IMG/VR virus record: IMGVR_UViG_3300028914_000064
Coordinates: 32,001-96,000 of that record
DNA from: a virus
Lineage: Duplodnaviria > Caudoviricetes
Length of the DNA stretch: 64,000 nt
Reading direction: 5' to 3' (one strand)
Shown here: in pieces, positions 1 to 64,000 of the stretch
How positions within the stretch are numbered: position 1 is the stretch's first letter
Layout: the number at the start of each line of letters is the position of its first letter
The notes under the pieces: model-generated
The model's input: the letters and a program-made list of their open reading frames with translations, nothing else
Databases searched by the model: none
What the model was told of the DNA's origin: nothing
Made by a program: the position numbers and the translations under genes

Positions 1-37
1 TAATATATATTTTTATTAATCAAAGGAGAATGTAAAG

Positions 38-835
38 ATGAGTATCAACATCGCTATTGCAAATCAAAAAGGGGGAGTAGGAAAAACAACGACTACAATT
101 ATCTTAGCTGATGCGTTAAAGCATTTTGGGTTAAAGGTACTTGCAATCGATCTAGATCCACAGTGTAATACGACGGACACATATGGAGCAAAAATGGATG
201 ATGTAAACACTATTTATGATGTTCTTGATGGAGAATGTAAAACGGAAGATGCAATCCAAAAATTAGTACTTGGAGACATTATTCCGGGTGATAAACTTCT
301 CGCGGACAATCTAGACCATTTTAATGCTAAGATGTCACGTGAGTTACTTCTAAAAAAGAAATTAAAGGAAGTAGAAAAAAAATATGATTTTGTTATTATT
401 GACACTCCTCCTACACTAGGTTTATATATGATAAATGCACTTGCTGCTTCAAGTGGCTGTGTTATTCCTTTAAAGGCAGAGCGTTATTCCGTTAGTGGTC
501 TTGGAGAACTTTTTTCAACAATAAAGAACATAAAAGAAGCTGGTGTTAATGAAGACCTTCGTGTCTATGGTACACTGATAACTAATTTTGATACAAGAAA
601 TGATCTTGATAGAAGACTTAAAATGGAGCTTCCTGAAACAGCACTTCAGTATAATTTTAGAAATTTCAATTCCTATATACGAATCTGTCAAGATATCAAG
701 AAATCACAAAATCTTGATTTTGAGGAAAATGAGACTATAAATCGTTCTTTGTTTGATAATTTCCCAAACAGTAATGCGGCTGAAGATTATGTTAGATTTA
801 CAAAAGAGTTGTTGGAGGTAATCAAAAATGGCTAA
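38..835 (+). CDS. parA: ParA/Soj family partition ATPase
   Basis: Deviant Walker A NQKGGVGKTT, IDLDPQCN, Walker B IIDTPP; SD AAGGAG upstream. Confidence 0.95.
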   Translation: MSINIAIANQKGGVGKTTTTIILADALKHFGLKVLAIDLDPQCNTTDTYGAKMDDVNTIYDVLDGECKTEDAIQKLVLGDIIPGDKLLADNLDHFNAKMSRELLLKKKLKEVEKKYDFVIIDTPPTLGLYMINALAASSGCVIPLKAERYSVSGLGELFSTIKNIKEAGVNEDLRVYGTLITNFDTRNDLDRRLKMELPETALQYNFRNFNSYIRICQDIKKSQNLDFEENETINRSLFDNFPNSNAAEDYVRFTKELLEVIKNG

Positions 836-1184
836 ATCAACTAAAACAAGTAATCTATTCTCAGGTTTTAATCCTCCTACATTTTCTTCAACTATATCAG
901 AAGAGGTAGAGGAAAAGATTTCAAAAGAAATTCCAGAAGTAGTATCTGAGAAAAAAGTTGTTGTAGAAGAGAAGAAAGAAATTGTGAAGAAAAAGCCTTC
1001 TGCACAGCAATTTGTATTTAAGAGAGGTCGTCCAAAAGAACTTGTTGGAAAACAACATCTTTATTCCGCAAGAATAAATGAAGATTTATTTAAACTTGCG
1101 AAGAAAACTGCTGAAAAAAATTTTGATAATAGTGTAAATGCATATCTTAATTATTTGATTGCGAAAGATCAAGGGTTGATGTGA
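828..1184 (+). CDS. Small partition partner, probably a ribbon-helix-helix centromere-binding protein (type Ib)
   Basis: Overlaps parA stop; charged N-terminus, KRGRPK motif, C-terminal beta-helix-helix pattern (YSARINEDLF...SVNAYLNYLI). Confidence 0.65.
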   Translation: MAKSTKTSNLFSGFNPPTFSSTISEEVEEKISKEIPEVVSEKKVVVEEKKEIVKKKPSAQQFVFKRGRPKELVGKQHLYSARINEDLFKLAKKTAEKNFDNSVNAYLNYLIAKDQGLM

Positions 1185-1208
1185 TGTTATATCAGTTTTT
1201 TGAGATAT

Positions 1209-1315
1209 TTGACTATCATAAAATTTTTGTTATAAAATTCTAAGGTAAAGAAATGATGTATCTGGATTAACAAGACAACAAAAGAGCTAGGAGTTACCGC
1301 TTCTAGCTCTTTTTA
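1209..1315 (+). ncRNA. Putative small RNA, paralog of the adjacent type I antitoxin with no toxin ORF (promoter through terminator)
   Basis: TTGACT at 1209 with TG-n-TATAAA -10, TAAGG start, hairpin AAAAGAGCTAGGAG-ttaccg-CTTCTAGCTCTTTTT; same layout as 1403-1506. Confidence 0.55.
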
Positions 1316-1402
1316 TCCATTTTGGTTAAGACTGTTTATGTTTTAAGTTCTTTATTCTCAATAGTTATAAAAGGGGATATTAATTAAAAAATATAAATTA
1401 TA

Positions 1403-1506
1403 TTGACTATAAGAAAACTTTTGCTATAATGAATTTAAGGCAAGCGATATGATTGGTAATCGTGATGACAAAAGACCTAGAGAGTCACATTCTCTAGGTC
1501 TTTTTA
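1403..1506 (+). ncRNA. Type I antitoxin sRNA for Fst-like toxin (promoter through terminator)
   Basis: TTGACT-16-TATAAT with extended TG; terminator AAAAGACCTAGAGAG...TTCTCTAGGTCTTTT; CGTGATGACA (1461-1470) is directly repeated over the toxin start region (1632-1641). Confidence 0.7.
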
Positions 1507-1547
1507 TTCCATTTAGGCAGGGCGGATTAAACCCTAGGCTAGTTGCC

Positions 1548-1637
1548 TTAATAGTTTCCATCTAACCATTTGCAAATGTAGTAAGCTACTATACTTGCCA
1601 TAATGGAAACAAAAAACGATATGAGTAAGTCCGTGAT
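1548..1637 (-). CDS. Fst-like type I toxin, 29 aa (xTDLLISFFVSIMASIVAYYICKWLDGNY), probable ATC start
   Basis: Manual translation; single TM helix followed by KWLD; SD AAAGGGGGTG; convergent with sRNA. Confidence 0.75.
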   Translation of the reverse strand: MTDLLISFFVSIMASIVAYYICKWLDGNY

Positions 1638-1834
1638 GACACACCCCCTTTCTTGGCCAATATAGAGGGCGGCAACGTTTAAGATTATAACATAATAATA
1701 TTATTATCAAAAGTTATAAAAAGGGATTTTTTTTTGGATTTTTCATAGAAAGGGAGGGTTACACATTCCTACTTTGTGCAACCCTCTAAGACAATTTTCA
1801 CTATTCAATTTATATTATATCATTTTTCAGTATA

Positions 1835-2008
1835 TTATGTTGACCTATATTTTAAAAATTTTTGCTCGTATATTTCATCCCATTCATCATCGAGGATCCA
1901 ATCATCATCCGAAGGAATATCTTCGATTTTTATAGCGTTTTTGTGTAATAATTCTCTGTTCTCTTTAAGAAACTCCTTATAATCTTCAACAGATCTTATA
2001 TTAGCCAT
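1835..2008 (-). CDS. Hypothetical acidic protein (57 aa)
   Basis: ORF track; start moved to the ATG after SD AGGAGTG. Confidence 0.6.
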   Translation of the reverse strand: MANIRSVEDYKEFLKENRELLHKNAIKIEDIPSDDDWILDDEWDEIYEQKFLKYRST

Positions 2009-2176
2009 AGAATCACTCCTTTCTATCACGCAATACAATTGTATTATTTTTTTAAAAGATAACAATACTATTTTATTGACAATAGTTGTTGTTATTAATT
2101 GTTATTAATAACAACATATATTAATTCTTTTATATTAGGAGGCTTATAAATCGCATGGTTGAGCCATTTCTTATGT

Positions 2177-2490
2177 TGAATTTCCTAGAATTTGGGTATG
2201 AATTTCCTAGAATTCGGGTATGAGTTTCCTAGAATTTGGGTATGAATTTCCTAGAATCTAGAACAAAAAATGGCATAAAAAAACACCCCAATTTCCTAGA
2301 ATTTGGGTGTGACTTTCCTAGAAATCGGAATGTATCTCCTAGAATTTAGAATCGTTTCCTAGAATTTAGAACATTTTAAAAAAGGCCGTATTTATGGGGA
2401 ATTTTAAAAATAATAAAAATTCTGTTTTCTAGGAGATTTTACGGAATGTTTTATTTACTAAGCTTTAAAATATTCTATATTCTAGGAGAG
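2177..2490. repeat. Iteron array / plasmid replication origin
   Basis: Four tandem 22-bp units TGAATTTCCTAGAATTTGGGTA (2177-2264), four more TCCTAGAA cores (2290-2372), inverted TTCTAGGAGA copies near 2427 and 2480; directly upstream of rep. Confidence 0.9.
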
Positions 2491-2597
2491 TAATTTTCTG
2501 GATTCTAGTACATTGCCAAATTCCCTATAAAAATGGGATTGACAGTTTATTTTTTTTTAATTACAATTAAAAGAACTGAGAGAGGGGCGGTATAATC

Positions 2598-3839
2598 ATG
2601 GGGCGAGAAAAGACACAAGATAGTATCACTGAAATTCTTTCAAGTAAAAAATATACAAAATCTAATGCTTTGGTCAATGCGAAAGGGAAGGCTGGATTGT
2701 TAGCTGAAAAACTTTTTGCTGTAGGAATTCAACGAGCAGTTGAAGATGAAAAGACCGGCATTCTTACAACAACAATCCGAGGAATAGAACTAAAGAAAAT
2801 ATTTCAAACTAATAGAGGATCTTTTTATGCTGATGTCAGTGCTTTAGTAGATCCTCCGACGAATGATTCTCCCTCTTTACTTGATTGGAGAATCATCTAT
2901 AAGGACGATAACTCACAAACTATTGAAGCAATGAATGTTATTACGGATTGCTCTTTTAAAAAAGGTGTTTTCGAGATAAGATTTAATAGCAAGATTACTC
3001 CACAAGTAAGAAGATTACAAGCGAATTATACTGTTTTTTCACTTGCAGATACGATGCCATTAAAAAGTATCTATTCGTTTAAGCTGTATGAAATTTTAAA
3101 GTCTGAATATGATAAACAGGACTACGTAGCAAAGAAAGAAGAATCTTGGCAGCCTAATGCTGTTTATATAATGGACATGCATATAGTAGACTTAAAATTA
3201 AGAGTAGGAGTTATTGATAGTTCATGGAGTAGTGAGATATCAGAAGAACTTAGAAAATTAGAGCCAAATTATGATATTATTGAAAAGATAGTAGACGAAC
3301 AGCTAAAGAACGAAGGAGTTATTGATAAAAACAAGAAAACTTATAAAAGTTATAAGAGGATAGATAATTTTAAAAAAAATGTTCTTGATAGAGCAAGAGA
3401 TGAATTAAAAGAAAAAACGTCCATTAAGTTTGAATATAAAAATTTAACAGGTGGACCTGGAGGAAAAATAAATGGCATAAGATTTTTTATTTCTCGGAAC
3501 ACAAAAGACTCTGACAATATTGAAATTAGTGAGAATCCGAAAGAAGCTTTATCGAAAGAAGAAAAATTTGAAATACTTGATTCTATTGCTGATATTATAG
3601 GAGACTCATTCTCATACAAAGAAATCAAAATAATTGCTGAAAAATCTGAATATAATATTGAGAAAGTTAAAAGCGCTTATAATGTTATGAGACAAAGTAA
3701 AACAAGAATAGATAACCCAATAGCATGGATGATAAGTGCTATAGAAAATAATTATCAGAACAAAAATAATAGTTTCAGCAATTTTAAGCAGAACACTTAT
3801 GATTTTGCAAAATTGGAAGAGCAGCTTTTGGAAAATTAA
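2598..3839 (+). CDS. Rep_3 (RepB/RepA-type) plasmid replication initiator
   Basis: KSNALVNA, LKSIYSFKLYEILKS, FKKNVLDRARDEL, GGKINGIRF motifs; C-terminal FSNFKQNTYDFAKLEEQLL tail typical of clostridial replication proteins. Confidence 0.9.
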   Translation: MGREKTQDSITEILSSKKYTKSNALVNAKGKAGLLAEKLFAVGIQRAVEDEKTGILTTTIRGIELKKIFQTNRGSFYADVSALVDPPTNDSPSLLDWRIIYKDDNSQTIEAMNVITDCSFKKGVFEIRFNSKITPQVRRLQANYTVFSLADTMPLKSIYSFKLYEILKSEYDKQDYVAKKEESWQPNAVYIMDMHIVDLKLRVGVIDSSWSSEISEELRKLEPNYDIIEKIVDEQLKNEGVIDKNKKTYKSYKRIDNFKKNVLDRARDELKEKTSIKFEYKNLTGGPGGKINGIRFFISRNTKDSDNIEISENPKEALSKEEKFEILDSIADIIGDSFSYKEIKIIAEKSEYNIEKVKSAYNVMRQSKTRIDNPIAWMISAIENNYQNKNNSFSNFKQNTYDFAKLEEQLLEN

Positions 3840-3973
3840 AATTGTTAAATCATTTAAAGGGAAAAGCAAATAGATAGTTGTTGTTTTTGCTGATTCTCAA
3901 TCATTATATATCTAAATTAAAATCATTATTTTTATTTATTATAAGTTCCCAAAAAACATAATCGGAGGAAAAC

Positions 3974-5452
3974 ATGTACGGACCGCATACAAAGGAAGAC
4001 TTCAAGCTTTTTCTCAAAGATGTAGAGGACTGTAAGAGATTAAGTGGAAAATCGGAATATGATTTTAGATTAAGAAGAAGGACATTAAATGTTGTTTGGA
4101 TGATTACTGATTCTCTTAGAGAGATTCCATTTGAAGAACTAATGAGTAATATGTATTTTAAATGTTCCGATGATATGAAACCAATCTTAAATTTTTATGA
4201 AGACTGTCTTATTGATAGCAAACTTAATAATGATCAATTTAGATTGAAATTACATGATCGATTATTGGTTTTTCGTGATAAGATTAAAGCTGAGCACAAG
4301 CAATGTATTTTAGTTGAATTTTTTAACATATTGACACAAGCTTGTATAAGAAAAGATTATTCTAAACCTATAATTAAAAAGATATTCAGTGCATATCTTT
4401 CTTTAGTACAACAAAGCATTACATATTTTTATGATGATATTCATAAATATTTTTATGCAGTAAAAGATGATGGAACATTTTTAACAATAGATGATCCTTG
4501 GCCTATGATTGATTGGGCTCATGAAGAGTATGCTGATAAGACATTTAAAAGCATAGTAGAAGGAAAGGAAATTGATACAAAAAGGCTATTAGAAGAAACT
4601 AAGAAGAGATATGCGAAATATGGAATGATAGTTCATGATGTCGAAGATATGATCCAGATAAGCACGATTTCTAATAATTTTGGAAATGTAACAGCGTCTA
4701 TGGCTTATTATATGTCTGAGCAGACCAAGGATATGCTTCCTCAAAATGAAGTGGGGCTTAAAATTGAAAGCAATCCAAAAAAATGGTTGAATACAGAGTA
4801 TTATAAAGAGAGACTGCTTAAGAGAAATTTTGCATTGCCCGGATGCATAAAAACAACATGTGAATTTGCGGGAGATATTAAGGAAGTATATTTTAGAGAA
4901 GTTATCAAAGATGACAATGTTGTTATGCTTTATAGAGTAGTGACAAAAACTAGGGGAGAATATTCGGATATTCCAGGTTATTATATTCCTAATGAAAAGT
5001 TTATGTTTTTGTATTACAACGTTGCTGAAGGAGCAAGAGAAGAAAGTTCAATTATAGAAAATTTTATCTTGGAATTATATTTTCTTCTTACTGTTAGGCG
5101 TACTGAAGAAGAAAAACAAATGAAACCTTATTCGTTACCACTTATTGCAGAAGAGTATGAAGATGTTTATAAGGAACCAAGATGGAAAAATCAACCGATA
5201 ATATCCTTCTCTTTATATGGGCGAGAAGAAAAGAAAGGAAGGGAACAAAAAAGAGCGTATAAACAAGGTGTTTATGAATATGATGATGCCAAAATTGGAT
5301 GTTTTATAAGAAGATTACCTGTAGGACAGACAGCTTCTTGGGAAGCAATAACAAATGCTGCTAAATATGGGTATGAGCTTGAAAAAGGATATACATTTGT
5401 TACACCATTTGCTAGAAAACAACGTCACATAAAAGTCTTAGGAGGACTATGA
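3974..5452 (+). CDS. Hypothetical phage protein (492 aa)
   Basis: Long ORF with SD GGAGG; no confident family. Confidence 0.85.
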   Translation: MYGPHTKEDFKLFLKDVEDCKRLSGKSEYDFRLRRRTLNVVWMITDSLREIPFEELMSNMYFKCSDDMKPILNFYEDCLIDSKLNNDQFRLKLHDRLLVFRDKIKAEHKQCILVEFFNILTQACIRKDYSKPIIKKIFSAYLSLVQQSITYFYDDIHKYFYAVKDDGTFLTIDDPWPMIDWAHEEYADKTFKSIVEGKEIDTKRLLEETKKRYAKYGMIVHDVEDMIQISTISNNFGNVTASMAYYMSEQTKDMLPQNEVGLKIESNPKKWLNTEYYKERLLKRNFALPGCIKTTCEFAGDIKEVYFREVIKDDNVVMLYRVVTKTRGEYSDIPGYYIPNEKFMFLYYNVAEGAREESSIIENFILELYFLLTVRRTEEEKQMKPYSLPLIAEEYEDVYKEPRWKNQPIISFSLYGREEKKGREQKRAYKQGVYEYDDAKIGCFIRRLPVGQTASWEAITNAAKYGYELEKGYTFVTPFARKQRHIKVLGGL

Positions 5453-5934
5453 AAACAGAGTATATTCATTACGGATTTTCTGAATTGTTACCCATAAAAC
5501 CGATTAGAAATGAAAGAAATTTTTGGAAGCCTCAAGGGGGATTATGGGCAAGCCCAGTAGATTCTCCTTTAAGTTGGAATATATGGTGTGAAAGTAATCA
5601 TTTTAGAAAAAATGAATTAGGGAATTCTTTTATGTTCACATTGAAAAATGATGCTAAGATAATTCATATATATAGTGTGGATGATTTAAAAGGACTACCA
5701 AGACAAACTACTAACATTTCATTTTTTAATGATCATGCTTGTTATTTGGACTTTGAAAAAATTGAAAAAGAATATGATGGTATTGAATTACATCTATCTG
5801 AGGAACGTTTTGGAGATTCAAAAAATGGAGATGGAATTCATTATGGATTATATTTTACGTTGTATGGATGGGATTGTGATTCTATCATACTTTTTCATAA
5901 TAAAGCAATAGAAAAATGGTGGAAATCGCGATAG
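5449..5934 (+). CDS. Conserved hypothetical phage protein (KPxGGLWAS...YDGI...GWDCDS)
   Basis: ATGA overlap with upstream gene, SD GGAGG. Confidence 0.8.
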   Translation: MKTEYIHYGFSELLPIKPIRNERNFWKPQGGLWASPVDSPLSWNIWCESNHFRKNELGNSFMFTLKNDAKIIHIYSVDDLKGLPRQTTNISFFNDHACYLDFEKIEKEYDGIELHLSEERFGDSKNGDGIHYGLYFTLYGWDCDSIILFHNKAIEKWWKSR

Positions 5935-6031
5935 AAGATAAGTAAATCTACATTTTCGTAAAATTTCGGTTTTACGAAAAACTTATGAGGATAAATTTTG
6001 ATTTTATATAATATTATGGAGAGGGAGAAAA

Positions 6032-6313
6032 ATGGAAAAACAGATATATTATGATTTTGCAAGGAATTTAAAGGAAAAGTTAATAAATGAATGTCATGGA
6101 TATGTAAAGACTGAGATTTATCCAGATATTGATACAATAATAATTAAAATTACTTTTAAAGAGTTTGAGTTTCGTTATCCAATAAATGAAATTGCTGATT
6201 CTTTTTATTGCGGATCATCAGATCAGATAGTAAATAAAATAATAGATAAATATAAGAAGGCGATTTTAAAAGGTTTCTTTAAATCAAAAGAAAAGAAAGA
6301 ACAATATATATAA
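6032..6313 (+). CDS. Hypothetical protein
   Basis: ORF with SD GGAG. Confidence 0.75.
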   Translation: MEKQIYYDFARNLKEKLINECHGYVKTEIYPDIDTIIIKITFKEFEFRYPINEIADSFYCGSSDQIVNKIIDKYKKAILKGFFKSKEKKEQYI

Positions 6314-6326
6314 ATTTGAAAGTATT

Positions 6327-6436
6327 TTGAGAAAAATGCATTATGTGTTATAATTTTACAACAAGTGGTAGCAGTACCCTTGAAGTATAAAAAGCAAATA
6401 AAAACCGCTCAACTTCGCAGGGTAGGAGCGGTTTTT
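6327..6436 (+). ncRNA. Putative type I antitoxin sRNA (promoter through terminator)
   Basis: TTGAGA-16-TATAAT with extended TG; hairpin AAAAACCGCTC...GAGCGGTTTTT; antisense to the 3' part of a small hydrophobic ORF. Confidence 0.65.
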
Positions 6437-6529
6437 ATTATTCTCTATAAATTTGAGAACAAGCTCGATAATGTTAATCAAGCAGTTAATCACTGCTACA
6501 ATAGCTGTTACTAACTTGATATAATCCAT
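6356..6529 (-). CDS. Putative type I membrane toxin (MDYIKLVTAIVAVINCLINIIELVLKFIENNKNRS...)
   Basis: Hydrophobic helix plus basic tail, SD GGGAGG, own TATAAT, convergent sRNA. Confidence 0.65.
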   Translation of the reverse strand: MDYIKLVTAIVAVINCLINIIELVLKFIENNKNRSYPAKLSGFYLLFILQGYCYHLL

Positions 6530-6910
6530 ATCGATGCCGTTCCTCCCTATCAATTACTATCAGTTGTATGCATTATATTTTTTTATTTATAATCTTTATT
6601 TTTAAATATTGTTAATAAGATAATATTTGAAAGTATTCGTATTCAATAGTTTTTATATTTTTCATATATCTTTTAGACGTTCAGTCCTCTTCTATCAAGA
6701 TAAAAATCCCATATTATAGTTTATTGAAAAGTTGTTCTTTGTAATTTTTTTTATAATAGAATTTGAGAAAACAACAAAAAAATATTAATTTTATAAAAAA
6801 AAGATATTTTTTTGTATAAAAAAGTGAATATTCTGTCATTTTAGTGTAAAATAAGAAGAACATATAAATTTTAAAGACGGAACATCAAGTTGAGACAAAA
6901 GGAGATAATT

Positions 6911-7432
6911 ATGAGTTTTATCAGATCGATACCGCCAAAAACATTGCACGAACAGTTTGGATTATATCATGGGAATTGGTTCCCTGAAATGGATAGGTCT
7001 TGGGAAGATTTTGATAGAGGTTATTCCGTTTGTTCGAGAATGATAAACACGAAATTTGGGAATGTTGAACATGTTTCAATTGTTAAACATAGAAAAGAAG
7101 GTGAGCCATTAGTAACATTTGATGGAGAAAGAAATCTTACGTGGGCAGAAAAAATGATGATTAAAAATGAGCTTTTTGGAGAAGATCGATTTGCAATAGA
7201 GGTTTTTCCAAAAAAAGAATATCTTGTAGATACTGCTGACACATATCATTTATGGGTATTTAATAAAAAATATGATATGATTTTTGGCATTCATCCAAAA
7301 GAGTATTCAAAGGCAATTAATAGAGGGGTTGCCCCATTGTCTAAGGACGAGCTTACCTTACTTCAGAAAAAATTTGATGAACAAAAAGATAATGGTGTTG
7401 ATTATGAACAACTTTTTAATTATTTATGCTGA
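6911..7432 (+). CDS. Conserved hypothetical phage protein (TW...IKNELFG...AIEVFP...HLW)
   Basis: SD AGGAG before ATG 6911; motif recalled from phage DUF7694-like proteins. Confidence 0.75.
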   Translation: MSFIRSIPPKTLHEQFGLYHGNWFPEMDRSWEDFDRGYSVCSRMINTKFGNVEHVSIVKHRKEGEPLVTFDGERNLTWAEKMMIKNELFGEDRFAIEVFPKKEYLVDTADTYHLWVFNKKYDMIFGIHPKEYSKAINRGVAPLSKDELTLLQKKFDEQKDNGVDYEQLFNYLC

Positions 7433-7946
7433 ACAATTATGTCAAGGGGTTCCAGGAACACTATCTTTTTTATTTAATGTAGCAACAAGGTATAAAAATT
7501 CGAATGAAAAGATAAAAGCTATATCAGGTTTTAGTCGTATGCTAGATAATAAGATAGTGGGTTCAAAACTATATATGTTATGGAATGATTGTCTTAATAG
7601 AGATATAGATAAAACAATATATGTAATGCTGCATGATTCTATAGATGAGATTAATAGGCATATCAATTTTGAAAGCGGAAAAGGAATCCCCTATTTAAGT
7701 AATGAACCAAAACCATATATCAAAGAACATGATGAATGGTGGATCTTTACATTTTTAAATGGTGATTCTGAAAAGGTTGGAAAATGTATAAAAATTAGAG
7801 GAACTTATGGCGAAGCTAGAAATAAAATGGTAAGTCGTTATGGAACTTATTTTGGGTTTCAATATAGTGAAAAAGAATGGGCAGAAAAATGGAATGATCC
7901 CAATAGGGATTATCAAATGGAAGATATTTTAGAGATTATAAAATAA
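7404..7946 (+). CDS. Hypothetical phage protein
   Basis: ORF track, start shortened; start uncertain. Confidence 0.7.
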   Translation: MNNFLIIYAEQLCQGVPGTLSFLFNVATRYKNSNEKIKAISGFSRMLDNKIVGSKLYMLWNDCLNRDIDKTIYVMLHDSIDEINRHINFESGKGIPYLSNEPKPYIKEHDEWWIFTFLNGDSEKVGKCIKIRGTYGEARNKMVSRYGTYFGFQYSEKEWAEKWNDPNRDYQMEDILEIIK

Positions 7947-8013
7947 AACATTTCATAAAAAAAAGAACAATATATATTCCTAAAATCAAACTAGAAAAAG
8001 GGGCAAGAAAAAT

Positions 8014-8415
8014 ATGAGTGGTTTATATAATCTGATATATGGATATAATCCGGCATGTGTTCTATTCCTTCCTATGCTTGGTAGAAAATACGATGAATAT
8101 CCAAGATTTAGAGATTGTTTTATTTTTAAAGAAGATAATAAATATTATATTGATGTTTATACAAGAGTTGGCAGTTGTTATCATAATCAAGGTTATGGGG
8201 AAGAATTATTGTATGAAGATGAAAATTTTGTAAAGACATTTGATGATGACTTTGATCCAACTTATGCTACTTTCAGATTTAATATTCCAAAAAAATGGGA
8301 AAAAGATTTTAGTCTTTTAATCAATGGAAAGAAAGAAGGCTTATCAAAAGAATATTTTATTGAATTAAAGAAACATTATTCTGAGGAATTAATAAGCAAG
8401 TTTTTCCAAAAGTGA
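8014..8415 (+). CDS. Hypothetical phage protein (YPRFRDC...YTRVG)
   Basis: ORF track. Confidence 0.75.
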   Translation: MSGLYNLIYGYNPACVLFLPMLGRKYDEYPRFRDCFIFKEDNKYYIDVYTRVGSCYHNQGYGEELLYEDENFVKTFDDDFDPTYATFRFNIPKKWEKDFSLLINGKKEGLSKEYFIELKKHYSEELISKFFQK

Positions 8416-8458
8416 GAAAATTGAGGAAGTTAAAGATGAATGTAGAAAGGTTATATAA

Positions 8459-8825
8459 ATGATAAAAAATGATAGTTATGAGAATTGGCTTTTAAATACA
8501 GAACATGGAATATATGATTGTACGAATAATGGTAAGTGTAGCGGATGTGGCGACTGTTGTAGCAATATTTTACCTATAACAAAAAAAGAGATTAATGAAA
8601 TAAAGAAATATATAAAAGATTATGGTATTAAAAAACAGGAACATAGATCCTTCTTTTTAAGTGCAGACACGATTGATAAAGTGTACGATTTATCCAGTTC
8701 GTCCTTCTATTTGTAGAATCTTTTTATGTTCTAACGCTGCAAAAAGAGAAATTCATTTAAGTGATGCAGGGAGAAAAAACGTTAATATGAATGAAGTGTT
8801 TTTTGTTGGGAGGATAAATAAATGA
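8459..8825 (+). pseudogene. YkgJ/CxxCxxCC Fe-S/Zn cluster protein, frameshifted by an apparent internal deletion
   Basis: CSGCGDCC in one frame; CTIYPVRPSICR in another frame from about 8682 to TGA 8823-8825; the usual intervening CPF motif is missing. Confidence 0.7.
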
Positions 8826-9127
8826 CATTTGATGAATTTATGGCAAAATATGAAGATCGTTTAAAAGATATATGCAAACCCAAACCAGCAAGTGTTTTTT
8901 ATGAATTGGATGAAAAAGGAGGTATGCATACTAGAATGAAAGGAAGAAATATAGATATTCAATTTGTAGTAGCTATAATAATAAAAGACCTTGTAAAAGA
9001 TTGTAATTTAACTTATGATGAGTATTTTGGTTTGGTAAAAGAATTATCTCGTCATATGAATGATGAAAAAAAAGAAGAGAATAATTCAACTTTTAATAAA
9101 ATGTTTAAAGATTTTTTCGCAAAATAG
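8822..9127 (+). CDS. Hypothetical protein, paralog of 10710..11078
   Basis: Shared KPA...Y..DE.G......KGRN and FN..FKD motifs; SD GGGAGG. Confidence 0.75.
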   Translation: MTFDEFMAKYEDRLKDICKPKPASVFYELDEKGGMHTRMKGRNIDIQFVVAIIIKDLVKDCNLTYDEYFGLVKELSRHMNDEKKEENNSTFNKMFKDFFAK

Positions 9128-9437
9128 CAAAATCAATGCCGAGTGTATCGGCTGGAACACAACGGCTAAAGATGTAACATCTTATTCCTTCACAACTTCA
9201 ACCACTTGGGCGGCGCCGTATAATGGATATTTTTGCATCCAAGTAGCTTCAAACACCGACACTCAACATGATGTTAGTATAACTTGCGGTAATAAACAGG
9301 TAGCGGGTCAATATTTCGTATATAAATATCAAAAACTGATGGCATATCTGCCATTAAGAAAAGGAACGGGGCTAGTAATCACAGGTAATGTCGATATTCT
9401 TATGATAACTTGTATGACGGGCGTTTTTAATCCGTAA
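9126..9437 (+). pseudogene. Startless cassette A, adhesin/tail-fibre C-terminal domain-like
   Basis: SKINAE...WAAPYNGYF...LPLRKG...FNP; no SD or start codon of its own. Confidence 0.6.
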
Positions 9438-9439
9438 AA

Positions 9440-9733
9440 TCAATAACTGAATGGATAAAAGATAGCGGTCGCACCAGAGTCAATTCTTGTAGTCTTAAGC
9501 TTGGTTCCTTTTTTAACGTATATGGCAGAACCTGAACCTAAGTTATTAACTGGCGTTACTTCAAAAACGTTAAACATAAAGGCACTATTTTTATCATAAA
9601 ATTCAACTACCACAGCCGTACCAGCGCCAGCGCCTCCCGCTATTTTCACATAGCCATCAGAAGTTGTTGTATACAGAACGTTTAAATCAAGGGCTACCGC
9701 GGTTCCTTTCGCTCCAGCGTTTGCCAATTTGCT
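9440..9733 (-). pseudogene. Startless cassette B, adhesin/tail-fibre C-terminal domain-like
   Basis: SKLANA...YTTTSDGYV...IYVKKG...FYPF; no SD. Confidence 0.6.
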
Positions 9734-10069
9734 AAATGACGAAATAAAAAGAGTATGTGATAAATGGAAAAATTTATATCAATGACTTCAAATAAATATA
9801 AAAATATTGACAAAGTTATTCCAAGTATTTACGGAAAAAAGAGACAAAAGATTTTTTATTTAAGTTTAACAACATATAGTTTAATTCCGGTTGATAATAA
9901 AATATCTTATATTACAGGAAAGGTGATTAAATTTAGAGATATATAGTACTTTCATATAAAGAAATTTTTTATAAGTACTCTTCTCTCCTCTTTTCTATTT
10001 TTATAACAAAGAAAGTAAAAAATAGGCTTATAGTATACTGTTACGCTATAAAAAATGGGAGGTAAAAAA

Positions 10070-10249
10070 ATGGCTAAAATATGTGATGATAGATGTGAAA
10101 ATTGTCTATATATTTGTGAAGGTGACTTTATATGTACAGAGATCAATGAGCTTGTGATAGTTGATTGGGTTCCGATTTATGGAACTTGTATTAAGCATAA
10201 AAAAAGAAACCTTTTTAATGATTTAAAGAAAAAAGCGGCCAAAGGATGA
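10070..10249 (+). CDS. Small Cys-rich hypothetical protein
   Basis: SD GGAGGT; CxxxCxxC. Confidence 0.6.
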   Translation: MAKICDDRCENCLYICEGDFICTEINELVIVDWVPIYGTCIKHKKRNLFNDLKKKAAKG

Positions 10250-10665
10250 TTATTATGCGTTCAAAAAGATTTAAAGAAGCAATGAAGGCTGAAGCAATAA
10301 AACGGATGCAAAGACTTGGAATATCTAATGAAGTTATTACTATCTTTAAATCTGAAAATAAATTGCTTTGTTCATATCATGTAGTACAAGTAGATGTTCC
10401 ATCTGAAATAATATCGGAACTTCAAAATTGGGAAAAAGAATCTGGGAATATAATCTATCATGTTGTTTATAGTAGATTATTTGGTTATGAAATTTACAAT
10501 GCATTAATAGTCTCTAAATATATTGAAGATTGGGATTATGAAACAATTATGATAGATAAAGGAAGGACAATGGCTTATACAATAAACGTTTCTAAACCAG
10601 ATTATTCAGAATTAGGAACGATTATTCTTGAAAATCATCATGGAGTATTACAGAGAACATATTGA
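10246..10665 (+). CDS. Hypothetical phage protein
   Basis: ORF track, ATGA overlap. Confidence 0.75.
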   Translation: MIIMRSKRFKEAMKAEAIKRMQRLGISNEVITIFKSENKLLCSYHVVQVDVPSEIISELQNWEKESGNIIYHVVYSRLFGYEIYNALIVSKYIEDWDYETIMIDKGRTMAYTINVSKPDYSELGTIILENHHGVLQRTY

Positions 10666-10709
10666 TTAAATTATTTCTATAATAATAAAAAAAATATGGA
10701 GGAATTGTT

Positions 10710-11078
10710 ATGAAGGATGATTTTGAATTTGAATTAATAAAAGCTGAATTACTTGATGCTTTTTTTGAACAACTTACTAATGTTAAACCAGCTAAAATAG
10801 AATATAGTGTAGATGAACATGGTGTAGTTAAAGGGTATATAAAAGGAAGAAATGCTGAATTACTGCTACTTGTGGCGACAATTATTAGCGATAGAATAAA
10901 AAAAATAACGGAAGATATTGAGGGTTTTTCTGATACATATTTAAAACTTTTAAAAGAAATTATTTGTGTGCTTCAAGATTATAGTATGACTTTTGAAAAA
11001 TCTAATGAACAAAATAAAAAGAATGATGAGAATTCATTAAAAAAATTCAATGATATTTTTAAGGACTTGGATTTATAA
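10710..11078 (+). CDS. Hypothetical protein, paralog of 8822..9127
   Basis: SD GGAGG; shared motifs. Confidence 0.75.
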   Translation: MKDDFEFELIKAELLDAFFEQLTNVKPAKIEYSVDEHGVVKGYIKGRNAELLLLVATIISDRIKKITEDIEGFSDTYLKLLKEIICVLQDYSMTFEKSNEQNKKNDENSLKKFNDIFKDLDL

Positions 11079-11098
11079 AAAAGGGAGGATTCTTTTCG

Positions 11099-11254
11099 AT
11101 GATAAGTCAGGATGAAGCAATTTTGATTGAAATTATGAGAGTAAATAGAAAAGAAATGGCTTTATTATATCTTGAACATTATGTTCAACGATTTGGGCCT
11201 CTTAGAAATGAAGTTGGGGATATAATTAAAAAGATTTTGGAAGAAAAAGAATAA
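11099..11254 (+). CDS. Small hypothetical protein (51 aa) upstream of tnpB
   Basis: Manual translation MISQDEAILIEIM...ILEEKE; SD GGGAGG. Confidence 0.6.
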   Translation: MISQDEAILIEIMRVNRKEMALLYLEHYVQRFGPLRNEVGDIIKKILEEKE

Positions 11255-11292
11255 GAAATAAATTTATAAAATATATTTAATGGGAGTTACTA

Positions 11293-12459
11293 ATGATTAA
11301 ATCTATGAAAGTAATGTTACTTCCTAACAACGTTCAAAAGACAAGGCTATTCCAACACGCAGGAGCGGCAAGATTTCTTTATAATTGGGCTCTTTCAATG
11401 GAAGAAAAGAATTATAAATTAGGCGGAAAATTCATATCATATTATGAGCTTGCAAAAGAACTTACAGAGCTTAAGAGAACAGATGAATATGCATGGCTTA
11501 ACGAAATATCAATCACAACATGCCAAAAGGCTATAAAAGATGCCTGTGATGCCTATTCTAACTTTTTTAAGAAAAGGGCAAAATTTCCCAAATATAAATC
11601 AAAGGATAAGACAAAACCAAGTTTCTTTCAGACAGACCAGGTTATAGAATTTACCGATACACATGTAAAGCTAAGTTGTTTGTCCCTTAGCAGGAAGGCA
11701 AATAGAAAACAATTAAACTGGGTAAGACTTGCAGAACATGGCAAGATACCAATAAATGTAAAGCATAGCAATCCGAGGATAACTTACGATGGTCTTAATT
11801 GGTGGATAAGCGTAGGGATAGAATATCCTGATAAGAATGTAAACTTATCTGAAGAAGGATTAGGTGTTGATCTAGGAATAAGGAACCTTGCTGTGTGTTC
11901 TGATGATAGCATTTATCCTAACATCAATAAGACCAAGGCGATCAAAGATTTAGAGAAGAGAAAACGAAGATTGCAACGAAGTATATCCAGGAAATATGAG
12001 ATGAACAAAAAGGGGGATGAATTTGTAAAGACAAAAAATATAATAAAAGATGAAAAAAAGTTATTAAAGATGCACCACAGGTTGAGTAATATTAGGAAAA
12101 ACTATTTACATCATACATCAAAAGAAATAGTTGAAAAGAATCCTAAATTCATCTGTATTGACGACCTAAATATTCAGAGCATGATGAAGAATAAATACCT
12201 TGCAAAAGCAATTCAGGAACAGTCACTTTATGAATTTTCAAGGCAGCTTGAATATAAGAGTAATTTCAAAGGAATCCAATTTATAAAAGCAGACAGGAAA
12301 TTTCCATCATCTAAGAAATGCAGTCAATGTGGCAGGATAAAGAAAGATTTAAAACCTTATCAAAAGACATATAAGTGTGAGTGTGGAAATGTTATTGATG
12401 TACATAAGCAAGCGGCGCTCAATCTTAAAACATATGGAGAAGAGAATATTGCAGAATAA
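11293..12459 (+). CDS. tnpB: IS607-type TnpB / Cas12f-like RNA-guided protein with degenerate RuvC (D193, E->D290, D->H371)
   Basis: N-terminal HTH (AGAARFLYNWAL), RuvC-I GVDLG, RuvC-II ICIDDL instead of IxIEDL, Zn finger CSQC/CEC, RuvC-III IDVHKQAALNL instead of IDRDxNAAxNL. Confidence 0.92.
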   Translation: MIKSMKVMLLPNNVQKTRLFQHAGAARFLYNWALSMEEKNYKLGGKFISYYELAKELTELKRTDEYAWLNEISITTCQKAIKDACDAYSNFFKKRAKFPKYKSKDKTKPSFFQTDQVIEFTDTHVKLSCLSLSRKANRKQLNWVRLAEHGKIPINVKHSNPRITYDGLNWWISVGIEYPDKNVNLSEEGLGVDLGIRNLAVCSDDSIYPNINKTKAIKDLEKRKRRLQRSISRKYEMNKKGDEFVKTKNIIKDEKKLLKMHHRLSNIRKNYLHHTSKEIVEKNPKFICIDDLNIQSMMKNKYLAKAIQEQSLYEFSRQLEYKSNFKGIQFIKADRKFPSSKKCSQCGRIKKDLKPYQKTYKCECGNVIDVHKQAALNLKTYGEENIAE

Positions 12460-12634
12460 TATTATTGTACCGAAAGCTGGTTCGGGAATTTACGCCTATG
12501 GAGAGTACTTGAACTTGTTAGTAGACAGCACCATCGTCGAAAGCATACTCGATGAAATAGGAATGGATCATAAAAGTATATCTTTTTATAAGTATTCAGC
12601 CGGGATTTAGTCCCTTGCATCTTATGAATTTGAC
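12460..12634 (+). ncRNA. omegaRNA/reRNA-like scaffold extended by a hairpin and anti-repeat (candidate tracrRNA)
   Basis: Stems CCGAA/TTCGG, CCTAT/ATAGG, GAGTA/TACTC; loop GCTG can pair with CAGC (12597-12600); IS607-like end ...CGG; TTGCATCTTATGAATTT (12615-12631) is complementary to the repeat 3' half. Confidence 0.7.
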
Positions 12635-12934
12635 CTTTTAGAAGTATGTAAATTTGCATGGGTGTAAAGCCAGTGACTTTCTTTGCTTTGTATCCAGTAT
12701 CTTTTAGAAGTATGTAAATTTGCATGGGTGTAAAGCAGAAAAGGCTGTCAGCTACGTTAAATCCATCTTTTAGAAGTATGTAAATTTGCATGGGTGTAAA
12801 GCTTACAGACATGTCACCTTGTTCATAAAGTTCTTTTAGAAGTATGTAATTTTATATGGGTGTAAAGCAAGAAGTCACATTGAAACTATATTCGGATACT
12901 TTTAGAAGCATGTGATTTTATATGGGTGTAAAGT
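12635..12934 (+). CRISPR. CRISPR array: 5 repeats (36 nt, CTTTTAGAAGTATGTAAATTTGCATGGGTGTAAAGC) and 4 spacers (30 nt)
   Basis: Repeats start at 12635, 12701, 12767, 12833, 12899 (66-nt period). First three are identical, last two degenerate. Plus orientation inferred from degeneration polarity and G:U-compatible hairpin. Confidence 0.95.
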
Positions 12935-12957
12935 ATTGATGGCTATGTGAGGATTTC

Positions 12958-13215
12958 ATAGATGCAAAGCGTCTTTTTGAGAAAATAACTAAAAGGCGGG
13001 CAATAGATGCAAAGCCCTCTCGCTTGCTATGTAATGCGTGACTATTATGGATGCAAAGTTGAAGTGTTTCAGAGTTAAAAGAAATAAGCTTGGGAACAAA
13101 TTATTAGCAGATATTGCTTTTAGGAGCCAAAACACCAAACCTGTTATTGTATACCTCTAACAAGGCTCCTAAAAGCTTATCAAGATGCAAAGCTAGACTA
13201 TAATGGATTCAAAGT
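12958..13215 (+). repeat. Mini-repeats ATRGATGCAAAG(C/T) resembling the CRISPR repeat 3' end
   Basis: Copies at 12958, 13003, 13047 (45/44-nt period); partial copies at 13182 and 13203. Confidence 0.65.
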
Positions 13216-13248
13216 GAGGAATGAAGCTTTTCAAACTAGGAGGGGAAA

Positions 13249-13431
13249 ATGGGGATAGAAGGACTTAAGTTAATAATATGCTTACTTAGCATAAATGTGA
13301 TGATTATAGCTTTTTTGATGTTAAAAACTATTCTATTGCAGAAACGAATGCTCAATATTATTGAAGATATTTTAAATAGACAAAAAAATATATTTAAAGA
13401 TTTTTTAGATATTGATAATGAAGGAAGTTAA
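13249..13431 (+). CDS. Small membrane protein
   Basis: SD GGAGGGG; N-terminal TM helix. Confidence 0.6.
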   Translation: MGIEGLKLIICLLSINVMIIAFLMLKTILLQKRMLNIIEDILNRQKNIFKDFLDIDNEGS

Positions 13432-13469
13432 AAAATAAATATAAGAAGAATTACTAAAAGGAGAAACGT

Positions 13470-13625
13470 ATGGAAATTGATATAGAAAAAGCAATAGATA
13501 GTCTTTTAGAAACAAATGTTGATGAAATAACATATAGTATGGATATACAAAGAAACAAACAGAAATATAGTATTGAATTTACAATAAAAAAAGAAGCTAA
13601 CGAAAATTTGGATAAAACTGATTAG
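13470..13625 (+). CDS. Small hypothetical protein (51 aa)
   Basis: Manual translation MEIDIEKAIDSLL...; SD AGGAG. Confidence 0.6.
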   Translation: MEIDIEKAIDSLLETNVDEITYSMDIQRNKQKYSIEFTIKKEANENLDKTD

Positions 13626-13661
13626 AAGAATTTATTTTATAATATGGATAATATTACTAAC

Positions 13662-13781
13662 TTGAATAAAAATGGCTAATATGTTATGCTTTGATAAAGA
13701 AAAGGCGGCAACCCCGCTTAATCATTAGTTAGTTTTAAGAAATAAAACCGCCATGAATGACCAGTTCGGGGCGGTTTATTT
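13662..13781 (+). ncRNA. Type I antitoxin sRNA (promoter through terminator)
   Basis: TTGAAT-17-TATGCT with extended TG; hairpin AAACCGCC...GGCGGTTT overlapping the toxin stop. Confidence 0.65.
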
Positions 13782-13856
13782 CTTTATCTGAAGAACCAAT
13801 GTTATAACAGCCACAAGCATTATTACAAAAGTAAATAATTCCATATAAGTTACCAT
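13776..13856 (-). CDS. Putative holin-like type I toxin, 26 aa (MVTYMELFTFVIMLVAVITLVLQIKK)
   Basis: Manual translation; SD GGAGGTG; matches the Hol_Tox-like pattern. Confidence 0.75.
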   Translation of the reverse strand: MVTYMELFTFVIMLVAVITLVLQIKK

Positions 13857-13955
13857 TGGCATCACCTCCTCGCATACGCGAGGCTACCGCCTAAAAGATC
13901 ATATAATATACAAAAATATAAAAAGAAAACCTTTTATAATAAAAAAGTTTTCTTT

Positions 13956-15123
13956 TTATATATCTCTTTTCAATATTTCTGCAACATCATCAATATTTTT
14001 TTTTACAATAAATGGCGTTTTCATTCCTTCACAAAAAATATTTGTACATATAGATGGATTTCCATGTAAGAAGGATGGAGTAAGTCCATTTACATTCTTG
14101 GGATTTATGTATATATTATCAATTTTAATCAAGTTCACTTTATTTATTCTCCTTTATATGCTCATTTTAATATCTCTAATTCTTTATATGGTGCGTTCCA
14201 AAAATCTTTAGAGTAATGATGCTGATATTCCTTATTTTCCCCCATTACAACAACAATATTCTCTAATTCCATAACTTTTTCACTAGGAAACATCATCCTT
14301 CTAATATCCCCATTAGTCGCATTGTTGGGAATTGGTATTGCCTGAACCGTATAATAATCTAGTTCAAGTGTATTCCTAGCCCACTGCAAAGCCCATAAAT
14401 AGCCAATTTGTCCGCCATCTTTTACTGTTCCGCAAGGTTCATCCCTTTTTAGTTGTTTTGCAACAATATCCGCTGTAGTGTCGATATTGGCGCGCAATCT
14501 CTCCATGTATTCATCTGCGTTAATTACTCTCATTCACTCACCTCCTTTGTATGGTTCGGGTGATTGCATCCAAGCTACTACATTTGCCCAGTATTCAAGT
14601 TCTCCAATCCAAATACCAAGCGTCATATATCCTTCTTTTACTGTGACTAAATATGTTCCGTATTTTTCAGGCAACCGCTCACTAATAGGAATCCATTCCG
14701 TCTGATTTAGTAGGTCAATAATCATTTTGCTTGCTTGATATGTTCCACTATTAGGAGCGAGTTCAATCGCTTTCATCATTTGTTCACAATGTTTTCTAAG
14801 ATCTTCTCTTGTCATTACTCTTCTTCCTTTTCTCCTAACAACTTAGCCATAATATCACAAAGTTCATGATAACTAATTACAAGTGCTCCTCCATCATATA
14901 GTTCTTCTGCATAATCGATTATTGCTATATCTTTGACTCGATTTCGAAGTTCATCGAAATAGGATTGGACTATTGCTAGTTTAACAGTTTCATTATTAGA
15001 AACACAGATGCCTTTTGATACTGCTTTCCATATTTTTTCACAATTAAGTAATGAAATATAGTTAGTATTGTTTTTTGCATCTTTTACCATATCATTGGGA
15101 ATATCAATAAGTATTTTTGCCAT
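13956..15123 (-). other. Four small phage hypothetical CDS (13956-14138, 14162-14533, 14534-14815 DUF551-like, 14815-15123)
   Basis: Tightly packed ORFs with SDs; WIPISERLPE...VVAWM motif in 14534-14815. Confidence 0.75.
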
Positions 15124-15206
15124 TTCAAGTTCTCCTTTTTAAACTGATAAATCGTAAGGATTTATTTACTTCAACATATAAAAGAGAAAAGCAAAAAGAA
15201 TATAAG

Positions 15207-15983
15207 TTATTTTCTGCAATATTTATTTTCGGCAAAGTATAATTCTTTAAGCGAATATATTGTTGTCCCATCATTAACAACATATGCCTGGAAATCCTTA
15301 TTTGAGAACTTCATAACATGACGCAAATTTATAATAAAATCTTTTTCTTTAGAAAACTTCGTAATCCATTTTGCGCAGTTATCACCGCATGTCGATGCAT
15401 TAAAAATCATATCTGGATTGTTATATATCAGCATCAAAGTTTTTGCTCCACCGGAAAGTTTTGTAGGTGGCATAACCCCAAATATAGGACTATTAATACT
15501 ATTTGCGTTTATAACTTCTGACTTGTCCACGCTTTTAATCATTTTCTGCATTTCAGGATTCTCAAACCAAACATTTTCATATTTATTATTAAAGTACATA
15601 TCTGTGTTATATATACTTCCATTGACAGAATCCCCAAAAACAATATTTAACTTAGAAAGTGGAATCCCATTTTTCTTACAATATAATTTAAGTGCACTTA
15701 GTAGATAAGCATATCTCTCATCAGATTGCTTATCAATCAGCCATATTTTAAATTCCTCAATCCCTTTTAGATCAATATAATCGTCCTTATTCTGTGTATT
15801 AAAAATACGAATAATTTTTTTGCAATCTTCGGCTTGTTTTATTTCGTGAAAAAAGAGATTTATTTCATCTGAAAAAGATTTTTTTGATTTACTACTGATA
15901 TTTTGTATGGCTTTCTGTACTATTGACATTAATTTTGGTAGATATATATTCAATTTATCATCCATTGAATTTTTATAATTCAT
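15207..15983 (-). CDS. DUF4869-like protein with N-terminal extension
   Basis: LSGGAKTL...FNASTCGDNCAKW motif. Confidence 0.75.
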   Translation of the reverse strand: MNYKNSMDDKLNIYLPKLMSIVQKAIQNISSKSKKSFSDEINLFFHEIKQAEDCKKIIRIFNTQNKDDYIDLKGIEEFKIWLIDKQSDERYAYLLSALKLYCKKNGIPLSKLNIVFGDSVNGSIYNTDMYFNNKYENVWFENPEMQKMIKSVDKSEVINANSINSPIFGVMPPTKLSGGAKTLMLIYNNPDMIFNASTCGDNCAKWITKFSKEKDFIINLRHVMKFSNKDFQAYVVNDGTTIYSLKELYFAENKYCRK

Positions 15984-16219
15984 ATAAAATACCTTAATTG
16001 AGGTGACTTTTTTATTTTGAAATTTTATCAGATTCGGAATCTATAGATTTTTCTTTTATTTCATCATTTGCATCAGATCCATCACATTCCTTTTGATGTG
16101 AACATAAGTTACAATTACATTCATATGTATAATTTCCGGTTCTAAAACATCTTTCATTTGCATTCATAATAAATACCTCTAATAAGTTGAGATTGTATTA
16201 TTTATTTTTTTCTTAAATT

Positions 16220-16657
16220 TTAAACATATTCCAGAGCTATATGAATATAATCATGAAGAGTATTTATTTTTTTATTTTCATTGATAATGCCTATTTCGAG
16301 ATTTTTACAATTGTCAAAAGGCATATAATATCTTAAATTAACAGAAACGTCTTTTTTTTGACCTATTTCTAATAACCATTTAGCACAATTTTCTCCACAG
16401 CTGGTAGCATTAAACATAAGATCTGGTCTTTTATATATACAAATAAGTGTTTTTAATCCACCAGATAATCTTTCCGGAGGAATTGGCCCAAGTAGATCAC
16501 TTACAATTAATTGTCCACCTTTATAATGTGATTTGTCTATATCTTCCATCATTTTAGATATAAATGGATCTTCAAACCACTCTTCTTTATAATTAAATAT
16601 AAACCAAGATGGACCATATATTACGTCTTCTTTTTCACCAAAAAATATACTCAACAT
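16220..16657 (-). CDS. DUF4869-like protein (paralog)
   Basis: LSGGLKTL...FNATSCGENCAKW; start reassigned to MLSIFFG. Confidence 0.75.
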   Translation of the reverse strand: MLSIFFGEKEDVIYGPSWFIFNYKEEWFEDPFISKMMEDIDKSHYKGGQLIVSDLLGPIPPERLSGGLKTLICIYKRPDLMFNATSCGENCAKWLLEIGQKKDVSVNLRYYMPFDNCKNLEIGIINENKKINTLHDYIHIALEYV

Positions 16658-16697
16658 TTTATTTGTCCTTACAAATATATTGTTATTTTTATGAAGG

Positions 16698-16718
16698 GGC
16701 GGAGCAAAGATTGCTCCG
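16698..16718. terminator. GC-rich hairpin, probable terminator
   Basis: GCGGAGCAA-aga-TTGCTCCGC. Confidence 0.5.
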
Positions 16719-16764
16719 CTTGGGGGAATGTATATTTTATGTTTGTGGGGGACAAACATAAAGC

Positions 16765-16947
16765 CTAAATTGTAATAGTTTTATTCATATTACTATCGAT
16801 CCATTGGATGAATTTATCACGTGGAATAATGTATTGTCTATTTATTTTTATTTTTGGGAAGTCATCTCTTTTTACTAAAGAATAGGTTTGGTTAATTCCT
16901 AGTCCGAGTAGTTTTGAAATTTCTTTAACCGTCATCATTTCTTTCAT
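16765..16947 (-). CDS. HTH_17 / excisionase-like DNA-binding protein
   Basis: MTVKEISKLLGLG...Y...FPKIKI...YIIPR..F..W. Confidence 0.85.
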   Translation of the reverse strand: MKEMMTVKEISKLLGLGINQTYSLVKRDDFPKIKINRQYIIPRDKFIQWIDSNMNKTITI

Positions 16948-16956
16948 GATTATACC

Positions 16957-17187
16957 TCACATTTGGTTTAAAAATGCTTGTGCTGTATTTCTATTATTGT
17001 ATATATTTCCTTCGTCTTCTATACCAATCATATAAGCACATCCCTTTTCTTCCCAAGCAATAATCATATTAGGATATACTTTTGAAATTTTAAGTTTATA
17101 GACTTTTTTTGTTTTAGTTAATTCATTATGATATGCATAATAAATTTCCATACCAGGACTATATTCTTTAGTATAATCAATATTCAT
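16957..17187 (-). CDS. Hypothetical protein
   Basis: ORF track, overlapping neighbours. Confidence 0.7.
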   Translation of the reverse strand: MNIDYTKEYSPGMEIYYAYHNELTKTKKVYKLKISKVYPNMIIAWEEKGCAYMIGIEDEGNIYNNRNTAQAFLNQM

Positions 17188-17680
17188 GTTGTTTTTCCAA
17201 TTTTGCTGAATAATCTAAAATATTAGAAACATATTTACTGGGATTAGATGCAGATATATTTTTCTCACCATGATAAATTGCAAGAACAACAGCTACATCT
17301 TCATATTCTTCAAACAATTCTGAAAGAATATCGGCTGCGATTAAAATATTATTATAAGGGTTGCAAATATCACTTTCGTCAATATTTAATTTTTGCAATC
17401 TTCTCCTATGACTTGAAAGATGTATTTGCATAAGTCCATAGCAGCCTTCTGAATTTTTTATATCAGCAACATATCTACTTTCATAATATGCGATAGCTTC
17501 TAATAGTTCCGGACTTATATTATATTTTTCGCCTACTAAATTTGCTGCAATCACAACATTATTGGGAATTTCTTCATATTCTGAAGATTGGAAATATTCT
17601 TTTGTAAAATTATCACCTGAAGCATAAGTTGTTGGACACATAAGAATAAAGATTCCCAAGAATACTAAGAATTTTTTCAT
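17177..17680 (-). CDS. Lytic transglycosylase (SLT domain) with signal peptide
   Basis: AIAYYESRY, GLMQI, NNI..A..L, A.YH.G motifs. Confidence 0.88.
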   Translation of the reverse strand: MKKFLVFLGIFILMCPTTYASGDNFTKEYFQSSEYEEIPNNVVIAANLVGEKYNISPELLEAIAYYESRYVADIKNSEGCYGLMQIHLSSHRRRLQKLNIDESDICNPYNNILIAADILSELFEEYEDVAVVLAIYHGEKNISASNPSKYVSNILDYSAKLEKQHEY

Positions 17681-17861
17681 ATTACTTCCTCCAACTGATA
17701 AATTAATGATAAAGCATTTTAACTTGTGGTGTCAACCAATAATTTTAACACTTATAAAATCATTTATAATCACTTGTTTTTATTGTATTGAAGCGTATTT
17801 TTATAATATAGTATCTCATGGTGATAGTGGTTTTCCTTGAAATAATAGGGAAAGGAACATA

Positions 17862-17975
17862 ATGCCTATGACTGCTTCAGAGTTCATTGCATTCTGCAAT
17901 TTGCTTTTGAATATCATAAGACTGTTGTTCGATATTCTAAAGAATAAAAAGAACAATAAAAAAGACCGCTCCTAA
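17862..17975 (+). CDS. Putative type I toxin-like peptide, 37 aa (MPMTASEFIAFCNLLLNIIRLLFDILKNKKNNKKDRS)
   Basis: Manual translation; peptide and downstream DNA (ACCGCTCCTA...AAGTT.AGCG) resemble the 6356-6529 locus. Confidence 0.6.
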   Translation: MPMTASEFIAFCNLLLNIIRLLFDILKNKKNNKKDRS

Positions 17976-17998
17976 CCTCACAAGTTAAGCGAACTTTT

Positions 17999-20900
17999 TT
18001 ATATATGATATTCTACAATAGAATATTTTGTCACTAATAATTCCTTATCTTCTAATTGTTTCCATTCTTCTTTACCCTTTTCATTTATTATTTTTTTCCA
18101 TTTAAAATCATTAGACCATTCTTTTATACGTAATATCTGGCCTTCTTCAAATGGATTTTTATCAAAAAGTTTTTTACGGAACTTAGCTATTATACTAGAT
18201 CCAGTCTTAAGTTGATATAATGTCACAAGTTTAGACTGCTTTCCTTTAATTACAGAGGCAACATATATGTCTTCAGACAAATTTGGCAAAACAATTTTAA
18301 GATATCCAAGGCACTCCAATTCATTTTTTATTTTGTCGTAAGCAGTAGTTTTGGGCTTTTTACATTTGGCAATAAGATTTCTAATTAATGGAATAGTATC
18401 CTCAATGATAAGCTTCTTATTAGTGGATTTATGAGCACATTTTTCAAAATCGTTATAATCATATGCAGATATCAATATTTCCTCTTTTTTAAATTCTTTT
18501 CTGTTATAAAACTCATCAAATATTTTTGTTTGGTTTAGGAGTTCATTAATATTGCCAAACATAGAAAAATAATCTATTTTGATGAGTATAGTAAGCTGAC
18601 GAGAATCAATACTTGTCTTATTTTTTATATCAGCTAAGACTTCAATAAAGTCAGTATATTTATTATCTTTTAATTGATAAAGTTCTTCTGCTATTATACG
18701 ACTCATATTGATTATAGCCGGTAAAGCAGGGATAATTATATTATTATGAGGATCTGCTTTAAATTTTCTATTATCATTTTTAAATGAATAAACCCCTTCT
18801 GATATTCCAAATCCCTTTTTCATTTCATGTTTAAGAGCCATAACTTTTGATTTATTACCTTTTTCTGTATAATAATTTAATAAAGTTTCATAAAATTCAT
18901 AGGGATAATGTGCTTTTTGCCATGCCTGATAAAGCCCATCAAGTGCTACTGCATATGCATGAGAGCTATTAAATGAATATCCGCAATTATCATCTATGAT
19001 AATCCATACTTTTTCTGCACTTTCTTGAGCTTTATCTTCTGATAAATGCTCTTCTTCTATCAGTTTTTGTTTGAATCCTTTAATAAATTTGGTTTTTAAT
19101 GGTTTTACTTTTTCAGGATGTTTTTTGGCAATCGCTTTAATTGCACTATAACATTCACTCATAGGAAATCCTGCATAATTAAGAACCATCATGCATTGTT
19201 CTTGAAAAAAGATATAGGAAACAGGAAGTTCCTCTGTTCGTAATAGGTTATCTAGAGTTGGTATCCCATAAGAAAAATCTTCTCTGCTTTCGAACTTGGA
19301 ATACATGGATTTAAAACCAGGTCTTATTGCAGCAACAAATGCACTAAGTTCTGATATATTATGTGGCCTATATCTCATGCATTTATTCTTTGTTCCTTCT
19401 TTTTCAACTTGATTTATACCTATTGTCAATCCATTAGCATAAATATCCCATGTCTTTTCGTCATTTTTGGTTTTATCTATTAATGTATTAACATCAAAAT
19501 GATTTATTCCAATACGTTTAAAAACAAGATCTATTAAAAGAACGACATCAACTTTGAGGATGTCATTTTTTAGAAATTTATAATTTTCGGCTATAACTCC
19601 GTCAATTACACATGTAATATATTCTTTTTTAGATGTTCTACTTTTACATTTAATCAGACCTATTTCTTTTCTGATGTCCCCATCATATAAAAGATAGGCG
19701 CTTGGAGCAGGTTTTTTGTCTGAAATAACTCCCCAATAGTCCTTACTTTTTTCTATATATTCAGAGTATTTCTCATCAACAAAATCATAAATATTTATTT
19801 CATCCTTTTCTTCTTCAGGAGCATTATTAACAGCTTCATCATATTGATTTATCTGTTTTGAGATTGTATTTGCGAGTTCAAAATCCATATTTTGAGCTTT
19901 TGCATATATTTTAAATGCAGATAGTTTTTTTAAAGTACCAAAAGCGATCATAGCAACAGCATGATTTTCTCCTAATACTCTTTTTTGCGCTTGTTCAAAT
20001 ATTTCCGGTGTTCCTACATTTAGATCTATGTCTGGAAGAGATCGTGTTTCAAGAATTCTGGTTGTTGAAATAAATCTTTCAGGATACAATTTGATAGCAG
20101 ATTTAAATCTATCTATTTTGGAGAATCCACAAAGAGTATTTGTAAAAAAACCAACAGCTGATCCTCTTCCGGTATCTGTTATAAGTCCGCCATGTTCAAT
20201 ACCATCTTTTACAATAGCATAATCTAAAAGTGGATAATCGCACATACCAGTATCTTTATAAGTCTTAACTTCTGCTTTTACACCTTCATAATATTTTTGA
20301 TAATCTTCTTTAGGAATATTTTTCATATATTCTTTAAACTTTTTGGTAATAAGTCTTGAATACTTTTTATCTTTTTCTTCTTTTGTTAAATCCGGATATA
20401 AAGATGGTAATTTTATATCTTTAGTAAATATACGGACATTATCATAATCACAAAAGTCTAATGCTATGTCAGTATTATCCATTGCATGACAAATAAGCTC
20501 TTGAGAAAAGACTCCTTGAGCTTTAAATCTATTTATTACTTCATCATCATTTGGATAATCTAAAAACCATCCCTCTTCTTCTTCATAATGGACATCTTTT
20601 GCTTCTAGCATATAATCTCGTAGTTTTTCGTCTTTTTTATGGATATAATGAGAATCGAGTCCAACGATAAAATCTAAATTATATTTAGAAGCCAGTTCAA
20701 GCTGATGATAAGACCAATCTTTTTGTTTTTCAGTATTATGATATTGTGCTTCTAAAAAGAAATTTTCTCCAAAATGATCATGAAACTGACTTACAATATC
20801 ATCTATATCTTCATATCCAGAAAATGCGATGCAAGCAGAAGAAACAACAACATCTTTTGGAGGGAGACTAAGAATTAAAGGAATATCGATACGAGGTCTA

Positions 20901-21232
20901 TAGTAGTATCCTGTTATATTAGCCTCTGATAAAATATCATTTATCGCTTCTCGTCCTTGATTTGATTTTGCCCAAATACAAATATGATGATTGGATCTGT
21001 CTTTTTCAAAGCGATCTTTGACCCAATATGCTTCTGCTCCAATTACAGCTTTTAAATTGTACTTTTTTGCAAGTTCATATGTCTGAAAATAATACCCCTG
21101 CCATCCATGTTCGACAGATGACAGAACCTTATGACCTAATTCAACTGCTCTTTTTGCATAGTCTTCATTTGAGACGACTGAGTCCGTAATCATAATATTT
21201 GAATAAGAAGTATGACGATGTAAATTTTGCAT
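17999..21232 (-). CDS. dnaE: DNA polymerase III alpha subunit (phage-type DnaE)
   Basis: PHP domain LHRHTSYS, GRGSA, PDIDL, YSFNSSHA motifs; SD GAGGAG before ATG 21232. Confidence 0.95.
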   Translation of the reverse strand: MQNLHRHTSYSNIMITDSVVSNEDYAKRAVELGHKVLSSVEHGWQGYYFQTYELAKKYNLKAVIGAEAYWVKDRFEKDRSNHHICIWAKSNQGREAINDILSEANITGYYYRPRIDIPLILSLPPKDVVVSSACIAFSGYEDIDDIVSQFHDHFGENFFLEAQYHNTEKQKDWSYHQLELASKYNLDFIVGLDSHYIHKKDEKLRDYMLEAKDVHYEEEEGWFLDYPNDDEVINRFKAQGVFSQELICHAMDNTDIALDFCDYDNVRIFTKDIKLPSLYPDLTKEEKDKKYSRLITKKFKEYMKNIPKEDYQKYYEGVKAEVKTYKDTGMCDYPLLDYAIVKDGIEHGGLITDTGRGSAVGFFTNTLCGFSKIDRFKSAIKLYPERFISTTRILETRSLPDIDLNVGTPEIFEQAQKRVLGENHAVAMIAFGTLKKLSAFKIYAKAQNMDFELANTISKQINQYDEAVNNAPEEEKDEINIYDFVDEKYSEYIEKSKDYWGVISDKKPAPSAYLLYDGDIRKEIGLIKCKSRTSKKEYITCVIDGVIAENYKFLKNDILKVDVVLLIDLVFKRIGINHFDVNTLIDKTKNDEKTWDIYANGLTIGINQVEKEGTKNKCMRYRPHNISELSAFVAAIRPGFKSMYSKFESREDFSYGIPTLDNLLRTEELPVSYIFFQEQCMMVLNYAGFPMSECYSAIKAIAKKHPEKVKPLKTKFIKGFKQKLIEEEHLSEDKAQESAEKVWIIIDDNCGYSFNSSHAYAVALDGLYQAWQKAHYPYEFYETLLNYYTEKGNKSKVMALKHEMKKGFGISEGVYSFKNDNRKFKADPHNNIIIPALPAIINMSRIIAEELYQLKDNKYTDFIEVLADIKNKTSIDSRQLTILIKIDYFSMFGNINELLNQTKIFDEFYNRKEFKKEEILISAYDYNDFEKCAHKSTNKKLIIEDTIPLIRNLIAKCKKPKTTAYDKIKNELECLGYLKIVLPNLSEDIYVASVIKGKQSKLVTLYQLKTGSSIIAKFRKKLFDKNPFEEGQILRIKEWSNDFKWKKIINEKGKEEWKQLEDKELLVTKYSIVEYHI

Positions 21233-21456
21233 TATAATCTCCTCAGGCAATTTTTATTTTGATTCAAATATTCATCTACTTGATCCATAGAATATTCAAC
21301 AGTACCTTCTCCTCTTCCTAATGTTAGTTCATTATCTGCTTCATCAAAAAGATATTCTTTAAGACATTTGTTATTTTGTGTTTGACAAAATTTTTTTCCT
21401 TTATAAATCCAATACCAATTATCTAATTCACAGCCACACCATTCACAATATTCCAT
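21232..21456 (-). CDS. Small Zn-finger hypothetical protein
   Basis: CEWC...FC....CL. Confidence 0.65.
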   Translation of the reverse strand: MEYCEWCGCELDNWYWIYKGKKFCQTQNNKCLKEYLFDEADNELTLGRGEGTVEYSMDQVDEYLNQNKNCLRRL

Positions 21457-21458
21457 TG

Positions 21459-22025
21459 TTATTCTTGCCCTCTTTTGTCAATAAATGTTTTAATCCTAAT
21501 AAAACGGAAACCTTTTGTTTGGGTAAAAGTCCCATTTAAAACTTTATTTATTGCTTTTAAATTGGCTCCGGTTGCTCTTGCTGCGGAAGTTTGAGAATTA
21601 TAAAGTACAGCATTATGATCCTTATCAACTACCAAGATGTCTGTTTTTTGAGATTTAGGAATCAAATTATCTTCATGTGCCATTTGAGAATTTCTTCTTC
21701 TTGTAGTCCATTGAAGATTTTCAGCAGTATTTTCTTCTTTATTATTATTTTTATGATCCACAACATCAAAATGTATTGGATCTGGATTTGGAACAAAAGC
21801 TTTCGCAACAAGAATATTTACTCGTTTTCTTTTTCTAAAAATATTACATGTATAATATCCGTCTCTATCTTTGGCTTGTTTAAGTAGATGTGTTTTTCTT
21901 TTAACTCGGCCTTTGTTGCTTATATAATAATCTTGAGTACCTTCGATTAAGACCCATTTTTCTCCAGGTAAAGTTGGAACTGGCATAAACTTCCTCCTAA
22001 ATTTCTGACGTTGCACCCTCGACAT
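21459..22025 (-). CDS. NUMOD4/HNH homing endonuclease with C-terminal NUMOD1-like domain
   Basis: EKW..I.G...Y.ISNKGRV, LVAKAFVPN, VDHKNNNK..N...NLQW. Confidence 0.88.
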   Translation of the reverse strand: MSRVQRQKFRRKFMPVPTLPGEKWVLIEGTQDYYISNKGRVKRKTHLLKQAKDRDGYYTCNIFRKRKRVNILVAKAFVPNPDPIHFDVVDHKNNNKEENTAENLQWTTRRRNSQMAHEDNLIPKSQKTDILVVDKDHNAVLYNSQTSAARATGANLKAINKVLNGTFTQTKGFRFIRIKTFIDKRGQE

Positions 22026-22176
22026 TTATACTGAAAGATGTTCGCTTAAAGCCTAGTATTCATGCATGTTTGATGCTGTTTTAAATTTCTTGTTATTTAC
22101 TCGCTTTTAATACCCATAATAAAACATGTTAAAAATCTAAAGATAAAATTCACTCAATCATAAAAAACAAAGAATA

Positions 22177-22750
22177 TTAATCTTTAATTTTATCAACATA
22201 ATCCACCAAGTTATCCACATTTCGATAATAATTTTCTCGACCGGGTAACATTTGTCCTAAAATTGCAACGATACAATTTGGAACAAGACCATTTCCCGCT
22301 GCTTTATACAATGCAGAATTAGATGCAACTTTTTTAGCATCTTCAAACTCTTGCTCTGAAAGTCCCATCAAAAGGAATGTTTCTTTTGGAGTTATTTTCC
22401 TTATTCTATAAGCATATCCATTTTTAATAACTTCAACTTTATCCATATTCTTCTCCGTCTTTTTTCTTTCAAGAACCATATTATCTTTAGAGACAGATGT
22501 TAAACAACCACATATGCCACCCTCTATAATCTCAAGTCTTTGTTCGAGTTCTATTCCTGCTCTTCTGTCAGATGGATCATGAGGATTTCTTCCTCTTGAG
22601 GCTACAATATATTTTTCAATAATGATAGGTTGTCTGTTTCCACCACCCAAAACTTGATTGTTGGGCAAAGGCCACTTGGATCGTATGCATTTCCTCCAAA
22701 ATTTCCTCCTTCATTTTCCAAATATATATTACCAAGTCGTTTAATTCCAT
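22177..22750 (-). pseudogene. C5 DNA methyltransferase C-terminal part (target-recognition modules plus motifs IX-X), frameshifted near 22650; possible independent subunit 22177-22446
   Basis: ATG 22750 gives MELKRLGNIY...GLCPTIK; -1 frame continues GGGNRQP...RKITPKE..LMG...LYKAAGNG; internal ATG 22446 has SD GGAG. Confidence 0.7.
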
Positions 22751-23845
22751 TCATTTATTGACACCTTTCTCTATCATCACTCTTGCCGGATCTTTATAAG
22801 AAGTAGATGTTACACATGGACATACACCATTTTCATTAAATACCCAATTTCTTTGATGTATTTTCTCATTATCCGCGGGAGTAATGTTTCCCAGTGGACT
22901 ATTTAAAGGTAAATCTTTAAGTCCACCACGTTCTAATAGTTTTAAAATCAAAGCTTTTGCTTTGGGAGTATTAAGATAATATCTTTCATCCACATTATCT
23001 TCTAAATAATCTTTCATACAAGAGTTTAAAGCTATTGGTTCAGGAAAGGTATAATTAGCAGTTTTATCTAAGATACTTAATATAAATGTTCTATTACGTG
23101 ATTGGGGAATGCCATAATCTTTAGCATTCATATCACTCCAAAAAGTTTTATATCCAAGTGAATCAAGAGTTTCCAACCAACTGTTAAACTGAACTAGAAA
23201 TTTTTTACTATGACAAGCTGCCACATTTTCTGCTAATAGAATTTGTGGAAGACAATCCTTATTTTTACATTCTTCTAATATTCTTCCAATCTCCCATAAT
23301 AAAGAACTAGATGTTCCCGAACCTTTTTCATAGCCTTCTTGCTTTCCAGCACAAGATATTGCTTGGCATGGATATGAATAGACAAGAATGTAAGTATAAT
23401 CTTGACGATCATGTATCTCTAGGTCTTCCGCATGGACATTTGTTATCGATCCTATATTGTGAGTTGCAATAAAATTATTATAGGTTTCAATAATCCATTT
23501 GCTTCCCTTTCTTTCTATTTTTTCACGTGTCAAAGGGACTTTACCATCAATAGATACTCCTTTCATAAATAAATAATCTATAAGTTCGTTAAGATTTTTA
23601 TCTTTTGCATAATCAGTATAATCTTTGAAGTGCATAGCATTATATATCTTGACTGCTTGCGCATCCCATTCAGATGTTATGTAATCTTCATAAGGAAAAT
23701 CCAATTTTTTCAATGCGCTAATCTGACAACCAATACCACTAAAACATGATATAAATCTAATAGGTTTGGTTATTTTATATGGTTTATCTTTATTTTCTTG
23801 CATGTAATCATCAAAGGTCATTTGCTCTCCCCACACAATATTCAT
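22751..23845 (-). CDS. C5 cytosine DNA methyltransferase, motifs I-VIII plus one TRD (split gene)
   Basis: FSGIG, YPCQ, ENV, YGIPQSRNR; lacks motifs IX-X. Confidence 0.9.
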   Translation of the reverse strand: MNIVWGEQMTFDDYMQENKDKPYKITKPIRFISCFSGIGCQISALKKLDFPYEDYITSEWDAQAVKIYNAMHFKDYTDYAKDKNLNELIDYLFMKGVSIDGKVPLTREKIERKGSKWIIETYNNFIATHNIGSITNVHAEDLEIHDRQDYTYILVYSYPCQAISCAGKQEGYEKGSGTSSSLLWEIGRILEECKNKDCLPQILLAENVAACHSKKFLVQFNSWLETLDSLGYKTFWSDMNAKDYGIPQSRNRTFILSILDKTANYTFPEPIALNSCMKDYLEDNVDERYYLNTPKAKALILKLLERGGLKDLPLNSPLGNITPADNEKIHQRNWVFNENGVCPCVTSTSYKDPARVMIEKGVNK

Positions 23846-23862
23846 ATCATGCTCCTTTAATT

Positions 23863-24534
23863 TTATTCATTAAGATAATCAATTGTAATATTTGCTATAG
23901 CTTCAATCAGTTTTATAGGATAAGTACTCCTATCTTTTGCTCCTTTTATTGCTTGAGTCCCAAAAGCCCTTGAACCTCTTGGAGTTTTAGGATGGCAACT
24001 ATCCCCATAATTACATGGTGGGATAAGATCGGGATTTGGAATATTGGTCCAAAGATTAGTTGCTTTCATACGTCGCTCATTTAAAGGCAGTTCAGTCATA
24101 TATTTGCAATATGTGACTGTATGTTTGTATTTTTCATATGGTTTCATCCATGTCATTTTTTGAAGACAAGCTCTTGGATTTTCAATCCAAAAAACTTTGG
24201 GATTTAATAATTTGAGTAATTGTAAAACATGCTGATCTGTTTCATCACATTGTTTAGCATAATCTGATATAGGGTCTAGATTCCCAGTCTCCTTATTTTT
24301 TATTCTATGATGACTTATTGCAGCAAGACTAAAAGTCGTACAATCTGGGGCCATCCAGACCACGTCTGGATTTCTAAATTTTTCTGGCAAATCTTCTAAT
24401 TTAAGTTTACCGATATCACAATGCATATCTGCATTAAGTTTTTCATTCCAATCTATTGTAAAAGATTCAAAACCATGTTTGCGAAACTCCGCTGAGATTT
24501 CTCCGGTTCCAGAAAATAATTCAAGTATGGTCAT
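23863..24534 (-). CDS. Short phage-type C5 cytosine methyltransferase
   Basis: LELFSGTG, APDCTTFS, IENP motifs. Confidence 0.8.
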   Translation of the reverse strand: MTILELFSGTGEISAEFRKHGFESFTIDWNEKLNADMHCDIGKLKLEDLPEKFRNPDVVWMAPDCTTFSLAAISHHRIKNKETGNLDPISDYAKQCDETDQHVLQLLKLLNPKVFWIENPRACLQKMTWMKPYEKYKHTVTYCKYMTELPLNERRMKATNLWTNIPNPDLIPPCNYGDSCHPKTPRGSRAFGTQAIKGAKDRSTYPIKLIEAIANITIDYLNE

Positions 24535-24755
24535 TTTTTTTCCTCCAAATTTATTTGAAAACAATTATCTGGATCATTAATTTTAACTTCTTCAAATTCT
24601 AATGCAGATTCTGCATAGCCTTCATTTATCACTTTATAATAATTATTACAATCTATACAATTCAAAATAATATCATTACTTTTACAAGTTCTGATTTGAC
24701 CACCACATTTAGGGCAGATACCGATTGATCCTTTGTAATAAATGATATACCTCAT
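24531..24755 (-). CDS. Zn-ribbon hypothetical protein
   Basis: CPKC...CIDC. Confidence 0.65.
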   Translation of the reverse strand: MRYIIYYKGSIGICPKCGGQIRTCKSNDIILNCIDCNNYYKVINEGYAESALEFEEVKINDPDNCFQINLEEKK

Positions 24756-25393
24756 AAATACTCCTTAAGATAAGTTCTTAATGGTTCTTGAATATAACTA
24801 TTTTTGTTTTTTAATTCATATAGATATTCTTTATCTATTTGATATACGAGCCAAAAATTCATATTCGCATATTTACCTTCTTTAAAAAAATAAGATTCAG
24901 GATCTGGAAGGGCTTCTTGTCGAATAAGGCTTATAATATTAGGTTCAAGGGAACTTTTAATGCTTAAATAATCGCAGAAACAGATAAGTGCTGCAGTATT
25001 TTTTTTATAATCAAGATCAGTACATTTTCTAAATAAATCTATCTGATTGGCGATATAATCTTTGAGTTTTTGTTTTACATCATGGGAAACTTTTGTGTTT
25101 CTTATCCAATCAGTTTTATCTATATATCTAAAGCATACAGCTATACGAATACTGTCTCTCATTTTAGGGAAAGGAAATCTTTCTTGAAATTCATTTAATT
25201 TAAAAAAACAATTACATAAATTACATCCTTTAAGTGTTTGCATGACAAGACCACCTGGACAATCATGAGTTATTGTTGTCCAACTCCAAAAATCTAAAGG
25301 TGTTCGAGTAAGTAATTCCTCACAGTAATCATGCATTGATTCAGTTTCAAAAGATTCTAAAAAATTTTTAAAAATCAATAATCTATTTTTCAT
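24752..25393 (-). CDS. Hypothetical protein, degenerate HD-hydrolase-like
   Basis: H..PGGLV..T resembles the HD-protein N-terminus but the metal-binding H and HD residues are absent; C-terminal F..GKY motif. Confidence 0.55.
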   Translation of the reverse strand: MKNRLLIFKNFLESFETESMHDYCEELLTRTPLDFWSWTTITHDCPGGLVMQTLKGCNLCNCFFKLNEFQERFPFPKMRDSIRIAVCFRYIDKTDWIRNTKVSHDVKQKLKDYIANQIDLFRKCTDLDYKKNTAALICFCDYLSIKSSLEPNIISLIRQEALPDPESYFFKEGKYANMNFWLVYQIDKEYLYELKNKNSYIQEPLRTYLKEYL

Positions 25394-25509
25394 TGAATAA
25401 CCAATCCTTTAAGACGTGAATAGAATCAACAACTTCAGAAGAGATGTTTGGGCATATGGTCATATAATTACAAATTTCTGCAAGACCTTTTATCGCTTCC
25501 GCTTTTTGT

Positions 25510-25755
25510 TCAAGTATCTGAATCTCTTTTTTCATTTTTTAATTCCTCTATAAATTCATCAAGAATCCGATATATCTCTATGATGTCATCAAGTTTATAT
25601 CCGTCTCGATAATTATAATCTGCATAATAATATGCTAATTTGATTTTTTTATTTTCGAGATTTTGAGCTAAGACAGTAACTTCTCCATATTTGGTAAAAT
25701 CTATAACATAATGAATATTATTTTCAACTGCATCATCTTTAAATAGTTTCATCAA
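25510..25755 (-). CDS. Hypothetical protein
   Basis: ORF track, ATGA overlap. Confidence 0.7.
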   Translation of the reverse strand: MMKLFKDDAVENNIHYVIDFTKYGEVTVLAQNLENKKIKLAYYYADYNYRDGYKLDDIIEIYRILDEFIEELKNEKRDSDT

Positions 25756-26807
25756 AATAAATCATCCTCATTTTTTGATTGCTCAAATTGATCTATGAAG
25801 TCGCTTATGTAAGGACACGTCCTTTTATGTGGGCATAAATTGGTACAATAATAGATGTCATTTATAACTTTTCCATTTTTTTGAGTTCTTGTAAAATTAC
25901 GATGAGTATTCATCTTATCTTCTTTAGAAAAGGATTCCCACATTTTAATAGTTCCTTCAATATATTCAAGACATTCTTTTTTGGTTTCTTCAGTAAAATC
26001 ATATTCAATGACACAAGGTCGAACTTTAAATTGTTTAGATAATTGTAAAGGAATTGTATTTGTTCTTTTAAAATCTTCTATGATTAGTTCTATATCAAAG
26101 TTGTGATAGTTCATTTCTTTTAAAGCGTTTGATATAGGATCTGATAATTCAGCATATATTTTTCTGCGTTCGATAATTTTATGTATATCTGTTTTTTTCT
26201 TACTTTTGATTGTTTTATATCCGACGTAGTTTACATCAACATATTTTGTAAATATCCAATTGATACTTCGTACTTTATATCCTTGAGCTTCAAGTGCAAT
26301 ACCATAAAAAACAAGTTGTCTGCCATGTTCTTTTAAATCTTTTTTAGAAAAAAGAGAACTTGTTTTATAATCATAGATATCCACGACATTGTCATGCTGC
26401 CATATAAGATCTACATACCCTTGCATAGAATATCCTTTAGGTGTGGTATATTTTATAAGTTCTTCTGCTTTCAGGTATTTTTTCTTAGGAGATTTATAAT
26501 TGGTACAAAAATGAGTCATATTTGCAATCCAATTGCTTCGTATAGAGTCTTCTCCCTTTATGTCTTTAGGAAATTCAAGTCCGATCATGTTAAGTGTTTC
26601 TAACTCTTTTTGCATAGCAGGAAGCAAGTCTTTTTCTGTTGCCTTATTATTTATTATTTTTTCAAGACATTCATGTATACTGCTTCCCAAAATTGTATAA
26701 ACATTTTTATCTCCACGTTCTTCTAAAACATAGGTCCTATATGCTTCATAAAGGCATCTGTTTATAGAGTCTAATCTCGATATCGAATAGATAGTATTAT
26801 TATTCAT
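25752..26807 (-). CDS. PD-(D/E)XK exonuclease, Cas4/AddB-like with Fe-S cysteines
   Basis: YSISRL...C, GSSIH, GYVDL, DYKTS, QLVFY, C-terminal CxxxCxxxxxC; start at ATG after SD AAGGAG. Confidence 0.85.
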   Translation of the reverse strand: MNNNTIYSISRLDSINRCLYEAYRTYVLEERGDKNVYTILGSSIHECLEKIINNKATEKDLLPAMQKELETLNMIGLEFPKDIKGEDSIRSNWIANMTHFCTNYKSPKKKYLKAEELIKYTTPKGYSMQGYVDLIWQHDNVVDIYDYKTSSLFSKKDLKEHGRQLVFYGIALEAQGYKVRSINWIFTKYVDVNYVGYKTIKSKKKTDIHKIIERRKIYAELSDPISNALKEMNYHNFDIELIIEDFKRTNTIPLQLSKQFKVRPCVIEYDFTEETKKECLEYIEGTIKMWESFSKEDKMNTHRNFTRTQKNGKVINDIYYCTNLCPHKRTCPYISDFIDQFEQSKNEDDLF

Positions 26808-27819
26808 AATGCTCCTTATATTCATAAATATTTTCTTTGAACAACTTTTTAAAAGTATCTATTCCAAAATCACTTGGACTTGCTTTAGAGTCTTTTGGTA
26901 ATCCGCCATAGAGATAAAATACTTTGTTATGATAAACAGAGTTATTTACATATACTTGAGCACAAGCTTTTTTTATTTCTTGTAATGAAACACCTTCATC
27001 AAAAGCAATTATAATTTCATCGCACATAAGAGATTTTATTATCGAAGCTTGAGAAACAGAAATATCATGTCCCATTATTGCGGAAGCAATATTGCACCCA
27101 AAGTCAGAACATTGCATTACGGATTTTTCTGCTTCTAAGATTATGATCTTACTTTTTTTAACGATACTTTTATAGTTCTGCGAAAGCCCATATACTACTG
27201 AAGATTTTTGAAAAGGAATTTCAGCCCAATATTTATTTACGAGAATATCTTCGTTTTTCCTAGCTTTGCAGCCTATTAGTTCGTCCTGGATATTTGTAAT
27301 GGGGATTAAGATAGCATTGTTTTCAAGATCAAATCTTAAATCAAATTTTTCCTGAGTAAGATATGATATGCCATCTTTATAAAATCTGAGATTACAGGCT
27401 TTTGGAGGAAGGATACTACGGTCATATTTTTTTAGTTCTGTATCCATTATTTTTTTAGTTGTATTGAGTTCTTTATAAAATCCACCAAAAGGCCGGATAA
27501 TCTGTTCATCGTTAAACTTATAATCGATCCAACCTGCAATGATTTTTAATGCTTTTGGAAAAGAAACCTTTTTCATATCCATTACAAGAGAATATATGTT
27601 ACCTCTTGAACTTCTTGTTGTGCAGATATAATTTAGACTTTTCGTATATATTATGTACCCAAATAGATTATCTGCTGAAGGATCTGGTCTAGGAGAGGTA
27701 ATCATTTGTTTCGAAGCATGGTACTTGATCTTATCTTCTGGGAAGTTTAATTTGATCAAAACTCTGATAATCAAATCCGGATTTTGTCGAAGTTGTTCGG
27801 ATAATTCTTCGACATTTAT
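26800..27819 (-). CDS. DNA primase (Toprim domain), probable ATA/ATT start
   Basis: ILEAEKS, IIIAFDEG, LIPI....LIG.KAR; SD GGAGG precedes ATT ATA with no in-frame ATG. Confidence 0.82.
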   Translation of the reverse strand: MNVEELSEQLRQNPDLIIRVLIKLNFPEDKIKYHASKQMITSPRPDPSADNLFGYIIYTKSLNYICTTRSSRGNIYSLVMDMKKVSFPKALKIIAGWIDYKFNDEQIIRPFGGFYKELNTTKKIMDTELKKYDRSILPPKACNLRFYKDGISYLTQEKFDLRFDLENNAILIPITNIQDELIGCKARKNEDILVNKYWAEIPFQKSSVVYGLSQNYKSIVKKSKIIILEAEKSVMQCSDFGCNIASAIMGHDISVSQASIIKSLMCDEIIIAFDEGVSLQEIKKACAQVYVNNSVYHNKVFYLYGGLPKDSKASPSDFGIDTFKKLFKENIYEYKEHYE

Positions 27820-27843
27820 AATTACCGCCTCCTCTCTGGTAAA

Positions 27844-29007
27844 TTAACTTCTTAGTATTTTTATGTCATATACTAATTTTTCACAGAATTCATTTACTTC
27901 TTTAAGAGTCGTATCATTGCTAAGGCTTATCCTTATTGAACTATTTGCTTCTTCGTCAGAGCATCCGATAGCTTTAAGTACATGAGAAGGTTCTTTGGAA
28001 TTAGAATTGCAAGCGGAACCGGTAGAAACATAAATTTCCTGATCATCAAGCATTGCAACAAGTTCTTCTCCTCGTACTCCTTTAATAGATATGTTTAATA
28101 TATTTGGTGTATGGTTTGGATCTGTTACAAGAGATCCATTCATTTTTATATTGGATATGTTTGCATTTAAAAAATCCCAGATATATGAACTTAACTTACG
28201 GACTGCCCAAGAACATTCTAATTTCTGTTTAGCAAGTTCACATGCTTTTGCAAAACCAACAATATATGGAACATTTTCTGTCCCTCCACGCATTCCGGAT
28301 TCTTGCTGCCCTCCATAAATAAGAGGGGAATAAAATTGTTGCGCATCTTTCCTAATATATAAAGCACCAATACCTTTTGGAGCTCCAATTTTATGTCCAG
28401 AAATTGATAAAGATGTTATTCCACTATAGTCTTTTATTGAAAGAGGAGAAATAACATATTCATTAATGCAAATAGGAATATGCCCAAATGCTTGAACTGC
28501 ATCAACATGGAAAAAAATACCTTCTGTTTTACATATTTTTGCTATGTCAGCAATTGGTTGTATCGTTCCGATTTCGTTGTTAACCATCATTACTGTTATG
28601 AGAGGGGTGTCTTGCTTAATTTTTGCAATCAAAGAATTTGTATCTATCTCACCATCAAACCCAACATCTATGTACTCTGCTTCGATACCATCAGAATTAA
28701 TAGAATTCAAGATAGAATGATGTTCAATTGGAGAACTAAGAATTTTACCAGAGTATATGCAATGCAAACCTCGGATTGCCCATGTGTTTGCTTCGCTTCC
28801 GGAGCTTGTAAAAAAGATTTCGTCTGGAGAAGCACCAATAGATTCAGCTACAACTTTACGTGCCGCACTTATAGCTTTATGTGCGTTTCTTCCTATCAAA
28901 TATTTACTTGAAGGATTTCCCCAATCTGAAGAGAGCCATGGGCTCATGGCTTCTAAGACCTCTTTGTTTATAGGTGTCGTTGAAGCATTATCGAAATAAT
29001 AAGGCAT
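27844..29007 (-). CDS. iscS: Cysteine desulfurase, IscS/NifS family
   Basis: YFDNASTT, FHVDAVQ, SGHKIG (PLP Lys), GGTENV, STGSACNS (catalytic Cys). Confidence 0.93.
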   Translation of the reverse strand: MPYYFDNASTTPINKEVLEAMSPWLSSDWGNPSSKYLIGRNAHKAISAARKVVAESIGASPDEIFFTSSGSEANTWAIRGLHCIYSGKILSSPIEHHSILNSINSDGIEAEYIDVGFDGEIDTNSLIAKIKQDTPLITVMMVNNEIGTIQPIADIAKICKTEGIFFHVDAVQAFGHIPICINEYVISPLSIKDYSGITSLSISGHKIGAPKGIGALYIRKDAQQFYSPLIYGGQQESGMRGGTENVPYIVGFAKACELAKQKLECSWAVRKLSSYIWDFLNANISNIKMNGSLVTDPNHTPNILNISIKGVRGEELVAMLDDQEIYVSTGSACNSNSKEPSHVLKAIGCSDEEANSSIRISLSNDTTLKEVNEFCEKLVYDIKILRS

Positions 29008-29066
29008 AACTACCTCCCTTACAATTAGGTTATTTTAATTATACTTCCAATGCTTAATTTTGGCAA

Positions 29067-30227
29067 TCATACAATAAAATGCATCCCACATTTTTCACAG
29101 TATCCACTGGCAGTTTGCCATTCTAATGTGATTGGATTCCGCACATATAAAGTTCTGACACATTTTTTACCACCACAACCAAAAAACTTATTTTTATTGC
29201 AATCTTCATACTCAATCTTTGTTTCTTCTCTAAGAGTTAGCCATTCTTTCATTTTAGGATCTGTGACAGATACTTTTTTCCTACAATTAACACATAAGTA
29301 AGAACCATCAGTATTTTTCCAAATAGGCGCTCCACATTCAGGACAACTTGGACGTGAAAAACATTTGTCAGTATGAATATCATAATCCATTTCCCAAATA
29401 GCTTTCATCAATAATCCTCCTCCAAATAGATTAAAATGCAGCAATAATCAGTAAAATGAATAGCAATTATATCAGATTTACTTACAATTTTATGATTAAG
29501 GAAATCAACTAATTGTATTTCTGATTCAAAACTTTCAATCTTATACATTGCTTAGTCTCCTCTCTGATTGATGGTGTTCTTTCGAAATGCTTTTATAAAT
29601 TTATCATAATCGGATATACATCTATCACAGACTAAAGGTCTAATAATAATACCTTTTATTTTTTTTGGCATCATATGCAAATATTCTTGCTTATTATATT
29701 CTGCACCGCATATATCACACTTATAAATAATCATCTGTATCATCCTTTTTTTTATCAAAAATTTTAAGATAATCAGTATTCATAAAATCATTTAAAGCTT
29801 TTTCATATCCGGCAGAATAACCTTTTGTATAAGATTCTGCTTCTATGAGTTTTATTATATTTATTATATTTTCAACCCAATCACTCATATTTGTCACCTT
29901 ATTTTTTTTGAGCTAGATTACGTTCATTTTTATCTGCCCATTTGAGCCATTTTCCACATTTGCTACAATAAATCCCTACCTGACTTTTCTTTGAAAGAAA
30001 AAAGAAATCCTCACTACCACACTTGCATTTGTAATCTTTAATCTTCATGGATTTCTCCTTTCTAAATTATCTGCAATAACAGCAAGACTTTTTGATATTT
30101 CCATAAGCATCGTTGCAATTGCTCCTTGTTGTATTGATGAAATTTCTTCATAAGACCCAGAAGCCATCTCTTTTGCCTGCATTTTTATATTCTCAATTAT
30201 CTTTTCGTTTTCTTCATATCTACTCAT
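29067..30227 (-). other. Small phage hypothetical CDS cluster (several Zn-ribbon proteins)
   Basis: ORFs 29067-29444, 29552-29758, 30045-30227 and shorter ones. Confidence 0.7.
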
Positions 30228-31595
30228 ATAATGGTAGCGTAATTTAAGACACTTTTTGAGACATTTAATAATGAATCTGATACACTCATTTTATCAATGA
30301 AAGGAATCATTACTATGTCTCGTAAAAGAAGAAATTTCACATCAGAATTCAAAGCTAAACTTGTTCTTGAGGTTCTCAAAGGAGAAAAGGAGCTCAACGT
30401 CATCGCTACCGAAAATGATATCCAGCCAAATCTCCTTAGAAACTGGAAAAGAGAGTTCCTCAATAAAGCATCATTGGTTTTTGATGATTCCCGCGAGGAT
30501 AACCTGCGAGAGAAGCTTGCTTCCGAGCGTAAAGAAAAAGAACAATACGCCAAGAAAGTCGGTCAGCTCACCATGCAGGTGGACTGGCTCAAAAAAAAAT
30601 CTGAAGAAGTTATCGGACCTGACTACGAGAGTAAATATAGTCCGAAACCATTCGAAGACTAACAATAAAGGCATCTCCGTCAGCGATGCAGCCAAGTTGT
30701 GCGGTGTTAATCGTACCAGCATTTACTATAAAGGGCATCCCGTTTCTGAAACTGAGATCATCTGCAAGAAGATAATCGACATGCTCCATACTGAAAATCC
30801 CACCTGGGGAGCAAGGCAAATGTCTGCTCAGCTTAAAGAACGCGGCTACAAGATTGGGCGCAGAAAAGCTCGCAGATTCATGACTGAGATGGCAATCGAT
30901 CCAATATATCCAAAGATGAATCTTTCTAAGCGTCAGAAGTATGCTGAGGTTGTACCATATCTACTTCGTAATGCTGATATAGAGCGTCCCAATCAGGCTT
31001 GGTCTATTGATATAACATATATTCCAATGAAGCACGGTTTCTTGTATCTGACTGCAATCATTGATTGGGCAAGCCGTTGCATTGTCGGCTGGGAGCTTGA
31101 CGATACACTTGATACCAGGGCTGTAATTGAGGCTTGTAAAAAGGCATTTAAAGTTGCTAAGCCTGAAATCTTCAACAGCGATCAAGGCTGTCAGTTTACC
31201 AGTCATGAATACAAACAGCTTTTAAAGGATAACGGCATCAAGCAGAGCATGGATGGAAAAAGCCGCTGGGCTGACAATATCATGATTGAGCGCTGGTTCC
31301 GCTCCCTCAAATGGGAAGAGGTATACCTCACTGAATATGCCAACCTGAAAGAAGCAAGGGCGGCTATTGGCAAATACATCTATAAATATAACTTTGAACG
31401 TTGTCACTCTGCTATCGGCAATGTTCCTCCTGCATCCATGTACTATCCGGCATTTCTTTACGATTATGCGCTGGAAGCTGTCGGATGTTATGCTGCATGA
31501 TATTGGTTACTGTGGGGGAGGGGCTCCCTCTCTCCCTTTAACATAGATTCATTATAAAATGACAAAAAATTTGTCTTGAAAACTAAGCCACTATA
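30227..31595 (+). mobile_element. IS3 family insertion sequence (1369 bp) with 3-bp target duplication TCA
   Basis: Imperfect ~50-bp terminal IRs (TATAATGG...AAGACA...ATAATGAATCT vs TATAGTGG...AAGACA...ATAATGAATCT); TCA at 30224-30226 and 31596-31598; higher GC. Confidence 0.92.
30315..31500 (+). CDS. IS3 transposase OrfAB via -1 frameshift at A9 (30591-30599); OrfA 30315-30662
   Basis: OrfA HTH (RRNFTSEFKAK); OrfB DDE motifs WSIDITY, NSDQGCQF, IERWFRSLK. Confidence 0.92.
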
Positions 31596-32780
31596 TCATG
31601 CTTCCTCCTTTTTATTTTTTAAAATGATTTGATTTTTCTAAATTTTCTTTTTCTTTTAATGCTTTCTCTGTTTCATTTTGAAATTCAGTTGTAAGTTCTT
31701 GAAATTGATCTTTAAGAACTTCTATACCAGATCTAAACCCAATAAAAAAACCAATAAAATAAATGATAATGATAATCATAATTTCAAGAAATAATCTCAT
31801 TATTAGTTTTCCTCTTTATCAAGCATATATGCTCCGCAGTGTGGACAATATTTAGGATAATTATGTTTAACATCCTGGCCTATAGGATAACCATGTTTAT
31901 CTAGTTTATTTGTATCTCGATGACAGTTAGAACATTCAAAATAGCCATGTCGTTTTTCTATCCATCTTGCAGTAACTATAGTCTTGACATCATCCATTTT
32001 TTCACCAAAACTCTTCCCAATTTCATTAAGTTGTGCTAGTGTCATATTCTTTTCCCAAAGTATTTGGTCTACATATTCTTTTGAAAAGAGTTCTCCTTTT
32101 TGTGCAGCCTCTAAAATAATATAAATTGCCAATGTTTGTTTCCGGTCTTTTACAGATCGATTACGAATAACATTATTTACCATAGGATCTATAAATGATA
32201 TGTTTTCGATTTCTTTGCAAGCATCTTTAAATGTCATTAAATTCTCCTTCATTATTTTCTATACATGATAGTTTTTTGAATTTATGATGATTCCTAAAAT
32301 CTGTTACAAGATCATGCTTTTGGCAGATAGCTCTTCCCCAATCCATGCATTGTCCACATATTATCTGTGGCTCATATAAAATTTTAAAATATTTGCAATC
32401 CTTACAAAGCATCTAACTTCTCCTTTCACTCATTTGTGATCCACAATTAGGGCAAAACTTTGTTGTTCCTTTGGCATATGGCATTTCTTCTTTTGAACCA
32501 TATAAGCAATTACTACATACATAGTAATCCTTATCATCATTGGTCACATGTATCCAATATGCATATGTGGATGGAACTGCATTTTTAATTTTGGTCTTTA
32601 TGCTTTTACAAATAGGGACAAGCTTTATTCCTTTATTTTGATAACTATCTGTGTCATCTAAAATTTTGCAAACCTTTTCCTCTCTACTCATAGCTGATAA
32701 AAAAATACGATATTCTCTCTCATTAAGAACAGCCATCTTTTTTCTCCTTTATTATTTAAAATAAGAATTATTCTTTTTGG

Positions 32781-33317
32781 CTACTTGCTTATTTGATTTC
32801 CTAATTTATATTCTTCCCATTCACCATATTTAAGATAATAGTTTGGGAAAGTTTCTTTTATGATCTTGCATTTATCCGAATTACTATAACTAGGGTTATA
32901 GGAACATATTGCTACTGTTTGTTCTAAATCTAAACATTGTTCCTTTAGTTGTGTTTTTATCCATTTATTTACATCCATCTTATAAAAACTTGCATTCGGA
33001 AGAAATGAACAAATAAGCTCACCACAATCATCGATGTCTACTCCTATATATTTTTTAAAATCTTTGAATATATAAGCTTGAAACCCATAAGCTATTCCAA
33101 AATCTATGATTGTGTAGTTTTTGTTGATGGCATCTCTTACTTTGAAATAACCATCTTCAAAACATAAAAAAGTTTTATCACATTCTGCACCTGCTTCTGT
33201 TTTTCGAAATATTATGTTCAGCGTATGGATAGGAATTAGTTTTTCTTCAATGATTCTACAACTATTGGATGAATTAAGATGTTCTTTTGATAATTTTATC
33301 ATTGTCATTCCTTCCAA
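32781..33317 (-). CDS. SAM-dependent methyltransferase-like protein
   Basis: IIDFGIAYG...YIGVD motif I/II pattern. Confidence 0.5.
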   Translation of the reverse strand: MEGMTMIKLSKEHLNSSNSCRIIEEKLIPIHTLNIIFRKTEAGAECDKTFLCFEDGYFKVRDAINKNYTIIDFGIAYGFQAYIFKDFKKYIGVDIDDCGELICSFLPNASFYKMDVNKWIKTQLKEQCLDLEQTVAICSYNPSYSNSDKCKIIKETFPNYYLKYGEWEEYKLGNQISK

Positions 33318-33737
33318 AATACTTTATATTTTTCCAGGTATAGTAATTCATTTTACTCATCTTCCATTTCCACTATGAAATCATTTATTATAGTAGCGAC
33401 ATCTAAAAATTTAACAAGCAAATCATTTGAACAATCATATGAATCATAATCGCATTTATCCATTATTTTATGATTCAGCTGTTCTAAATATGGTTTTAAG
33501 AGTTGCTTTTTAGTAGAAATAGGGATGTTTGTCATTGTTGGAGATTGTTCGATCATTTCTTTAATAATAAAGATTGTATCAAGTTTATCGTCATCAAAGT
33601 AATTATCTTTTACCAAAATTTTATTCTCAAAGTCTCTTATTCTATCTAAAAGAATATCTGCATCTATTGCTCTCATTTCTTCCCCTTATAAATTTATATT
33701 ATTTTTTAGTGGTTGTTTTATCATATAAATTATCATG

Positions 33738-33974
33738 TTATAATCCCAAAATGCAATAACCTTTTTTCAATCCATATTTAGGGCAATTCCTTAAAATATA
33801 ATGGATTGGAAATAGATCTGATTTCCGTCCAGTATATTCTCCATTTGCATATTCATAAAAGCATAATAGATCCCCAACTTTATATTCTCTATCATCTTTT
33901 CGTAATTCAAAACGTTTCTTTCCGAGAAGTACATCATCATAATATTTTGGATGTAATTTTAATTCATGAAGCAT
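33738..33974 (-). CDS. DUF3850/ASCH-like protein
   Basis: HELK..P.YY..V..GKK.FELRKDDR.YKVGD. Confidence 0.85.
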   Translation of the reverse strand: MLHELKLHPKYYDDVLLGKKRFELRKDDREYKVGDLLCFYEYANGEYTGRKSDLFPIHYILRNCPKYGLKKGYCILGL

Positions 33975-36900
33975 TTATTTAGTCCTTCCTATTGTTTTTT
34001 CAAACTTTTCCCATAATTCACCGCAGTTTTTATGATATGTCGATACTTCTTCTTCGGTATAACATTTAATTACTACACCTTGGACATTATGCCAAATATC
34101 TCCGCGCCAATGTTTTTTGACAAGCTTATAATAATCTCTTTTTTCCATTATTCATCTCCATGCATATGTTTTATTATTTCGTTTATTTGTGGAAAGTAGC
34201 GCCCTGTCTTTTTGACTTTATGTTTCTCGGTTCTAAGTAATCCGTCCATATATTCTGACAATACCAAGATTGTTTCTTTATTTGCTTCAGCAATCACGAT
34301 TCCTTTGCAATTTAATTGTGGAACATCTACTTCATCTCCAATCTTGATTTCATCTTCATACTGACTTTTCTCTAGCGATTTATAATAATCATTAATTTTG
34401 GTTATTGCTTCTAAAGCTGTAAAAATCATAAATATCTCATAGGCAGAAAGATTGCCAAAGATTGCAATTACCCCATCTATTCCGATACCACCATCTGTTT
34501 TGCTAAGCACAATCTTCCTTGCACATTCCCAAGCATCATTAAGACCTCGTTCATACGCATATACTGCATTTTTACGCTGATTACTATCGGCTTCTTCATA
34601 TCCTTCTCTTCTTGCTCTCTTACATACATTAGCAAGGGCATTCATGATTTCTTCTTTATAATTCATTTTTTGGCTCCAGTTCTGATAATAGGTTGTCTAT
34701 TTCATACTCAATATCATCTAAATCAACAATCCAAGTAGGCTCTTTGTCACAAAAACACACTGTGCTTTCAGGTTCCTCATAGGAATGATTTTTTAACTTG
34801 GTTTTTAATTCTTCGAGATAGGGCTTAACTATCTTCTGTTCTGTGATTTCATTCGCTTCTTCAATAATATCTCTAACAGTATTTTCATACTTGGGGTGGT
34901 TAATGTCATAATCAAGAATATCTCCGTACTCTCTTAACATCATTGCTTTATCTATGAATTCACGCTTTGCCATCTTCTTCAACCTCCTGCAATACATCGT
35001 CTATATTTTCTCTCACTTCGCGCAACCACGCTCTTGCATCTGTTCTAGCTTTGTCCACGCTATTTTCATACGTTTCAAGCTCTGCCACCCTTACGATGTC
35101 TAAAATTAATTCAAGTGTTAGGCTTTCTAATTCTTTCATGCGTTCAAAGGCTCTATTGTCGCAATTTGTTTCGCCAACAGGCAGTATGCTACCACCATTT
35201 AGCTTTTTAACTATTTCATAGAGATTGAAATTTTTCTCCATTTCTACATCCTCCTTTTTCTTCTTGATTATCTTCGCTTTTAACCCAATTAGGGCAATCT
35301 TTACAGTTCCAATCTGCTTCACAAATATATGGTTTTAAAGGTTCGTCATATATACAAGCCATCACTCCCACCCCTTTATCTTCTTGATTATCTCTTTAAC
35401 CCAATCGGGCAACGCGCATTTCCACATAGGCACGTCAAACTCATAATTGAAACAACAGCCGCAGTCCTCACACTCTCCCTCGTATGAGTAGCTATCCCAA
35501 CTCATAGGGCAATTTTCGCAACATCTGTCTATTCCGTAGTGCTTCTTTTGCTTGCCGTTTTTTACTTCGTTCCAACTGAATAGTTCTAAAACACCAATTC
35601 TCATTTTCCCCGTCCTCCTTACCATATGCATACATTGCCGTAATATTCGTCACACGCGTAATCCTCTTCAAAATCAATAGCACTAATTTTGTTTATAATA
35701 TATTTTCTATCTATCAATTCACAATTTGTCATCTATATGCTCCTTAAGTTTACATTCATCTGTACCTTTAAAAGACATAAATGATATGTTCTTTATCGTT
35801 GGATGGCTATTTAGGTCTCTAACAAGTTGACCTCTAAAACAATTTCGGGGACAATCTTTGTTGTAATCTATACAATGAGAATAATCATGATTCATTTTTT
35901 ATTCCTCTTTTATTAATTCCAATCTTTATTCCATCCGCTTCCAAAAACTTTTTTACCATGTTCATATATAATTTCTTTGTCAAATTCTTCTCCTGAAACA
36001 GATCTATTATACTCAAAAGCTTTTGTGCTTTGATCGAGTATATAATCTTCACAAGAAAACATACATTTAAGTTTATTTTTCATTTTTCCTTCTTCATGAT
36101 TAAATCTATTGCAGTTTTTACATTTTTCTATAGGATATTTATATTCTTCCATTCTTTTTTCTCTTATTCTTTTAATATATAAAAATCTATTTCTTCAAAA
36201 AGATGTTTGCAAGCTAGATGATATCCTTTGTCGATTGCATTGAGAGGTTCCCCTCCATTATCATCGTCACGAACCTGCATCCTTCTTCTTAGTTTATCGG
36301 GTATATCAACTTTTTCGTGTTTAGAGGAAAATCCTAATAACACTTTAGTATAGTAGAGTGCTGTGTTTAGGACTTCCTCTTAAACGTTATTTAGTTGATA
36401 TTTTTGTTATCCCTCACCTTCACTTATATAAACTATCCTTTAATTTTTATAGGTTGTAATCCTTTATCGTTTAACGGTTTTTTGTATGGCTCAAAGTTTT
36501 CTGATAACGATTCTTTTGTTATCTCTAACCATTCACCCTTTTCGTTCTCCAAACGAATAGTGTCATAAGCTCCTACCATTCTAAATTCTGATGTGTCTTG
36601 CTCCCATACAGAATCCTTATCAATATTTGTGTAACTATTGTCAATTGAAAAACCATTATCATCATAATTCTGTACTGAGAATGGTTTTACGCATTTGTAC
36701 TTATTATTCATATCTTTACTTCTCCTTATCTGTCAAAATGTTTTTACAAAATTTCGTAAACACACTAAAGTTTACATATCCCTATTTTATTTCCATTTCT
36801 TTCCCTTTCATCAATCCATAGCACAGCTTCATCAGCATTATGAAAAAGTTTCATTTTTGTGCCTTTATCATAGCTAACTGAAATCATAGATTTGTCGAAT

Positions 36901-39813
36901 TTATATTCGTCAACTATATACTTCCCTTTAATTTCAAAAGGATATCTCTGACTAGGAACAAGTTCTTTTATCTTTACTCCTTTATTTGAAATCCATTTAT
37001 CTGCCATCTTTATTTCTCCTATTTCTGCCTACTAATTTGTCATACTCTCTTGCTAACGGCTCTTGATAGTATTGATTTTGTTTTCAATAATAGTTATAAT
37101 TGCTTCTTTGCTTGAATGAAGTGCTTCTTCAGCTATTTTCTCCTTTGTCATTCTCGTTGTATATTTCATCCATACTGAACCATATTCTTCTATTTCTTTT
37201 AAGAGATCGTTTAGTAAGTCTATTACTTCTTCTTTTGTATAAGTTTGTGTGGCCATATTAATTATTCCCTTCTTTGTATATCTTTTCTTCATCCCAACAA
37301 CCAAGTTCGGATAAAAGATTGAATAAAACTTCTTCAGCATTGTTTAATTCAATCATTTCGTCACCACAAACATCTTCATGTCTTTCCCAAATCTTTTTTT
37401 TGAACATTTCATACATCTCTTCTAATTCTTTTATTCTTATAAGATTGTTTATAAAAGAATTTTGTTCTTTCCGGTTTTCTTCAGTAATGCGCAAAATATT
37501 AAGAGCATGACTACATGTCTCAACGCAATTTGTCAATGAACGAAAATTATACATGCAATTTTCACATTCATCACATAAATTTCTTTTTTCCTCTTTCCAA
37601 TTGTTATCTTTCTTACAAGTTCTACCATCAATTATTTTTTTCATTATTGATTTTTCTCCCTGTAAATTTTTCTATTATATCAAGAAGTTTTTCTATATCA
37701 ATATATCCCTTTTCTTTCCATTCATTATTAGTGATAGGCTCTAAATAACTATCTGAGTCTTCAACTATCTGTTTTATCATTTTGTCAATCTGTTCTATTG
37801 AGATAAATTGTTCAAGCTGTGTCATCTGCTTTACCTTTCTTTGAAAATACATTTATACGATAATTAATCAAATATTTTTTATTTCTTTGATTTTTTCTTT
37901 GATAAAAGCTATCGATAACATTTTTCCAACACGTATACCGTCCTGAATATTAGAATCGCAGTATTTCGTATTTTTAACTTTAGCTTCCGTTATTTTTACG
38001 TCTAGGTTTTTTAACATAGTTATTACTTCTTTTTTAGTAAATACTTTATGCATGATACCATCATCGTCAATTATCAAATCCATTTTACAATCTTTGTATT
38101 CCCCTATTTTTAGGGGTGATCCTTTAGTAATAGGAGTCTGTTCCGAGCATTCTTGCTTTTGATTTTGAACAAAGTTCTCACCTTCTGCCCAAATCTCTTC
38201 CGGCTCGCCCTTAACGACTTTTTCCAAGAGATTGAGGCTTTTTGTCTTGCCCTGTGCTGTGTTCCGCAAGAAGTCGATATATCCGATGAATTTTCCGATT
38301 CTCTCTTTTAAGTTCTTGTTCTCAGAAGCAAGATTGAGATTGATTTCATTAAGAGTATCGAAATCCTCTAGAGTTTTGATTGCTATATTAAATGCTTCGA
38401 AATCTAATAATCTATCCACTTCCCAAGCCCAATTCCTCTGTTTTTTAACTCTTTCTATTGCTTCCTCTTTTGTCATTTCCTTTTTTGTCATCGTTCAATC
38501 TCCCGTTTACTTTAATCGTTTCGATTTGTCGTTTTGCAATTATCATAATCCGATAGCTTTCTTTAATTCGGACAGTTTAATTGTACGATTATGAAGTTCA
38601 TTATCCATATTGATTAGCATTTCTACTTTACTCATTCTTTCAACGTCTTTGATTGCTTCTTCGATAACATAAAATTCCGGCAAAGGATGACGATCTTCAC
38701 CATAACCTTCTATATAATCATTCGTGATTTTAAGAAGATAATCTATAATTTGTTTTCTTTCTTCATTATTCATAATTTCTCCTTATTTAGAACCAACGTG
38801 TTTTAAGAATATACAATGCTTCTTTAGGACTTTTGGCATGAATAAACCATATTGCATCTGATATTTTATCGTGAATAAGATAGAGCTCTTCTTGTGCATA
38901 ATAATAGTCGTAGAATTTATTTTCTAATCCAACAACTTTAAAATCTAACCAAGGTATGTTTTTAATATTTTCATAAAACAAATGAATGTTTTTATCCATT
39001 TCAACAATTTCTCCTATTTTTGATTGCGACATCCATCTAAAGTTCACTATAAGATATCTCCTCTCCATAAGGTTACTCTGTTCCTTTCGGTCGCAGCTTC
39101 ATATCCTATGGTTATGAAAATTCATGTCGCTGTTATTTTTCAATGTTTATAATTTTATTCTTGATCGTCCGAATATTGTTCTAATAATTCCTCGATCATG
39201 CTCTGACAGCACTGTATTATTTCTTGTTCTTTTTTTGTATCAGATGGAATTGTTCCTATTTGTTGTTTCAAATTTTTTATTTTAGAAATAAGTTCAAGAC
39301 TTTTTACATATTTATTTATAGGGAAATAGTCTTCAATTGGTAGATCAATTATAGATTCGGGTAATATATAATTCCCAGATTCGATAGATTTAATAGCAAA
39401 ACAAAGAGCTTTTGATTGCTCGCTATTTTGAGGGAACATGTTTTTTATCCAATTTAGCCATTTAATAGTCATTAAACGTGTCATTTTTTTAACCCCCATG
39501 AAATTCTTGATGATATCATGATTACAATATAGTTTTGCTTTACATTTTTTACACCAATAATAATTCCTTTCAAGACAGTTCCAGCCAAAATCTCTTATAA
39601 GCTCAAGTTTATCCTCTTCCCAATCTCCTATTTCTTTGCCTTTATAATGATTGTCCCATGCTTTGAATCTTTTAACTTTTATATCTGTCCAATCACAATC
39701 TTCAAAAAAATCTGTTTTTTCGAAGGCAAGTTCATGTGCTTTTATCCTTGTTTTAGCAAATACAATTATAGAGCCGCAATTACCAATAACATCAGATACG
39801 ACCCAGGCTTTCA

Positions 39814-40020
39814 TTAAAAATCCTCTCCAATTCCTAAAAGCCAATCTGCTGAAATTTCCAAAGCCTGACAAATGATTTTAATATTTATTGCGTTTGGGAT
39901 TCGAGAATCTGTTATATATCGATTAATAGTTGACTTTGATAAATGTGATTTTTTAACAAGATCTCTTTGAGTCATTTTTCTTAATTTTAATACGTATATT
40001 ATTTTTTCACCTATAGTCAT
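39814..40020 (-). CDS. XRE family HTH regulator
   Basis: MTQRDL....LSKSTINRY....R.P......I..AL.ISADWLLG. Confidence 0.88.
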   Translation of the reverse strand: MTIGEKIIYVLKLRKMTQRDLVKKSHLSKSTINRYITDSRIPNAINIKIICQALEISADWLLGIGEDF

Positions 40021-41315
40021 TATATTCTTTACTCGCTTTCATCCTATTTTGAAGATTTTTGTTTTTTCCAAAATAAAACAAGGTTTCTCAAACTTATTAT
40101 TCCACAAGTAAAAACCCAAGCTGCTAATAAAACAGAAGCTATAAAAGGAAATAAAGCTCTTTTTTTTAAAAATATTATTCCCCATGCAAGATCCCTACCA
40201 CTGCACACAAAACAGAACAATGTAATGAAAATAGAGGTAATAAATAATATAATGTCCTTTTTTTTATTCATGGAGACTCCTTTTTATCATTTGTTATTAT
40301 TTCAAAATAATCACATTTTTAATGATATCATATTTATCTCCAATAAAAATATAATTGAGTCAGTCAATCATATCATTTTTGTTCTTTTTTCAATTGTTCC
40401 TGTGCTAATTCAAAAGCTAACATATATAATTCTAAGATACCGGTTTCTTCTTTGCCTATTTCGTCAATCCATTCGAAACAATCTTCATCTATTTTTTTCA
40501 GTATTTCATAGGCTGCTTCTCCCAATCCCCTTTCTTCATCTAAATCATAAAGAATATCTTGAATTATATTTTCTTTAAGTTCTTCCTCGGATATTTCTTG
40601 GTCATCCCATAAAAAATTTAGATATAAATCATAATCCATAAAACGTTCTATCAAGTCTTTTTTCCCTTTGTCATAATTATATTCATAAAAGGGTCTATTA
40701 TGACAATTTACTTTACTTTCAAAATATCCAGTATTATGCACGAAATCAGAAAAACCTTCATAACACATATTATAATAATTAGTAGCAATCAGTTCTCCCA
40801 AATCGCCAGATATATGCAATCTATAAAAGTCTTCCTCAAAAAGAAATCTGATTCTAAAATGAGATGATTTGGGATTTGCAAAATCAAGTATTTTAATATT
40901 GCCCAAATCTTTTAAACTAGCAACATGGTCTTTAAAGAATTCTTTTTGTTGTTCAATATTAAATCTCATTGATCTTTTTCCTCTCCTTCCAAATTTTGAT
41001 CGAGGTTATTTTGATCTTCTTCAATACGGATTCCGTCATTTATGTAAATATATTCAGACATTTCTAAGATACGAGCTCCACAATATGGACAAAAAACATA
41101 GTCTTTATTTTTTTCGGGATCCCAAAAGCCTTGACAATTATGACAATAATAATCTGTATCAATGCCATTTTCTGTTTCAAGTTCTTTTTTTTCAATATAT
41201 GTTGTATGTTCAGGAGCTATTATTTTAAGCTCTTCCAAACAATAATTATAGCCTTTATCAAAATCATCTAATACTGCACGTTTATATTCTGTTAAGTTTT
41301 CGATATAAGTAAGTC

Positions 41316-42785
41316 TCATACAGAGCCTCCTCTATGATCGTTTTTAATTGTACAATACCCTAGTTCATTCCATTTGTTCCATTGTGCATCCCATTGATAT
41401 ATAATCTGATTTGAATCTTCATCGTTCCTTGTCTTATTGATAAAGATAACTACATATTTCTTTTCTGGATCTAAAGAAATGTAATCTTTTCTATTATGTT
41501 CTTTATCCCATCTCCAAGCACGACAATCATTTTTTTCTCCTGTATATTCATCGTTCCATAATCTTCTCATCATGATTAGTTCTGATACGACTTCTTTTAC
41601 TTGCTTTGAACCGGCTAAGCAACTTGCATCAAGAAATCGTTGATTAGTCGTATATAAAGCTTGTTGAAAAGTCATAACCATACTTACATCAAGTTTAGAA
41701 ACTAAATTGAATACTCTTCTGGAGTTTTTTAGAAGTTGAAGCCATTCTTCCTTTCCGTTTGAGATATCATCATTTTTAAAAGTATCCCAAATGAAACATT
41801 TATATCCTTTAAGAGCTAATTTTTTCATATACTGCATAAGTATAGTTGTATTATTATCAAAGAGCTTAACAAACTTAATATTATTATATTTCTTTTGAGA
41901 TATTTCAGCTGCTTTTTTTATCATTTCCTCTTCTTCTTCGCTGAATTTCCCTATCTTGAGTTTTTTTCTGGTCAGCTTATAATAATTCAGATCATGTGTT
42001 AGGATATGTATTAAGAGTAAATGTTTATAAGCTTTTGACTTCATTTCATTTGAGAATACAACAACCGGAGTTCCGTTATTTGCAAGTGCAATTGCCATAT
42101 TTTCAAAAGCGAAACTTGTTTTACCTCCACCGGAAGCACCAGAGATTAAATAGCAATCTCCTAAGGGAAGACCTAGAGTAATATAATTTAATATTGGACA
42201 AGCATTACCATAATATATTCCATTTGAGTCTCCTTTTTTACAGCTTTCTATAAAATCTTCATCAATAACAAGATTTTCTACTTCTACTCCATGAGAAGAA
42301 GACATTGCAATAGAATTATTCAATGCTTCAAAGATTTCATAAACATCATCATTTGATGCAGCAGAGAGTTGTTCTATTTTATTATTAAAAAGATCCTCAT
42401 ATTTTTCTGCGATACATACTAGAGAATTCATTTTTGTAATTGAATCATAGTAACTTGCAACGTTATCGCAATCTATAAGTTCTTCCAGGTCTTTAATGGG
42501 TTGATATCCACCATAACGATCATACTTTTTTTTAATTTCCGGTTGGTCAGACAAAAAAGTTTCAAGTGTTATCGCATCAAAATGACGTATTCCTTGTTCA
42601 TACATAGCCCGACCAAGATTCCAATAAAACTTGGCATCTTCATTTCTTAGTGTTTTATCTCCATTAATGTTGACATCCTTATATTCAGAATACAGATCAG
42701 GATTTCCCCAACATGCAAAGACAAAACAAGCTTCTTTTTTTTCGCGATCTTTATTTATCTTTTTAAGTGTTTCTTTTAAATCCAC
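41316..42785 (-). CDS. Replicative DnaB-like helicase
   Basis: Walker A GASGGGKTS, FSNEM, WDTFK, KTRN motifs. Confidence 0.88.
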   Translation of the reverse strand: MDLKETLKKINKDREKKEACFVFACWGNPDLYSEYKDVNINGDKTLRNEDAKFYWNLGRAMYEQGIRHFDAITLETFLSDQPEIKKKYDRYGGYQPIKDLEELIDCDNVASYYDSITKMNSLVCIAEKYEDLFNNKIEQLSAASNDDVYEIFEALNNSIAMSSSHGVEVENLVIDEDFIESCKKGDSNGIYYGNACPILNYITLGLPLGDCYLISGASGGGKTSFAFENMAIALANNGTPVVVFSNEMKSKAYKHLLLIHILTHDLNYYKLTRKKLKIGKFSEEEEEMIKKAAEISQKKYNNIKFVKLFDNNTTILMQYMKKLALKGYKCFIWDTFKNDDISNGKEEWLQLLKNSRRVFNLVSKLDVSMVMTFQQALYTTNQRFLDASCLAGSKQVKEVVSELIMMRRLWNDEYTGEKNDCRAWRWDKEHNRKDYISLDPEKKYVVIFINKTRNDEDSNQIIYQWDAQWNKWNELGYCTIKNDHRGGSV

Positions 42786-43280
42786 TTATATATCCCCCAA
42801 GATATTGGTAATATGATCTTCTCCTTTGCATATAACTATGCCCACATCTAAATTCTCTGGTGGTATGATCGGATTTTCTTTTTCTGTCTGATTGTTATGA
42901 TTTTGAAATTCTTTAAAAATATCGATGACAGAGTTCTTAAGTATACCTTGGTAATATAGAAGGCGATGAACTTCCGAATCAAATTTTTTATTTGCATTGG
43001 CCCAAATAAAATTTTTTTTATTTCTTAATATAGTTTCGTAAAGAACGTCATAGCCCATTGCTTTACCTAAGCTATTGATTATCTTATTTAAAATAGGTGG
43101 AACTATAGCATATTCTGCTATTGAACAGATAGTATCAATGCAGAGGTTCCTATATTCTGCATCTTTTTTTACTTTTAGATAGGTTTTTTCATCAATATAA
43201 TACTTTCCATTGGGAGCTTTATAGAAAGTATCTGAAGTACCCCATTCTTTTGTAACCTGACATCTAACTTTTCTTGCCAT
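42786..43280 (-). CDS. Hypothetical replication-region protein (possible helicase loader)
   Basis: Abuts helicase gene; function inferred from position only. Confidence 0.65.
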   Translation of the reverse strand: MARKVRCQVTKEWGTSDTFYKAPNGKYYIDEKTYLKVKKDAEYRNLCIDTICSIAEYAIVPPILNKIINSLGKAMGYDVLYETILRNKKNFIWANANKKFDSEVHRLLYYQGILKNSVIDIFKEFQNHNNQTEKENPIIPPENLDVGIVICKGEDHITNILGDI

Positions 43281-43301
43281 AGAATTCTCCCATTATGCAT
43301 A

Positions 43302-43325
43302 AAGGCGAGAATTTTTTCTCGCCTT
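43302..43325 (-). terminator. Hairpin terminator
   Basis: AAGGCGAGAA-tttt-TTCTCGCCTT. Confidence 0.65.
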
Positions 43326-43329
43326 CGTT

Positions 43330-44460
43330 TCACGCATCAACAAGAAGACTAAGAATATTTTCTAAGCATTTTGTTGGTAATTCTTCCGGATTCTTGAAAG
43401 AAGATAATCCATTTTCTTTCATATATTTTTTAACTATTTCTTGAACTTCTGTAGTAGCTGATATCATTTCAGATTTGATTTCATAAATAAGTTCAATGTT
43501 TTTTTCGACATTATAATTTTCTCTTTTTTCTTTTATTGCTTTAGAATTCTCAATAGCTTTCTTTTCAGATGCTTTTTCATTTTTTGCATCCTCTTTTTTC
43601 CTTTCAGTTAAAGAAATTCCTGAGCTTTCAACTTCCTTTTTAAGAGCATCTTCAATTGCTTTTATAAAATCATCTGAACTAAAAGGAATCTCTTCAACAA
43701 TGTGGGGAAGTCTTCCACCCGCATCAACTACATAACTGGAATCTCTAAATTTAATTTTGCGGACTTCTTCTCTGACAATGTTTTTTGTTATATCTTTACC
43801 TTTTATATCTTTTTTGCCGGTCTTTTCAGTTACAATAGTTCTGTCAATATAAGCAACGGCAATAAGATCTATGTTTCTTTTAAGTCTTCCAAAATATTTT
43901 TGTGCGATATCAGAAGTCAGAAGCTGATATGTTCTATCAGAATATGGATCTTGTACTTCTTTATTCTTAATATGCATGATATAGTTTACTTTAATACCTA
44001 CATTTTCCAAACGGATAGTCATTTCGTCAAGAAGATCACCTGCCTTATCAAGGCCGCGCTGCCATCCTCCATATATTGCAGAAATACTATCTTTTTGCTC
44101 ATCGGGATTATTTTTGTTCCATATCCTTATGGCTTCGATTTCTGCTAAAGCTATCGCACTGTCCCATGTATCTATAATAATTGTCTTAAGATCTGGATAT
44201 GTTTCGATATTTTCCTCTATATCGGTAACAATCTCATCAAATTTGCTCCAAGTTTCCACATTTTCATAATTGATTCCTTCAATATGAGAAGCACCTTTTT
44301 CTCTATACATTTCAAGAAACATATATCCATTTTTGCCGGCAACTTTTTCATATACTTCTTTTAAAAGAGTTGTTTTTCCAACCTTAGGAACACCCATAAG
44401 TATGATACTTGTATCAAGCATGTTTAAAGAGACATGATTATGATGACCAAATTTTCCCAT
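43330..44460 (-). CDS. AAA_24 / Sak4-like ATPase
   Basis: GVPKVGKTT, IIIDT, YGGWQRG motifs. Confidence 0.82.
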   Translation of the reverse strand: MGKFGHHNHVSLNMLDTSIILMGVPKVGKTTLLKEVYEKVAGKNGYMFLEMYREKGASHIEGINYENVETWSKFDEIVTDIEENIETYPDLKTIIIDTWDSAIALAEIEAIRIWNKNNPDEQKDSISAIYGGWQRGLDKAGDLLDEMTIRLENVGIKVNYIMHIKNKEVQDPYSDRTYQLLTSDIAQKYFGRLKRNIDLIAVAYIDRTIVTEKTGKKDIKGKDITKNIVREEVRKIKFRDSSYVVDAGGRLPHIVEEIPFSSDDFIKAIEDALKKEVESSGISLTERKKEDAKNEKASEKKAIENSKAIKEKRENYNVEKNIELIYEIKSEMISATTEVQEIVKKYMKENGLSSFKNPEELPTKCLENILSLLVDA

Positions 44461-44478
44461 AAATTAATCCACCTTCCC

Positions 44479-45579
44479 TTAATCTCCAAAAAGATCGTCA
44501 ATATCATCATCTAGGTCTGTCTTTTTGTTTGCCTCAGTTTCTGGAGGATTCATTACATCCTGGAAACTTTCTATAGCACTTGGACTATATATATGACTTT
44601 CAAAATCCGGGTCCTCAATAGTCACCATGCCATCAGCATAATTTCCAATAAGATTAAAACCTTTATAATAGAACAATGTCTTTCGCTCTCCATAGATGTT
44701 ACCTTTGGGTTTAAAATCATTGAGTTCAGCAAGTCCTAATTTGATCATCTGCTTTTGATTATCTGTAAGCTGACTTTCATCAAATTCAACTTCTTCGTTT
44801 CCATTTGTATATGAAAGTGTGATACCAATCTGATAGTGTTTATTCTTTTTTAGTTTGCTTGCAATGTCTTTGCTTTCATCTATTGCAAGACCAATCTGCT
44901 TAAGTTGGAAATTAATCTTTTCAAAATGAATCTCATTATCTAAGTCTGCTTTATGACAATCGAATATAACCTGTTTGGATACATAAACATTTTTATGATC
45001 TTTGTCGATATATTCTTTTGTCCAACCATTAAGATAAATTTTCTTTTCTTTTTTCCAATCAGCAGAATCAACACTCTCTTTACTAAAGAAGAAATCACCA
45101 AAGACTCTTAACTGATTTTTTCTGGTATCATCATCTGCAAGTTCATACATATTTTGAATCTCAAAACGATCAGAGATTTTCCCTCTGTATTCATTCTTGC
45201 GAACTCTTCCGGTGATGGTGAATCTTTTACCTTTAATTTTATCAATGTTGTCTCTTACAAATAAAATAAAATCATATGATGATAAGAATTCATGACGTTC
45301 TTTATCAGTAAAAGATATAACATATTTATTTGTTGCAATTTTTAGGTGTTCTTCTTTGAAACGATCTTCCCAATCAATTTCATGTTCATTTTGATCGAAG
45401 TCATAAAATTTAATCTGATCGTATTTAAATCCGGGTAATTCTAAGAAAGCACGATTATTTGATGCTGCGATACATATTAGATTAAGAGTATGACCATCAT
45501 AGCCATCAATCTTTTTAAAGAATGGAACTTTTTTGTCTAGACTATTTGCTTCAATTTCTCCGATAAAATTGAATCTCAT
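44479..45579 (-). CDS. Putative phage ssDNA-binding protein
   Basis: Beta-rich with acidic tail DDDIDDLFGD; upstream of ATPase/helicase; start reassigned to MRFNFIG. Confidence 0.6.
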   Translation of the reverse strand: MRFNFIGEIEANSLDKKVPFFKKIDGYDGHTLNLICIAASNNRAFLELPGFKYDQIKFYDFDQNEHEIDWEDRFKEEHLKIATNKYVISFTDKERHEFLSSYDFILFVRDNIDKIKGKRFTITGRVRKNEYRGKISDRFEIQNMYELADDDTRKNQLRVFGDFFFSKESVDSADWKKEKKIYLNGWTKEYIDKDHKNVYVSKQVIFDCHKADLDNEIHFEKINFQLKQIGLAIDESKDIASKLKKNKHYQIGITLSYTNGNEEVEFDESQLTDNQKQMIKLGLAELNDFKPKGNIYGERKTLFYYKGFNLIGNYADGMVTIEDPDFESHIYSPSAIESFQDVMNPPETEANKKTDLDDDIDDLFGD

Positions 45580-45598
45580 ATACCTGATCTCCTTTAAA

Positions 45599-45808
45599 TC
45601 ATTCTTTTCCATTGTGTGTATGTTTACTTGCCATACATGCAAGATAATGGATATCTTTTGTTGGCGAAATTCCTTTGCTTCCACAAAAAGGGCATTGATG
45701 CTCTTCTACTTCGGAATTATAAAGTTTTCGCTTAACTATGATCGTTTCGTTCCAATAGAATTGAGATTTACATCTTGAGCAGATGCATTTAATCTTGCTA
45801 TCGTCCAT
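45599..45808 (-). CDS. Zn-ribbon hypothetical protein
   Basis: CSRC...CPFC; SD AGGAG; strong promoter upstream. Confidence 0.7.
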   Translation of the reverse strand: MDDSKIKCICSRCKSQFYWNETIIVKRKLYNSEVEEHQCPFCGSKGISPTKDIHYLACMASKHTHNGKE

Positions 45809-45838
45809 ACATCAACTCCTTTTTCTTGTGTTGTTCTA

Positions 45839-45883
45839 ATTATAACTTTGCATAAATCCCAATGTCAATGTTTAATTTTAACA
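45839..45883 (-). promoter_or_regulatory. Sigma-A promoter of the replication operon with upstream TGTTAAAATTA motif
   Basis: TTGACA-18-TATAAT; the same upstream motif and spacing occur at 17730-17750. Confidence 0.65.
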
Positions 45884-45919
45884 ATCAGAATGACTAAATG
45901 ACTTTCGGTATGAAGAAAG

Positions 45920-46195
45920 TCAAATTTGTTCAAATAGATAATAAGAACCATCCACCAAATCTAGGCGAATGCTATTATCGTTTGCTTTGATCGATTGTAT
46001 ATTTGATTTTTTTATCAACAAGAAACTATCGTCTTCATATAAGATTTCTAGATTTTTATCGTAATTCGAGCAAATACCAACTGTTTTGGATTCCCCCATC
46101 CTAACAGTTCCCATAGATTCATCAACTTCTATAACAGTTACATTTTCCATTTCGTATAAGCGTTTTAGAAACTCTGTTATATCAAGAGATTTCAT
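45920..46195 (-). CDS. Hypothetical protein
   Basis: ORF with SD. Confidence 0.7.
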   Translation of the reverse strand: MKSLDITEFLKRLYEMENVTVIEVDESMGTVRMGESKTVGICSNYDKNLEILYEDDSFLLIKKSNIQSIKANDNSIRLDLVDGSYYLFEQI

Positions 46196-46231
46196 TTTTG
46201 TATTAACCCCCTCTATTGTAAAGGCGACCGC

Positions 46232-47155
46232 TTATTTACAATATTCCCCATATTTCATAAGCCATTTAGGAATAGAAGGAATCGGACCATACTTAATTTC
46301 CATTTCAGCTTTGTAGTCTCTCAAAACCTGCTCAGCACTTATCTCATATTTCTTCATATGTGTAATTATCCAATCAATTCTTCCTGATTCGAATAGTGAA
46401 GTAATAGAGATAGTTTTTGGCACAAAATCATATCGTTTTGATTTGCGCATAATTCTGTATATAATATTTACTCTTTCTGAAGTATCGGTCTCGAATCCAA
46501 CCTCTTTAGAACATTTAATAATACGGTCGTCTGCATCTAAGAGTTTGCCTCGTGATACAGGCTCTCCATAGATGTTGTACATCTGATATTCATTAGATGA
46601 CTGTTCGGCATAATGAATAAGTTTGGAACTTACAGAAATTACCCTGCCAGATAATTGTAGCATTTTTTTGTCCAAAATAAAATCAGAAACTTTTAAATCA
46701 AAGAAATCAGACATTTGTTCTCCCTTGATTCCTTCAAATATACCTAAGTATAAAAATTGTTCATAAGGATTTGCGAAATCAACAATCATAGAAAGTAACT
46801 GGTTTCTTGAAAGAATATTGCTATTAAATCCGGCATATGAGACACAATTTAATAAAATATCAGATCTCATTTCCCTATAGTGATTTTGATTATCTATATT
46901 GTCTATGTTTTTCATGTACCAATTTGTGTAATTTAAGAACTGATTGTTTATCACTATCAACATATCTAGTGATGCAGTGCAAAAACTCTTATACATTGCT
47001 ATTATTTCCGGAGTAGTAAATTGGCTAAGATCCTTTTTAAACCTGGATTCCGTTTCCTCCGCCCTGTTGAAATAATTTGTCATTACTTTATCAAAATTTA
47101 AATTATTATTAGGATTCAATTCTATGTAATCCTTCTTCGTTAAGGCGTTAAACAT
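46232..47155 (-). CDS. Catalytically degenerate integrase-fold protein, SPbeta YopR/MrpR-like repressor
   Basis: KDL..FT..EI, FEGIKG, SLFESGRI; lacks the catalytic R and HxxR; third gene of the triad. Confidence 0.7.
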   Translation of the reverse strand: MFNALTKKDYIELNPNNNLNFDKVMTNYFNRAEETESRFKKDLSQFTTPEIIAMYKSFCTASLDMLIVINNQFLNYTNWYMKNIDNIDNQNHYREMRSDILLNCVSYAGFNSNILSRNQLLSMIVDFANPYEQFLYLGIFEGIKGEQMSDFFDLKVSDFILDKKMLQLSGRVISVSSKLIHYAEQSSNEYQMYNIYGEPVSRGKLLDADDRIIKCSKEVGFETDTSERVNIIYRIMRKSKRYDFVPKTISITSLFESGRIDWIITHMKKYEISAEQVLRDYKAEMEIKYGPIPSIPKWLMKYGEYCK

Positions 47156-47156
47156 C

Positions 47157-48401
47157 TTAGTTTTCTCCTCTTTTTATTGTAGCAAGACGTTTCATATCTA
47201 TTTGTTTGATTTCTCTTGTTGCAAACATCTTTTTATTAATTGCTAATTTTTCCATACGAATAGTTTCATCATATAAATTTTTATATGATTCACCAACATA
47301 TATGTTATAGATTAATGTATATAAAAAGAATCTATTCCATGTTTTATTCATAAGTTCAGTATGATTTTCAACAAGATAATTTATTCCATCTCTAATGTCT
47401 TGTTCTGCCTTGATAATATCTTGGATTTCTTTTTGCTTTGATGTAATATTTGTTCTCTGAAAATAAGTTGCTCGAATAATTTCAGCAAGTTCGGATTTAT
47501 TAATGCATCCTCCATTTGAATTAATCGAGCCGACAAGATAAAACGTCGAATCTGTATTTAATCTTTGAACCACCTTATTTGCCGAAGATTGCAAGTTAAG
47601 ACTATTTGAATCAACTTTTGCCATCTTAGTCTTTTGGTCTTCTTGCCAAATCATTTGGCGGCATTTGTCTTCAGAATAATTTGTAACACATAAAATCATT
47701 GGATAATCAAAATCTGGATTTAAATTATAACAATTAGACATGGCAATATATCTATGATATCCATCTGTGATATCAAAATGATTCATTTTCTTTATTGTTA
47801 GTATCCCGGAATTTTGATCGTATTTAAAGACAGTATCTTCTGGCATGTTAAGAGTGATTGTATTTGGAATGTATGTTCCATTTAAATATAACTGTTCGAT
47901 ACTTTTGATCGCTTTTATATTTAAATGGATACTATAAAATTCTTCATTTCCTTTTTCTAACCGTTTCATTACTCTTTGAGTATTTTCATTATAATTGATT
48001 ATTTGAGAATCTCTTAATTTCATCAATTCTGAAACACTGGTTGCACCTATCCATTGATCTTCAGCAATTTGTTTCATGTTTAGTTCTAAAGGAAATTTAA
48101 ATTTGATTGTTTCTTGTTTCCATTTTGAAAGAGTTTTTATTTCACTCTTGGAATAATATTTTTCTAAATCAATATCAAATACTTCACCTATTGCAAATGC
48201 AATTTTATCATCAACTGCTGCAATTTTTATTCTTTGATTCAACAAATCAATAATATGTTCATTTGGAATATCATGTTTTTTACTAATTCTTTTAGAATAT
48301 GATATAACTTTCTTTTTATCACAAGCAATTAATGAAATCTTTGCAGATAATTCTTTATTATATTTTTCACGGTTGTTCACTTCTATTAACCTCCTACACA
48401 T
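47157..48401 (-). CDS. DGQHR/DndB-like domain protein, SPbeta YopQ-like
   Basis: YNENTQR, PNTITLN, ITDGYHR; lies between two integrase-fold genes. Confidence 0.75.
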   Translation of the reverse strand: MCRRLIEVNNREKYNKELSAKISLIACDKKKVISYSKRISKKHDIPNEHIIDLLNQRIKIAAVDDKIAFAIGEVFDIDLEKYYSKSEIKTLSKWKQETIKFKFPLELNMKQIAEDQWIGATSVSELMKLRDSQIINYNENTQRVMKRLEKGNEEFYSIHLNIKAIKSIEQLYLNGTYIPNTITLNMPEDTVFKYDQNSGILTIKKMNHFDITDGYHRYIAMSNCYNLNPDFDYPMILCVTNYSEDKCRQMIWQEDQKTKMAKVDSNSLNLQSSANKVVQRLNTDSTFYLVGSINSNGGCINKSELAEIIRATYFQRTNITSKQKEIQDIIKAEQDIRDGINYLVENHTELMNKTWNRFFLYTLIYNIYVGESYKNLYDETIRMEKLAINKKMFATREIKQIDMKRLATIKRGEN

Positions 48402-48438
48402 ATTTTATCTAAAAAATTTTTTTTTGCAATAATTTTAA

Positions 48439-49449
48439 TCATAGCTCTAAAAGTTGTGCTGCTTTGTCTCTTTCATTATTTTCCGTTGTGATATAACGCT
48501 GTGTTGTTTCTGCTTTTTCATGATCTAACGCACGTCTTACAAATTCAATATCACCTGTCTGTTCATATAATATACTTGCAACTCCTCCTCTTATCTTGTG
48601 AGGGCTCACATGCTTTCCAAGTGCTTCTAAGAAATATTTGTCAACAACTCTTGAGATTCCTTTACAACTAAGACGTTCTCCTTGATAGTTTAAGAATAGA
48701 GCATCACAAGGATATTTTTCAAAATACTTTCTATATTTTATCCATTTCTCTAATGTTTCTACTGTGCTATCGGTCAATGGATAAATCTGAAATTTTCCAC
48801 CTTTACCTTTATCAATTGTTACTAAGGTTTTATTTTCAAAATCGATATCACTAATATTAATAATTCTCAAAGCAGTCTCTCTCATTCCGGTTTCCATAAG
48901 TATCTTTAATATAAGAGAATTCCTATATCTATAAACTGGATCTGGTTCCATATATGCTTTATTGAGGACTAACTTAAAATCTTTCTTCTCAAGTTTTATC
49001 CTTTCCTTTTTAATTCTTTCCAGGTCATGACTCTTAGGTCTATCTATATCTATCATATAGTTCCTTTCTATATAATTTCTGATAGTAAGGAACCCAAGGA
49101 AATTTTTTAAAGCTGCATATATATTTTGTTGATAGGAACCGGATGTCTCTTTTACTGTTCCATCCATCAAAGTTTTTGTTCCAATTGAGATATAATATTT
49201 TGTTACTGATTGGGCATTGATTTCAGAACAATCAACTTCTTTTACATTGCTATTTATTGAAGAAAGAAATTTCCCTATCTTTCTAACAAAATCTCGTCTT
49301 GTTGAAGCAGTCTTCTTTGATGCATATAAATTATCATGCCATTCTATAACATAGGATGGCATGTTGTTTAATAAGTTATCTATACTTTTGGTTATCTGTA
49401 ATTCATTTTCTAATCTTGCTGGCATAAAATCATTCCTCCATTTGATCAA
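48439..49449 (-). CDS. Tyrosine recombinase, YopP-like by position
   Basis: TGMRE, DKG, HKIR, LDH, TTQRY: full R-K-H-R-H-Y set. Confidence 0.9.
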   Translation of the reverse strand: MIKWRNDFMPARLENELQITKSIDNLLNNMPSYVIEWHDNLYASKKTASTRRDFVRKIGKFLSSINSNVKEVDCSEINAQSVTKYYISIGTKTLMDGTVKETSGSYQQNIYAALKNFLGFLTIRNYIERNYMIDIDRPKSHDLERIKKERIKLEKKDFKLVLNKAYMEPDPVYRYRNSLILKILMETGMRETALRIINISDIDFENKTLVTIDKGKGGKFQIYPLTDSTVETLEKWIKYRKYFEKYPCDALFLNYQGERLSCKGISRVVDKYFLEALGKHVSPHKIRGGVASILYEQTGDIEFVRRALDHEKAETTQRYITTENNERDKAAQLLEL

Positions 49450-49912
49450 AATACATTGGAGAATCCATTGTATATGTAATATATCCTTCAGCTGTAAATA
49501 TATAACTATTAATGAATTCTGTTTCCAATAAGATGCTAATTCCTTTCATAATACTTACTATAGAAATATCTGACTCACTGAATAATAAAGCTCCATCTGG
49601 ATGATTATGCATGATTAAAAATTTTCGAGCTCCAGATAGAAGAACAGCAGTGGCTATATTTCTAGGATATACTTCGCAACCTTTGAAATCTCCTACCGAA
49701 ATTAAAAAGACTCCTATTATGTTGTCATAATAATCTGTTGTTATAAGATATACATGTTCATTATCATATTTGTTTAGCTTAATATCTTCATTAACAAAGT
49801 TTATAAATTCAATAGTTTCTTTAATATCAATTTCTTTTCTAAAAGTTTTCTTTATTAGTAATTTTGGACATTTATATTTTTCGTTTCTTCCAATATCGTA
49901 TAAGCGTATCAT
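49430..49912 (-). CDS. RadC-like JAB domain protein
   Basis: EHVY..., VYPRNI...L, HNHPDG...SESD. Confidence 0.82.
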   Translation of the reverse strand: MIRLYDIGRNEKYKCPKLLIKKTFRKEIDIKETIEFINFVNEDIKLNKYDNEHVYLITTDYYDNIIGVFLISVGDFKGCEVYPRNIATAVLLSGARKFLIMHNHPDGALLFSESDISIVSIMKGISILLETEFINSYIFTAEGYITYTMDSPMYFDQMEE

Positions 49913-51170
49913 ATCATTTTATCCTTCATAATCTATTTTTGAATCTCCTATCAAAGTTGGATCATGGCGTTTCCAAAAAGATTCTGTTTTTGCTTTGTCA
50001 ATTTTATCTTGGAATTCTTTTACTGCTTTAATTTCTTCTTCCTTTTTATACAAGTTCCATTCCAATAAATTTGAGATATGTTTATCTGTAAATCGAACAA
50101 CCTTATCATCATCTACTCTTACATAAAACGCATGGCCATTTTCATCCAATCGTACAATATATAAATCTCCAGTATGTAAGTCTTTATATCTACGGCCTCT
50201 TTTTGTTCCATCACCATAAATTATGTTTGGTGGTTCCGGTTCATAATATATCGCAGTTCTTTGTTTTGGATTGTCTTTTAATTTTTCATATTCCATTTCT
50301 CGTTGTCTTTGAGAAAGGTTTACATCTTGAATATCTTTTCCACATAACCATTTATCATAATTCGAATCACAATATACAAATCTAGCTTTACCAGTATCCA
50401 TATCAACAAGATTTCCATTATAACATACATATGTATTAGATACCTCATCGTATGTTCTTTCCCTATTTCTAATATTTTGCTTTAAATTATGAACAAAGGT
50501 ATATGTGCTATAACATAAGATGTAAACAAGGAAAAAAGCTCCAAACATTTTTACACCTCCAATCCGTACTCCTTTATCAATCTCTTTGCAAACATTGGAT
50601 TGAATTTTTTGATTGGAAAACTTATATGTCTTCCGTTTTTGTACCAAATACGATGGTCTCCAGATTGATGATCATATGTCCAACCATTCTTCTTTAATAT
50701 TTTTTCAAAATCTCTTTTTAGCATAATTCCTCCATTTCTCTAATTTTATTCTTAGTATCTGCAATTTCTTTTTTGATTTCAGTTAAAGAGGTATTGCGAT
50801 TATCTAATTCATTTATGAGTTGCTGCATGACATCTTCTCGATCAAAACTTGTAAATCCTTCTAATCTATAAATATCATTATCATCCGGGCAAATATCATT
50901 GTCTGAATTTCCTTTGACAATCGCTCTGATACTTATGAAATCAAGGGTTGTGATATCGACTTCTAAATAAAATTCATACCATCCATTATCATTTATACTA
51001 TTTGCCGTTTCATCAAAAAAAGGAATATACCCTTTTCTTTTCCTTATCCCATCTACAATAGAATCTAATTCAGTTGTGGATTGTAATTCAAAAGATATAA
51101 TGCCTTTTTCTTCATAATATAATTCATATGCATCAGTACTCAATATAATCTTCATATTCTTTCTCCCTTC

Positions 51171-51539
51171 TTAAATAAGTTTTTCCTTCAATAATTTGAG
51201 TATTTCTTTTCTTTCTTCCCAATCAAAATACATAGTATCTTTTTCATCAAGCATCCTATCAATTTTACGCAAAGCTTCTTTTCTTAAATATTCATTTTTT
51301 TCAGCAGTTTTAATAATATGATTTGTATATTCATCCTCTGCTCCACAAAATAATCTTTCATTTTTTCCATTGTTAATCAGACCAATAATTGCAATGGCAA
51401 GAGTAACAACTTCTTCATGCTTTGAATCAAGAGCCATCCATAAAAAAGCATTGATTCCTTTAGCGTTACAACCATCTAACATTGAATAATAATCAATTGC
51501 AGTATCATTTTCAAAAGGTCCAACATTCCATGCTCCCAT
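51171..51539 (-). CDS. DUF4259-like protein
   Basis: MGAW..GPFEND.A.D. Confidence 0.7.
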   Translation of the reverse strand: MGAWNVGPFENDTAIDYYSMLDGCNAKGINAFLWMALDSKHEEVVTLAIAIIGLINNGKNERLFCGAEDEYTNHIIKTAEKNEYLRKEALRKIDRMLDEKDTMYFDWEERKEILKLLKEKLI

Positions 51540-52987
51540 AATTTATATTCCTTTCTTTTAATTACAAATTTTATTTTCCTTATTCAATTCAGATTCTATC
51601 CATATCATATTGTATAAGATATAATCTTTCATATTATTTTGTTTATAAAAATAAAGTAAATCTTCAAAAAATAATGTCCGTTCTTTAGCATCCAATATAT
51701 CTTCTGTACATTCCTTTTGCCAATCAGACATCCAAATCTCATCATAATCATAATTATTTGGATTTCTATTTATTATGATTACATCAAAATATGTATTATC
51801 TGCAAGAAAAAATTTCCCATTGGTCAACTCTCCCATGAAAAGATAACATCCACCACCAGAAGCACATACATTTGCATTTTTTATTTTATATTTCATCTTG
51901 TTCTCCTTTCTTTATTCCTGAGGGTAATCAATAGTATTAATCCAATTATCATCTTTATAATATTTTTTACACCACTGGAGATTAGTTCTATTTTCTTTTT
52001 TATAGAATTCAGAACTAATGTCATCAATAATCTCACCTCCTGAATTTAAAAATGCTCCCCAATATTCATCTTGTTCTTTTGCTTTTTGTGATAATGATTT
52101 TGCAGAATCTTTGTCAATATTGTAGTAAGCAATAGATCCAGCATCATTATATAAAAACACATAGACTTCAAGTTTGGGATTGTATAAATCATTTCCGTCC
52201 TGAATATGCTCTAACATTTCTTTTGCTGAATTAAATTTCATAATTAACCTCCTTTACCATAAATCATTTTTAGAAAATACTTCTGTTAATAACACCTCAT
52301 CATAATGACCTAGATATTTATTTATGTGATTATCTATTTCTTTTTCATTACGACCTGTTATGATATATGCTTCACCTGATACAATAAAATAATCATTTTC
52401 TTTCATATATTTGATTTCGGTTTTGTCATTACTATTTCTAATAGGTTGAATAAGCATTTTGAAAAATCCTTTTTTATTTGAATCACAAATAAAGGCTTTG
52501 TCAAAATCAAGTTCTGAGATATAGTTTCCTTCTTTATTCAATTCTTTAACTTCAATATATCCTTTCATTTTTCCTCCTTACTGAACTTGTGTAAGTTCCA
52601 TTGAAATTTCATTTTTATTTATTTTTGTCTCTAATTTTACAATACGTCTGTAGTAATGGATTCCACTATCTATTTTATTTTTTTCAAGAATGTTTATAGG
52701 ATTTCCTTCTTCATAACTGTCAACACCTTGTCTTTTGAAACCAATATAAAGAGTACTTCCTCCCCATTCTTTTTCAAGAAGATGCTTTTCAATATTATAA
52801 TTCCAAACTATGAATAGATCTGAGGCCCAATCATCAACATAAGTACCTGCTATTTGGATGAGTTTTGTTAGAATACTTGAGTAGTTTATGCTCCATTTCT
52901 TTTCATTCATTCCATCATACCAATGACCATTTGCATAAATTGGTTCATAAATCATATTTGCCATTTTTTTATCCTTTCTTTATAAAA

Positions 52988-53022
52988 ATAACTGAGGATG
53001 AATTGAATCATTCTCAGTTATT
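52988..53022 (-). terminator. Hairpin terminator
   Basis: AATAACTGAGGATGA...TCATTCTCAGTTATT. Confidence 0.65.
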
Positions 53023-56000
53023 ATGATTATTGTTTTCATTATTAATTCTTTTATACACTATCCAATCATATTCTCAATCTCAACAAAGTTTGCATTTTCA
53101 TTATCATCCACATAAAAATGATAATAATGATTTTCCTTATCATATATTGGATCTTCAATATCTTTAGGAATATCAGATATTACAATATTGCCTAAATTTG
53201 CAATGATGTAAAAATCATTGGCATCATTTAATTCTAATTGATCATATAGATTATCACAAAATGTCTTTAAAGCAGATGGATTATTATTAACAGAACATAT
53301 TTCCCTAATAATTTTGACATAAATACCTGCATGAGTATGAGACCAATTTTCTATAATAACTTTTTTAACATTATCTAAAATTGGTTTAACAACACTACAC
53401 AGCATTTCCCCTGAATCTCTGTCATAATACATTTTAATCCATTTATAATTCAAATCAGAAAGCTGTTCTTTAGGATACCCAAAGGCGTATTCATTTTCGT
53501 TATAGGCGAGTATCAATTGACGCAGATGAGTATAAGACATTTCCTTTTTTAATTCATTACAAAAATTCCAAAGAGTTTCAGCATTCAACATTACCCCACT
53601 AACTTCACGAACAAGATCAATATATATTGAAGCTAAGCAGCCAACATATTTATTTTCTTCAAGTGTTTTCCATTTCATATTTTTTTCTCCTTATAAATCA
53701 TACAATTTCTTTTAATGGACAATCTATATGTCTTCCGTCATCTTCTCCATACGTATTTATTTTCTTGCCCATTAGACTTCCTAACATGCAATAAGGCATA
53801 TCCCCTAATATTACACTAGATCCACTTGTAAAACGACATTTTTTACAACTTTTTGGTTCGTCTATAATTATTGTTGCTTGCATTTTATTCATTTAAATAC
53901 CTCATTTCCATTAAAAATTAACATAATACTCTTTCTTTTTTATCAATTCATTATAAAGACTCGTTAATTCCTTATAATTTACTTTAGTTGCCATACTAAT
54001 CCATAGGTTTAATTTCGAATCACTAAAAAAGATGTCTGCGTTGAACTCTTCATGGGATTTGTATGCTTCTTCTGTCAATGTAGAAAACATATTCCATAAA
54101 TTTGCAATTTCATCTTTCCAATAAACGATTTTCGAACCACCTCCTAAATCAATATAACTTAAGTGGGTCATATTGCTACTCCTCCTTTCTTTGTTATCTT
54201 TTCACAAATTTTAAATTCTGTATCATATAGCTTATTTAAAGCCTTGATGCATTGTTCCACATCTTCTTCATTCTTATGAATTATTTTTTGCTTATACATA
54301 TAGCCAAGGTCAATTTCACAATAAGGCTCGAATATAGGTTCTTCACAAGTATTAAAGAAAAAAGCTATACCACCCACTTTCCCTGGATTGACTTCATCAT
54401 CAGGGAATATTGCTAAATATCCCCACCGTTTTACAAATTTATTGTATTCTCTTCTAAGAATTACTCGTTCCATATATGCTCCTCTTATATTTATTCTTAT
54501 GTGTTATATTGGGAACTTTGCATCCAAAACTTTACTGTGAAATCTACTTTTTGATAAGGCACACCAAATATCCACCATTGCTTATCTTCATAATAAGCAC
54601 AATAAACATTTTTTCTTTCTGGGCACCACACTAAGACCCCTGTACTTTCATCCGGGAGTCTTTCATCAACAGAGATCCATTTTTCTTTTACTACCAATTC
54701 TTGTCCATCCAATATTATCTTTTCTGTTTCATTTGTTTTACAGACTTCATATGATTTAAAATCTTCATTATAATGAATTTCCATTATTGGTTCTCCTTTC
54801 TTGTTTTTATATAGATATCTTTTACTCGACCTCCATCCATATCTGTAACCAATGTTAGAGTATATTCTCCATCTCTATAAGAATGAAGAGAAGACACATA
54901 AGGCGTATGTATATATTTCCTTTTATCTATCTTTTGTAATCTTTCAATCAATTCGCCAACAGTTAAATATCTGCGCATATGTTATTATCTCCTTTCTTAT
55001 CCAATATCAAATGGATGTATCATATCTGTTATCCAATCTTTTTCGCCTAAGAATCCATGACAATTATCATTTATTTTCCGTTGAATTCCTTCTTCAATGT
55101 ACTCCCATTTATAAGGACTATTATATTTGTCATGTAACGCTTTTAAGATTTTTTTGTTGGAGTTTGCAAACTCGAGTAATTTTAAAGCATCTTCTTTGAT
55201 ATAACAATTGATTGCTACACAAGATGGATACAAAGAATTAGCTTCAAACCATTTGGTTAAGGCTTTTAATATATCATTCCCTTTATACAATTGCTCCGTC
55301 CAAGTATCTTCTTTAGCTGATCTAATTACATCAACAATATATTTACTCAATATGTTTTACCTCCCTTCCTCGAGAAATTTGCAATTTTTCAACTGATATT
55401 CTGTTGCAGTTCCATCAGCATTAGAGTATTTAGATTCTTTAAAATCAATTCTTGTAATTTCTTTTAAATCAAAGCCGACAGTACTATTAAATTCTTTTGC
55501 TTTTTCAATTGCTTTTTCTACATTTTCTGCATGAATGAGAAAAGTTTCAGAATGAATTTCTGAAACTTCGATTGCATATATATTGTTCATCTTTGTTTTT
55601 AATTCTCCTTTTCTACAAAAACGATTTCACCATTAATATCTTCGGAAACTCCAAAATCTGCACCAGAAAATTCATACTCTCCTTTTTCTTTTGCTTCTTC
55701 TATTGACTTAGCTTTAACAGCAACAATGTATGTTGATTCAACTTTAAAGTGCACAAAATATGTATCTGAAATAACATTTTTTAGTTTGTCAGCAATTTCT
55801 ATCAAAGTATCCTTCGCTTCTTGACAATCATCAATTAAATCACGAACTGAATCCGGAACACCATTTTCCCCTCTCATATTGATATAACATTCCACCTCAT
55901 CATCAACATCATAATTCTCTGCATATGCCGCAAACTCATCAACAAGGTTTTCAACAGTTCCATCATAATTAATTTCAACCGGGATATCTTGGCCTGCTGT

Positions 56001-56576
56001 ATCGGTCCAAAATTCAATAAGTGCATTATCTTTATTGATTTCATACTTAATGTTCATTTCATCTAAAACTTTTTCAATTCTCTTCATTGTTATTTTTCCT
56101 TTCCTTTTTATGTCATCAATTTTTTTCGAAAATAATAAGTTCTCCTTCAGCATCTCCTGAATGCTTGCTGTTCCACCAAAATGCAACTTCTTCAAGAGTT
56201 TTACAGTCTTCTTTTACATCCCAATAATTTTTTGCCTCCTTTACTTGTGAATCATCAAATGCTACGTCTTTGTCATAATTTTTTGCTATGTACTTCATAT
56301 TCCTTTTCCTTCTTTCATTTTTCGTTATATTTTTCATTCCATTCAAATTGCTTGCATTTAATCCAATAATTTGTAGGTTGTTCAAATTTAGAACTTTTAG
56401 GATTGCTACAATAGTTTTTATTTTCCCACCATTTACAATGTTCGCATTTAATGTTTGCCTTTTTGGACATATCCAATTCGCGTCTTGTCATCTTCCTACC
56501 CCATTAGTAATGTATTATTTTCTGTTCGACATCAAACAACTCGCACTTTGCGCAACATTTTGGCATTTCAAAATCT

Positions 56577-56846
56577 TTAATCGCAATAATGTTTAGTCCC
56601 CTTTTCAAAATGTTCGTCAAAGTCATACCCTTCTTCGTCATACCATGTTATCCAATCATCTTCATCTTCGTCATACTCCTCAAGTCCTGCGGTACTACAA
56701 TGATCGGGGAATACGCCCTCCTCAACCTTTGTGTTTACGAAACTTGATATGGCATCAATCATAACTTTTGCTTCTTCGGCAGAAGATACTTCTTTGTGGT
56801 AAGGCTTTGTACCAAGTATTAAATAATACATTCTTAATTTTGTCAT
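56577..56846 (-). CDS. P22 gp17-like protein
   Basis: EVSS.EEA...D..., PD.C...GLE..DE....W..W pattern, recalled from memory. Confidence 0.45.
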   Translation of the reverse strand: MTKLRMYYLILGTKPYHKEVSSAEEAKVMIDAISSFVNTKVEEGVFPDHCSTAGLEEYDEDEDDWITWYDEEGYDFDEHFEKGTKHYCD

Positions 56847-58620
56847 TTGTTATTCCTCCTATTCTGATAATAGCTTATCTATCATATTGCTTCCCAAACT
56901 ATATCTCCATCAAAATGGTCCTCAGCTTCTTCATTGGGATTAACAGATTCAATCACATAGAAGCTTTCCCTTCTTTCCTTATCTGAATCACTAAGAGTTT
57001 CCCATTCTGATTTAGCTTTCAAAACAGCTTCTTCTTCAGTTGCAAATTCCTTATTGAACATGTCTCCATTTAAAATTTGATCAATTAAAATAAATCTCAT
57101 TTTAAATCCTCCTTTAATCAAAATCTATAAAGTTTCCATAACCATTATTTTCAAACCATTCAGCACGTTTTTTTGTGGTTTCAAAGTTTTCTGCTATCTG
57201 TTTATAATGGTCTATATATTTTTTTGCAAGCCATGTTTCACACCATCTTTTGATATCTTGGACAGTATGAGTACAATTTCCTTGATACCCTCCTACTCTA
57301 ATAATGGAACCATCATGTTCTTCATAATGTTCATCATATTGTTCGTCATAATCAAATCCTTTACTCATAGACCATCCATGACACCAAGATACCTCATATG
57401 CATAAGGGCGAGTGAAACCATGTTTTTTATCGAATGCTTGATTACTATAATTGCTATAATCTTTAAAATAAATATCGTTAATCTTTTCGTCCCCATCATA
57501 TAAAAAACATTCATAATGACCATTTTTTACATCATCTTTCCAATAAAATTTCATCATATATCTGTTTCCTTTTCTTTTTCTAAAATTGGTTTTGCTTTTT
57601 TAAGTATTGCTTGGCAAAAATCCCAGGCATATTGTTCATTTGGTGTTCTTGGTTGAGCATCCGATTTATTCATTTTCTCTATAACTGCATCAGCATCTAT
57701 TAATTTGCCATGTCCTTTTGGGAGTTTTATTCCATTTGTTACAATTCGTTGTAGTTCATATCCTTCCTGTGCTAATTCTTCAATCTTATGATAATAATAT
57801 TCTGGTATATCAATTACAATTTGCATTTTTCTTTCCTCCTTTGGATATAATACCTTTGTTTAATAAATTCTACCAGTTCTTTTGTCAAACTCTATAGTTT
57901 CGTGAAGTATGTTTTCAATAAGATTTCCATTTTTGTCTTGTTTACGAGAAAAAATCTTTGTTTCTTTTGTCTCTAAATCCATTACAGCTATTTTTGTATT
58001 AGAATTGTACCAATTACTTTCACTTGCATATGCCATTTCATGCGTCATGGCAGCAACTATAATCCATTGCCCTTTATTTGGCATTAAAAGATATTGATTC
58101 ATTATCCCTCCTCTTCGAAATCATCATAAGTATTTCGGCAAACATTTCGTGCATCTCTTGCCCATCGTTCAATGTTTTCTAATGTGGTCTCAATAATTGG
58201 AAGGTCTTCACTTTCTTCGACTCTATCAACTATTTCCTTTACATAATCTGCATCTGATTCAATCTTCTCTACAAGATGGATAATTCTTTCAAGTTTCTTC
58301 ATTACTTTTTCATTCATGTTCTTAGTTCCTTTCATTTACAATAATTGTTTTTTTACTTAAGCAGGATAACTTTTTATATTATCCAAGAGCCAATCAATTG
58401 TTTGAGTTTCGTTACGTTTCCGTTCCAATTCTTCTTTTACAAATGCTATTACTTTTTCTAAAGCTTCAAAATAGTTGCAAAGAGAATATTCTTTTCTTAT
58501 CACCTCCCTTTCTTCTGTTCTTTGATTAACAAATGTAATGTCAAATGTATGAAGCATAACCTCATCTCCTTTCTTATAAATTAAAAACTCTCAAACAATT
58601 ATTATTGCTGAGAGCTTTTG

Positions 58621-58977
58621 CTATTCATTAGATATGTTTTTCCCTTGAATATGATATGAATTCTTTATTTTCAAAATTCGTTTCCAATTTTGTTTTTGAT
58701 AAAGAATACGAAGTATATAAATTTCTCCTTTCTTTTCATTTACAACATAGAATAAATTATAATTTCCAAATGGAAGTATATGAATTAAATAATTACGATA
58801 TTCTATGTCTAATGTATTAAATCCTTTTGGGAATATTACCATGTTTGAAATGGTTAAATTCTATAGTTTGAGAAATAGTAAACCTGAATTTTTATCTTTT
58901 GTATAATCATAAGCCATATAAGAAATGTGACATATATCTTTAATGGCTTCATCAGTTTCAAGTATTTTGTGATACAT
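58621..58977 (-). pseudogene. RelE/ParE-family toxin interrupted by an in-frame TAG (58861-58863)
   Basis: MYHKILETDEAIKDI...FPKG...YR...NY.LFYVV.E....IYILRILY.KQNW in one frame with a single stop. Confidence 0.75.
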
Positions 58978-59131
58978 AATCATTATACTGCTGCATTAAG
59001 ATTTCCATTGTCTTTTCATGAGAAGTAATACGATTATTTTCTATATCATTAATACCTTTATCTAATTCTTCTAGTAAATTAGATGTTCCATCAATAGGAG
59101 TTGCAGCATCTATAGTCAATTCTCCTAACAT
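58958..59131 (-). CDS. Putative antitoxin for the RelE/ParE toxin (57 aa)
   Basis: Manual translation ...LLEELDKGINDIENNRITSHE...; overlaps toxin start. Confidence 0.6.
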   Translation of the reverse strand: MLGELTIDAATPIDGTSNLLEELDKGINDIENNRITSHEKTMEILMQQYNDYVSQNT

Positions 59132-59219
59132 ACAGCTTTTTCCTTTCTTTTTTATTTTTTAAGAAGTCTATTCGTTAAGGACATTGTAGCATATCCCCTA
59201 TGAGTTTTCTATTTTATAT

Positions 59220-59495
59220 TTAAACAAATATTTCGCTTACCGAAACTTCAATAATATAAAATATCCTTAGCTTACCCTTTTCCCATGCAAGCTGTGCATA
59301 TTCTTCTTCATGATAAGTAGAGTTGTCTTGCTTGAAATCATCATCTTCAAGCGCCAGATTATAAAAATACTCCCATATTCTTTGAAGTGCTTCTATTGCT
59401 TCCTCTTTGCTATCATAAATCCAAATTTTATCTACTTTCATATCTTTAACATTTGTTATCATAGATTTCTTTAAATTACTTAATACTGCATACAT
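59220..59495 (-). CDS. Hypothetical protein
   Basis: ORF with SD AGGAG. Confidence 0.7.
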   Translation of the reverse strand: MYAVLSNLKKSMITNVKDMKVDKIWIYDSKEEAIEALQRIWEYFYNLALEDDDFKQDNSTYHEEEYAQLAWEKGKLRIFYIIEVSVSEIFV

Positions 59496-59550
59496 AATAA
59501 TTCTCCTTTTTACATAATCAAAAAGAAAGAGTTAAAACTCTTTCTTAAAA

Positions 59551-59961
59551 TCAGCTTTTCTCTATTATTTTTATTTGCATTGTATTATTTGTAAATTGCT
59601 CTAATTTTATATCGTTGGTAATAAACATAACTGGACTAAGACTTTGAGCAACTGCCAATTGCAAGCTATCCATTGCACGAATGCTTGAATTAGATCTTAA
59701 TTCTCCTGATATGTATCCCATGTCTTTAATAATTGGAATTATCTGAATATCATTATCAGCAATAAATGCTTCTAATCTTTCTTTGTTTTGTTGGAAATCC
59801 TGAGTAGTATATTCCATAATTGTTACAGGTGAGATATAAATATGATAAGCTTTAGATGCATATTCTTGTATTAATCTTCGTGCCTTATTTCCAAGTTCAC
59901 TGGGATTTTCTAATGCATAAATAATACAGCATGTATCTAAAAAGATATTATATTCTGTCAT
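59551..59961 (-). CDS. vapC: PIN-domain VapC toxin
   Basis: FLDT, T.ME, MDSLQLA.A, TND acidic tetrad. Confidence 0.85.
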   Translation of the reverse strand: MTEYNIFLDTCCIIYALENPSELGNKARRLIQEYASKAYHIYISPVTIMEYTTQDFQQNKERLEAFIADNDIQIIPIIKDMGYISGELRSNSSIRAMDSLQLAVAQSLSPVMFITNDIKLEQFTNNTMQIKIIEKS

Positions 59962-60196
59962 TTTCTCTTAACTCCCTTACATATGATACAGGATTAGTTG
60001 CTCTTTTAGAATTATTAAAATTCGTATATTTATCCCAATCAATAGTAGTAGATTGTTTTTTCTTTTCGCATAGGATTCCCTCTCCTATATCTTTCATAGT
60101 TAAACTATCTCCTACATGTATATTCAATCGTTGAACAATTTCCAATGGGATTGTAACAACAAAGCTATTTCCAACTTTTCTTAATTTTACATCCAT
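59948..60196 (-). CDS. AbrB/MazE-fold antitoxin (VapB-like)
   Basis: KLRKVGNS..VTIP......L....GD. Confidence 0.88.
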   Translation of the reverse strand: MDVKLRKVGNSFVVTIPLEIVQRLNIHVGDSLTMKDIGEGILCEKKKQSTTIDWDKYTNFNNSKRATNPVSYVRELRENDRI

Positions 60197-60214
60197 TGTA
60201 TTACCTCCTTCTTA

Positions 60215-60239
60215 TGCTGTATATACAGTATATACTGCA
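60215..60239. promoter_or_regulatory. Overlapping palindromes, probable TA autorepression operator
   Basis: CTGTATATACAG and CAGTATATACTG just upstream of the antitoxin SD. Confidence 0.55.
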
Positions 60240-60251
60240 TTGATCCATTTA

Positions 60252-62120
60252 TCAATCATTTTCATCCTGAATGTATTCTCTCTGCATTCTTTCCCAATTT
60301 TCTAAGAGCCAATCTATACATAATTCTATGTTAGTTTCTGTTATTGGAGTTTCTGCAACATCACATTCTCCCTCATCAGTAATTGGATATAACCAATCAA
60401 CATCATAATCACATTGTAAGAGAAAATTTGTTGGCTGATATGCAACCTTTCCATATAAATTCCATTCATCATTATTTTCATAATCCATCCAAGCAAAACA
60501 AATAGCCCATAATTTATTGTCTTTCCGTTGTAATTTATAATACCAAGTTCCATTCCGTTCATTTGATTTAAGAGCACTCTTAGCTATACTTATAATTTTA
60601 TCTCTCATAATTGCATAATCTCCTTTCTTTTCCATGTAAGTTTGAAAACTCTTCGTCTGTAATGTATTCTTTATCACCCAAGATATTTGTATCAGTTACA
60701 AGAAAACCGATTCTATTAATCAAAGCTTTCCGCTCAATTGTAAATCCATTTTCTTGATCTCTGAGATGAAATACAAATAAACCTTGTTTTCTTAAAGCTG
60801 TAATTTTATTCTGTTCTAAAGGACTAAAATCAACATATTCATAATTCATAACAGCTCCTTTCCTTAATCTTTTTCATTTACATTATTGAGTTTTTCATTG
60901 GCCATTGTAATATATTCATCACAAACAGCAATCAATCGATAATAATTTCCTTTCGTAGCACTTTCATACATTTCTTCAATCTTATCAGAGAGACCAACCT
61001 GTCTTAATGCTTTTGCAGTATATCCCATAATTGAAAAAGCATTTCCATCAACACCAATGAGACTAAAATTTTCCATAATTTATCTATTATCCCCCTTTCT
61101 CAATCTTCATAGTGTACTGCTTAACCCATTTATTACATCTTTGATCATAGCCCAAGCGCTATCTCCAGTTACGTTTATATCATAATATCCATCATTCCGT
61201 TCCGGGTTATCACTCCATATCGGACGAACAACTCTCTCATATGCAATTGGTTCTTTTGAATCGGCTGCTTCAATAAGTCTAAGTTCTTGGATGTGATTAT
61301 TTTCTTCACTTCCATTTGCTCTTGTTTCCATGATTGCTTTGCATAAATAATCCAAACATTTTTGCATATCTTCTTTCTTTCCATTATACATATTAGTCTT
61401 CCTCCTTTACATTTTCTTGAACTAAATCTGCGGTTATATTTTCAACCATTCCATCTGCATTGAGCTGAATTTCTTCATCGCCTATTGGGTCAACCATTAT
61501 ACAATTGTTACATGTCTCAGAAAAATTCAAATCTTCTGCCTTAGAAATAGCATTTAGTTCGTCTTCTGCAATAATGTCTACATCAAAACTTATTGTATAT
61601 TCTCCGTGTACTTTGTATTTGTTCATAATCTTTTCCTCCTTTCTTTTCCTTTTTAATCTTCCCAATACTCATCATCAATTTCATCGTCATCTAATGCGAA
61701 TTCATAAGGTCCTTCACAATCATAGATTGATTCGCATTTCTTTTGCTTTTCATATTCTTTGAGATATTCTTCTGTGTTAGTAAAATCTGTAAGAGTTTTA
61801 AGAATTTGCTCATATTCTGCATGAGACTTACAATCTCTAATCTGATTTAAAATCTCTGAAGTTCCTTTAGCATATTGATGAAGCCAATTTGCATAACTTG
61901 AAAGATCGTTACACCAACCGATCATTCCGTAATGATTATCATAGACATCTCCATCGTTGTACCACTTGTAAACAAGTTTGTTTGTCGCGGTAACAATCTG
62001 CGTTGCCATATTTTCTCCTTCTCCTTTAAAGGGGAGATATTTCTCTGTAATGTCTTTAAATTTGTCAAAATACTCCCAATCTATACCTCCGTTGATTGTT
62101 CCTCCATTGTAGTTACTCAT
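60252..62120 (-). other. Six small phage hypothetical CDS, including LPD28-like 60598-60849
   Basis: Co-oriented ORFs with SDs. Confidence 0.7.
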
Positions 62121-62142
62121 ATTTTATTTCTCCTTTCTTTCA

Positions 62143-62817
62143 TCAGGCTTTAGTTGTGCCTGTTATACACATTTCTATAATAAATTTTTTGATAAGGCTG
62201 TTATCATTTGAAGCATAATAATCAACTAACATCTGCTTAAATTTTCCATCATATTCTATGGGGACATTAAAGATTCCCTTTCCATTTTGAATTAGTATCT
62301 TGTTTATGACATAGCTTCCAACTCTCTTATTTCCATCTTTAAAAGGTTGCATTCTCATAATATAAAGACCTATATCAATTGCTGAATCTGTAATATAATC
62401 TGCATCAATTGATTTAAGAACTTCACATAATTCATCAATATCTTTTTCTGTTGGAACAGATGGTCTCCATGTCGTTCCAGAAATCATTACCTCATCTTTT
62501 CTAAATTTTCCTAGATAAGTGTATTCGACATCAAATCTTGCAATTAGGTTATGTAAATCTTCTAGAAAGATAAGATTTAGATCTGATTCAATATTGTCAA
62601 GGAGATATTTCCAACCATCTCTTAAACAACATACCTTACTTATATCTTTTGGAGTAATGGAATCTACATTTACGTTGTTAATAATATCTTGTGTTTCAGC
62701 AAAAGTAACTCCTATACCTTCGAGGTTCGCTTGCTGATATATTGAATCAATCAAAATCCGTTTTGCACAAAATACATTTTCTTCTAAAGTCATGTTATAA
62801 ATATCTTGCACTTTCAA
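62143..62817 (-). CDS. Fic/Doc family protein with non-canonical motif QPFKDGNKR
   Basis: IY..ANLEG, G.FR...V.I.G, QPFKDGNKR. Confidence 0.85.
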   Translation of the reverse strand: MKVQDIYNMTLEENVFCAKRILIDSIYQQANLEGIGVTFAETQDIINNVNVDSITPKDISKVCCLRDGWKYLLDNIESDLNLIFLEDLHNLIARFDVEYTYLGKFRKDEVMISGTTWRPSVPTEKDIDELCEVLKSIDADYITDSAIDIGLYIMRMQPFKDGNKRVGSYVINKILIQNGKGIFNVPIEYDGKFKQMLVDYYASNDNSLIKKFIIEMCITGTTKA

Positions 62818-62832
62818 AATTTGGATCTCCTT

Positions 62833-63985
62833 TCACTTATAAACATATATCCTTACTGGATAATCCCCATTCCCATAAGTTGTGTCGCAACAAATAATAT
62901 ATTTATCGCTATATAATGGCTTGATAAAATATCTTTTTCCATCTTCACTTATTGGTTTAAAATTCTCTTCTAAATATTTTTCCATTTTCCAATCGCATCC
63001 ACGAGGAAATTCTTTTATAAACCAATCAAAAATTTGACCTGCTCCATAACAATCTAGTTTTGTTAATTTCTTTTCGTCGTAACCTCCATAAGCTGTTCCC
63101 ATCCATCTTCCATCCCAACAACCACGAAAATACATTCTCCAATAGTCAAGAGGCTCTTTATCTTTATAGTCACTTTCTTTTGCGTTTTCAAAACCTAAAA
63201 GACATCTGTTTTCATTTACGTATCTTCTTAAATCCGTGTCCTCTAAACCTCTTGAGCATCTAAAAAGTTCTTGATTTGGGGTTCCTTTAAAATTTCCGTA
63301 GATTATTGAACATTTGCTTGTTTGAATTAATTTATCCATGATATCTCTCCTATCTTAATTCCCAAGTACCTACCTTATTTCCATTTAAATCCATACAAGA
63401 GCCTTCAGAATATCCGCTTTCAAGACGTTTTGTAATTTCCTTCAGAATTCTTATACATTCATTCCTTTCGTATATTGCATTGGGCTCTCCAGTGCAAGGA
63501 TCATTAAATGCCGCATTTCCTGTTTTAAATTCGATTTTTAACATCTTTCTTTCCTCCTTTTGTTAAAATGAATATGATTTATTAGTTGGATGAACTCCAT
63601 AAATTCCATCTACAGATGTTTTGAAACCATGGAATCCAAATTTCCCATTTTCTTTAAATCTATCAATTGCAATCTCTAATTCTTCATAGCACATCGAATT
63701 GTAAGACTGAGAAATAAATCCGATAGTTCCGTTGTACACAAGCCATTCTTGTGATATTAGATGTCCACTCGGACTTTTCTGTCTATATATTCCAAAATCC
63801 TTATACTCTCCTGTCAAAACATATTTGTTGTTATTTAATTCGTCTGGAACATATACTAATTTCTTTAATTCTTTTTTTGGCTTTTCATAATAATCGATAA
63901 GCAACTTTATTGCATTTTCATCTAGATCAAGATATCTATCATCTGCAACTCTAATTTTAGGTATAAAATATTCATCTTCCTTCAT
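62833..63985 (-). other. Three phage hypothetical CDS (62833-63339, 63350-63544, 63563-63985)
   Basis: ORF track. Confidence 0.7.
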
Positions 63986-64000
63986 TTTCTTCAGTGCATT

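Follow-up and report, generated by a model that had tools for sequence, protein, structure and literature searches.

The R64/IncI shufflon, in which the recombinase Rci acts at sfx sites to vary the pilV tips, joins its segments to the constant gene by inversion only; to our knowledge, neither a remote segment nor exchange between replicons has been described for R64. It resembles the locus analyzed here in its tyrosine recombinase, in asymmetric sites with one side and the core conserved, and in the two tail-to-tail, start-less ORFs per segment that continue a constant gene in frame once joined to it. It differs in that a conjugative pilus adhesin is diversified, all segments are contiguous, and the site sequence is unrelated. 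Invertible tail-fibre segments of the phages and elements Mu, P1, e14, and p15B are switched by Gin, Cin, Pin, and Min. These have in common with the present case a host-range switch by inversion of the fibre C-terminus; Min handles multiple cassettes, and P1 and p15B are phage-plasmids, as is the element studied here. However, the enzymes are serine invertases that work with an enhancer and Fis, and the invertible DNA adjoins the invertase gene.

Receptor-binding-protein shufflons operated by tyrosine recombinases are an already known kind of system, described as Rin in prophages of Bifidobacterium breve and Bifidobacterium longum (Mavrich et al. 2018, PMC6109161); the rix site of Rin comprises 11 bp (TTCCCTAACCC, PMC6109161). 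The system reported here appears to work like Rin, a likeness that does not imply orthology. Both have a phage-encoded, Xer-like tyrosine recombinase without arm-binding domain, one constant start of a receptor-binding protein, and several variable C-terminal cassettes that lack a start and are each preceded by a short repeated site, and in both inversion isomers are seen by genome comparison (here in a sister phage and at the main locus). New with respect to Rin are a different site, CGY-N4-TAGCAA instead of the 11-bp rix, and a pair-wise layout of tail-to-tail cassettes with the recombinase between pairs. The carriers are a low-GC phage-plasmid and other phages rather than actinobacterial prophages. 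Comparison of the available contigs further points to two new features, namely a conserved satellite locus approximately 40 kb away in the phage-plasmid (39-41 kb separate one pair from the recombinase and the constant gene) and clean comparative evidence for the exchange of pairs between unrelated phages.

The DNA stretch analyzed (64,000 nucleotides, referred to as the window) represents positions 32001-96000 of a 126-kb virus record. It contains an island of 630 bp (9115-9744) with a GC content of 39.7%, compared with 30.5% for the whole window and 24-29% for the flanks, in line with the higher-GC island of the preliminary description. The island holds two spare, start-less fibre-tip ORFs arranged tail to tail, A on the plus and B on the minus strand. 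The features of the locus are as follows.
8822-9127, plus strand: unrelated gene (101 aa), its last codons and stop supplied by the left site
9109-9135, plus strand: left site, with a T-rich outer arm up to CGC (9118-9120), the variable bases AAAA (9121-9124), the core TAGCAA (9125-9130), and an inner arm lying in A
9117/9126 (entry) to 9437, plus strand: cassette A, a start-less fibre-tip domain of ~104 aa with its stop codon at 9435-9437
9440-9739 (open frame; 9440-9733 as cassette), minus strand: cassette B, a start-less fibre-tip domain of ~97 aa
9722-9750, minus strand: right site, with the core TAGCAA (9734-9729), the variable bases CATT (9738-9735), CGT (9741-9739), and a T-rich outer arm

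The codon phase relative to the site is the same for entry into A and into B, so that the start-less tail-to-tail frames entered in the same frame were correctly recognized from the start. In contrast, the two domains had also been taken as homologous, a claim that had to be abandoned: homology between A and B was undetectable in sequence, with a BLASTP E value of 35 and a profile-profile probability of 0.4%, and their only common traits are a KGT-type motif and a predicted small all-beta sandwich. Structure prediction, which had been proposed as a check, gave an AF2 model with an eight-strand beta sandwich for A (pLDDT 89.6) and a beta sandwich for B (pLDDT 81). Fold searches with both models yielded weak C1q/TNF/CBM/cupin-like beta-sandwich matches (E > 1e-3), which are compatible with a predicted receptor-binding head without proving one. 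Searches with tblastn using A and B gave no match in GenBank phages, scans of close relatives in IMG/VR with A, B, and both flanking genes found nothing, and neither did a profile scan of the genome contigs with the B alignment.

The assignment of both ORFs as fibre tips is based on their counterparts in other phages. Cassette B shares 81% amino acid sequence identity with the C-terminal 99 residues of the 410-aa fibre P0003 (Phage_fiber_rpt, PF22337) encoded on contig L009; a search with B for longer proteins retrieved P0003 only. Directly behind the P0003 gene, L009 carries a homologue of A, inverted and start-less, with one site inside the fibre gene at the junction of constant and variable parts and a second one at the far end of A. 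At the nucleotide level, A matches the inverted cassettes that follow the fibre genes on L009 and L010 with 86-88% identity, and dN/dS values versus these copies are 0.09-0.20. Members of the A family are found at the C-terminal end of fibres measuring 218, 304, and 687 aa and as many short start-less ORFs. The window island aligns with the invertible pair in L009, L010, and L011 at 84-85% identity only across 9112-9747, thus from outer arm to outer arm. These matches bear out the earlier view of the cassettes as adhesin-like fibre C-termini of a tyrosine-recombinase shufflon. L009 and L010 are temperate siphophage-like contigs with the A/B pair behind the fibre gene and a lambda-type integrase; an Xer-like recombinase was not found within 9 kb of their pair, which may depend on a recombinase encoded elsewhere or supplied in trans.

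The exact sequence TTTCG-N5-TAGCAAA occurs just twice in the window and nowhere else in the 126-kb record, at 9115-9131 (plus strand) and 9728-9744 (minus strand), confirming a site at the start of each cassette; the right site is inverted relative to the left one. An alignment of 22 sites from seven loci revealed an invariant pattern composed of CG(C/T, rarely G), four mostly A/T variable bases, and TAGCAA, and the reading frame after the site was identical in all aligned cassettes. The refined motif CGY-NANN-TAGCAA was found six times in the 126-kb record versus 0.22 expected occurrences. The window sites deviate slightly from the consensus by a CGT and, in the B site, by a C as the first variable base. 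Both of their outer arms are of the non-coding 'distal' type, and on the plus strand the central four variable bases read AAAT at both sites. The 5-bp sequence AAAGA is present just outside both outer arms (9107-9111 and 9748-9752) and resembles a target duplication; it could be a chance occurrence in AT-rich DNA, and other pairs have nothing similar. Transposition of the DDE type, suggested by the terminal inverted repeats and AAAGA, was rejected because no transposase is linked to the pairs and other copies lack duplications. On contig L022, which encodes a recombinase with 76% identity, all three sites (3309, 3880, and 4996) have TAGTAA replacing TAGCAA; this concerted change fits a putative requirement for core identity between partner sites.

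A fibre gene or a cognate recombinase does not adjoin the island, as stated in the preliminary description. The pair is not a stray one, as it had been called there, and the refuting case named in that description, with no cognate tail gene or sites elsewhere, did not apply: the same genome holds the recombinase, the constant fibre start, and at least four further sites outside the window. The genome-wide search for sites and for a fibre gene ending at one, which had been suggested there, identified six sites, with the constant ORF ending at site 125967 (genome coordinates).
Genome 487 (minus), 1633 (plus), 2159 (minus), 41118 (plus), 41741 (minus), and 125967 (plus): the six sites of the refined-motif scan
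Genome 561-1547: Xer-like tyrosine recombinase, 328 aa, PF13495/SAM_4 and PF00589
Genome 125570-125968: constant fibre start, 133 aa, ending ...TQ just before site 125967
Genome 125570-126091 plus 1-2170 (L008:9570-10091 and L005:1-2170): main shufflon, consisting of the constant part, a site, cassette D, inverted F and E, the recombinase, a site with a six-codon mini-cassette, and inverted C

The recombinase is composed of a core-binding and a catalytic domain without an arm-binding domain; its best NCBIfam matches were XerA/XerC/XerD-like, all under the equivalog cut-offs. It is flanked by sites 487 and 1633 and lies 39.6 kb upstream of the A/B pair. The last ORF of the record runs through the 133 constant residues and site 125967 into a cassette; sites 487 and 2159 head further start-less cassettes, as does a degenerate site near genome position 140; at least five further cassettes lie at the joined record ends. 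In a 126,578-bp contig from another assembly, the structural genes are followed by a 247-aa fibre, 685 nt, the recombinase, a cassette, and the tape-measure gene. This order implies that the record ends join with ~346 nt missing, and the distance from the constant gene to the A/B pair is ~41 kb across the join. As the record is broken inside the main shufflon, its label 'linear, 67% complete' probably understates a circularly permuted genome. A serine recombinase (PF00239) was absent from the 126-kb record, whereas control genomes responded.

The element is assigned as a phage-plasmid because a ParA-type ATPase (window 38-835) and a Rep_3 initiator (window 2598-3839) adjoin phage structural modules. 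Precomputed Pfam matches to YomU, YomW, YonB, and YonD on sister contigs point to a virion module of the SPbeta type. A second Xer-like tyrosine recombinase is encoded at window 48439-49449 (minus strand). It was discarded as the shufflon enzyme, being only 27% identical to the recombinase at genome 561-1547, and may serve the phage-plasmid in dimer resolution or integration. Right after the recombinase gene of the shufflon, a terminator-like hairpin is present (L005:1548-1600, L018:6990-7040, and L022:4915-4960), the pairing of which is kept by compensatory changes between G000/L018 and L022. With this hairpin, the cassette pair downstream of the recombinase is probably transcriptionally silent. 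An Rfam scan beside the main locus retrieved no structured RNA.

Several comparisons indicate that switching takes place at such loci. Contig L018, from a complete 83-kb phage with a 96% identical recombinase, shows the layout without interruption: fibre, site, pair, site, small gene, recombinase, terminator, site, second pair, and site. L023 and L018 represent one phage (99.96-100% identity), with both pairs inverted and overlaps of 20-23 bp at the four sites. In the G000 lineage, L027 and L028 have a 100% identical recombinase segment with cassette E on its other side, and a 100% identical constant start bears two different tips (P0020 and P0021) with the breakpoint just after the site. By these comparisons, the shufflon is active in the sister phage and at the main locus of this lineage. 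For the remote pair, an inverted isomer was not found; other assemblies with DNA or gene calls keep the same arrangement, and a pattern scan of IMG/VR for the inverted left junction gave no match, a result of no weight with relatives being scarce in IMG/VR. A junction of the constant start with A or B was found neither among assemblies nor among database proteins; the two tips on record for the constant start of this phage are neither A nor B. An exact-protein look-up of cassette E gave no record.

The stop codon of the gene upstream of the island (8822-9127) is the TAG of the invariant core (9125-9127), and the gene is read one frame off from cassette A, so that the left site indeed overlaps the stop of an unrelated, out-of-frame gene as described previously. 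On the related contig L029, a 90% identical homologue of the protein likewise ends at the core TAG (L029:4304-4306). With the stop codon provided by the core, the gene end is kept whichever cassette sits behind the site. The region 10710-11078 encodes a paralogue whose end lies within one residue of that of the 8822-9127 protein; both are small acidic proteins of unknown function in the early/plasmid region. An exact-protein look-up of the downstream 139-aa gene gave no record. Directly before the site, a T TTT TTC run (9112-9118) is present in the zero frame of the upstream gene; a slip of +1 at this run would reach the frame of cassette A, and a slip of -1 stops early. Expression in place by a +1 shift, giving the 101-aa protein fused to A, was unsupported, as was expression of A from an ATG at 9060 inside the upstream gene. 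In-place expression was rejected because the protein encoded upstream bears no resemblance to a fibre, the -1 frame soon meets a stop, and the site by itself accounts for the frame offset.

The remote locus itself is variable among relatives. L029 is 94.4% identical to the window over 2.4 kb up to position 9130 and then continues with a different in-frame cassette; the upstream gene is shared and ends at the site there too, and the core is preceded by the canonical AAAT. Since a canonical site is thus followed by another in-frame cassette, the remote locus appears to persist and to turn over its cassettes, which agrees with the dispersed reservoir proposed initially. Contig L026 ends at position 9123 inside the left site, the 40.9-kb contig of L029 ends 116 nt past the site, and a 39.9-kb ENA contig apparently ends at the remote locus too. 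Such contig ends are expected if the sequence behind the site varies within populations. The window junctions were recovered at 100% identity in independent assemblies (L025, L026, and a 2.2-kb ENA contig spanning both flanks).

That pairs move between phages is indicated by two cases. The flanks of L011 are of the L018 type (100% and 96.8% identity), and the pair between its two sites is 99.7% identical to that of L010, whose flanks are unrelated; when L011, L018, and L010 are compared, the point of exchange falls in TAGCAA or immediately beside it. Cassette B of the window is 99.3% identical to the recombinase-adjacent cassette of L022 (two differences in 282 nt); the L022 recombinase is only 76% identical, and the near-identity begins right after the core (TAGCAA versus TAGTAA). 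L022 and the G000-type contig L027 were obtained from one metagenome. Taken at the sequence level, these data indicate that pairs are replaced between phages as site-bounded units with breakpoints in the sites. The notion of the pair as a transferable, site-bounded unit was thereby substantiated by the 99.7% identical pairs of L011 and L010 in unrelated flanks. In recombinase-mediated cassette exchange (Cre/FLP), a two-site segment is swapped between molecules by two conservative crossovers. By analogy only, such an exchange leaves identical cassettes between unrelated flanks and puts the breakpoints inside the sites, as for L011/L010/L018 and for the window and L022; we know of cassette exchange as a laboratory technique and of no described natural phage process of this kind. 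Integron cassettes are likewise an analogy only, as they are whole genes moving as single-site circles, whereas the units found here are start-less gene ends between two inverted sites.

We consider it probable that the island serves a Rin-like tail-fibre shufflon of this phage-plasmid as a satellite cassette store, filled by site-specific exchange of pairs. In the proposed mechanism, the Xer-type recombinase (genome 561-1547) would act on the short asymmetric sites CGY-four A/T-TAGCAA, each of them set so that a start-less cassette would be read in frame after the 133-aa constant fibre start. The A/B pair would have come from a co-resident phage and entered a pre-existing two-site remote locus through two conservative site-specific crossovers. 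Expression of A or B could follow once the pair is inverted and a ~41-kb inversion has joined the constant site (plus) to the remote minus-strand site; the upstream gene would tolerate these events with its stop codon being the TAG of the invariant core. The ~41-kb inversion would cover tail, lysis, and plasmid genes and was never observed, and the arrival of the first cassette at the remote locus is left unexplained by the satellite-store reading. A wider proposal, which we put forward tentatively and with more doubt than conviction, is a communal dispersed shufflon in which tips 39-41 kb away are used by inverting about a third of the circular genome, and co-resident unrelated phages trade pairs by double crossover. 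If true, there would be a communal pool of receptor-binding domains that resembles an integron pool but is made of gene ends.

The strongest alternative, although unlikely in our assessment, is that the pair is an inert hitch-hiker left by a past recombination accident or exchange, with sites intact because of its young age and never used for switching. This would agree with the pair never being seen joined to the constant start, with the identical arrangement in several assemblies, and with the unusual bases in the B site; the 99.3% identity to the B cassette of L022 implies a very recent arrival, so that intact frames prove little. However, the canonical site followed by a different in-frame cassette at the same locus of the 94% identical relative, the activity of the recombinase in this lineage, and the breaking of contigs at the remote locus argue against an inert hitch-hiker.

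The preliminary description had instead proposed that the pair excises as a circle between its sites and integrates at a palindromic TTTCG-N-CGAAA, leaving mismatched coupling sequences in a Tn916-like manner. In favor of such an event, no homology to donor-type pairs extends beyond the outer arm on either side, and both window outer arms are of the 'distal' type. Weak points in its favor are AAAGA, which stands on both sides of the element, and the AAAT at both sites on the plus strand, which is as for attL and attR of a single integration, albeit with a coincidence of about 1 in 16 for A/T-only bases. Yet TAGCAA, presumably the exchanged core, is asymmetric, and the sites are inverted, so that recombination between them inverts and cannot excise. 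The TAGTAA shared by all three L022 sites is as expected if core identity is required, and all natural events found were inversions or two-site replacements. L029 has a full site with another cassette rather than the empty palindromic site predicted for relatives, and neither a circle junction nor an empty site was found in assembled sequences. Given the asymmetric pattern CGY...TAGCAA, invariant in 22 inspected sites, we regard the circle model as very improbable. A single large inversion splitting a contiguous shufflon was also dismissed, as the hybrid site expected beyond the pair after such an event was absent within 300 bp. An assembly chimera, with the higher-GC 630 bp spliced into the contig by the assembler, would account for the GC jump at the boundaries and for the 99.3% identical cassette in another phage from the same kind of sample, but is hardly credible, as the junctions are 100% identical in independent assemblies from other samples (L025, L026, and the 2.2-kb ENA contig) and the flanks share only ~10-20 bp with the donors, too little to mislead an assembler twice.

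Changes in phage host range are usually ascribed to point mutation, homologous mosaicism, or local inversion switches. The data presented suggest that some of the tips available to a tyrosine-recombinase switch can be stored at a great distance from the fibre gene. They further suggest that the sites of the switch double as exchange points through which tips pass between phages with hardly any change (99.3-99.7% identity in contexts that are otherwise unrelated or 76% identical). If borne out, this would explain why assemblies of such phages break at these loci, and it would provide a concrete mechanism for the rapid horizontal spread of receptor-binding domains among the phages of a community.

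Follow-up and report, generated by a model that had tools for sequence, protein, structure and literature searches.

The window analysed here, a 64,000-nt stretch of a 126-kb record that is 67% complete, comes from a large gut-type phage; the terminase, portal, endolysin, tail fibre and integrase genes of the record confirm that it is a phage. The original prediction had called the source a phage-plasmid. The phage half of that label stands; the plasmid half is hinted at by a Rep_3 initiator at 2598-3839, which suggests phage-plasmid status.

The locus consists of a tnpB-derived effector gene with a ribosome-binding site (GGGAG, 11282-11286), a scaffold RNA, a regular CRISPR array and a trailer of degenerate repeat units (Table 1). 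The first repeat begins at 12635, exactly 175 nt past the effector stop codon, and the predicted array of five repeats and four spacers is borne out in its repeats, its 66-nt period and its spacing from the gene. The protein is likewise the 388-aa TnpB with an intact zinc finger that had been foreseen, with both CxxC pairs present. Neither a Y1 nor a serine-recombinase TnpA occurs anywhere in the 126-kb record (67% complete), and the same record holds no Cas1, Cas2 or Cas9, in keeping with the earlier statements that tnpA and cas genes were missing. A scan of the locus for promoters and terminators gave signals at the level of shuffled sequence.

Table 1. Features of the effector locus (positions in the window)
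Feature	Positions	Strand	Basis or detail
Remnant of XRE-type HTH gene, 3′ end (…MGVxxD-stop), with RBS	11280-11296	+	Sister gene comparison
tnpB-derived effector gene P0001, 388 aa	11293-12459	+	ORF, domain and homology searches
omegaRNA/reRNA-derived scaffold (candidate tracrRNA) and array leader	12460-12634	+	Conservation, covariation
RAGATH-18 RNA motif, scaffold core	12495-12563	+	Rfam RF03064
Small hairpin GGGAU-UUA-GUCCC	12602-12614	+	Invariant GGGA/UCCC stem
Candidate anti-repeat TTGCATCTT	12615-12623	+	Complementarity to repeat 3′ end
Leader end AATTTGAC, adjoining repeat start CTTT	12627-12634	+	Type II-A-like junction
Regular CRISPR array, five 36-nt repeats and four 30-nt spacers	12635-12934	+	66-nt period
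Array repeats	12635-12670, 12701-12736, 12767-12802, 12833-12868, 12899-12934	+	
Array spacers 1-4	12671-12700, 12737-12766, 12803-12832, 12869-12898	+	
Spacer 2	12737-12766	+	30/30 match, complete 45,060-bp phage IMGVR_UViG_3300033463_000266, 17044-17073
Spacer 3	12803-12832	+	30/30 match, metagenome contig Ga0265301_10025732
Trailer, degenerate units keeping only the repeat 3′ end	12935-13215	+	Comparison with sister loci

The effector gene is a single-copy gene at the same syntenic position across sister phages. Its protein keeps 81-96% amino acid identity across the clade, while the segments of its syntenic neighbours are mostly 35-65% identical. An intact HTH gene overlaps the effector start codon in seven of nine loci, where an HTH_3 protein of 109 or 304 aa ending in …IMGVN(D/N)D runs across the ATG (L006, L007, L008, L148, L152, L153 and L169); the window and L149 are without it. 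Gene, scaffold and array occur together in every clade locus that has DNA downstream (9/9: the window, L006, L007, L008, L148, L149/L150, L152, L154 and L169), so the search for homologs sharing both RuvC substitutions and an array found that the two co-occur. Relatives with intact IEDLN/IDRD motifs (at most 64% identity) have a scaffold ending in …GTAACGG and no array. The protein had been described as a domesticated IS607-type TnpB, and this agrees with a gene that lacks a transposase, carries a RAGATH-18 scaffold, holds a fixed syntenic place and always has an array downstream.

The effector and its RuvC site

Three Pfam domains cover the effector: HTH_OrfB_IS605, OrfB_IS605 and a Cas12f1-like TNB zinc ribbon (1.5e-14, 2.2e-14 and 5.2e-13). 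The protein scores 281.5 bits against the NCBIfam guided_TnpB model NF040570 (cut-off 100) and lies below the cut-offs of both IS607_TnpB NF038280 (156 vs 350 bits) and IS200_TnpB NF038281 (233 vs 425 bits). Its best solved relative is ISFba1 TnpB, PDB 8IAZ, by sequence (phmmer E 8.6e-70) and by Foldseek comparison (E 5.9e-31, TM 0.58, 34% identity over the structural alignment); the fold also matches 8H1J. The AlphaFold model has a pLDDT of 79. The nearest relatives in sequence are Lachnospira TnpBs, which are 60-64% identical and ordinary in having an intact triad.

The effector is under strong purifying selection. Within the clade dN/dS is 0.04-0.10 at a dS of 0.23-2.8, and the ORF is intact throughout, a few of the 45 sequences being shorter and possibly partial. 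This refutes neutral decay, and it makes scarcely credible the reading of the locus as a decaying, functionless IS remnant beside a chance or fossil repeat cluster. The missing transposase, the lost catalytic Asp and the degenerate trailer repeats are what such a remnant would show, but the covariation of the scaffold and the spacers, which turn over and exactly match extant phages, stand against it along with the selection analysis. The domestication had also been called recent. It is not: synonymous divergence within the clade is saturated, with dS up to 2.8, and metagenomes contain dozens of its members.

The catalytic D-E-D triad is absent from the effector, which has D193-D290-H371 in its place. 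D193 lies within GVDLG (RuvC-I), D290 within CIDDLN where relatives have IEDLN (RuvC-II), and H371 within IDVH where relatives have IDRD (RuvC-III); alignment to the relatives and to 8IAZ confirms the residue numbers first assigned. H371 aligns with the Ala of the D371A catalytic mutant in 8IAZ, which is a catalytically dead ISFba1 complex (PMC11061315). The RuvC-III residue is His in 43 of the 45 clade proteins, Asn in two and Asp in none. In 27 of the 45 the shorter Asp stands in for the RuvC-II Glu, the adjoining residue drifts between D and N, and the motif as a whole drifts (DDLN, ENLD, DNLx). Outside the clade, 98 relatives have DRD and nearly all have EDLN. D193, an acidic residue at 290 and His371 each occur in almost all of the 45 clade sequences, and D-(D/E)-H resembles an altered site that is being conserved rather than one in decay.

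How much nuclease activity is left bears on what kind of system this is. The sequence argues for impaired DNA cleavage, and binding rather than cutting would be expected because His (or Asn) occupies the place of the RuvC-III Asp. His serves as a metal ligand in other RNase-H-fold nucleases, namely the Argonaute DEDH site, Cas9 and Thermus thermophilus RuvC. Cleavage by the effector may therefore persist, since the triad positions are nearly invariant and such a ligand works elsewhere in the fold. A somewhat unlikely alternative builds on this: the module would be the same and the nuclease active, with D193-D/E290-H371 as a working alternative site, perhaps Mn-dependent, nicking or slower, making this an ordinary DNA-cutting TranC/type V-U system. 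Its zinc finger and QAALNL helix are both intact, the perfect 30/30 phage protospacers fit cutting as well as binding, and activity is probably retained in many TnpB branches whose catalytic residues have been replaced (Altae-Tran et al. 2023, PMC10691335). Against an active site weigh the ISFba1 inactivation at the equivalent Asp, the two clade members with Asn there, the frequent Glu to Asp exchange with its drifting neighbour, and the lack of any new conserved, clade-specific acidic residue near the RuvC motifs. Of the label nuclease-dead, the RuvC substitutions are thus real, but the near-invariance of the altered site does not bear out the death.

The altered triad also affects how such loci are found. 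A published TranC screen demanded an intact D-E-D triad (preprint 10.64898/2026.03.27.714800), so this clade would be dropped, and the expectation that classifiers would probably miss the effector holds for published screens of this kind.

Scaffold RNA, array and spacer targets

The scaffold is under purifying selection as well. The region between the gene and the array is 86-98% identical across nine loci despite saturated synonymous sites, and, by analogy with ISFba1, the start of the scaffold probably lies within the 3′-terminal part of the ORF. RNAalifold gives 41 pairs, of which 6 show compensatory double changes and almost none are broken. The RAGATH-18 core scores 64.4 bits against RF03064 (gathering 44.9; E 1e-11 to 1e-12), and the motif scores above gathering in all eight sister loci that were scanned, as it does in two canonical relatives. 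Downstream of the core, the small hairpin at 12602-12614 keeps its stem while its loop varies among loci (GUAA, GAAA, UUUA). It occupies the place at which canonical relatives end their scaffold (…GTAACGG) and begin their guide.

Directly after this hairpin lies a candidate anti-repeat. The 8-mer TTGCATCT within it is invariant in the nine loci. In 54 of 71 repeat units it can pair at 8/8 positions (Watson-Crick or G-U) with the last 8 nt ahead of AGC, a count in which the choice of units is partly circular. It also pairs perfectly with the mini-repeat AGATGCAA, and RNAalifold gives a competing pairing partner for the same 8-mer. Complementarity of this kind makes 12615-12623 a putative docking site. 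A long repeat:anti-repeat duplex was not found, as RNAduplex of repeat against scaffold did no better than shuffled repeats (z -2.1 to +1.3). We rejected the best repeat:scaffold duplex in the window because its formation would disrupt the P1 stem of RAGATH-18, which covaries. We likewise set aside an origin of the repeat from the omegaRNA 3′ end, for which the resemblance of its 5′ 12 nt to the last scaffold stem (11/12) had a local score of P=0.15.

The array is not a chance feature, because eight other loci have this repeat family downstream of the same gene. In the repeats of L148 and L154 an A-U pair of the inner hairpin (AUGUA…UGCAU) has become U-A, and the pairing is preserved. No array with the same repeat was found in 185,579 species genomes, and matches in IMG/VR were to sister phages only. 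Leader-side spacers turn over: the window and its 96%-identical sister L169 have their trailer units in common and differ in all regular spacers, and L006 and L008 have one spacer in common, at different depths of the array. Conservation of the trailer across more distant sisters is limited to its 3′ handles and its terminal hairpin unit.

The trailer units carry the motif (A/G)GAT(G/T)CAAAG(C/T) and end at 12970, 13015, 13059, 13193 and 13215. Unit 4 forms a hairpin in which 13116-13128 pairs with 13164-13176, the 5′ arm being the repeat 5′ half. In the trailer only the repeat 3′ end survives, which borders on the next spacer, and this points to TnpB/Cas12-type use, with the scaffold 5′ and the guide 3′, which is the opposite of what Cas9 needs.

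Two of the four window spacers match foreign DNA perfectly. The protospacer of spacer 2 lies within the recombination/replication module of an unrelated phage, in a gene for an HNH endonuclease, and has the 5′ flank …TTTAA; that of spacer 3 lies in a non-array context with the 5′ flank …TTTAT. Both protospacers (n=2) have TTTA at -5 to -2, and their 3′ flanks agree at 0/8 positions, which makes a short T-rich TAM of about TTTAN probable. Exact 22-mer scans gave no match for window spacers 1 and 4 or for L148 spacer 1, and L006 spacer 1 matched its own array only. Spacers of four arrays had no significant match among GenBank phages and PLSDB plasmids. A 41-nt repeat-like match in a ‘Listeria phage’ record was discarded as chance; it falls within a coding region of flagellar-switch type.

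Host genes or competing mobile elements had been proposed as targets. The host-gene part finds no backing: 40 spacers from seven arrays gave only chance matches of 13-18 nt when searched by BLAST against the 126-kb record and sister loci, and the window spacers had no match at E<=0.001 in 401 sampled Lachnospiraceae genomes, a family that may not be the host's. The competing-element part agrees with the two perfect matches to foreign phage or mobile-element DNA.

Since the repeat is type II-A-like, another effector could in principle read the array. The array has in common with type II-A arrays the 36-nt repeat, 30-nt spacers, a repeat ending in C and leader-side spacer gain. The repeat is identical to the Streptococcus pyogenes II-A repeat at 23/36 positions without gaps (P<5e-5 by shuffling). 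The published II-A leader anchoring junction is ATTTGAG/GTTT (Van Orden et al. 2017, PMC5382924), and the junction here, ATTTGAC/CTTT, agrees with it at 9/11 positions. Unlike II-A arrays, the array here has a repeat that starts with C, not G, and no gene for Cas9, Cas1 or Cas2 was found in the record. From the resemblances, gene and array could be neighbours by descent only: the array would be an orphan type II-A array read by a host Cas9 and tracrRNA, and the effector a TldR-like regulator with a single fixed guide of ~20 nt after …TTCAGCCGG; the scaffold end CAGCCGG does resemble the canonical end CAGTAACGG.

We think this arrangement very unlikely. The trailer loses the repeat 5′ half, which is the part that pairs with tracrRNA in Cas9 systems, and keeps the 3′ end. 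The two protospacers have a common 5′ motif and no 3′ PAM. The repeat is absent from the arrays of the species genomes searched, and a loose repeat pattern gave only single matches at control level in the 401 Lachnospiraceae genomes (again, a family that may not be the host's). The sequence after …CAGCCGG forms a conserved hairpin, and the 126-kb record contains no further copy of it at up to 4 mismatches, which speaks against a fixed guide. Finally, gene and array have stayed side by side in nine loci despite saturated dS.

The array may nevertheless have an origin other than omegaRNA, as its repeat and leader junction look type II-A. An unlikely reading makes the whole system chimeric: a TnpB effector ~40% diverged from active IS607 TnpBs and a RAGATH-18 tracrRNA would be joined to a II-A-derived repeat and leader junction, a host II-A Cas1-Cas2(-Csn2/Cas9) machinery would load the spacers, and D-(D/E)-H would be an altered site, not a dead one. 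If this were true, the altered pocket would serve RNA processing or nicking, and a Cas12-type system would have arisen by capture of a foreign array and not by duplication of omegaRNA. Capture of the array from a type II-A system, as opposed to growth from omegaRNA, is a testable idea.

A probable TnpB-derived CRISPR module and its known relatives

In our view the locus is probably a working CRISPR module of a type V-like (TranC-like) kind that belongs to the phage and derives from an IS607/RAGATH-18 TnpB that lost its transposon. The effector would bind the omegaRNA-derived scaffold, now a tracrRNA-like partner, and we infer that the downstream array supplies its guides, each made up of a repeat 3′ end and the spacer that follows. 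Docking on the scaffold, most likely at its invariant UUGCAUCU tail, would be by the final ~11 nt of the repeat (…RGRUGYAA-AGC). The complex would then recognise double-stranded DNA of competing phages beside a T-rich 5′ motif of about TTTAN. Interference would come mainly from tight binding that blocks transcription or replication, as with Cas12m, Cas12c and TldR, and the conserved D-(D/E)-H pocket may serve RNA processing or weak or altered cleavage. In sum, the module looks like a CRISPR-like weapon against rival phages.

The transition from TnpB to CRISPR effector is under active study, and the TranC work of 2025 takes it up. An unusually early snapshot of it is offered by this clade: its proteins are 60-64% identical to working IS607 TnpBs and retain the RAGATH-18 RNA, and they are nonetheless immobile, apparently array-fed and directed at rival phages, while being invisible to screens that require the intact triad. 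At 388 aa the protein is compact, and it may be a DNA binder by nature or a nuclease whose catalytic site contains a His.

Among the closest known systems are ISFba1 TnpB and other RAGATH-18-guided IS607 TnpBs (Ren et al. 2024, PMC11061315). ISFba1 TnpB and the effector are alike in size (387 vs 388 aa), in their three domains and in having a RAGATH-18 scaffold downstream. The effector differs in lacking a transposon context and in the RuvC-III Asp to His and RuvC-II Glu to Asp changes. Its scaffold has a rebuilt 3′ end, consisting of the hairpin and the tail, and its guide would come from the array, not from the flank. The apparent TAM, TTTAN from two protospacers, also differs from the AGGAG/GAGGG of ISFba1 (PMC11061315), and the TAM-contact residue K83 of ISFba1 aligns with Q78 of the effector.

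TldRs (Wiegand et al. 2024; 10.1101/2023.11.30.569447) are likewise TnpBs outside a transposon, with a changed RuvC site and an omegaRNA-like scaffold, and are often phage-encoded. However, TldRs work with one adjacent guide, which is directed against a host promoter and keeps a conserved link to the regulated gene, and in many of them the C-terminal zinc finger and RuvC-III segment are missing. The effector here is full length, its guides would come from an array that turns over, and the targets known for it lie in foreign phage or mobile-element DNA.

Cas12m and Cas12c (types V-M and V-C) and the CRISPR-linked dead Cas12f proteins (Hoffmann et al. 2026, PMC13472631) are array-linked, have an impaired RuvC, act by binding and lack adaptation genes, and by analogy the mode of action of the effector is likely the same. 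The effector belongs to a different, independent lineage. Cas12m2 structures match it weakly in Foldseek (E about 1e-8, 8-10% identity, TM about 0.35-0.5, rank 29 or lower), and no Cas12m gave a sequence match in the PDB search. The dCas12f proteins are C-terminally truncated, whereas the effector has point substitutions only.

TranC and type V-U systems come closest in layout. TranCs, transposon-CRISPR intermediates (Jin et al. 2025, as described in 10.64898/2026.03.27.714800 and PMC13565253), are TnpB-sized effectors of the IS605/IS607 lineages with a downstream array and no adaptation genes; their arrays are short (3-20 repeats of 32-38 nt), and one of them, CauTranC9, is phage-encoded and has phage-matching spacers. 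The same layout of a TnpB-sized RuvC protein and a downstream array, without Cas1/Cas2, recurs here in 9/9 loci. Relationship in sequence is another matter, as LaTranC (PDB 9JFO/9JFQ) is distant from the effector (E 3.7e-11 over 118 residues). The TranC members described so are active nucleases, and the follow-up screen for them required D-E-D, in contrast to the D-(D/E)-H of the clade. The locus would be a variant of the TranC/type V-U-like systems with an altered triad.

Effector clade and its RuvC site

The best solved relative of the effector is ISFba1 TnpB (PDB 8IAZ; phmmer E 8.6e-70, Foldseek E 5.9e-31), a RAGATH-18-guided IS607 enzyme (PMC11061315). The original prediction named the catalytic residues correctly: D193 is present, D290 occupies the RuvC-II Glu position, and H371 that of the RuvC-III Asp. 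In the alignment to 8IAZ, H371 coincides with the very Asp whose mutation (D371A) gave Ren et al. a dead complex (PMC11061315).

A search of 5.8 billion proteins revealed a sharp identity gap, with one group at 78-96% to the query and all others, mostly Lachnospira TnpBs, at 64% or less. Across the 45 proteins of this close clade, RuvC-III carries His in 43, Asn in 2 and Asp in none, and RuvC-II reads IDDLN (25), VENLD (16), IENLD (2), IDNLN (1) or IDNLD (1); RuvC-I was found in 44/45. Among 98 more distant relatives, RuvC-III is DRD in 97 and NRD in one, and RuvC-II is nearly always (I/V)EDLN. One canonical relative, P0018 (437 aa, 53% identical), has a ~50-aa tandem duplication across the RuvC-I strand (alignment columns 190-238).

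Replacement of an Asp that is essential in the closest characterised enzyme, the Asn in two members, and a RuvC-II motif that drifts although the remaining protein is tightly constrained fit a loss of DNA cleavage. Other nucleases of the RNase-H fold use histidine to bind metal, and among the 45 proteins there is hardly any variation at D193, at His371 or in the acidic nature of position 290. The site thus appears substituted but conserved, unlike those of the dead relatives TldR, Cas12k and dCas12f, which have lost residues or whole segments (10.1101/2023.11.30.569447; PMC13472631). Altae-Tran et al. caution that many TnpB branches with substituted residues are probably still active (PMC10691335). 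The replaced Asp and drifting RuvC-II favour the label "nuclease-dead"; a D-(D/E)-H site that looks conserved, not decaying, speaks against it. Judging from sequence, double-strand cleavage has probably been lost or much weakened, at somewhat better than even odds. The RuvC pocket may be kept for another step, such as processing of the pre-crRNA or scaffold. Cas12c has been reported to use its RuvC site for processing its pre-crRNA. TnpB processes its own omegaRNA (PMC10278001).

Pairwise dN/dS inside the clade is 0.04-0.10, with dS from 0.23 up to saturation. The effector gene is thus under strong purifying selection and not in neutral decay, and the domestication, first thought recent, is old. 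The locus is syntenic among sister phages: homologues of the small genes around it recur there with their order kept, in segments mostly 35-65% identical in amino acids, versus 81-96% for the effector. An XRE-type HTH gene overlaps the effector start codon in 7/9 loci and is lost in the window and in the sister locus L149. This overlap suggests translational coupling, and the HTH protein could be a regulator or partner of the system.

A separate ~135-nt stretch is conserved at the nucleotide level, with three near-identical sister copies that match the window at 86-98% in several frames (tblastx; phage proteins mostly 35-65%). In the sisters its place is directly behind the array; in the window it is found 4.7 kb upstream, in opposite orientation. 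The stretch codes for a hydrophobic peptide of ~32 aa (MDYIKLV…), which recalls a type I toxin or small membrane peptide, and a strong terminator hairpin follows; it has no Rfam or tRNA match.

Features of the locus and the phage record (window positions unless a sister locus, or L170 for record DNA outside the window, is named)
Feature	Position	Strand	Details
Rep_3-type plasmid replication initiator (WH1 + WH2); IS3-family (rve) transposase	2598-3839; 30361-31500		
~135-nt stretch	6431-6569	minus	L169:8477-8615, L006:6918-7056, L007:6770-6908
HTH gene remnant	11280-11296		last ~17 nt
XRE-type HTH gene	L169:5094-6008, L148:592-921, L152:3682-4011, L153:3679-4008		109 aa, or 304 aa with N-terminal extension
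Effector ORF	11293-12459	+	388 aa, three TnpB domains; NCBIfam guided_TnpB 281 bits
Intergenic scaffold	between effector ORF and array		175 nt
RAGATH-18 motif	12495-12563		64 bits
Scaffold 8-mer	12616-12623		UUGCAUCU
Regular array	from 12635		five 36-nt repeats, four 30-nt spacers
Decayed trailer units	after regular array		about 280 nt
Trailer hairpin	13116-13176		arms 13116-13128 and 13164-13176
Promoter match	13177-13204		TTATCA-16-TATAAT (10/12)
Membrane-type ORF	13249-13431		60 aa
Further ORF	L170:3675-13181		3,168 aa
Second TnpB	L170:13761-14951 (G000:C1:13761-14951)		396 aa; upstream of window

Scaffold RNA and the coupled array

At every clade locus with downstream DNA available (the window, three IMG/VR phages and five ENA or Logan contigs), an array comes immediately after the RAGATH-18 scaffold; its repeats belong to one family throughout, and its spacers differ. 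The effector-array pairing therefore extends to homologs, against the possibility that homologs never co-occur with arrays. In canonical relatives the scaffold stops at …GTAACGG, with a neighbouring gene within about 250 bp. A repeat pattern scan found arrays in sister phages only; across 185,579 species genomes it returned 110 hits, all single and attributable to chance, and no array.

The non-coding scaffold is 86-98% identical among loci with saturated synonymous sites, and RNAalifold folds it with 41 pairs, of which 6 show compensatory double changes and hardly any are broken. The 8-mer UUGCAUCU at its 3' end is invariant in 9/9 loci. The repeat 3' handle pairs with it at 8/8 positions in 54 of 71 units, a count in which the selection of units is partly circular, and the mini-repeat AGAUGCAA pairs with it perfectly. 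Because of that circularity, whole-repeat duplex energies against the scaffold no better than shuffles, and a rival partner for the 8-mer from RNAalifold, we regard it as a candidate anti-repeat.

The array resembles a living CRISPR array in behaviour. Its trailer units are nearly base-for-base the same as those of L169, a sister locus with a 96% identical effector, and the two have no regular spacers in common; the sister loci L006 and L008 have one spacer in common, at differing depths. Most change thus takes place at the leader end, next to the effector. Trailer units (22-134 nt in the window, up to 149 nt in sister loci) keep just the final 10-13 repeat nucleotides, (A/G)GAT(G/T)CAAAG(C/T), which adjoin the following spacer. 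Such retention would suit a scaffold-5'/guide-3' effector of TnpB/Cas12 type, the reverse of the requirement of Cas9.

In the last long trailer unit, the 5' half of the repeat (GCTTTTAGGAGCC) forms the 5' arm of a hairpin. Its stem covaries among phages (GGAGCC/GGCTCC versus GAAGCTTG/CAAGCTTC) and its loop retains ACACCAAAC, with TTATCAAGATGCAAAGC following. Possible roles are those of a terminator, a processing signal or a repeat:anti-repeat built into the array. A sigma-70-like promoter match, from a scan at chance level as a whole, overlaps the last mini-repeat; L006 and L007 also have the membrane-type ORF that lies just downstream, conserved behind their arrays.

Derivation of the repeat from the last scaffold stem was rejected, as the 11/12 agreement over its 5' 12 nt is not significant (P=0.15). 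Over its whole length the repeat agrees, without gaps, at 23/36 positions with the type II-A repeat of S. pyogenes, a score attained by 0/20,000 shuffles. The junction, ATTTGAC/CTTT, agrees at 9/11 positions with the type II-A group-1 leader-repeat consensus, ATTTGAG/GTTT (PMC5382924). Repeat identity, junction, 36/30 geometry and leader-side turnover suggest a possible origin of the array by capture from a II-A locus, and perhaps even continued loading by the adaptation module of a host II-A system. Such capture is one of two routes named by Altae-Tran et al. (PMC10691335). None of the II-A genes cas9, cas1 and cas2 was found in the record, and no array with a related repeat was seen in the 185,579 species genomes or in 401 Lachnospiraceae genomes.

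Spacer targets and the phage record

Spacer 2 matches at 30/30 positions a complete 45,060-bp IMG/VR phage, otherwise unrelated save for one further 96-bp match. The protospacer lies inside an HNH-endonuclease gene in a Sak/NinB/RusA/O-like early module. Spacer 3 matches, also at 30/30, a 4.8-kb JGI metagenome contig with array-free surroundings (exact scans). Thus 2/4 spacers aim at foreign phage or mobile-element DNA, as predicted. The other proposed target, host genes, found no support: no spacer matched the 401 sampled Lachnospiraceae genomes or the phage itself. GenBank phages and PLSDB plasmids gave no match either. Both protospacers carry TTTA at -5 to -2 on their 5' side (…TTTAA and …TTTAT, spacer-sense strand); the 3' flanks agree at 0/8 positions. 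A T-rich 5' motif is suggestive, though with two protospacers not established. It differs from the ISFba1 TAM, AGGAG (PMC11061315), and the Q that the effector has where the ISFba1 TAM-contact K83 aligns would fit a different motif.

The source is a linear 126,091-bp IMG/VR record (CheckV completeness 67%), of which the window covers bases 32001-96000. Genes for a large terminase, a portal, an endolysin, a tail fibre and a tyrosine integrase mark it as a genuine tailed phage; a PolIII alpha subunit, DnaB-like helicase and C5 methylase are also present. The phage half of "phage-plasmid" is thereby secured, and the Rep_3 initiator, the sole support seen for that lifestyle, suggests the plasmid half. 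No Y1 or serine TnpA, Cas1, Cas2 or Cas9 was found across the record. The second TnpB is 27% identical to the effector and unrelated to it. Its VESLN and IDRD motifs are intact, a structured tail follows the gene, and an ordinary insertion of IS605/IS1341 type is the probable source. Overall, the original observation was confirmed and its interpretation partly supported: recency fails, host targeting finds no support in the genomes sampled, and nuclease death is open to doubt given the conserved site.

Comparison with known systems

Type V-U and TranC systems pair TnpB-sized effectors with arrays and lack adaptation genes (PMC10691335; 10.64898/2026.03.27.714800). Some of these lineages derive from IS607, and one member is carried by a phage and has phage-matching spacers (10.64898/2026.03.27.714800; PMC13565253). 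Cas12m, Cas12c and a CRISPR-linked dCas12f cluster are array-linked effectors with impaired RuvC sites (PMC10691335; PMC13472631). Published screens demanding D-E-D (10.64898/2026.03.27.714800) would have dropped the present clade. Each ingredient has precedent; the combination and lineage appear new. The protein combines full length, point substitutions only, a conserved D-(D/E)-H site and 60-64% identity to active transposon TnpBs, and the locus has a retained RAGATH-18 RNA, a II-A-like array and a fixed place in a family of large phages.

Follow-up and report, generated by a model that had tools for sequence, protein, structure and literature searches.

In TranC (transposon-CRISPR intermediate) systems, first published in 2025, the omegaRNA is functionally split into a tracrRNA and a crRNA (original work cited in bioRxiv 10.64898/2026.03.27.714800 and PMC13565253). 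One clade carried by Caudoviricetes, clade 9 or CauTranC9, has an active effector of TnpB size and an array of five repeats with a 38-bp repeat, and no consistent tracrRNA was identified for it (bioRxiv 10.64898/2026.03.27.714800). Forty V-U* groups in which TnpB is associated with an array are also known, and it was left open whether such arrays arose by duplication of an omegaRNA segment or by insertion beside an existing array (PMC10691335). In IS607 transposons, RAGATH-18 forms the core of the reRNA, and a pseudoknot, PK2, has been defined in the reRNA of ISFba1 (PMC11061315). Arrays of type II-A group 1 consist of 36-nt repeats of the form GTTT...AAAC behind a leader that ends in ATTTGAG (PMC5382924).

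The locus described here lies in a window of 64,000 nucleotides, positions 32001-96000 of an IMG/VR virus record 126 kb in length; near-identical DNA was present in runs labelled bovine gut metagenome. An original prediction for this DNA had described an omegaRNA apparently converted into a tracrRNA, a split-RNA architecture arising from a single omegaRNA. Its anatomy of the locus was right; the architecture is not new, having already been published as TranC, and TnpB-array groups of the V-U* kind were known as well. The proposed trans pseudoknot proved unnecessary, and the features of the array argue against an origin from a single omegaRNA. The reading that we favor, and consider probable on balance, is that a phage-borne, domesticated IS607-type TnpB acts as a miniature CRISPR effector, TranC-like or V-U-like, with the tail between its scaffold and its array as the anti-repeat. 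That a TnpB-derived effector uses the adjoining array is, taken by itself, very probable. The features of the locus are as follows.

11293-12459, plus strand: TnpB-type RNA-guided nuclease of 388 aa, IS607 lineage
12470-12485, plus strand: 5' hairpin of the scaffold, aligning with the CGTTA loop hairpin of array-less relatives
12495-12563, plus strand: RAGATH-18 core, full-length match to Rfam RF03064 (model positions 1-71)
12570-12603, plus strand: last scaffold hairpin, AUAAAAG/CUUUUUAU, with UCAGC (12596-600) and CCGG (12600-03), placed by alignment to relatives
12602-12614, plus strand: small hairpin GGGAU-UUA-GUCCC, kept in 14 of 14 loci
[quoted passage not shown]
12628-12634, plus strand: leader-end motif ATTTGAC directly before repeat 1, near-invariant in the clade
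12635-12934, plus strand: CRISPR array of five 36-nt repeats and four 30-nt spacers, from a repeat search
12737-12766, plus strand: spacer 2, with a 30/30 protospacer in another phage
12959-13218, plus strand: mini-repeats (A)GATGCAAAGC, 11-13 nt, four to five copies at irregular spacing
[quoted passage not shown]

The locus shares with TranC a TnpB-sized effector adjoining a short array, the absence of cas1 and cas2, and the proposal of an omegaRNA split into tracrRNA and crRNA. A phage carrier and phage-targeting spacers are further likenesses to TranC and CauTranC9, as are five repeats of 36-38 nt in the window against five of 38 bp in clade 9; CauTranC9 was compared by its description rather than its sequence. 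To that description the window locus adds a complete scaffold with a cis pseudoknot, the tail, a type II-A-like leader end and the mini-repeats. With the V-U* and Cas12f-like miniature systems (PMC10691335) it has in common an array downstream of a TnpB-like gene without adaptation genes, and V-U24 is linked to an HTH protein, as are most loci of the window's clade. However, V-U* effectors are usually enlarged, and RuvC-I of V-U24 is non-canonical whereas that of the window TnpB is canonical. ISFba1 (PMC11061315; PDB 8iaz) has a homologous protein and the same 5' hairpin, RAGATH-18 core, 3' hairpins and PK2 geometry. It is mobile, has tnpA, takes its guide from the flank and uses the TAM AGGAG, whereas the window locus has neither tnpA nor a left end, a conserved tail and an array in place of the flank-derived guide, and Gln for a TAM-contacting Lys.

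The array itself resembles those of type II-A (PMC5382924) in its 36-nt repeats, 30-nt spacers, ATTTGA- leader end, -TTTTAG repeat start, AAA-C repeat end and polarized acquisition. The leader-repeat junction is GAG/GTTT and the repeat end AAAC in type II-A, against GAC/CTTT and AAAGC in the window; the signature positions agree at 6/7 for the leader end (ATTTGAC against ATTTGAG of group 1), 3/4 for the junction and 3/4 for the repeat end, so that the array is similar to type II-A but not a member. It differs further in that no cas9, cas1 or cas2 was found and in the absence of a tracrRNA for the 5' half of the repeat. The type II-A-like array of this hybrid is the most interesting addition. 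As in TranC and V-U systems, TnpB was stably linked to an array (about 14 loci at 78-96% protein identity) and the spacers were variable and matched a mobile element (44 spacers, one of them with a 30/30 phage protospacer). We conclude that the locus is a real system, either new or possibly an already catalogued TranC- or V-U-like member.

TnpB matched the Pfam families HTH_OrfB_IS605, OrfB_IS605 and Cas12f1-like_TNB, in keeping with a TnpB protein with RuvC and zinc-finger domains. Its best solved relative was 8iaz_A, the IS607 TnpB of ISFba1 (E 8.6e-70), while LaTranC (9jfo) was a distant match (E 3.7e-11). Only one copy occurs in the 126-kb record. Upstream of tnpB, neither tnpA nor a left end was found, and an HTH gene or its remnant stood there instead. 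In most array-bearing loci, including L080-L085, an Xre-type HTH gene of 109-112 aa overlaps the start of TnpB; in the window, only about the last 15 nt of this gene are left at 11255-11292 (ATGGGAGTTA..), after a 51-aa ORF. The marks of a mobile element, namely tnpA or transposon ends with a variable flank as guide, were thus lacking, and the sequence after the right end was conserved.

The catalytic triad of TnpB falls on D193, D290 and D369. The RuvC-II motif of the window copy reads IDDLN rather than IEDLN and its RuvC-III context IDVH rather than IDRD, as might be expected if the effector were nuclease-dead and acted as a CRISPR-guided repressor like TldR or Cas12m, an alternative that concerns the output and not the RNA architecture. 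However, the Glu-to-Asp change at D290 is conservative, and the clade members P0010, P0014 and P0016 keep Glu. D193 and the Asp aligned with the catalytic D371 of ISFba1 are invariant, and active ISFba1 itself reads EDRA at RuvC-III, without the second Asp of "DRD". Given these invariant residues, the retained Glu in some members and the ISFba1 precedent, the nuclease is not evidently dead, and we consider a dead effector very unlikely. At the position of the TAM-contacting K83 of ISFba1, array-less relatives have Lys and the array clade has Gln78, a correspondence that uses an inferred numbering offset of +3; this exchange hints at a changed TAM.

About 16 protein clusters were 78-96% identical to TnpB; the next identity was at most 64%, among thousands of ordinary TnpBs. 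Named TnpBs among the more distant relatives were few and came from Lachnospira. The close clade was sampled as about 14 distinct loci, and in every clade locus with enough downstream DNA the scaffold was followed by a tail of 31-32 nt and then by an array, which held 2-12 repeats. None of the relatives examined at 64% identity or below carried an array, and all had an ordinary transposon end. Their scaffolds end in ...TTTTCAGTAACGG, where similarity stops, usually a few bases before the start of a gene. Several distant relatives either sit behind G-rich flanks resembling Shine-Dalgarno sequences or have upstream what looks by eye to be the C terminus of an IS607 tnpA; this fits the TAMs AGGAG/GAGGG reported for IS607 TnpBs.

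All sequence motifs named in the original prediction were located: CCGAA at 12470-74 with TTCGG at 12481-85 around the loop GCTG (12476-79), CCTAT at 12495-99 with ATAGG at 12558-62, GAGTA at 12503-07 with TACTC at 12548-52, and the IS607-like end TTCAGCCGG at 12595-12603. The RAGATH-18 match scored 64.4 bits against a gathering score of 44.9 (E 1e-11), and by this covariance-model match the CCTAT/ATAGG and GAGTA/TACTC stems, predicted to be omegaRNA-like, are P1 and P2 of Rfam RAGATH-18. No other Rfam match was found across 10000-14500 at E<=1. Positions 12570-12603 align column for column with ...ACTTTTTATAAGTTTTCAGTAACGG of array-less relatives, and the whole reRNA architecture is kept up to CCGG (12600-03), the former right end of the transposon. 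An IS607-type omegaRNA scaffold is retained complete.

The loop GCUGG (12476-80) forms the 5' strand of PK2. In the array clade it pairs with UCAGC (12596-600), while the corresponding pairing in array-less relatives is CGUUA:UAACG, so that the two strands covary between the groups. Five of five pairs are formed in 10 distinct sequences and four of five in the other 5, which carry a G-to-A change. It had been proposed that a crRNA could supply this pseudoknot in trans, with the AGC of the repeat pairing with the loop GCU (12476-78); it would then displace UCAGC, as in repeat:anti-repeat 2 of Cas12f. All loci keep the loop AAGCUGG and the repeat end AAAGC unchanged, and the G-to-A change weakens the cis strand in 5 of 15 distinct sequences, as this proposal would allow. 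However, the repeat offers at most 3 pairs against the 4-5 formed in cis, the cis strand is kept in every locus, and covariation is uninformative here because loop and repeat end do not vary. A trans pseudoknot is thus possible but unnecessary, and we regard it as quite improbable.

Repeats of the window array start at 12635, 12701, 12767, 12833 and 12899, a period of 66, and have the form CTTTTAGAAG...GTAAAGC; the last two are degenerate. Homologous arrays of relatives contain 2-12 repeats and, together, 44 distinct spacers of 29-31 nt. Spacers common to several loci sit distally, unique spacers lie nearest TnpB, and degenerate repeats are found at the far end. This polarity of spacers and repeat decay indicates that the array evolves as CRISPR arrays do, the leader being next to TnpB. 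The protospacer of spacer 2 lies at 17044-17073 of IMGVR_UViG_3300033463_000266, a complete 45-kb phage, flanked by ...CTTTTTAA on the 5' side and TTATAAGG on the 3' side, on the sense strand of a 100-aa ORF that looks by eye like an HNH endonuclease. Scans of other spacers against the viral collection found nothing, apart from two matches to the arrays themselves; the 44 spacers gave no further match to the target phage or the collected loci, and the array gave only chance-level matches to the phage collection.

Cas1 and Cas2 were not found in the 126-kb record, and a Cas9_PI search of the record, run without a positive control, gave no match. A pattern scan of a genome collection for a host array with the same repeat gave only single chance matches among the matches listed, and the repeat pattern was absent from a sample of 401 genomes of the family to which a Lachnospiraceae MAG belongs. 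The type II-A-like geometry and leader end would also suit an array that TnpB does not use at all, an orphan mini-array serving a host Cas9 or, read from the other strand in the manner of VI-D, a host Cas13. The reverse complement of the repeat presumably resembles Cas13d repeats, being identical at 24 of 36 positions, counted by hand, to what we take to be a Eubacterium Cas13d repeat, and the lone protospacer lies on a sense strand, as fits RNA targeting from the minus strand. However, the distance from the scaffold end to repeat 1 is fixed at 31-32 nt in all loci, such arrays occur only with this TnpB clade, and the polarity of repeat decay and spacer novelty points to a leader next to TnpB, at the other end from where a VI-D reading would have it. 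Further, the phage showed neither a tracrRNA-like anti-repeat to the initial 20 nt of the repeat nor a cas gene. An orphan array is therefore very unlikely.

Several minor features of the arrays were recorded. One spacer occurs twice in the same array in L002 (4379-4408 and 4773-4802) and contains the mini-repeat motif CAGATGCAAAGT; duplicated spacers were also present in several arrays (L018, L015). A spacer of L014 (1550-1579) and one of L084 (2423-2452), from different lineages, have the same boundaries and differ at 6 of 30 positions, which reflects either inheritance of an old spacer or acquisition of the same site twice from diverged targets. A record labelled as a Listeria phage (L208, OR846793.1 7672-7715, UNVERIFIED_ORG) contains about 41 nt at 92% identity to the repeat (E 0.06). 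This stretch is coding (...FLEVCNIGIG...) and the resemblance is most likely due to chance, which advises caution for other short similarities. A hairpin within the repeat, UUUGCA/UGUAAA, was considered as the basis of a tracr-free model; its 5' arm changes to UUUACA, UUUCAC or UUUUAU while the 3' arm is uncompensated, and this candidate was disfavored.

Between the scaffold and repeat 1 lies the tail (12604-12634, 31 nt), which is conserved among loci with entirely different spacers. As predicted, the flank-derived guide has been replaced: where relatives have a free guide, this conserved tail is followed directly by the CRISPR array. The tail consists of the small hairpin, TTGCATC, a variable stretch of 5-6 nt and AATTTGAC. 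Variants of the hairpin across loci, such as GGGA-GUAA-UCCC and GGGAU-UUA-AUCCC, keep four invariant pairs, and TTGCATC is invariant save in one lineage with TTGCATT. [quoted passage not shown]

The proposed anti-repeat at 12615-12631 fared unevenly. Its complementarity recurs in the clade: across 14 loci, 88% of the proposed tail-repeat cells were paired, against 28-57% when the partners were slid, and the duplex outperformed shuffles (p<=0.05) at 10 of the 14. Pairing of each tail with its own repeats was slightly stronger than when tails were permuted among loci (-10.0 versus -9.5 +/- 0.2 kcal/mol, p ~0.02). [quoted passage not shown] However, the duplex of the window itself was marginal, at -10.6 kcal/mol against -6.7 +/- 2.1 for shuffles, of which 5% were as good, and it lay outside the 15 best plus-strand windows of 24 nt. 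The covariation that had been named as a check was not significant, with 199 of 500 shuffles scoring as high over the 14 loci. Repeats ending in GUACAAAGC (L019, L037, L082) place a C-A mismatch in the 8-bp core while the tail is unchanged. Collectively, these comparisons leave the chance that the tail is an anti-repeat at close to even.

The same tail can be read as chiefly a DNA-level leader end, that is, an integration signal for a type II-A-like Cas1-Cas2, with the complementarity a by-product of a palindrome; the crRNA would then dock otherwise, by protein recognition of the AAAGC handle or pairing elsewhere, or there would be read-through transcripts only. ATTTGAC resembles ATTTGAG, and since it is a leader-end motif, the last 7 nt of the putative anti-repeat may be conserved for integration rather than pairing. 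The RNAalifold consensus contained 0 compensatory pairs and picked a leader-end/repeat-end pairing instead of the anti-repeat. Every repeat contains a second copy of TTGCAT, so some of the complementarity may simply reflect a palindrome internal to the repeat, and the marginal tail duplex of the window suits this explanation too. However, the explanation does not account for the invariance of TTGCATC and the hairpin, both situated upstream of the 7-10 nt required in a leader, nor for the advantage of own-locus pairing, nor for decayed repeats that keep exactly the proposed handle, AGAUGCAA+AGC. We consider it unlikely, and retain the tail as the candidate anti-repeat. The survival of the handle and AGC in decayed repeats provides, from comparison of the copies, the best indirect support for that candidate.

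A second pairing had been predicted for TTTACGCCTATG (12489-12500), which forms 12 consecutive pairs with the repeat segment CATGGGTGTAAA. In the window this duplex is real and strong (-15.2 kcal/mol, equalled by 0 of 1000 shuffles), but in 7 of 14 loci it was no better than shuffles. As a conserved anti-repeat it was rejected: it is the strongest duplex in the window but at shuffle level in those 7 loci, and it would break P1 of RAGATH-18. The TTTACGCC pairing is lineage-specific.

Downstream of the array, four of the seven plus-strand copies of GATGCAAAG in the 126-kb genome fall within 12959-13218. In all, 70 mini-repeats were counted across 12 loci, at irregular spacings of 19-150 nt, and tails of mini-repeats are also present in L002-L004, L014, L019, L035, L037, L084 and L086. 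At their core is AGAUGCAA, which complements UUGCAUCU exactly, and pairing of a mini-repeat with the tail in the window reached -10.3 kcal/mol (p ~0.006). The mini-repeats may be minimal crRNA handles, decayed repeats or elements that act as DNA, such as protein binding sites. Neither the tail nor the mini-repeat "spacers", read as guides, had a target in the phage's own genome. Some of the sequences between mini-repeats are conserved from locus to locus; CCTCTCGCTTGC.ATGTAATGCGTGACTATT, for one, occurs in both the window and L014.

The arms of the terminal hairpin covary between lineages (GGAGCC/GGCTCC, GAAGCTTG/CAAGCTTC and GAAGC/GCTTC), with an invariant ACACCAAAC in the loop and TTATCAAGATGCAAAGC after the 3' arm. 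This hairpin may be a processing or termination element. By a hand count, its 3' arm could pair with the 5' end of every repeat at 10 of 11 positions.

In the mechanism that we propose, a single transcript probably carries TnpB, the complete omegaRNA scaffold, the tail of 31 nt and the array. A scan for promoters and terminators gave background levels, with no terminator-like site between TnpB and the array. An RNA-library contig bridges the equivalent of 12296-12737 in a relative about 96% alike over the stretch compared, from the 3' end of TnpB through the scaffold and tail to two repeats; this is a weak hint, since such contigs lack strand and ends and DNA may occur in an RNA library. The scaffold keeps all its own structure, including the cis pseudoknot, and the flank-derived guide would be replaced by the small hairpin and an anti-repeat composed of UUGCAUCU and about 10 more nt. 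This anti-repeat is predicted to pair with the last 8-20 nt of the repeat, so that AGC and the spacer would take the ancestral position of the guide. Pairing with repeat 1 would occur in cis and yield a natural single guide, while later repeats and the 11-nt mini-repeats would pair in trans as crRNA with a tracrRNA. The predicted repeat-spacer RNA has the form ..AGAUG/GGGUGUAAAGC followed by 16-30 nt of spacer. New spacers would most likely come from a host adaptation module and be used against competing phages; the type II-A-like repeats and leader end, together with the absence of cas1 and cas2 from the phage, make a host module the most likely source. Adaptation by a host module that is specifically type II-A-like is a tentative proposal, somewhat short of probable.

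The original prediction derived the whole arrangement from a single omegaRNA. Instead, the repeats and the leader end, ATTTGAC against ATTTGAG, look type II-A-like, and by its repeat length, repeat ends and leader end the array appears to be the product of capture or convergence and not of a single omegaRNA. The repeat is also identical at 24 of 36 positions, by a hand count, to what we take to be the S. pyogenes repeat. Together, these likenesses suggest that a type II-A-like adaptation module was the source of the leader-repeat unit or now serves it. A bolder form of this idea is that an IS607 TnpB with its omegaRNA was combined by a phage with a type II-A leader-repeat unit, that a host adaptation machinery of the Cas9 type loads the spacers of a TnpB-sized effector, and that an 11-nt handle (AGAUGCAA+AGC) pairing with a 3' extension of the omegaRNA suffices. 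We put this forward as a speculation that is more doubtful than probable. If true, it would show directly that capture of an existing array, rather than duplication of omegaRNA segments, can give rise to type V-like systems, and it would constitute cross-type sharing of CRISPR memory.

The clade is informative in this respect through its TnpB-sized protein, complete scaffold with its own pseudoknot, known array-less relatives and type II-A-like leader end. These features open array capture to direct testing, and likewise the minimal RNA change proposed, a 3' hairpin and an 8-nt anti-repeat. On the practical side, the locus provides an effector of 388 aa whose guide RNA is naturally laid out as a single guide.

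Short similarities to the tail, array and downstream region were also seen in the flanks of array-less relatives. L215 (2843-2905) and L216 (2783-2845) are the nearest of these, at 63-64% identity. Three elements stand out in their 3' flank: GGGATTTAGT, which has the sequence and the placement of window 12602-11; CCTAAAAGCATATCAA, agreeing with window 13168-83 at 15 of 16 positions (score 27 against 17.8 +/- 2.3 for shuffles); and the mini-repeat-like TTTTTGATGAAGC. From these flanks it looks as if the array was inserted or expanded inside one short flank of the L215/L216 type. In L029 (3846-3885), an array-less relative at 59% identity, the flank after the transposon end reads TTGCATGGGTG followed by TTTTAGATAGTATTTTAAAT, that is, the 3' part of the repeat joined to its 5' part, and is at the same time the start of a 265-aa gene. 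Its Smith-Waterman score was 32 against a shuffle maximum of 19.1 +/- 2.7, a value reached by 2 of 1000 shuffles.

What the first reader, a model, noticed from the sequence alone, without database searches (positions are those of the whole stretch)
12935..13215. Second, cryptic array of ~13-nt mini-repeats after the CRISPR trailer
Seen: ATAGATGCAAAGC (12958, 13003), ATGGATGCAAAGT (13047), AAGATGCAAAGC (13182) and ATGGATTCAAAGT (13203). The first three are separated by 32 and 31 unique nt, which is spacer-sized. The motif equals the repeat 3' end (ATGGGTGTAAAGC) with G->A and T->C changes that turn G:U pairs with the anti-repeat TTGCATCT into Watson-Crick pairs. TTCATAGATGCAA matches the anti-repeat with a single bulge. 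Inference: these are minimal, fixed guides keeping only the tracr-pairing handle, possibly for conserved regulatory targets. CRISPR finders would miss them.
Basis: partly seen in the sequence, partly recalled or inferred. Interest (0 to 1): 0.75.

Follow-up and report, generated by a model that had tools for sequence, protein, structure and literature searches.

The report
Eroded CRISPR repeats that keep their handle
Behind a phage's small CRISPR array lies a trail of worn-down old repeats of which only the last 7-11 letters survive in every relative: the piece next to each guide, which matches the tail of the helper RNA. This shows which part of the repeat matters, but no targets were found for the leftover guides.

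Summary
Four copies of GATGCAAAG plus one variant lie at 12958-13215, all on the array strand, where about 0.1 is expected. Seven related phage lineages carry 4-11 such copies in the same place.

It is not a second array. In relatives, canonical 36-nt repeats grade into full-length variants ending AGATGCAAAGC, then into 5'-eroded stumps. The mini-repeats are therefore the oldest, leader-distal units of the same array.

Only the spacer-proximal 7-11 nt (consensus ARATGCAAAGC) is kept, about five times more often than any other part of the repeat. Across lineages this piece persists while the sequence between copies drifts.

The "fixed guides for conserved targets" idea is not supported. The guides are not conserved between lineage groups, spacing varies from 18 to 149 nt, and four mini-guides gave no IMG/VR match. 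Two regular spacers do have perfect matches.

The effector is an IS607-type TnpB derivative with its RuvC-III Asp replaced by His, so it may bind DNA without cutting.

Best reading: relic units whose handle is still under selection, probably still docking on tracrRNA and effector. Transcription could not be tested.

The parts
11293..12459 (+). 388-aa TnpB-derived effector of IS607 / RAGATH-18 type. RuvC positions are D193, D290 (Glu in array-less relatives) and H371 (catalytic Asp in ISFba1 and ISDra2 TnpB).
   Evidence: Pfam HTH_OrfB_IS605, OrfB_IS605 and Cas12f1-like_TNB. Best solved relative 8iaz, E 9e-70. Residue alignments. ISFba1 active site D194/E290/D371, from PMC11061315.
12460..12634 (+). 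omegaRNA-derived tracrRNA. Stem 1 is 12470-12485 with loop 12476-12480. The RAGATH-18 core is 12495-12563. The pseudoknot strand is 12596-12600. A small hairpin is at 12602-12614.
   Evidence: Rfam RF03064, 64.4 bits. Alignment of 11 loci. The pseudoknot is assigned by analogy to PK2 of the ISFba1 reRNA and by comparison with array-less relatives.
12612..12623 (+). Invariant tracr tail segment (CCCTTGCATCTT). Its core 12615-12622 is the perfect complement of the mini-repeat core AGATGCAA.
   Evidence: Identical in 10 of 11 loci, one C>T in L036, while the next 12 nt vary. Duplex energies of copies 1-4 are in the best 1% of genomic 16-mers.
12635..12934 (+). CRISPR array proper. Five 36-nt repeats start at 12635, 12701, 12767, 12833 and 12899, with four 30-nt spacers. 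Repeats 4 and 5 are already variants.
   Evidence: the repeat finder. Spacer 2 (12737-12766) matches another phage contig 30/30, at L099:252-281.
12943..12970 (+). Mini-repeat 1. It is a 5'-truncated degenerate repeat that abuts repeat 5 with almost no spacer. The handle is 12958-12970.
   Evidence: Sequence. Homologous units in L013 and L076. Tail duplex -14.6 kcal/mol, best 0.03% of background.
13003..13015 (+). Mini-repeat 2 (handle only). It is followed by a 31-nt guide-like stretch, 13016-13046, that is conserved in L013 and L076.
13047..13059 (+). Mini-repeat 3 (handle only).
13110..13181 (+). Conserved long hairpin. The 5' arm (13116-13128) looks like the 5' end of a repeat and the 3' arm is 13164-13176. 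With mini-repeat 4 it forms one expanded repeat unit.
   Evidence: RNAalifold on 6 lineages gives 17 pairs, 5 of them with compensatory changes.
13182..13193 (+). Mini-repeat 4. It directly follows the hairpin and is present at the homologous place in every lineage.
13203..13215 (+). Mini-repeat 5, a decayed copy (G>T in the core) with weak tail complementarity. Its downstream sequence is the 5' UTR and ribosome-binding site of the next gene (13249-13431).
   Evidence: -5.3 kcal/mol, not better than background.

Best explanation
The mini-repeats are the oldest, leader-distal units of the one CRISPR array that belongs to this phage's TnpB-derived effector. New units enter at the tracr-proximal end. 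As units age, the 5' 25 nt of the repeat are lost or scrambled. Those 25 nt are needed at most for copying the first repeat and for an internal hairpin. The 7-11 nt that abut the spacer (consensus ARATGCAAAGC) are kept. This piece is the ancestral form of the repeat's 3' end. It is the complement of the invariant tracr tail that follows the scaffold's last pseudoknot. My inference is that tail and handle pair in trans, which places whatever follows the handle where an omegaRNA guide would start, so a handle alone is a sufficient crRNA module. Read-through of the pre-crRNA would then yield handle-only, crRNA-like units that still dock on tracrRNA and effector. The handles are conserved between lineages and the guides behind them are not. 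I therefore think the handles are kept for a role that does not depend on the guide (occupying or titrating tracrRNA and effector, or marking processing sites at the end of the transcript), or as carriers of short-lived leftover guides. They are probably not fixed regulators. Shown: the anatomy, the gradient, the strand bias, the selective retention and the complementarity. Inferred: transcription, docking and any effect.
For: A gradient from canonical repeats to full-length AGATGCAAAGC variants to stumps is seen in L001-L003, L013, L018, L036 and L076. Spacers shared between relatives are distal and unique ones are tracr-proximal, which fixes the polarity. The heptamer occurs 4-11 times per trailer, always on the + strand, against 0.3 per kb background. 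In post-hairpin segments it occurs 3-4 times against 0.03-0.06 in shuffles, 0 of 5000 reaching the observed count. The last two 7-mers of the repeat occur 43 and 48 times in six trailers, against 0-25 (median about 8) for all other repeat 7-mers. A logo of 46 distinct units shows information decaying 5'-wards and nothing conserved downstream. The 6-mers shared by all three lineage groups are almost only handle-derived. L036 and the L001 group keep TGCAAAGC in four homologous units while the sequence between them is about 50-75% identical by eye. The tail 12612-12623 is invariant in a variable context. Handles 1-4 pair with the tail at -11.4 to -14.6 kcal/mol, in the best 1% of background. The 13 nt upstream of the core add complementarity: -8.9 against -6.1 kcal/mol, n=46. 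Variation in active repeats at the three most polymorphic tail-facing positions is only A/G opposite U and C/U opposite G. PK2 next to the guide is essential in the ISFba1 reRNA. The tail lies just 3' of the homologous strand here.
Against: In close pairs the handle is not significantly better conserved than its surroundings: 12 of 155 core positions changed against 129 of 1077 elsewhere, and there is no difference for the 11-nt handle. Deep alignments are biased towards aligning shared 7-mers. Some copies are tandem duplicates, which inflates the counts. Today's active repeats pair with the tail no better than shuffled repeats, fraction 0.04-0.62, so the tail is not proven to be the working anti-repeat. 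The repeat can also fold on itself, 88.9% paired. The window itself has lost most post-hairpin copies, so they are dispensable.
Confidence: 0.55

Rival explanations
1. The units are minimal, fixed guides that keep only the tracr-pairing handle and steer the effector to conserved regulatory targets in host or phage.
For: The handle is retained and complements the tail. One guide-like stretch (13016-13046) is 30-31/31 identical in window, L013 and L076. Another is about 80% conserved over its first 16 nt (13/16 by eye) between L036 and the L001 group. The effector lacks the canonical RuvC-III Asp, and a relative tolerates a perfect self-match, which fits a binding-only regulator. TnpB can bind DNA with 10-nt guides without cutting (PMC13507860).
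Against: Guides behind homologous handles differ completely between lineage groups. Spacing falls to 18-30 nt. No seed match of more than 10 nt for any of the five mini-guides was found in the phage's own 126 kb. The only longer prefix match, 13 nt, belongs to the remnant after repeat 5. There were no IMG/VR matches for four mini-guides. The window trailer gave no hits in 401 Lachnospiraceae genomes. The conserved stretches are shared only by close relatives, where neutral identity is expected.
Confidence: 0.12
2. The units are pure fossils. The trailer is dead array sequence, and the excess of 3' ends comes from deletion bias and tandem duplication, not from selection.
For: Close-pair substitution rates do not differ significantly. 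There are clear tandem duplicates of 28-nt units. The window has lost several copies without visible damage. The whole trailer has no unusual folding energy, z -0.26.
Against: There is a five-fold excess of the last 7-mers over all other repeat parts in six lineages. Perfect heptamers are kept in order in lineage groups whose intervening sequence is saturated. Conservation extends 4 nt upstream of the search-defined core in the tail-complementary direction.
Confidence: 0.2
3. The function is at the DNA level. The heptamers are operator or iteron-like protein-binding sites that control the small membrane-protein gene downstream (13249-13431).
For: Short conserved motifs in an otherwise drifting intergenic region just upstream of a conserved gene are the usual signature of binding sites. 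A promoter-like pair, TTATCA-16-TATAAT, spans copy 4.
Against: The motif is continuous with the CRISPR repeats through every intermediate. All copies are in the direction of the array. The promoter-like site is not conserved in relatives and the promoter count equals chance, 14 against 13.6. Other copies in the genome lie in unrelated places.
Confidence: 0.06
4. The units are a primordial array. They are short units born as duplications of the omegaRNA 3' end plus guide, recording the birth of the array before 36-nt repeats existed.
For: They are the oldest units by position. The system sits at the TnpB-to-CRISPR transition, with a RAGATH-18 scaffold and array-less relatives at 60% identity.
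Against: Intermediate units are full-length 36-nt repeats with scattered point changes, which is decay and not growth. The ancestral omegaRNA end (..CAGTAACGG) is still present in modified form inside the tracr and is not the handle.
Confidence: 0.04

Closest known systems
Degenerate terminal (trailer-end) repeats of CRISPR arrays
   Same: They lie at the leader-distal end, are the oldest units, have mutated repeats and are inherited vertically among relatives.
   Different: Usually one or two repeats are affected. Here 5-12 units persist. They are eroded from the 5' side only, and the spacer-proximal 7-11 nt is kept across lineages whose intervening sequence is saturated.
Delocalized / atypical crRNAs of type V-K and I-F CRISPR-associated transposons (review PMC11656645)
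   Same: They are encoded outside the regular array, with repeats that only partly match it, followed by a spacer-like sequence.
   Different: CAST units carry one conserved guide to a conserved homing site and serve a transposase. Here there is no transposase, there are many units, and the guides are not conserved.
crRNA-like regulatory RNAs: CreA/CreR and crlRNAs (bioRxiv 10.1101/2023.03.03.530964 and 10.1101/2023.03.10.532045)
   Same: They are degenerate mini-CRISPR units next to a cas locus that could load the effector.
   Different: Those have a guide partly matching a promoter of cas or toxin genes beside a PAM. No such match was found here.
TranC, transposon-CRISPR intermediates, including the phage-borne CauTranC9 (bioRxiv 10.64898/2026.03.27.714800)
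   Same: A TnpB-sized effector sits next to a short array of 36-38-nt repeats in a Caudoviricetes genome. There are no adaptation genes, and the spacers are aimed at phages.
   Different: Sequence identity to CauTranC9 could not be checked because no supplement is held. That protein is reported as active, whereas this one lacks the canonical RuvC-III Asp. No trail of handle-only units is described there.
IS607 TnpB with RAGATH-18-derived reRNA (ISFba1, PDB 8iaz; PMC11061315)
   Same: It is the closest solved relative (E 9e-70). It has the same RNA core and a pseudoknot next to the guide.
   Different: ISFba1 has one fixed guide fused to the scaffold and an intact D194/E290/D371 site. Here the guide is supplied from an array, and positions 290 and 371 are Asp and His.
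TldR, TnpB-like nuclease-dead repressors, some phage-borne (bioRxiv 10.1101/2023.11.30.569447)
   Same: It is a TnpB derivative with a damaged RuvC site in phages, and so a possible binding-only mode.
   Different: TldRs use one adjacent guide RNA against a host promoter. Here there is a turning-over CRISPR array, and the zinc-finger / C-terminal region is intact.

Membership tests
CRISPR array (distal, degenerate part) | Direct repeats related to the array's repeat, on the same strand and contiguous with it | tested here: met
   Continuous gradient in relatives. All copies lie on the + strand.
CRISPR array (distal, degenerate part) | Unique sequences between repeats, of spacer-like and regular length | tested here: not met
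   The sequences are unique, but lengths range from 11 to over 100 nt, and some units are tandem duplicates.
TranC / TnpB-derived type V system | TnpB-like effector next to a CRISPR array, with a tracrRNA derived from the transposon's right-end RNA | tested here: met
   Pfam, RAGATH-18, array, and array-less TnpB relatives with a fused guide.
TranC / TnpB-derived type V system | Intact RuvC D-E-D catalytic triad and DNA cleavage | tested here: not met
   E290D in all but one lineage, and D371H in all 8 array-linked sequences that could be aligned (L036 was unreadable at these columns). D371A abolishes cleavage in ISFba1. Cleavage itself is not testable here.
crRNA-like regulators (CreA/CreR/crlRNA) | Guide with partial match to a promoter of a cas or associated gene, next to a PAM | tested here: not met
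   No mini-guide prefix match of more than 10 nt in the 126-kb genome.
crRNA-like regulators (CreA/CreR/crlRNA) | Guide conserved among relatives | tested here: not met
   Guides are unalignable between lineage groups.
Delocalized crRNA of CASTs | Truncated or atypical repeat that keeps the part needed for effector loading | tested here: inconclusive
   The tail-complementary handle is kept. Loading was not tested.
Delocalized crRNA of CASTs | Linked Tn7-like transposase and a conserved homing target | tested here: not met
   No conserved homing guide: the guides are not conserved between lineages. No large transposase-sized ORF lies beside the locus (ORF list), but neighbouring ORFs were not searched for Tn7-like genes beyond the six small ones scanned in Pfam.
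TldR | Two or more RuvC triad positions changed, with the rest of the fold intact | tested here: inconclusive
   Two positions are changed, but one change is the conservative E>D. Alternate catalytic positions are known in this family.
Viral solitary repeat units / RNA anti-CRISPRs | Repeat identical to the host's own CRISPR repeat | not tested
   The host is unknown.

The most novel reading that the evidence does not exclude
A phage-borne IS607-TnpB derivative that no longer cuts DNA works as a natural CRISPR-interference system. The 7-11-nt handle is by itself a sufficient crRNA module that pairs in trans with the tracr tail. The trail of handle-only units is then a working set of short guides or decoys that tunes the effector or the downstream gene. 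This would make it the smallest natural crRNA handle known and a living intermediate between omegaRNA and CRISPR.
Probability: 0.15. Interest if true: 0.8.

Novelty: new variant of a known kind. Interest (0 to 1): 0.5.

Why it matters
The erosion pattern is a natural deletion scan. It marks the last 7-11 nt of the repeat, and the tracr tail opposite it, as the only repeat part that evolution keeps in this very small TnpB-derived system. That gives a directly testable design for a minimal guide RNA. It also bears on how a transposon's fused guide RNA was split into tracrRNA and crRNA. If the handles are bound, they would add a guide-independent, crRNA-like layer to a phage-borne and possibly binding-only RNA-guided system. 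If they are not bound, this is a well-documented case of asymmetric array decay.

Tried and rejected
1. A 12-bp match between the repeat 3' end and 12489-12500 (RNAduplex -22.7 kcal/mol) was rejected. It overlaps the RAGATH-18 outer stem, which covaries between window and L001. It is significant only in the window (0.017) and not in six other lineages.

2. The internal repeat hairpin (columns 19-24 with 29-34) is 88.9% paired, but its covariation is no better than shuffles, 310 of 500. It is kept as a possibility only.

3. The tail against today's active repeats is not better than shuffled repeats.

4. The whole-trailer fold has z -0.26. There are no terminator-like sites, and promoter-like sites are at the chance level.

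5. Target searches:
- BLAST of array plus trailer against 50,697 phage records gave nothing meaningful.
- IMG/VR exact scans found no protospacer for spacer 3, the L001 duplicated spacer or four mini-guides. Three scans (S3, ms1, ms2) and the L013-unit scan found nothing at all; the other two hit only the source arrays themselves.
- 401 Lachnospiraceae genomes gave no hit, and that search had no positive control.

6. TAM: the three protospacer flanks share no motif.

7. Close-pair substitution tests were not significant.

8. No Cas1 was found in the 126-kb record.

10. The supplement with the CauTranC9 sequence is not held.

Full report
OBSERVATION. The pattern ATRGATGCAAAGY with up to one mismatch occurs 5 times in the 64-kb window against 0.67 expected, and no shuffle reaches 5. 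GATGCAAAG occurs 6 times against 0.79 expected, 4 of them within 12961-13192. In the whole 126-kb phage genome the heptamer G[CT]AAAG[CT] occurs at 0.3 per kb per strand. The 316-nt trailer holds 4 copies on the + strand and none on the - strand. The gaps of 32 and 31 nt are as stated.

CONTEXT. The gene at 11293-12459 encodes a 388-aa TnpB-type protein with Pfam domains HTH_OrfB_IS605, OrfB_IS605 and Cas12f1-like_TNB. Its closest solved relative is chain 8iaz, E 9e-70. I identify 8iaz as the ISFba1 IS607 TnpB of PMC11061315, based on the D371A mutant described there and the alanine seen at that place in the chain.

The 175 nt after the stop codon contain a full RAGATH-18 RNA at 12495-12563, 64 bits. 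That is the core of the reRNA of IS607 TnpBs. Five 36-nt repeats with 30-nt spacers follow at 12635-12934.

Relatives at 61% identity or less are ordinary TnpBs without arrays. Their RNA ends in ..CAGTAACGG directly before the guide.

In the ISFba1 structure the last five scaffold nucleotides pair with the loop of the first stem. This is PK2, which is needed for complex formation. In the array-less relatives I read that pair as CGUUA with UAACG. In the window it is GCUGG (12476-12480) with UCAGC (12596-12600), a compensated change (my reading of the sequences). The tracr is therefore a complete scaffold. What follows it, a small hairpin at 12602-14 and then the tail, lies where the guide used to start.

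RELATIVES. Seven distinct lineages with 80-97% identical effectors were recovered from IMG/VR, metagenomes and one mis-binned MAG contig. The two lineage groups are window/L013/L076 and L001-L003/L034. L018 and L036 stand alone. All have the array followed by the same kind of trailer.

In L002, for example, canonical repeats are followed in order by these units:
- a full-length repeat ending AGATGCAAAGC
- a 36-nt unit with a scrambled 5' half
- another full-length variant
- units that keep 18, 12, 9 and finally 7 nt of the 3' end

Distances between successive 3' ends fall from 66 to 18-53 nt. Spacers shared between relatives are distal and unique ones lie next to the tracr, so new units enter at the tracr side and the trailer is the oldest part.

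The window's copy 1 is itself a 28-nt degenerate repeat that abuts repeat 5. The trailers of window, L013 and L076 are homologous. The window has a 65-nt deletion after copy 1 and has lost the units that all other lineages carry after the hairpin. The finding is therefore the eroded end of the same array, not a second array.

SELECTIVE RETENTION. If old repeats decayed evenly, all parts of the repeat would survive equally. They do not. The last two 7-mers of the repeat occur 43 and 48 times (up to 1 mismatch) in six trailers, while the other 28 positions give 0-25, median about 8.

Forty-six distinct units give the consensus ARATGCAAAGC. Beyond the heptamer used for the search, position -8 is T in 37 units, -9 is A in 38, -10 is G in 25 (A in 15) and -11 is A in 28. 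Positions +1 to +12 carry no information.

In the segment after the hairpin, each lineage has 3-4 perfect heptamers against 0.03-0.06 in shuffles, 0 of 5000 reaching the observed count. The 6-mers shared by all three lineage groups are almost only pieces of the handle. L036 and the L001 group keep TGCAAAGC in four homologous units, while I read the sequence between them as about 50-75% identical.

Three caveats apply. In close pairs the core is changed at 12 of 155 positions against 129 of 1077 elsewhere, which is the right direction but not significant. Deep alignments favour shared words. Some units are tandem duplicates.

WHAT THE KEPT PIECE IS. The tail segment 12612-12623 is identical in 10 of 11 loci, although the next 12 nt vary. 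Its core, 12615-12622, is the exact complement of AGATGCAA.

Copies 1-4 pair with the tail at -11.4 to -14.6 kcal/mol. That is within the best 1% of random genomic 16-mers, and copy 1 is within 0.03%. Copy 5 is no better than background. Over 46 units, the 13 nt upstream of the core add complementarity: -8.9 against -6.1 kcal/mol for the same core with random upstream sequence. The units are not independent.

Among 24 distinct full repeats, the three most variable tail-facing positions show only A/G opposite U and C/U opposite G (my count).

Against this, today's active repeats as a whole pair with the tail no better than shuffled repeats. The repeat's 3' half can also fold on itself, 88.9% paired, with covariation not above shuffles. 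The tail carries the same letters as the 5' strand of that internal hairpin. A unit that has lost its own 5' strand could therefore use the tail in trans. This is my model; it is not shown.

A rival partner at 12489-12500 was rejected.

GUIDES. Window spacer 2 matches another phage contig 30/30, at L099:252-281. L002 spacer 5 matches the L003 phage 27/30. L002 spacer 1 matches the L001 phage and its own genome 31/31. The array is therefore a real, phage-directed CRISPR.

For the mini-guides nothing was found:
- no mini-guide prefix match of more than 10 nt in the phage's own genome
- no IMG/VR match for four of them beyond their own loci
- no hit for the window's array plus trailer in cultured phages or in 401 Lachnospiraceae genomes

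Behind homologous handles the sequences of different lineage groups are unrelated. This argues against fixed guides for conserved targets.

EFFECTOR. The ISFba1 active site is D194, E290, D371, and D371A kills cleavage. All 8 array-linked sequences that could be aligned have His at 371 (IDVH or IDIH where array-less relatives have IDRD); L036 was unreadable at these columns. All but L018 have Asp at 290. The TldR study warns that catalytic residues can move within this family, so loss of cleavage is likely but not certain. A binding-only effector would explain the tolerated perfect self-match in L002.

No Cas1 is encoded in the record.

MECHANISM AND RIVALS. Most likely (0.55), the trailer is read through with the array. 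The handles still pair with the tracr tail and dock on the effector. They are kept for that reason and not for their guides. Possible roles are decoys or titrators, processing marks at the transcript's end, or carriers of short-lived leftover guides.

Rivals are:
- pure fossils (0.2)
- DNA-level operators for the gene at 13249 (0.06)
- a primordial array (0.04)

A conserved hairpin with five compensated pairs forms, together with copy 4, one expanded repeat unit present in all lineages.

COMPARISON AND VERDICT. The closest known things are degenerate terminal repeats, the delocalized crRNAs of CASTs, crRNA-like regulators, TranC systems including a phage-borne one, IS607 TnpB and TldRs. None of these describes a multi-unit trail of 5'-eroded repeats that keep only the spacer-proximal handle.

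I rate it a new variant of a known kind, of moderate interest. The functional claim rests on conservation and complementarity only.

Noticed in passing
window 11293-12459 (residues 290 and 371): All array-linked relatives that could be aligned have His in place of the catalytic RuvC-III Asp (ISFba1 D371). All but L018 have Asp in place of the RuvC-II Glu. Array-less relatives keep E and DRD. The effector may bind DNA without cutting.
   Followed up: partly
L002:5378-5407; target at L107:302-331 (own genome G405:46745-46775): The first spacer of a related phage's array matches that phage's own genome 31/31, inside a 56-aa ORF. It also matches the L001 phage perfectly. The L003 phage has 4 mismatches at the 5' end. 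The 5' flank (GCATGAC) differs from that of the other protospacers.
   Followed up: partly
window 12737-12766; target L099:252-281: Spacer 2 matches a 45-kb IMG/VR phage contig 30/30, apparently within coding sequence (by eye; ORFs were not called in L099), with 5' flank TTTTTAA. The three protospacer flanks found give no common TAM.
   Followed up: partly
window 13110-13181: A long hairpin is conserved in six lineages with 5 compensated pairs and a conserved loop motif (ACACCAAAC). Its 3' arm also complements the 5' end of every CRISPR repeat, so it could cap the array's end or act as a second anti-repeat.
   Followed up: partly
window 12476-12480 with 12596-12600: The pseudoknot next to the old guide position has changed on both strands relative to array-less relatives: CGUUA/UAACG has become GCUGG/UCAGC. 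The tracr therefore keeps the full omegaRNA fold.
   Followed up: partly
L001:5379-5408 and 5773-5802; L014 and L017 arrays: Spacers are duplicated within arrays: L001 spacers 1 and 7, L014 spacers 3/5 and 4/6, L017 spacers 1/2. The duplicated L001 spacer contains the handle motif itself. No protospacer was found for it.
   Followed up: partly
window 13177-13204: A promoter-like pair, TTATCA-16-TATAAT, spans mini-repeat 4 and lies 45 nt upstream of the next gene. The -10 box is not conserved in relatives.
   Followed up: no
L013:2028-2054, L076:5118-5144 and 5171-5197, L002:6176-6201, L018:4753-4779: The first unit after the hairpin (..GGTCAAWAGCAAAGY) complements both ends of the tracr tail (UUUGACC and UUGC) as if the middle of the anti-repeat were looped out. 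It is conserved in all lineages except the window.
   Followed up: no
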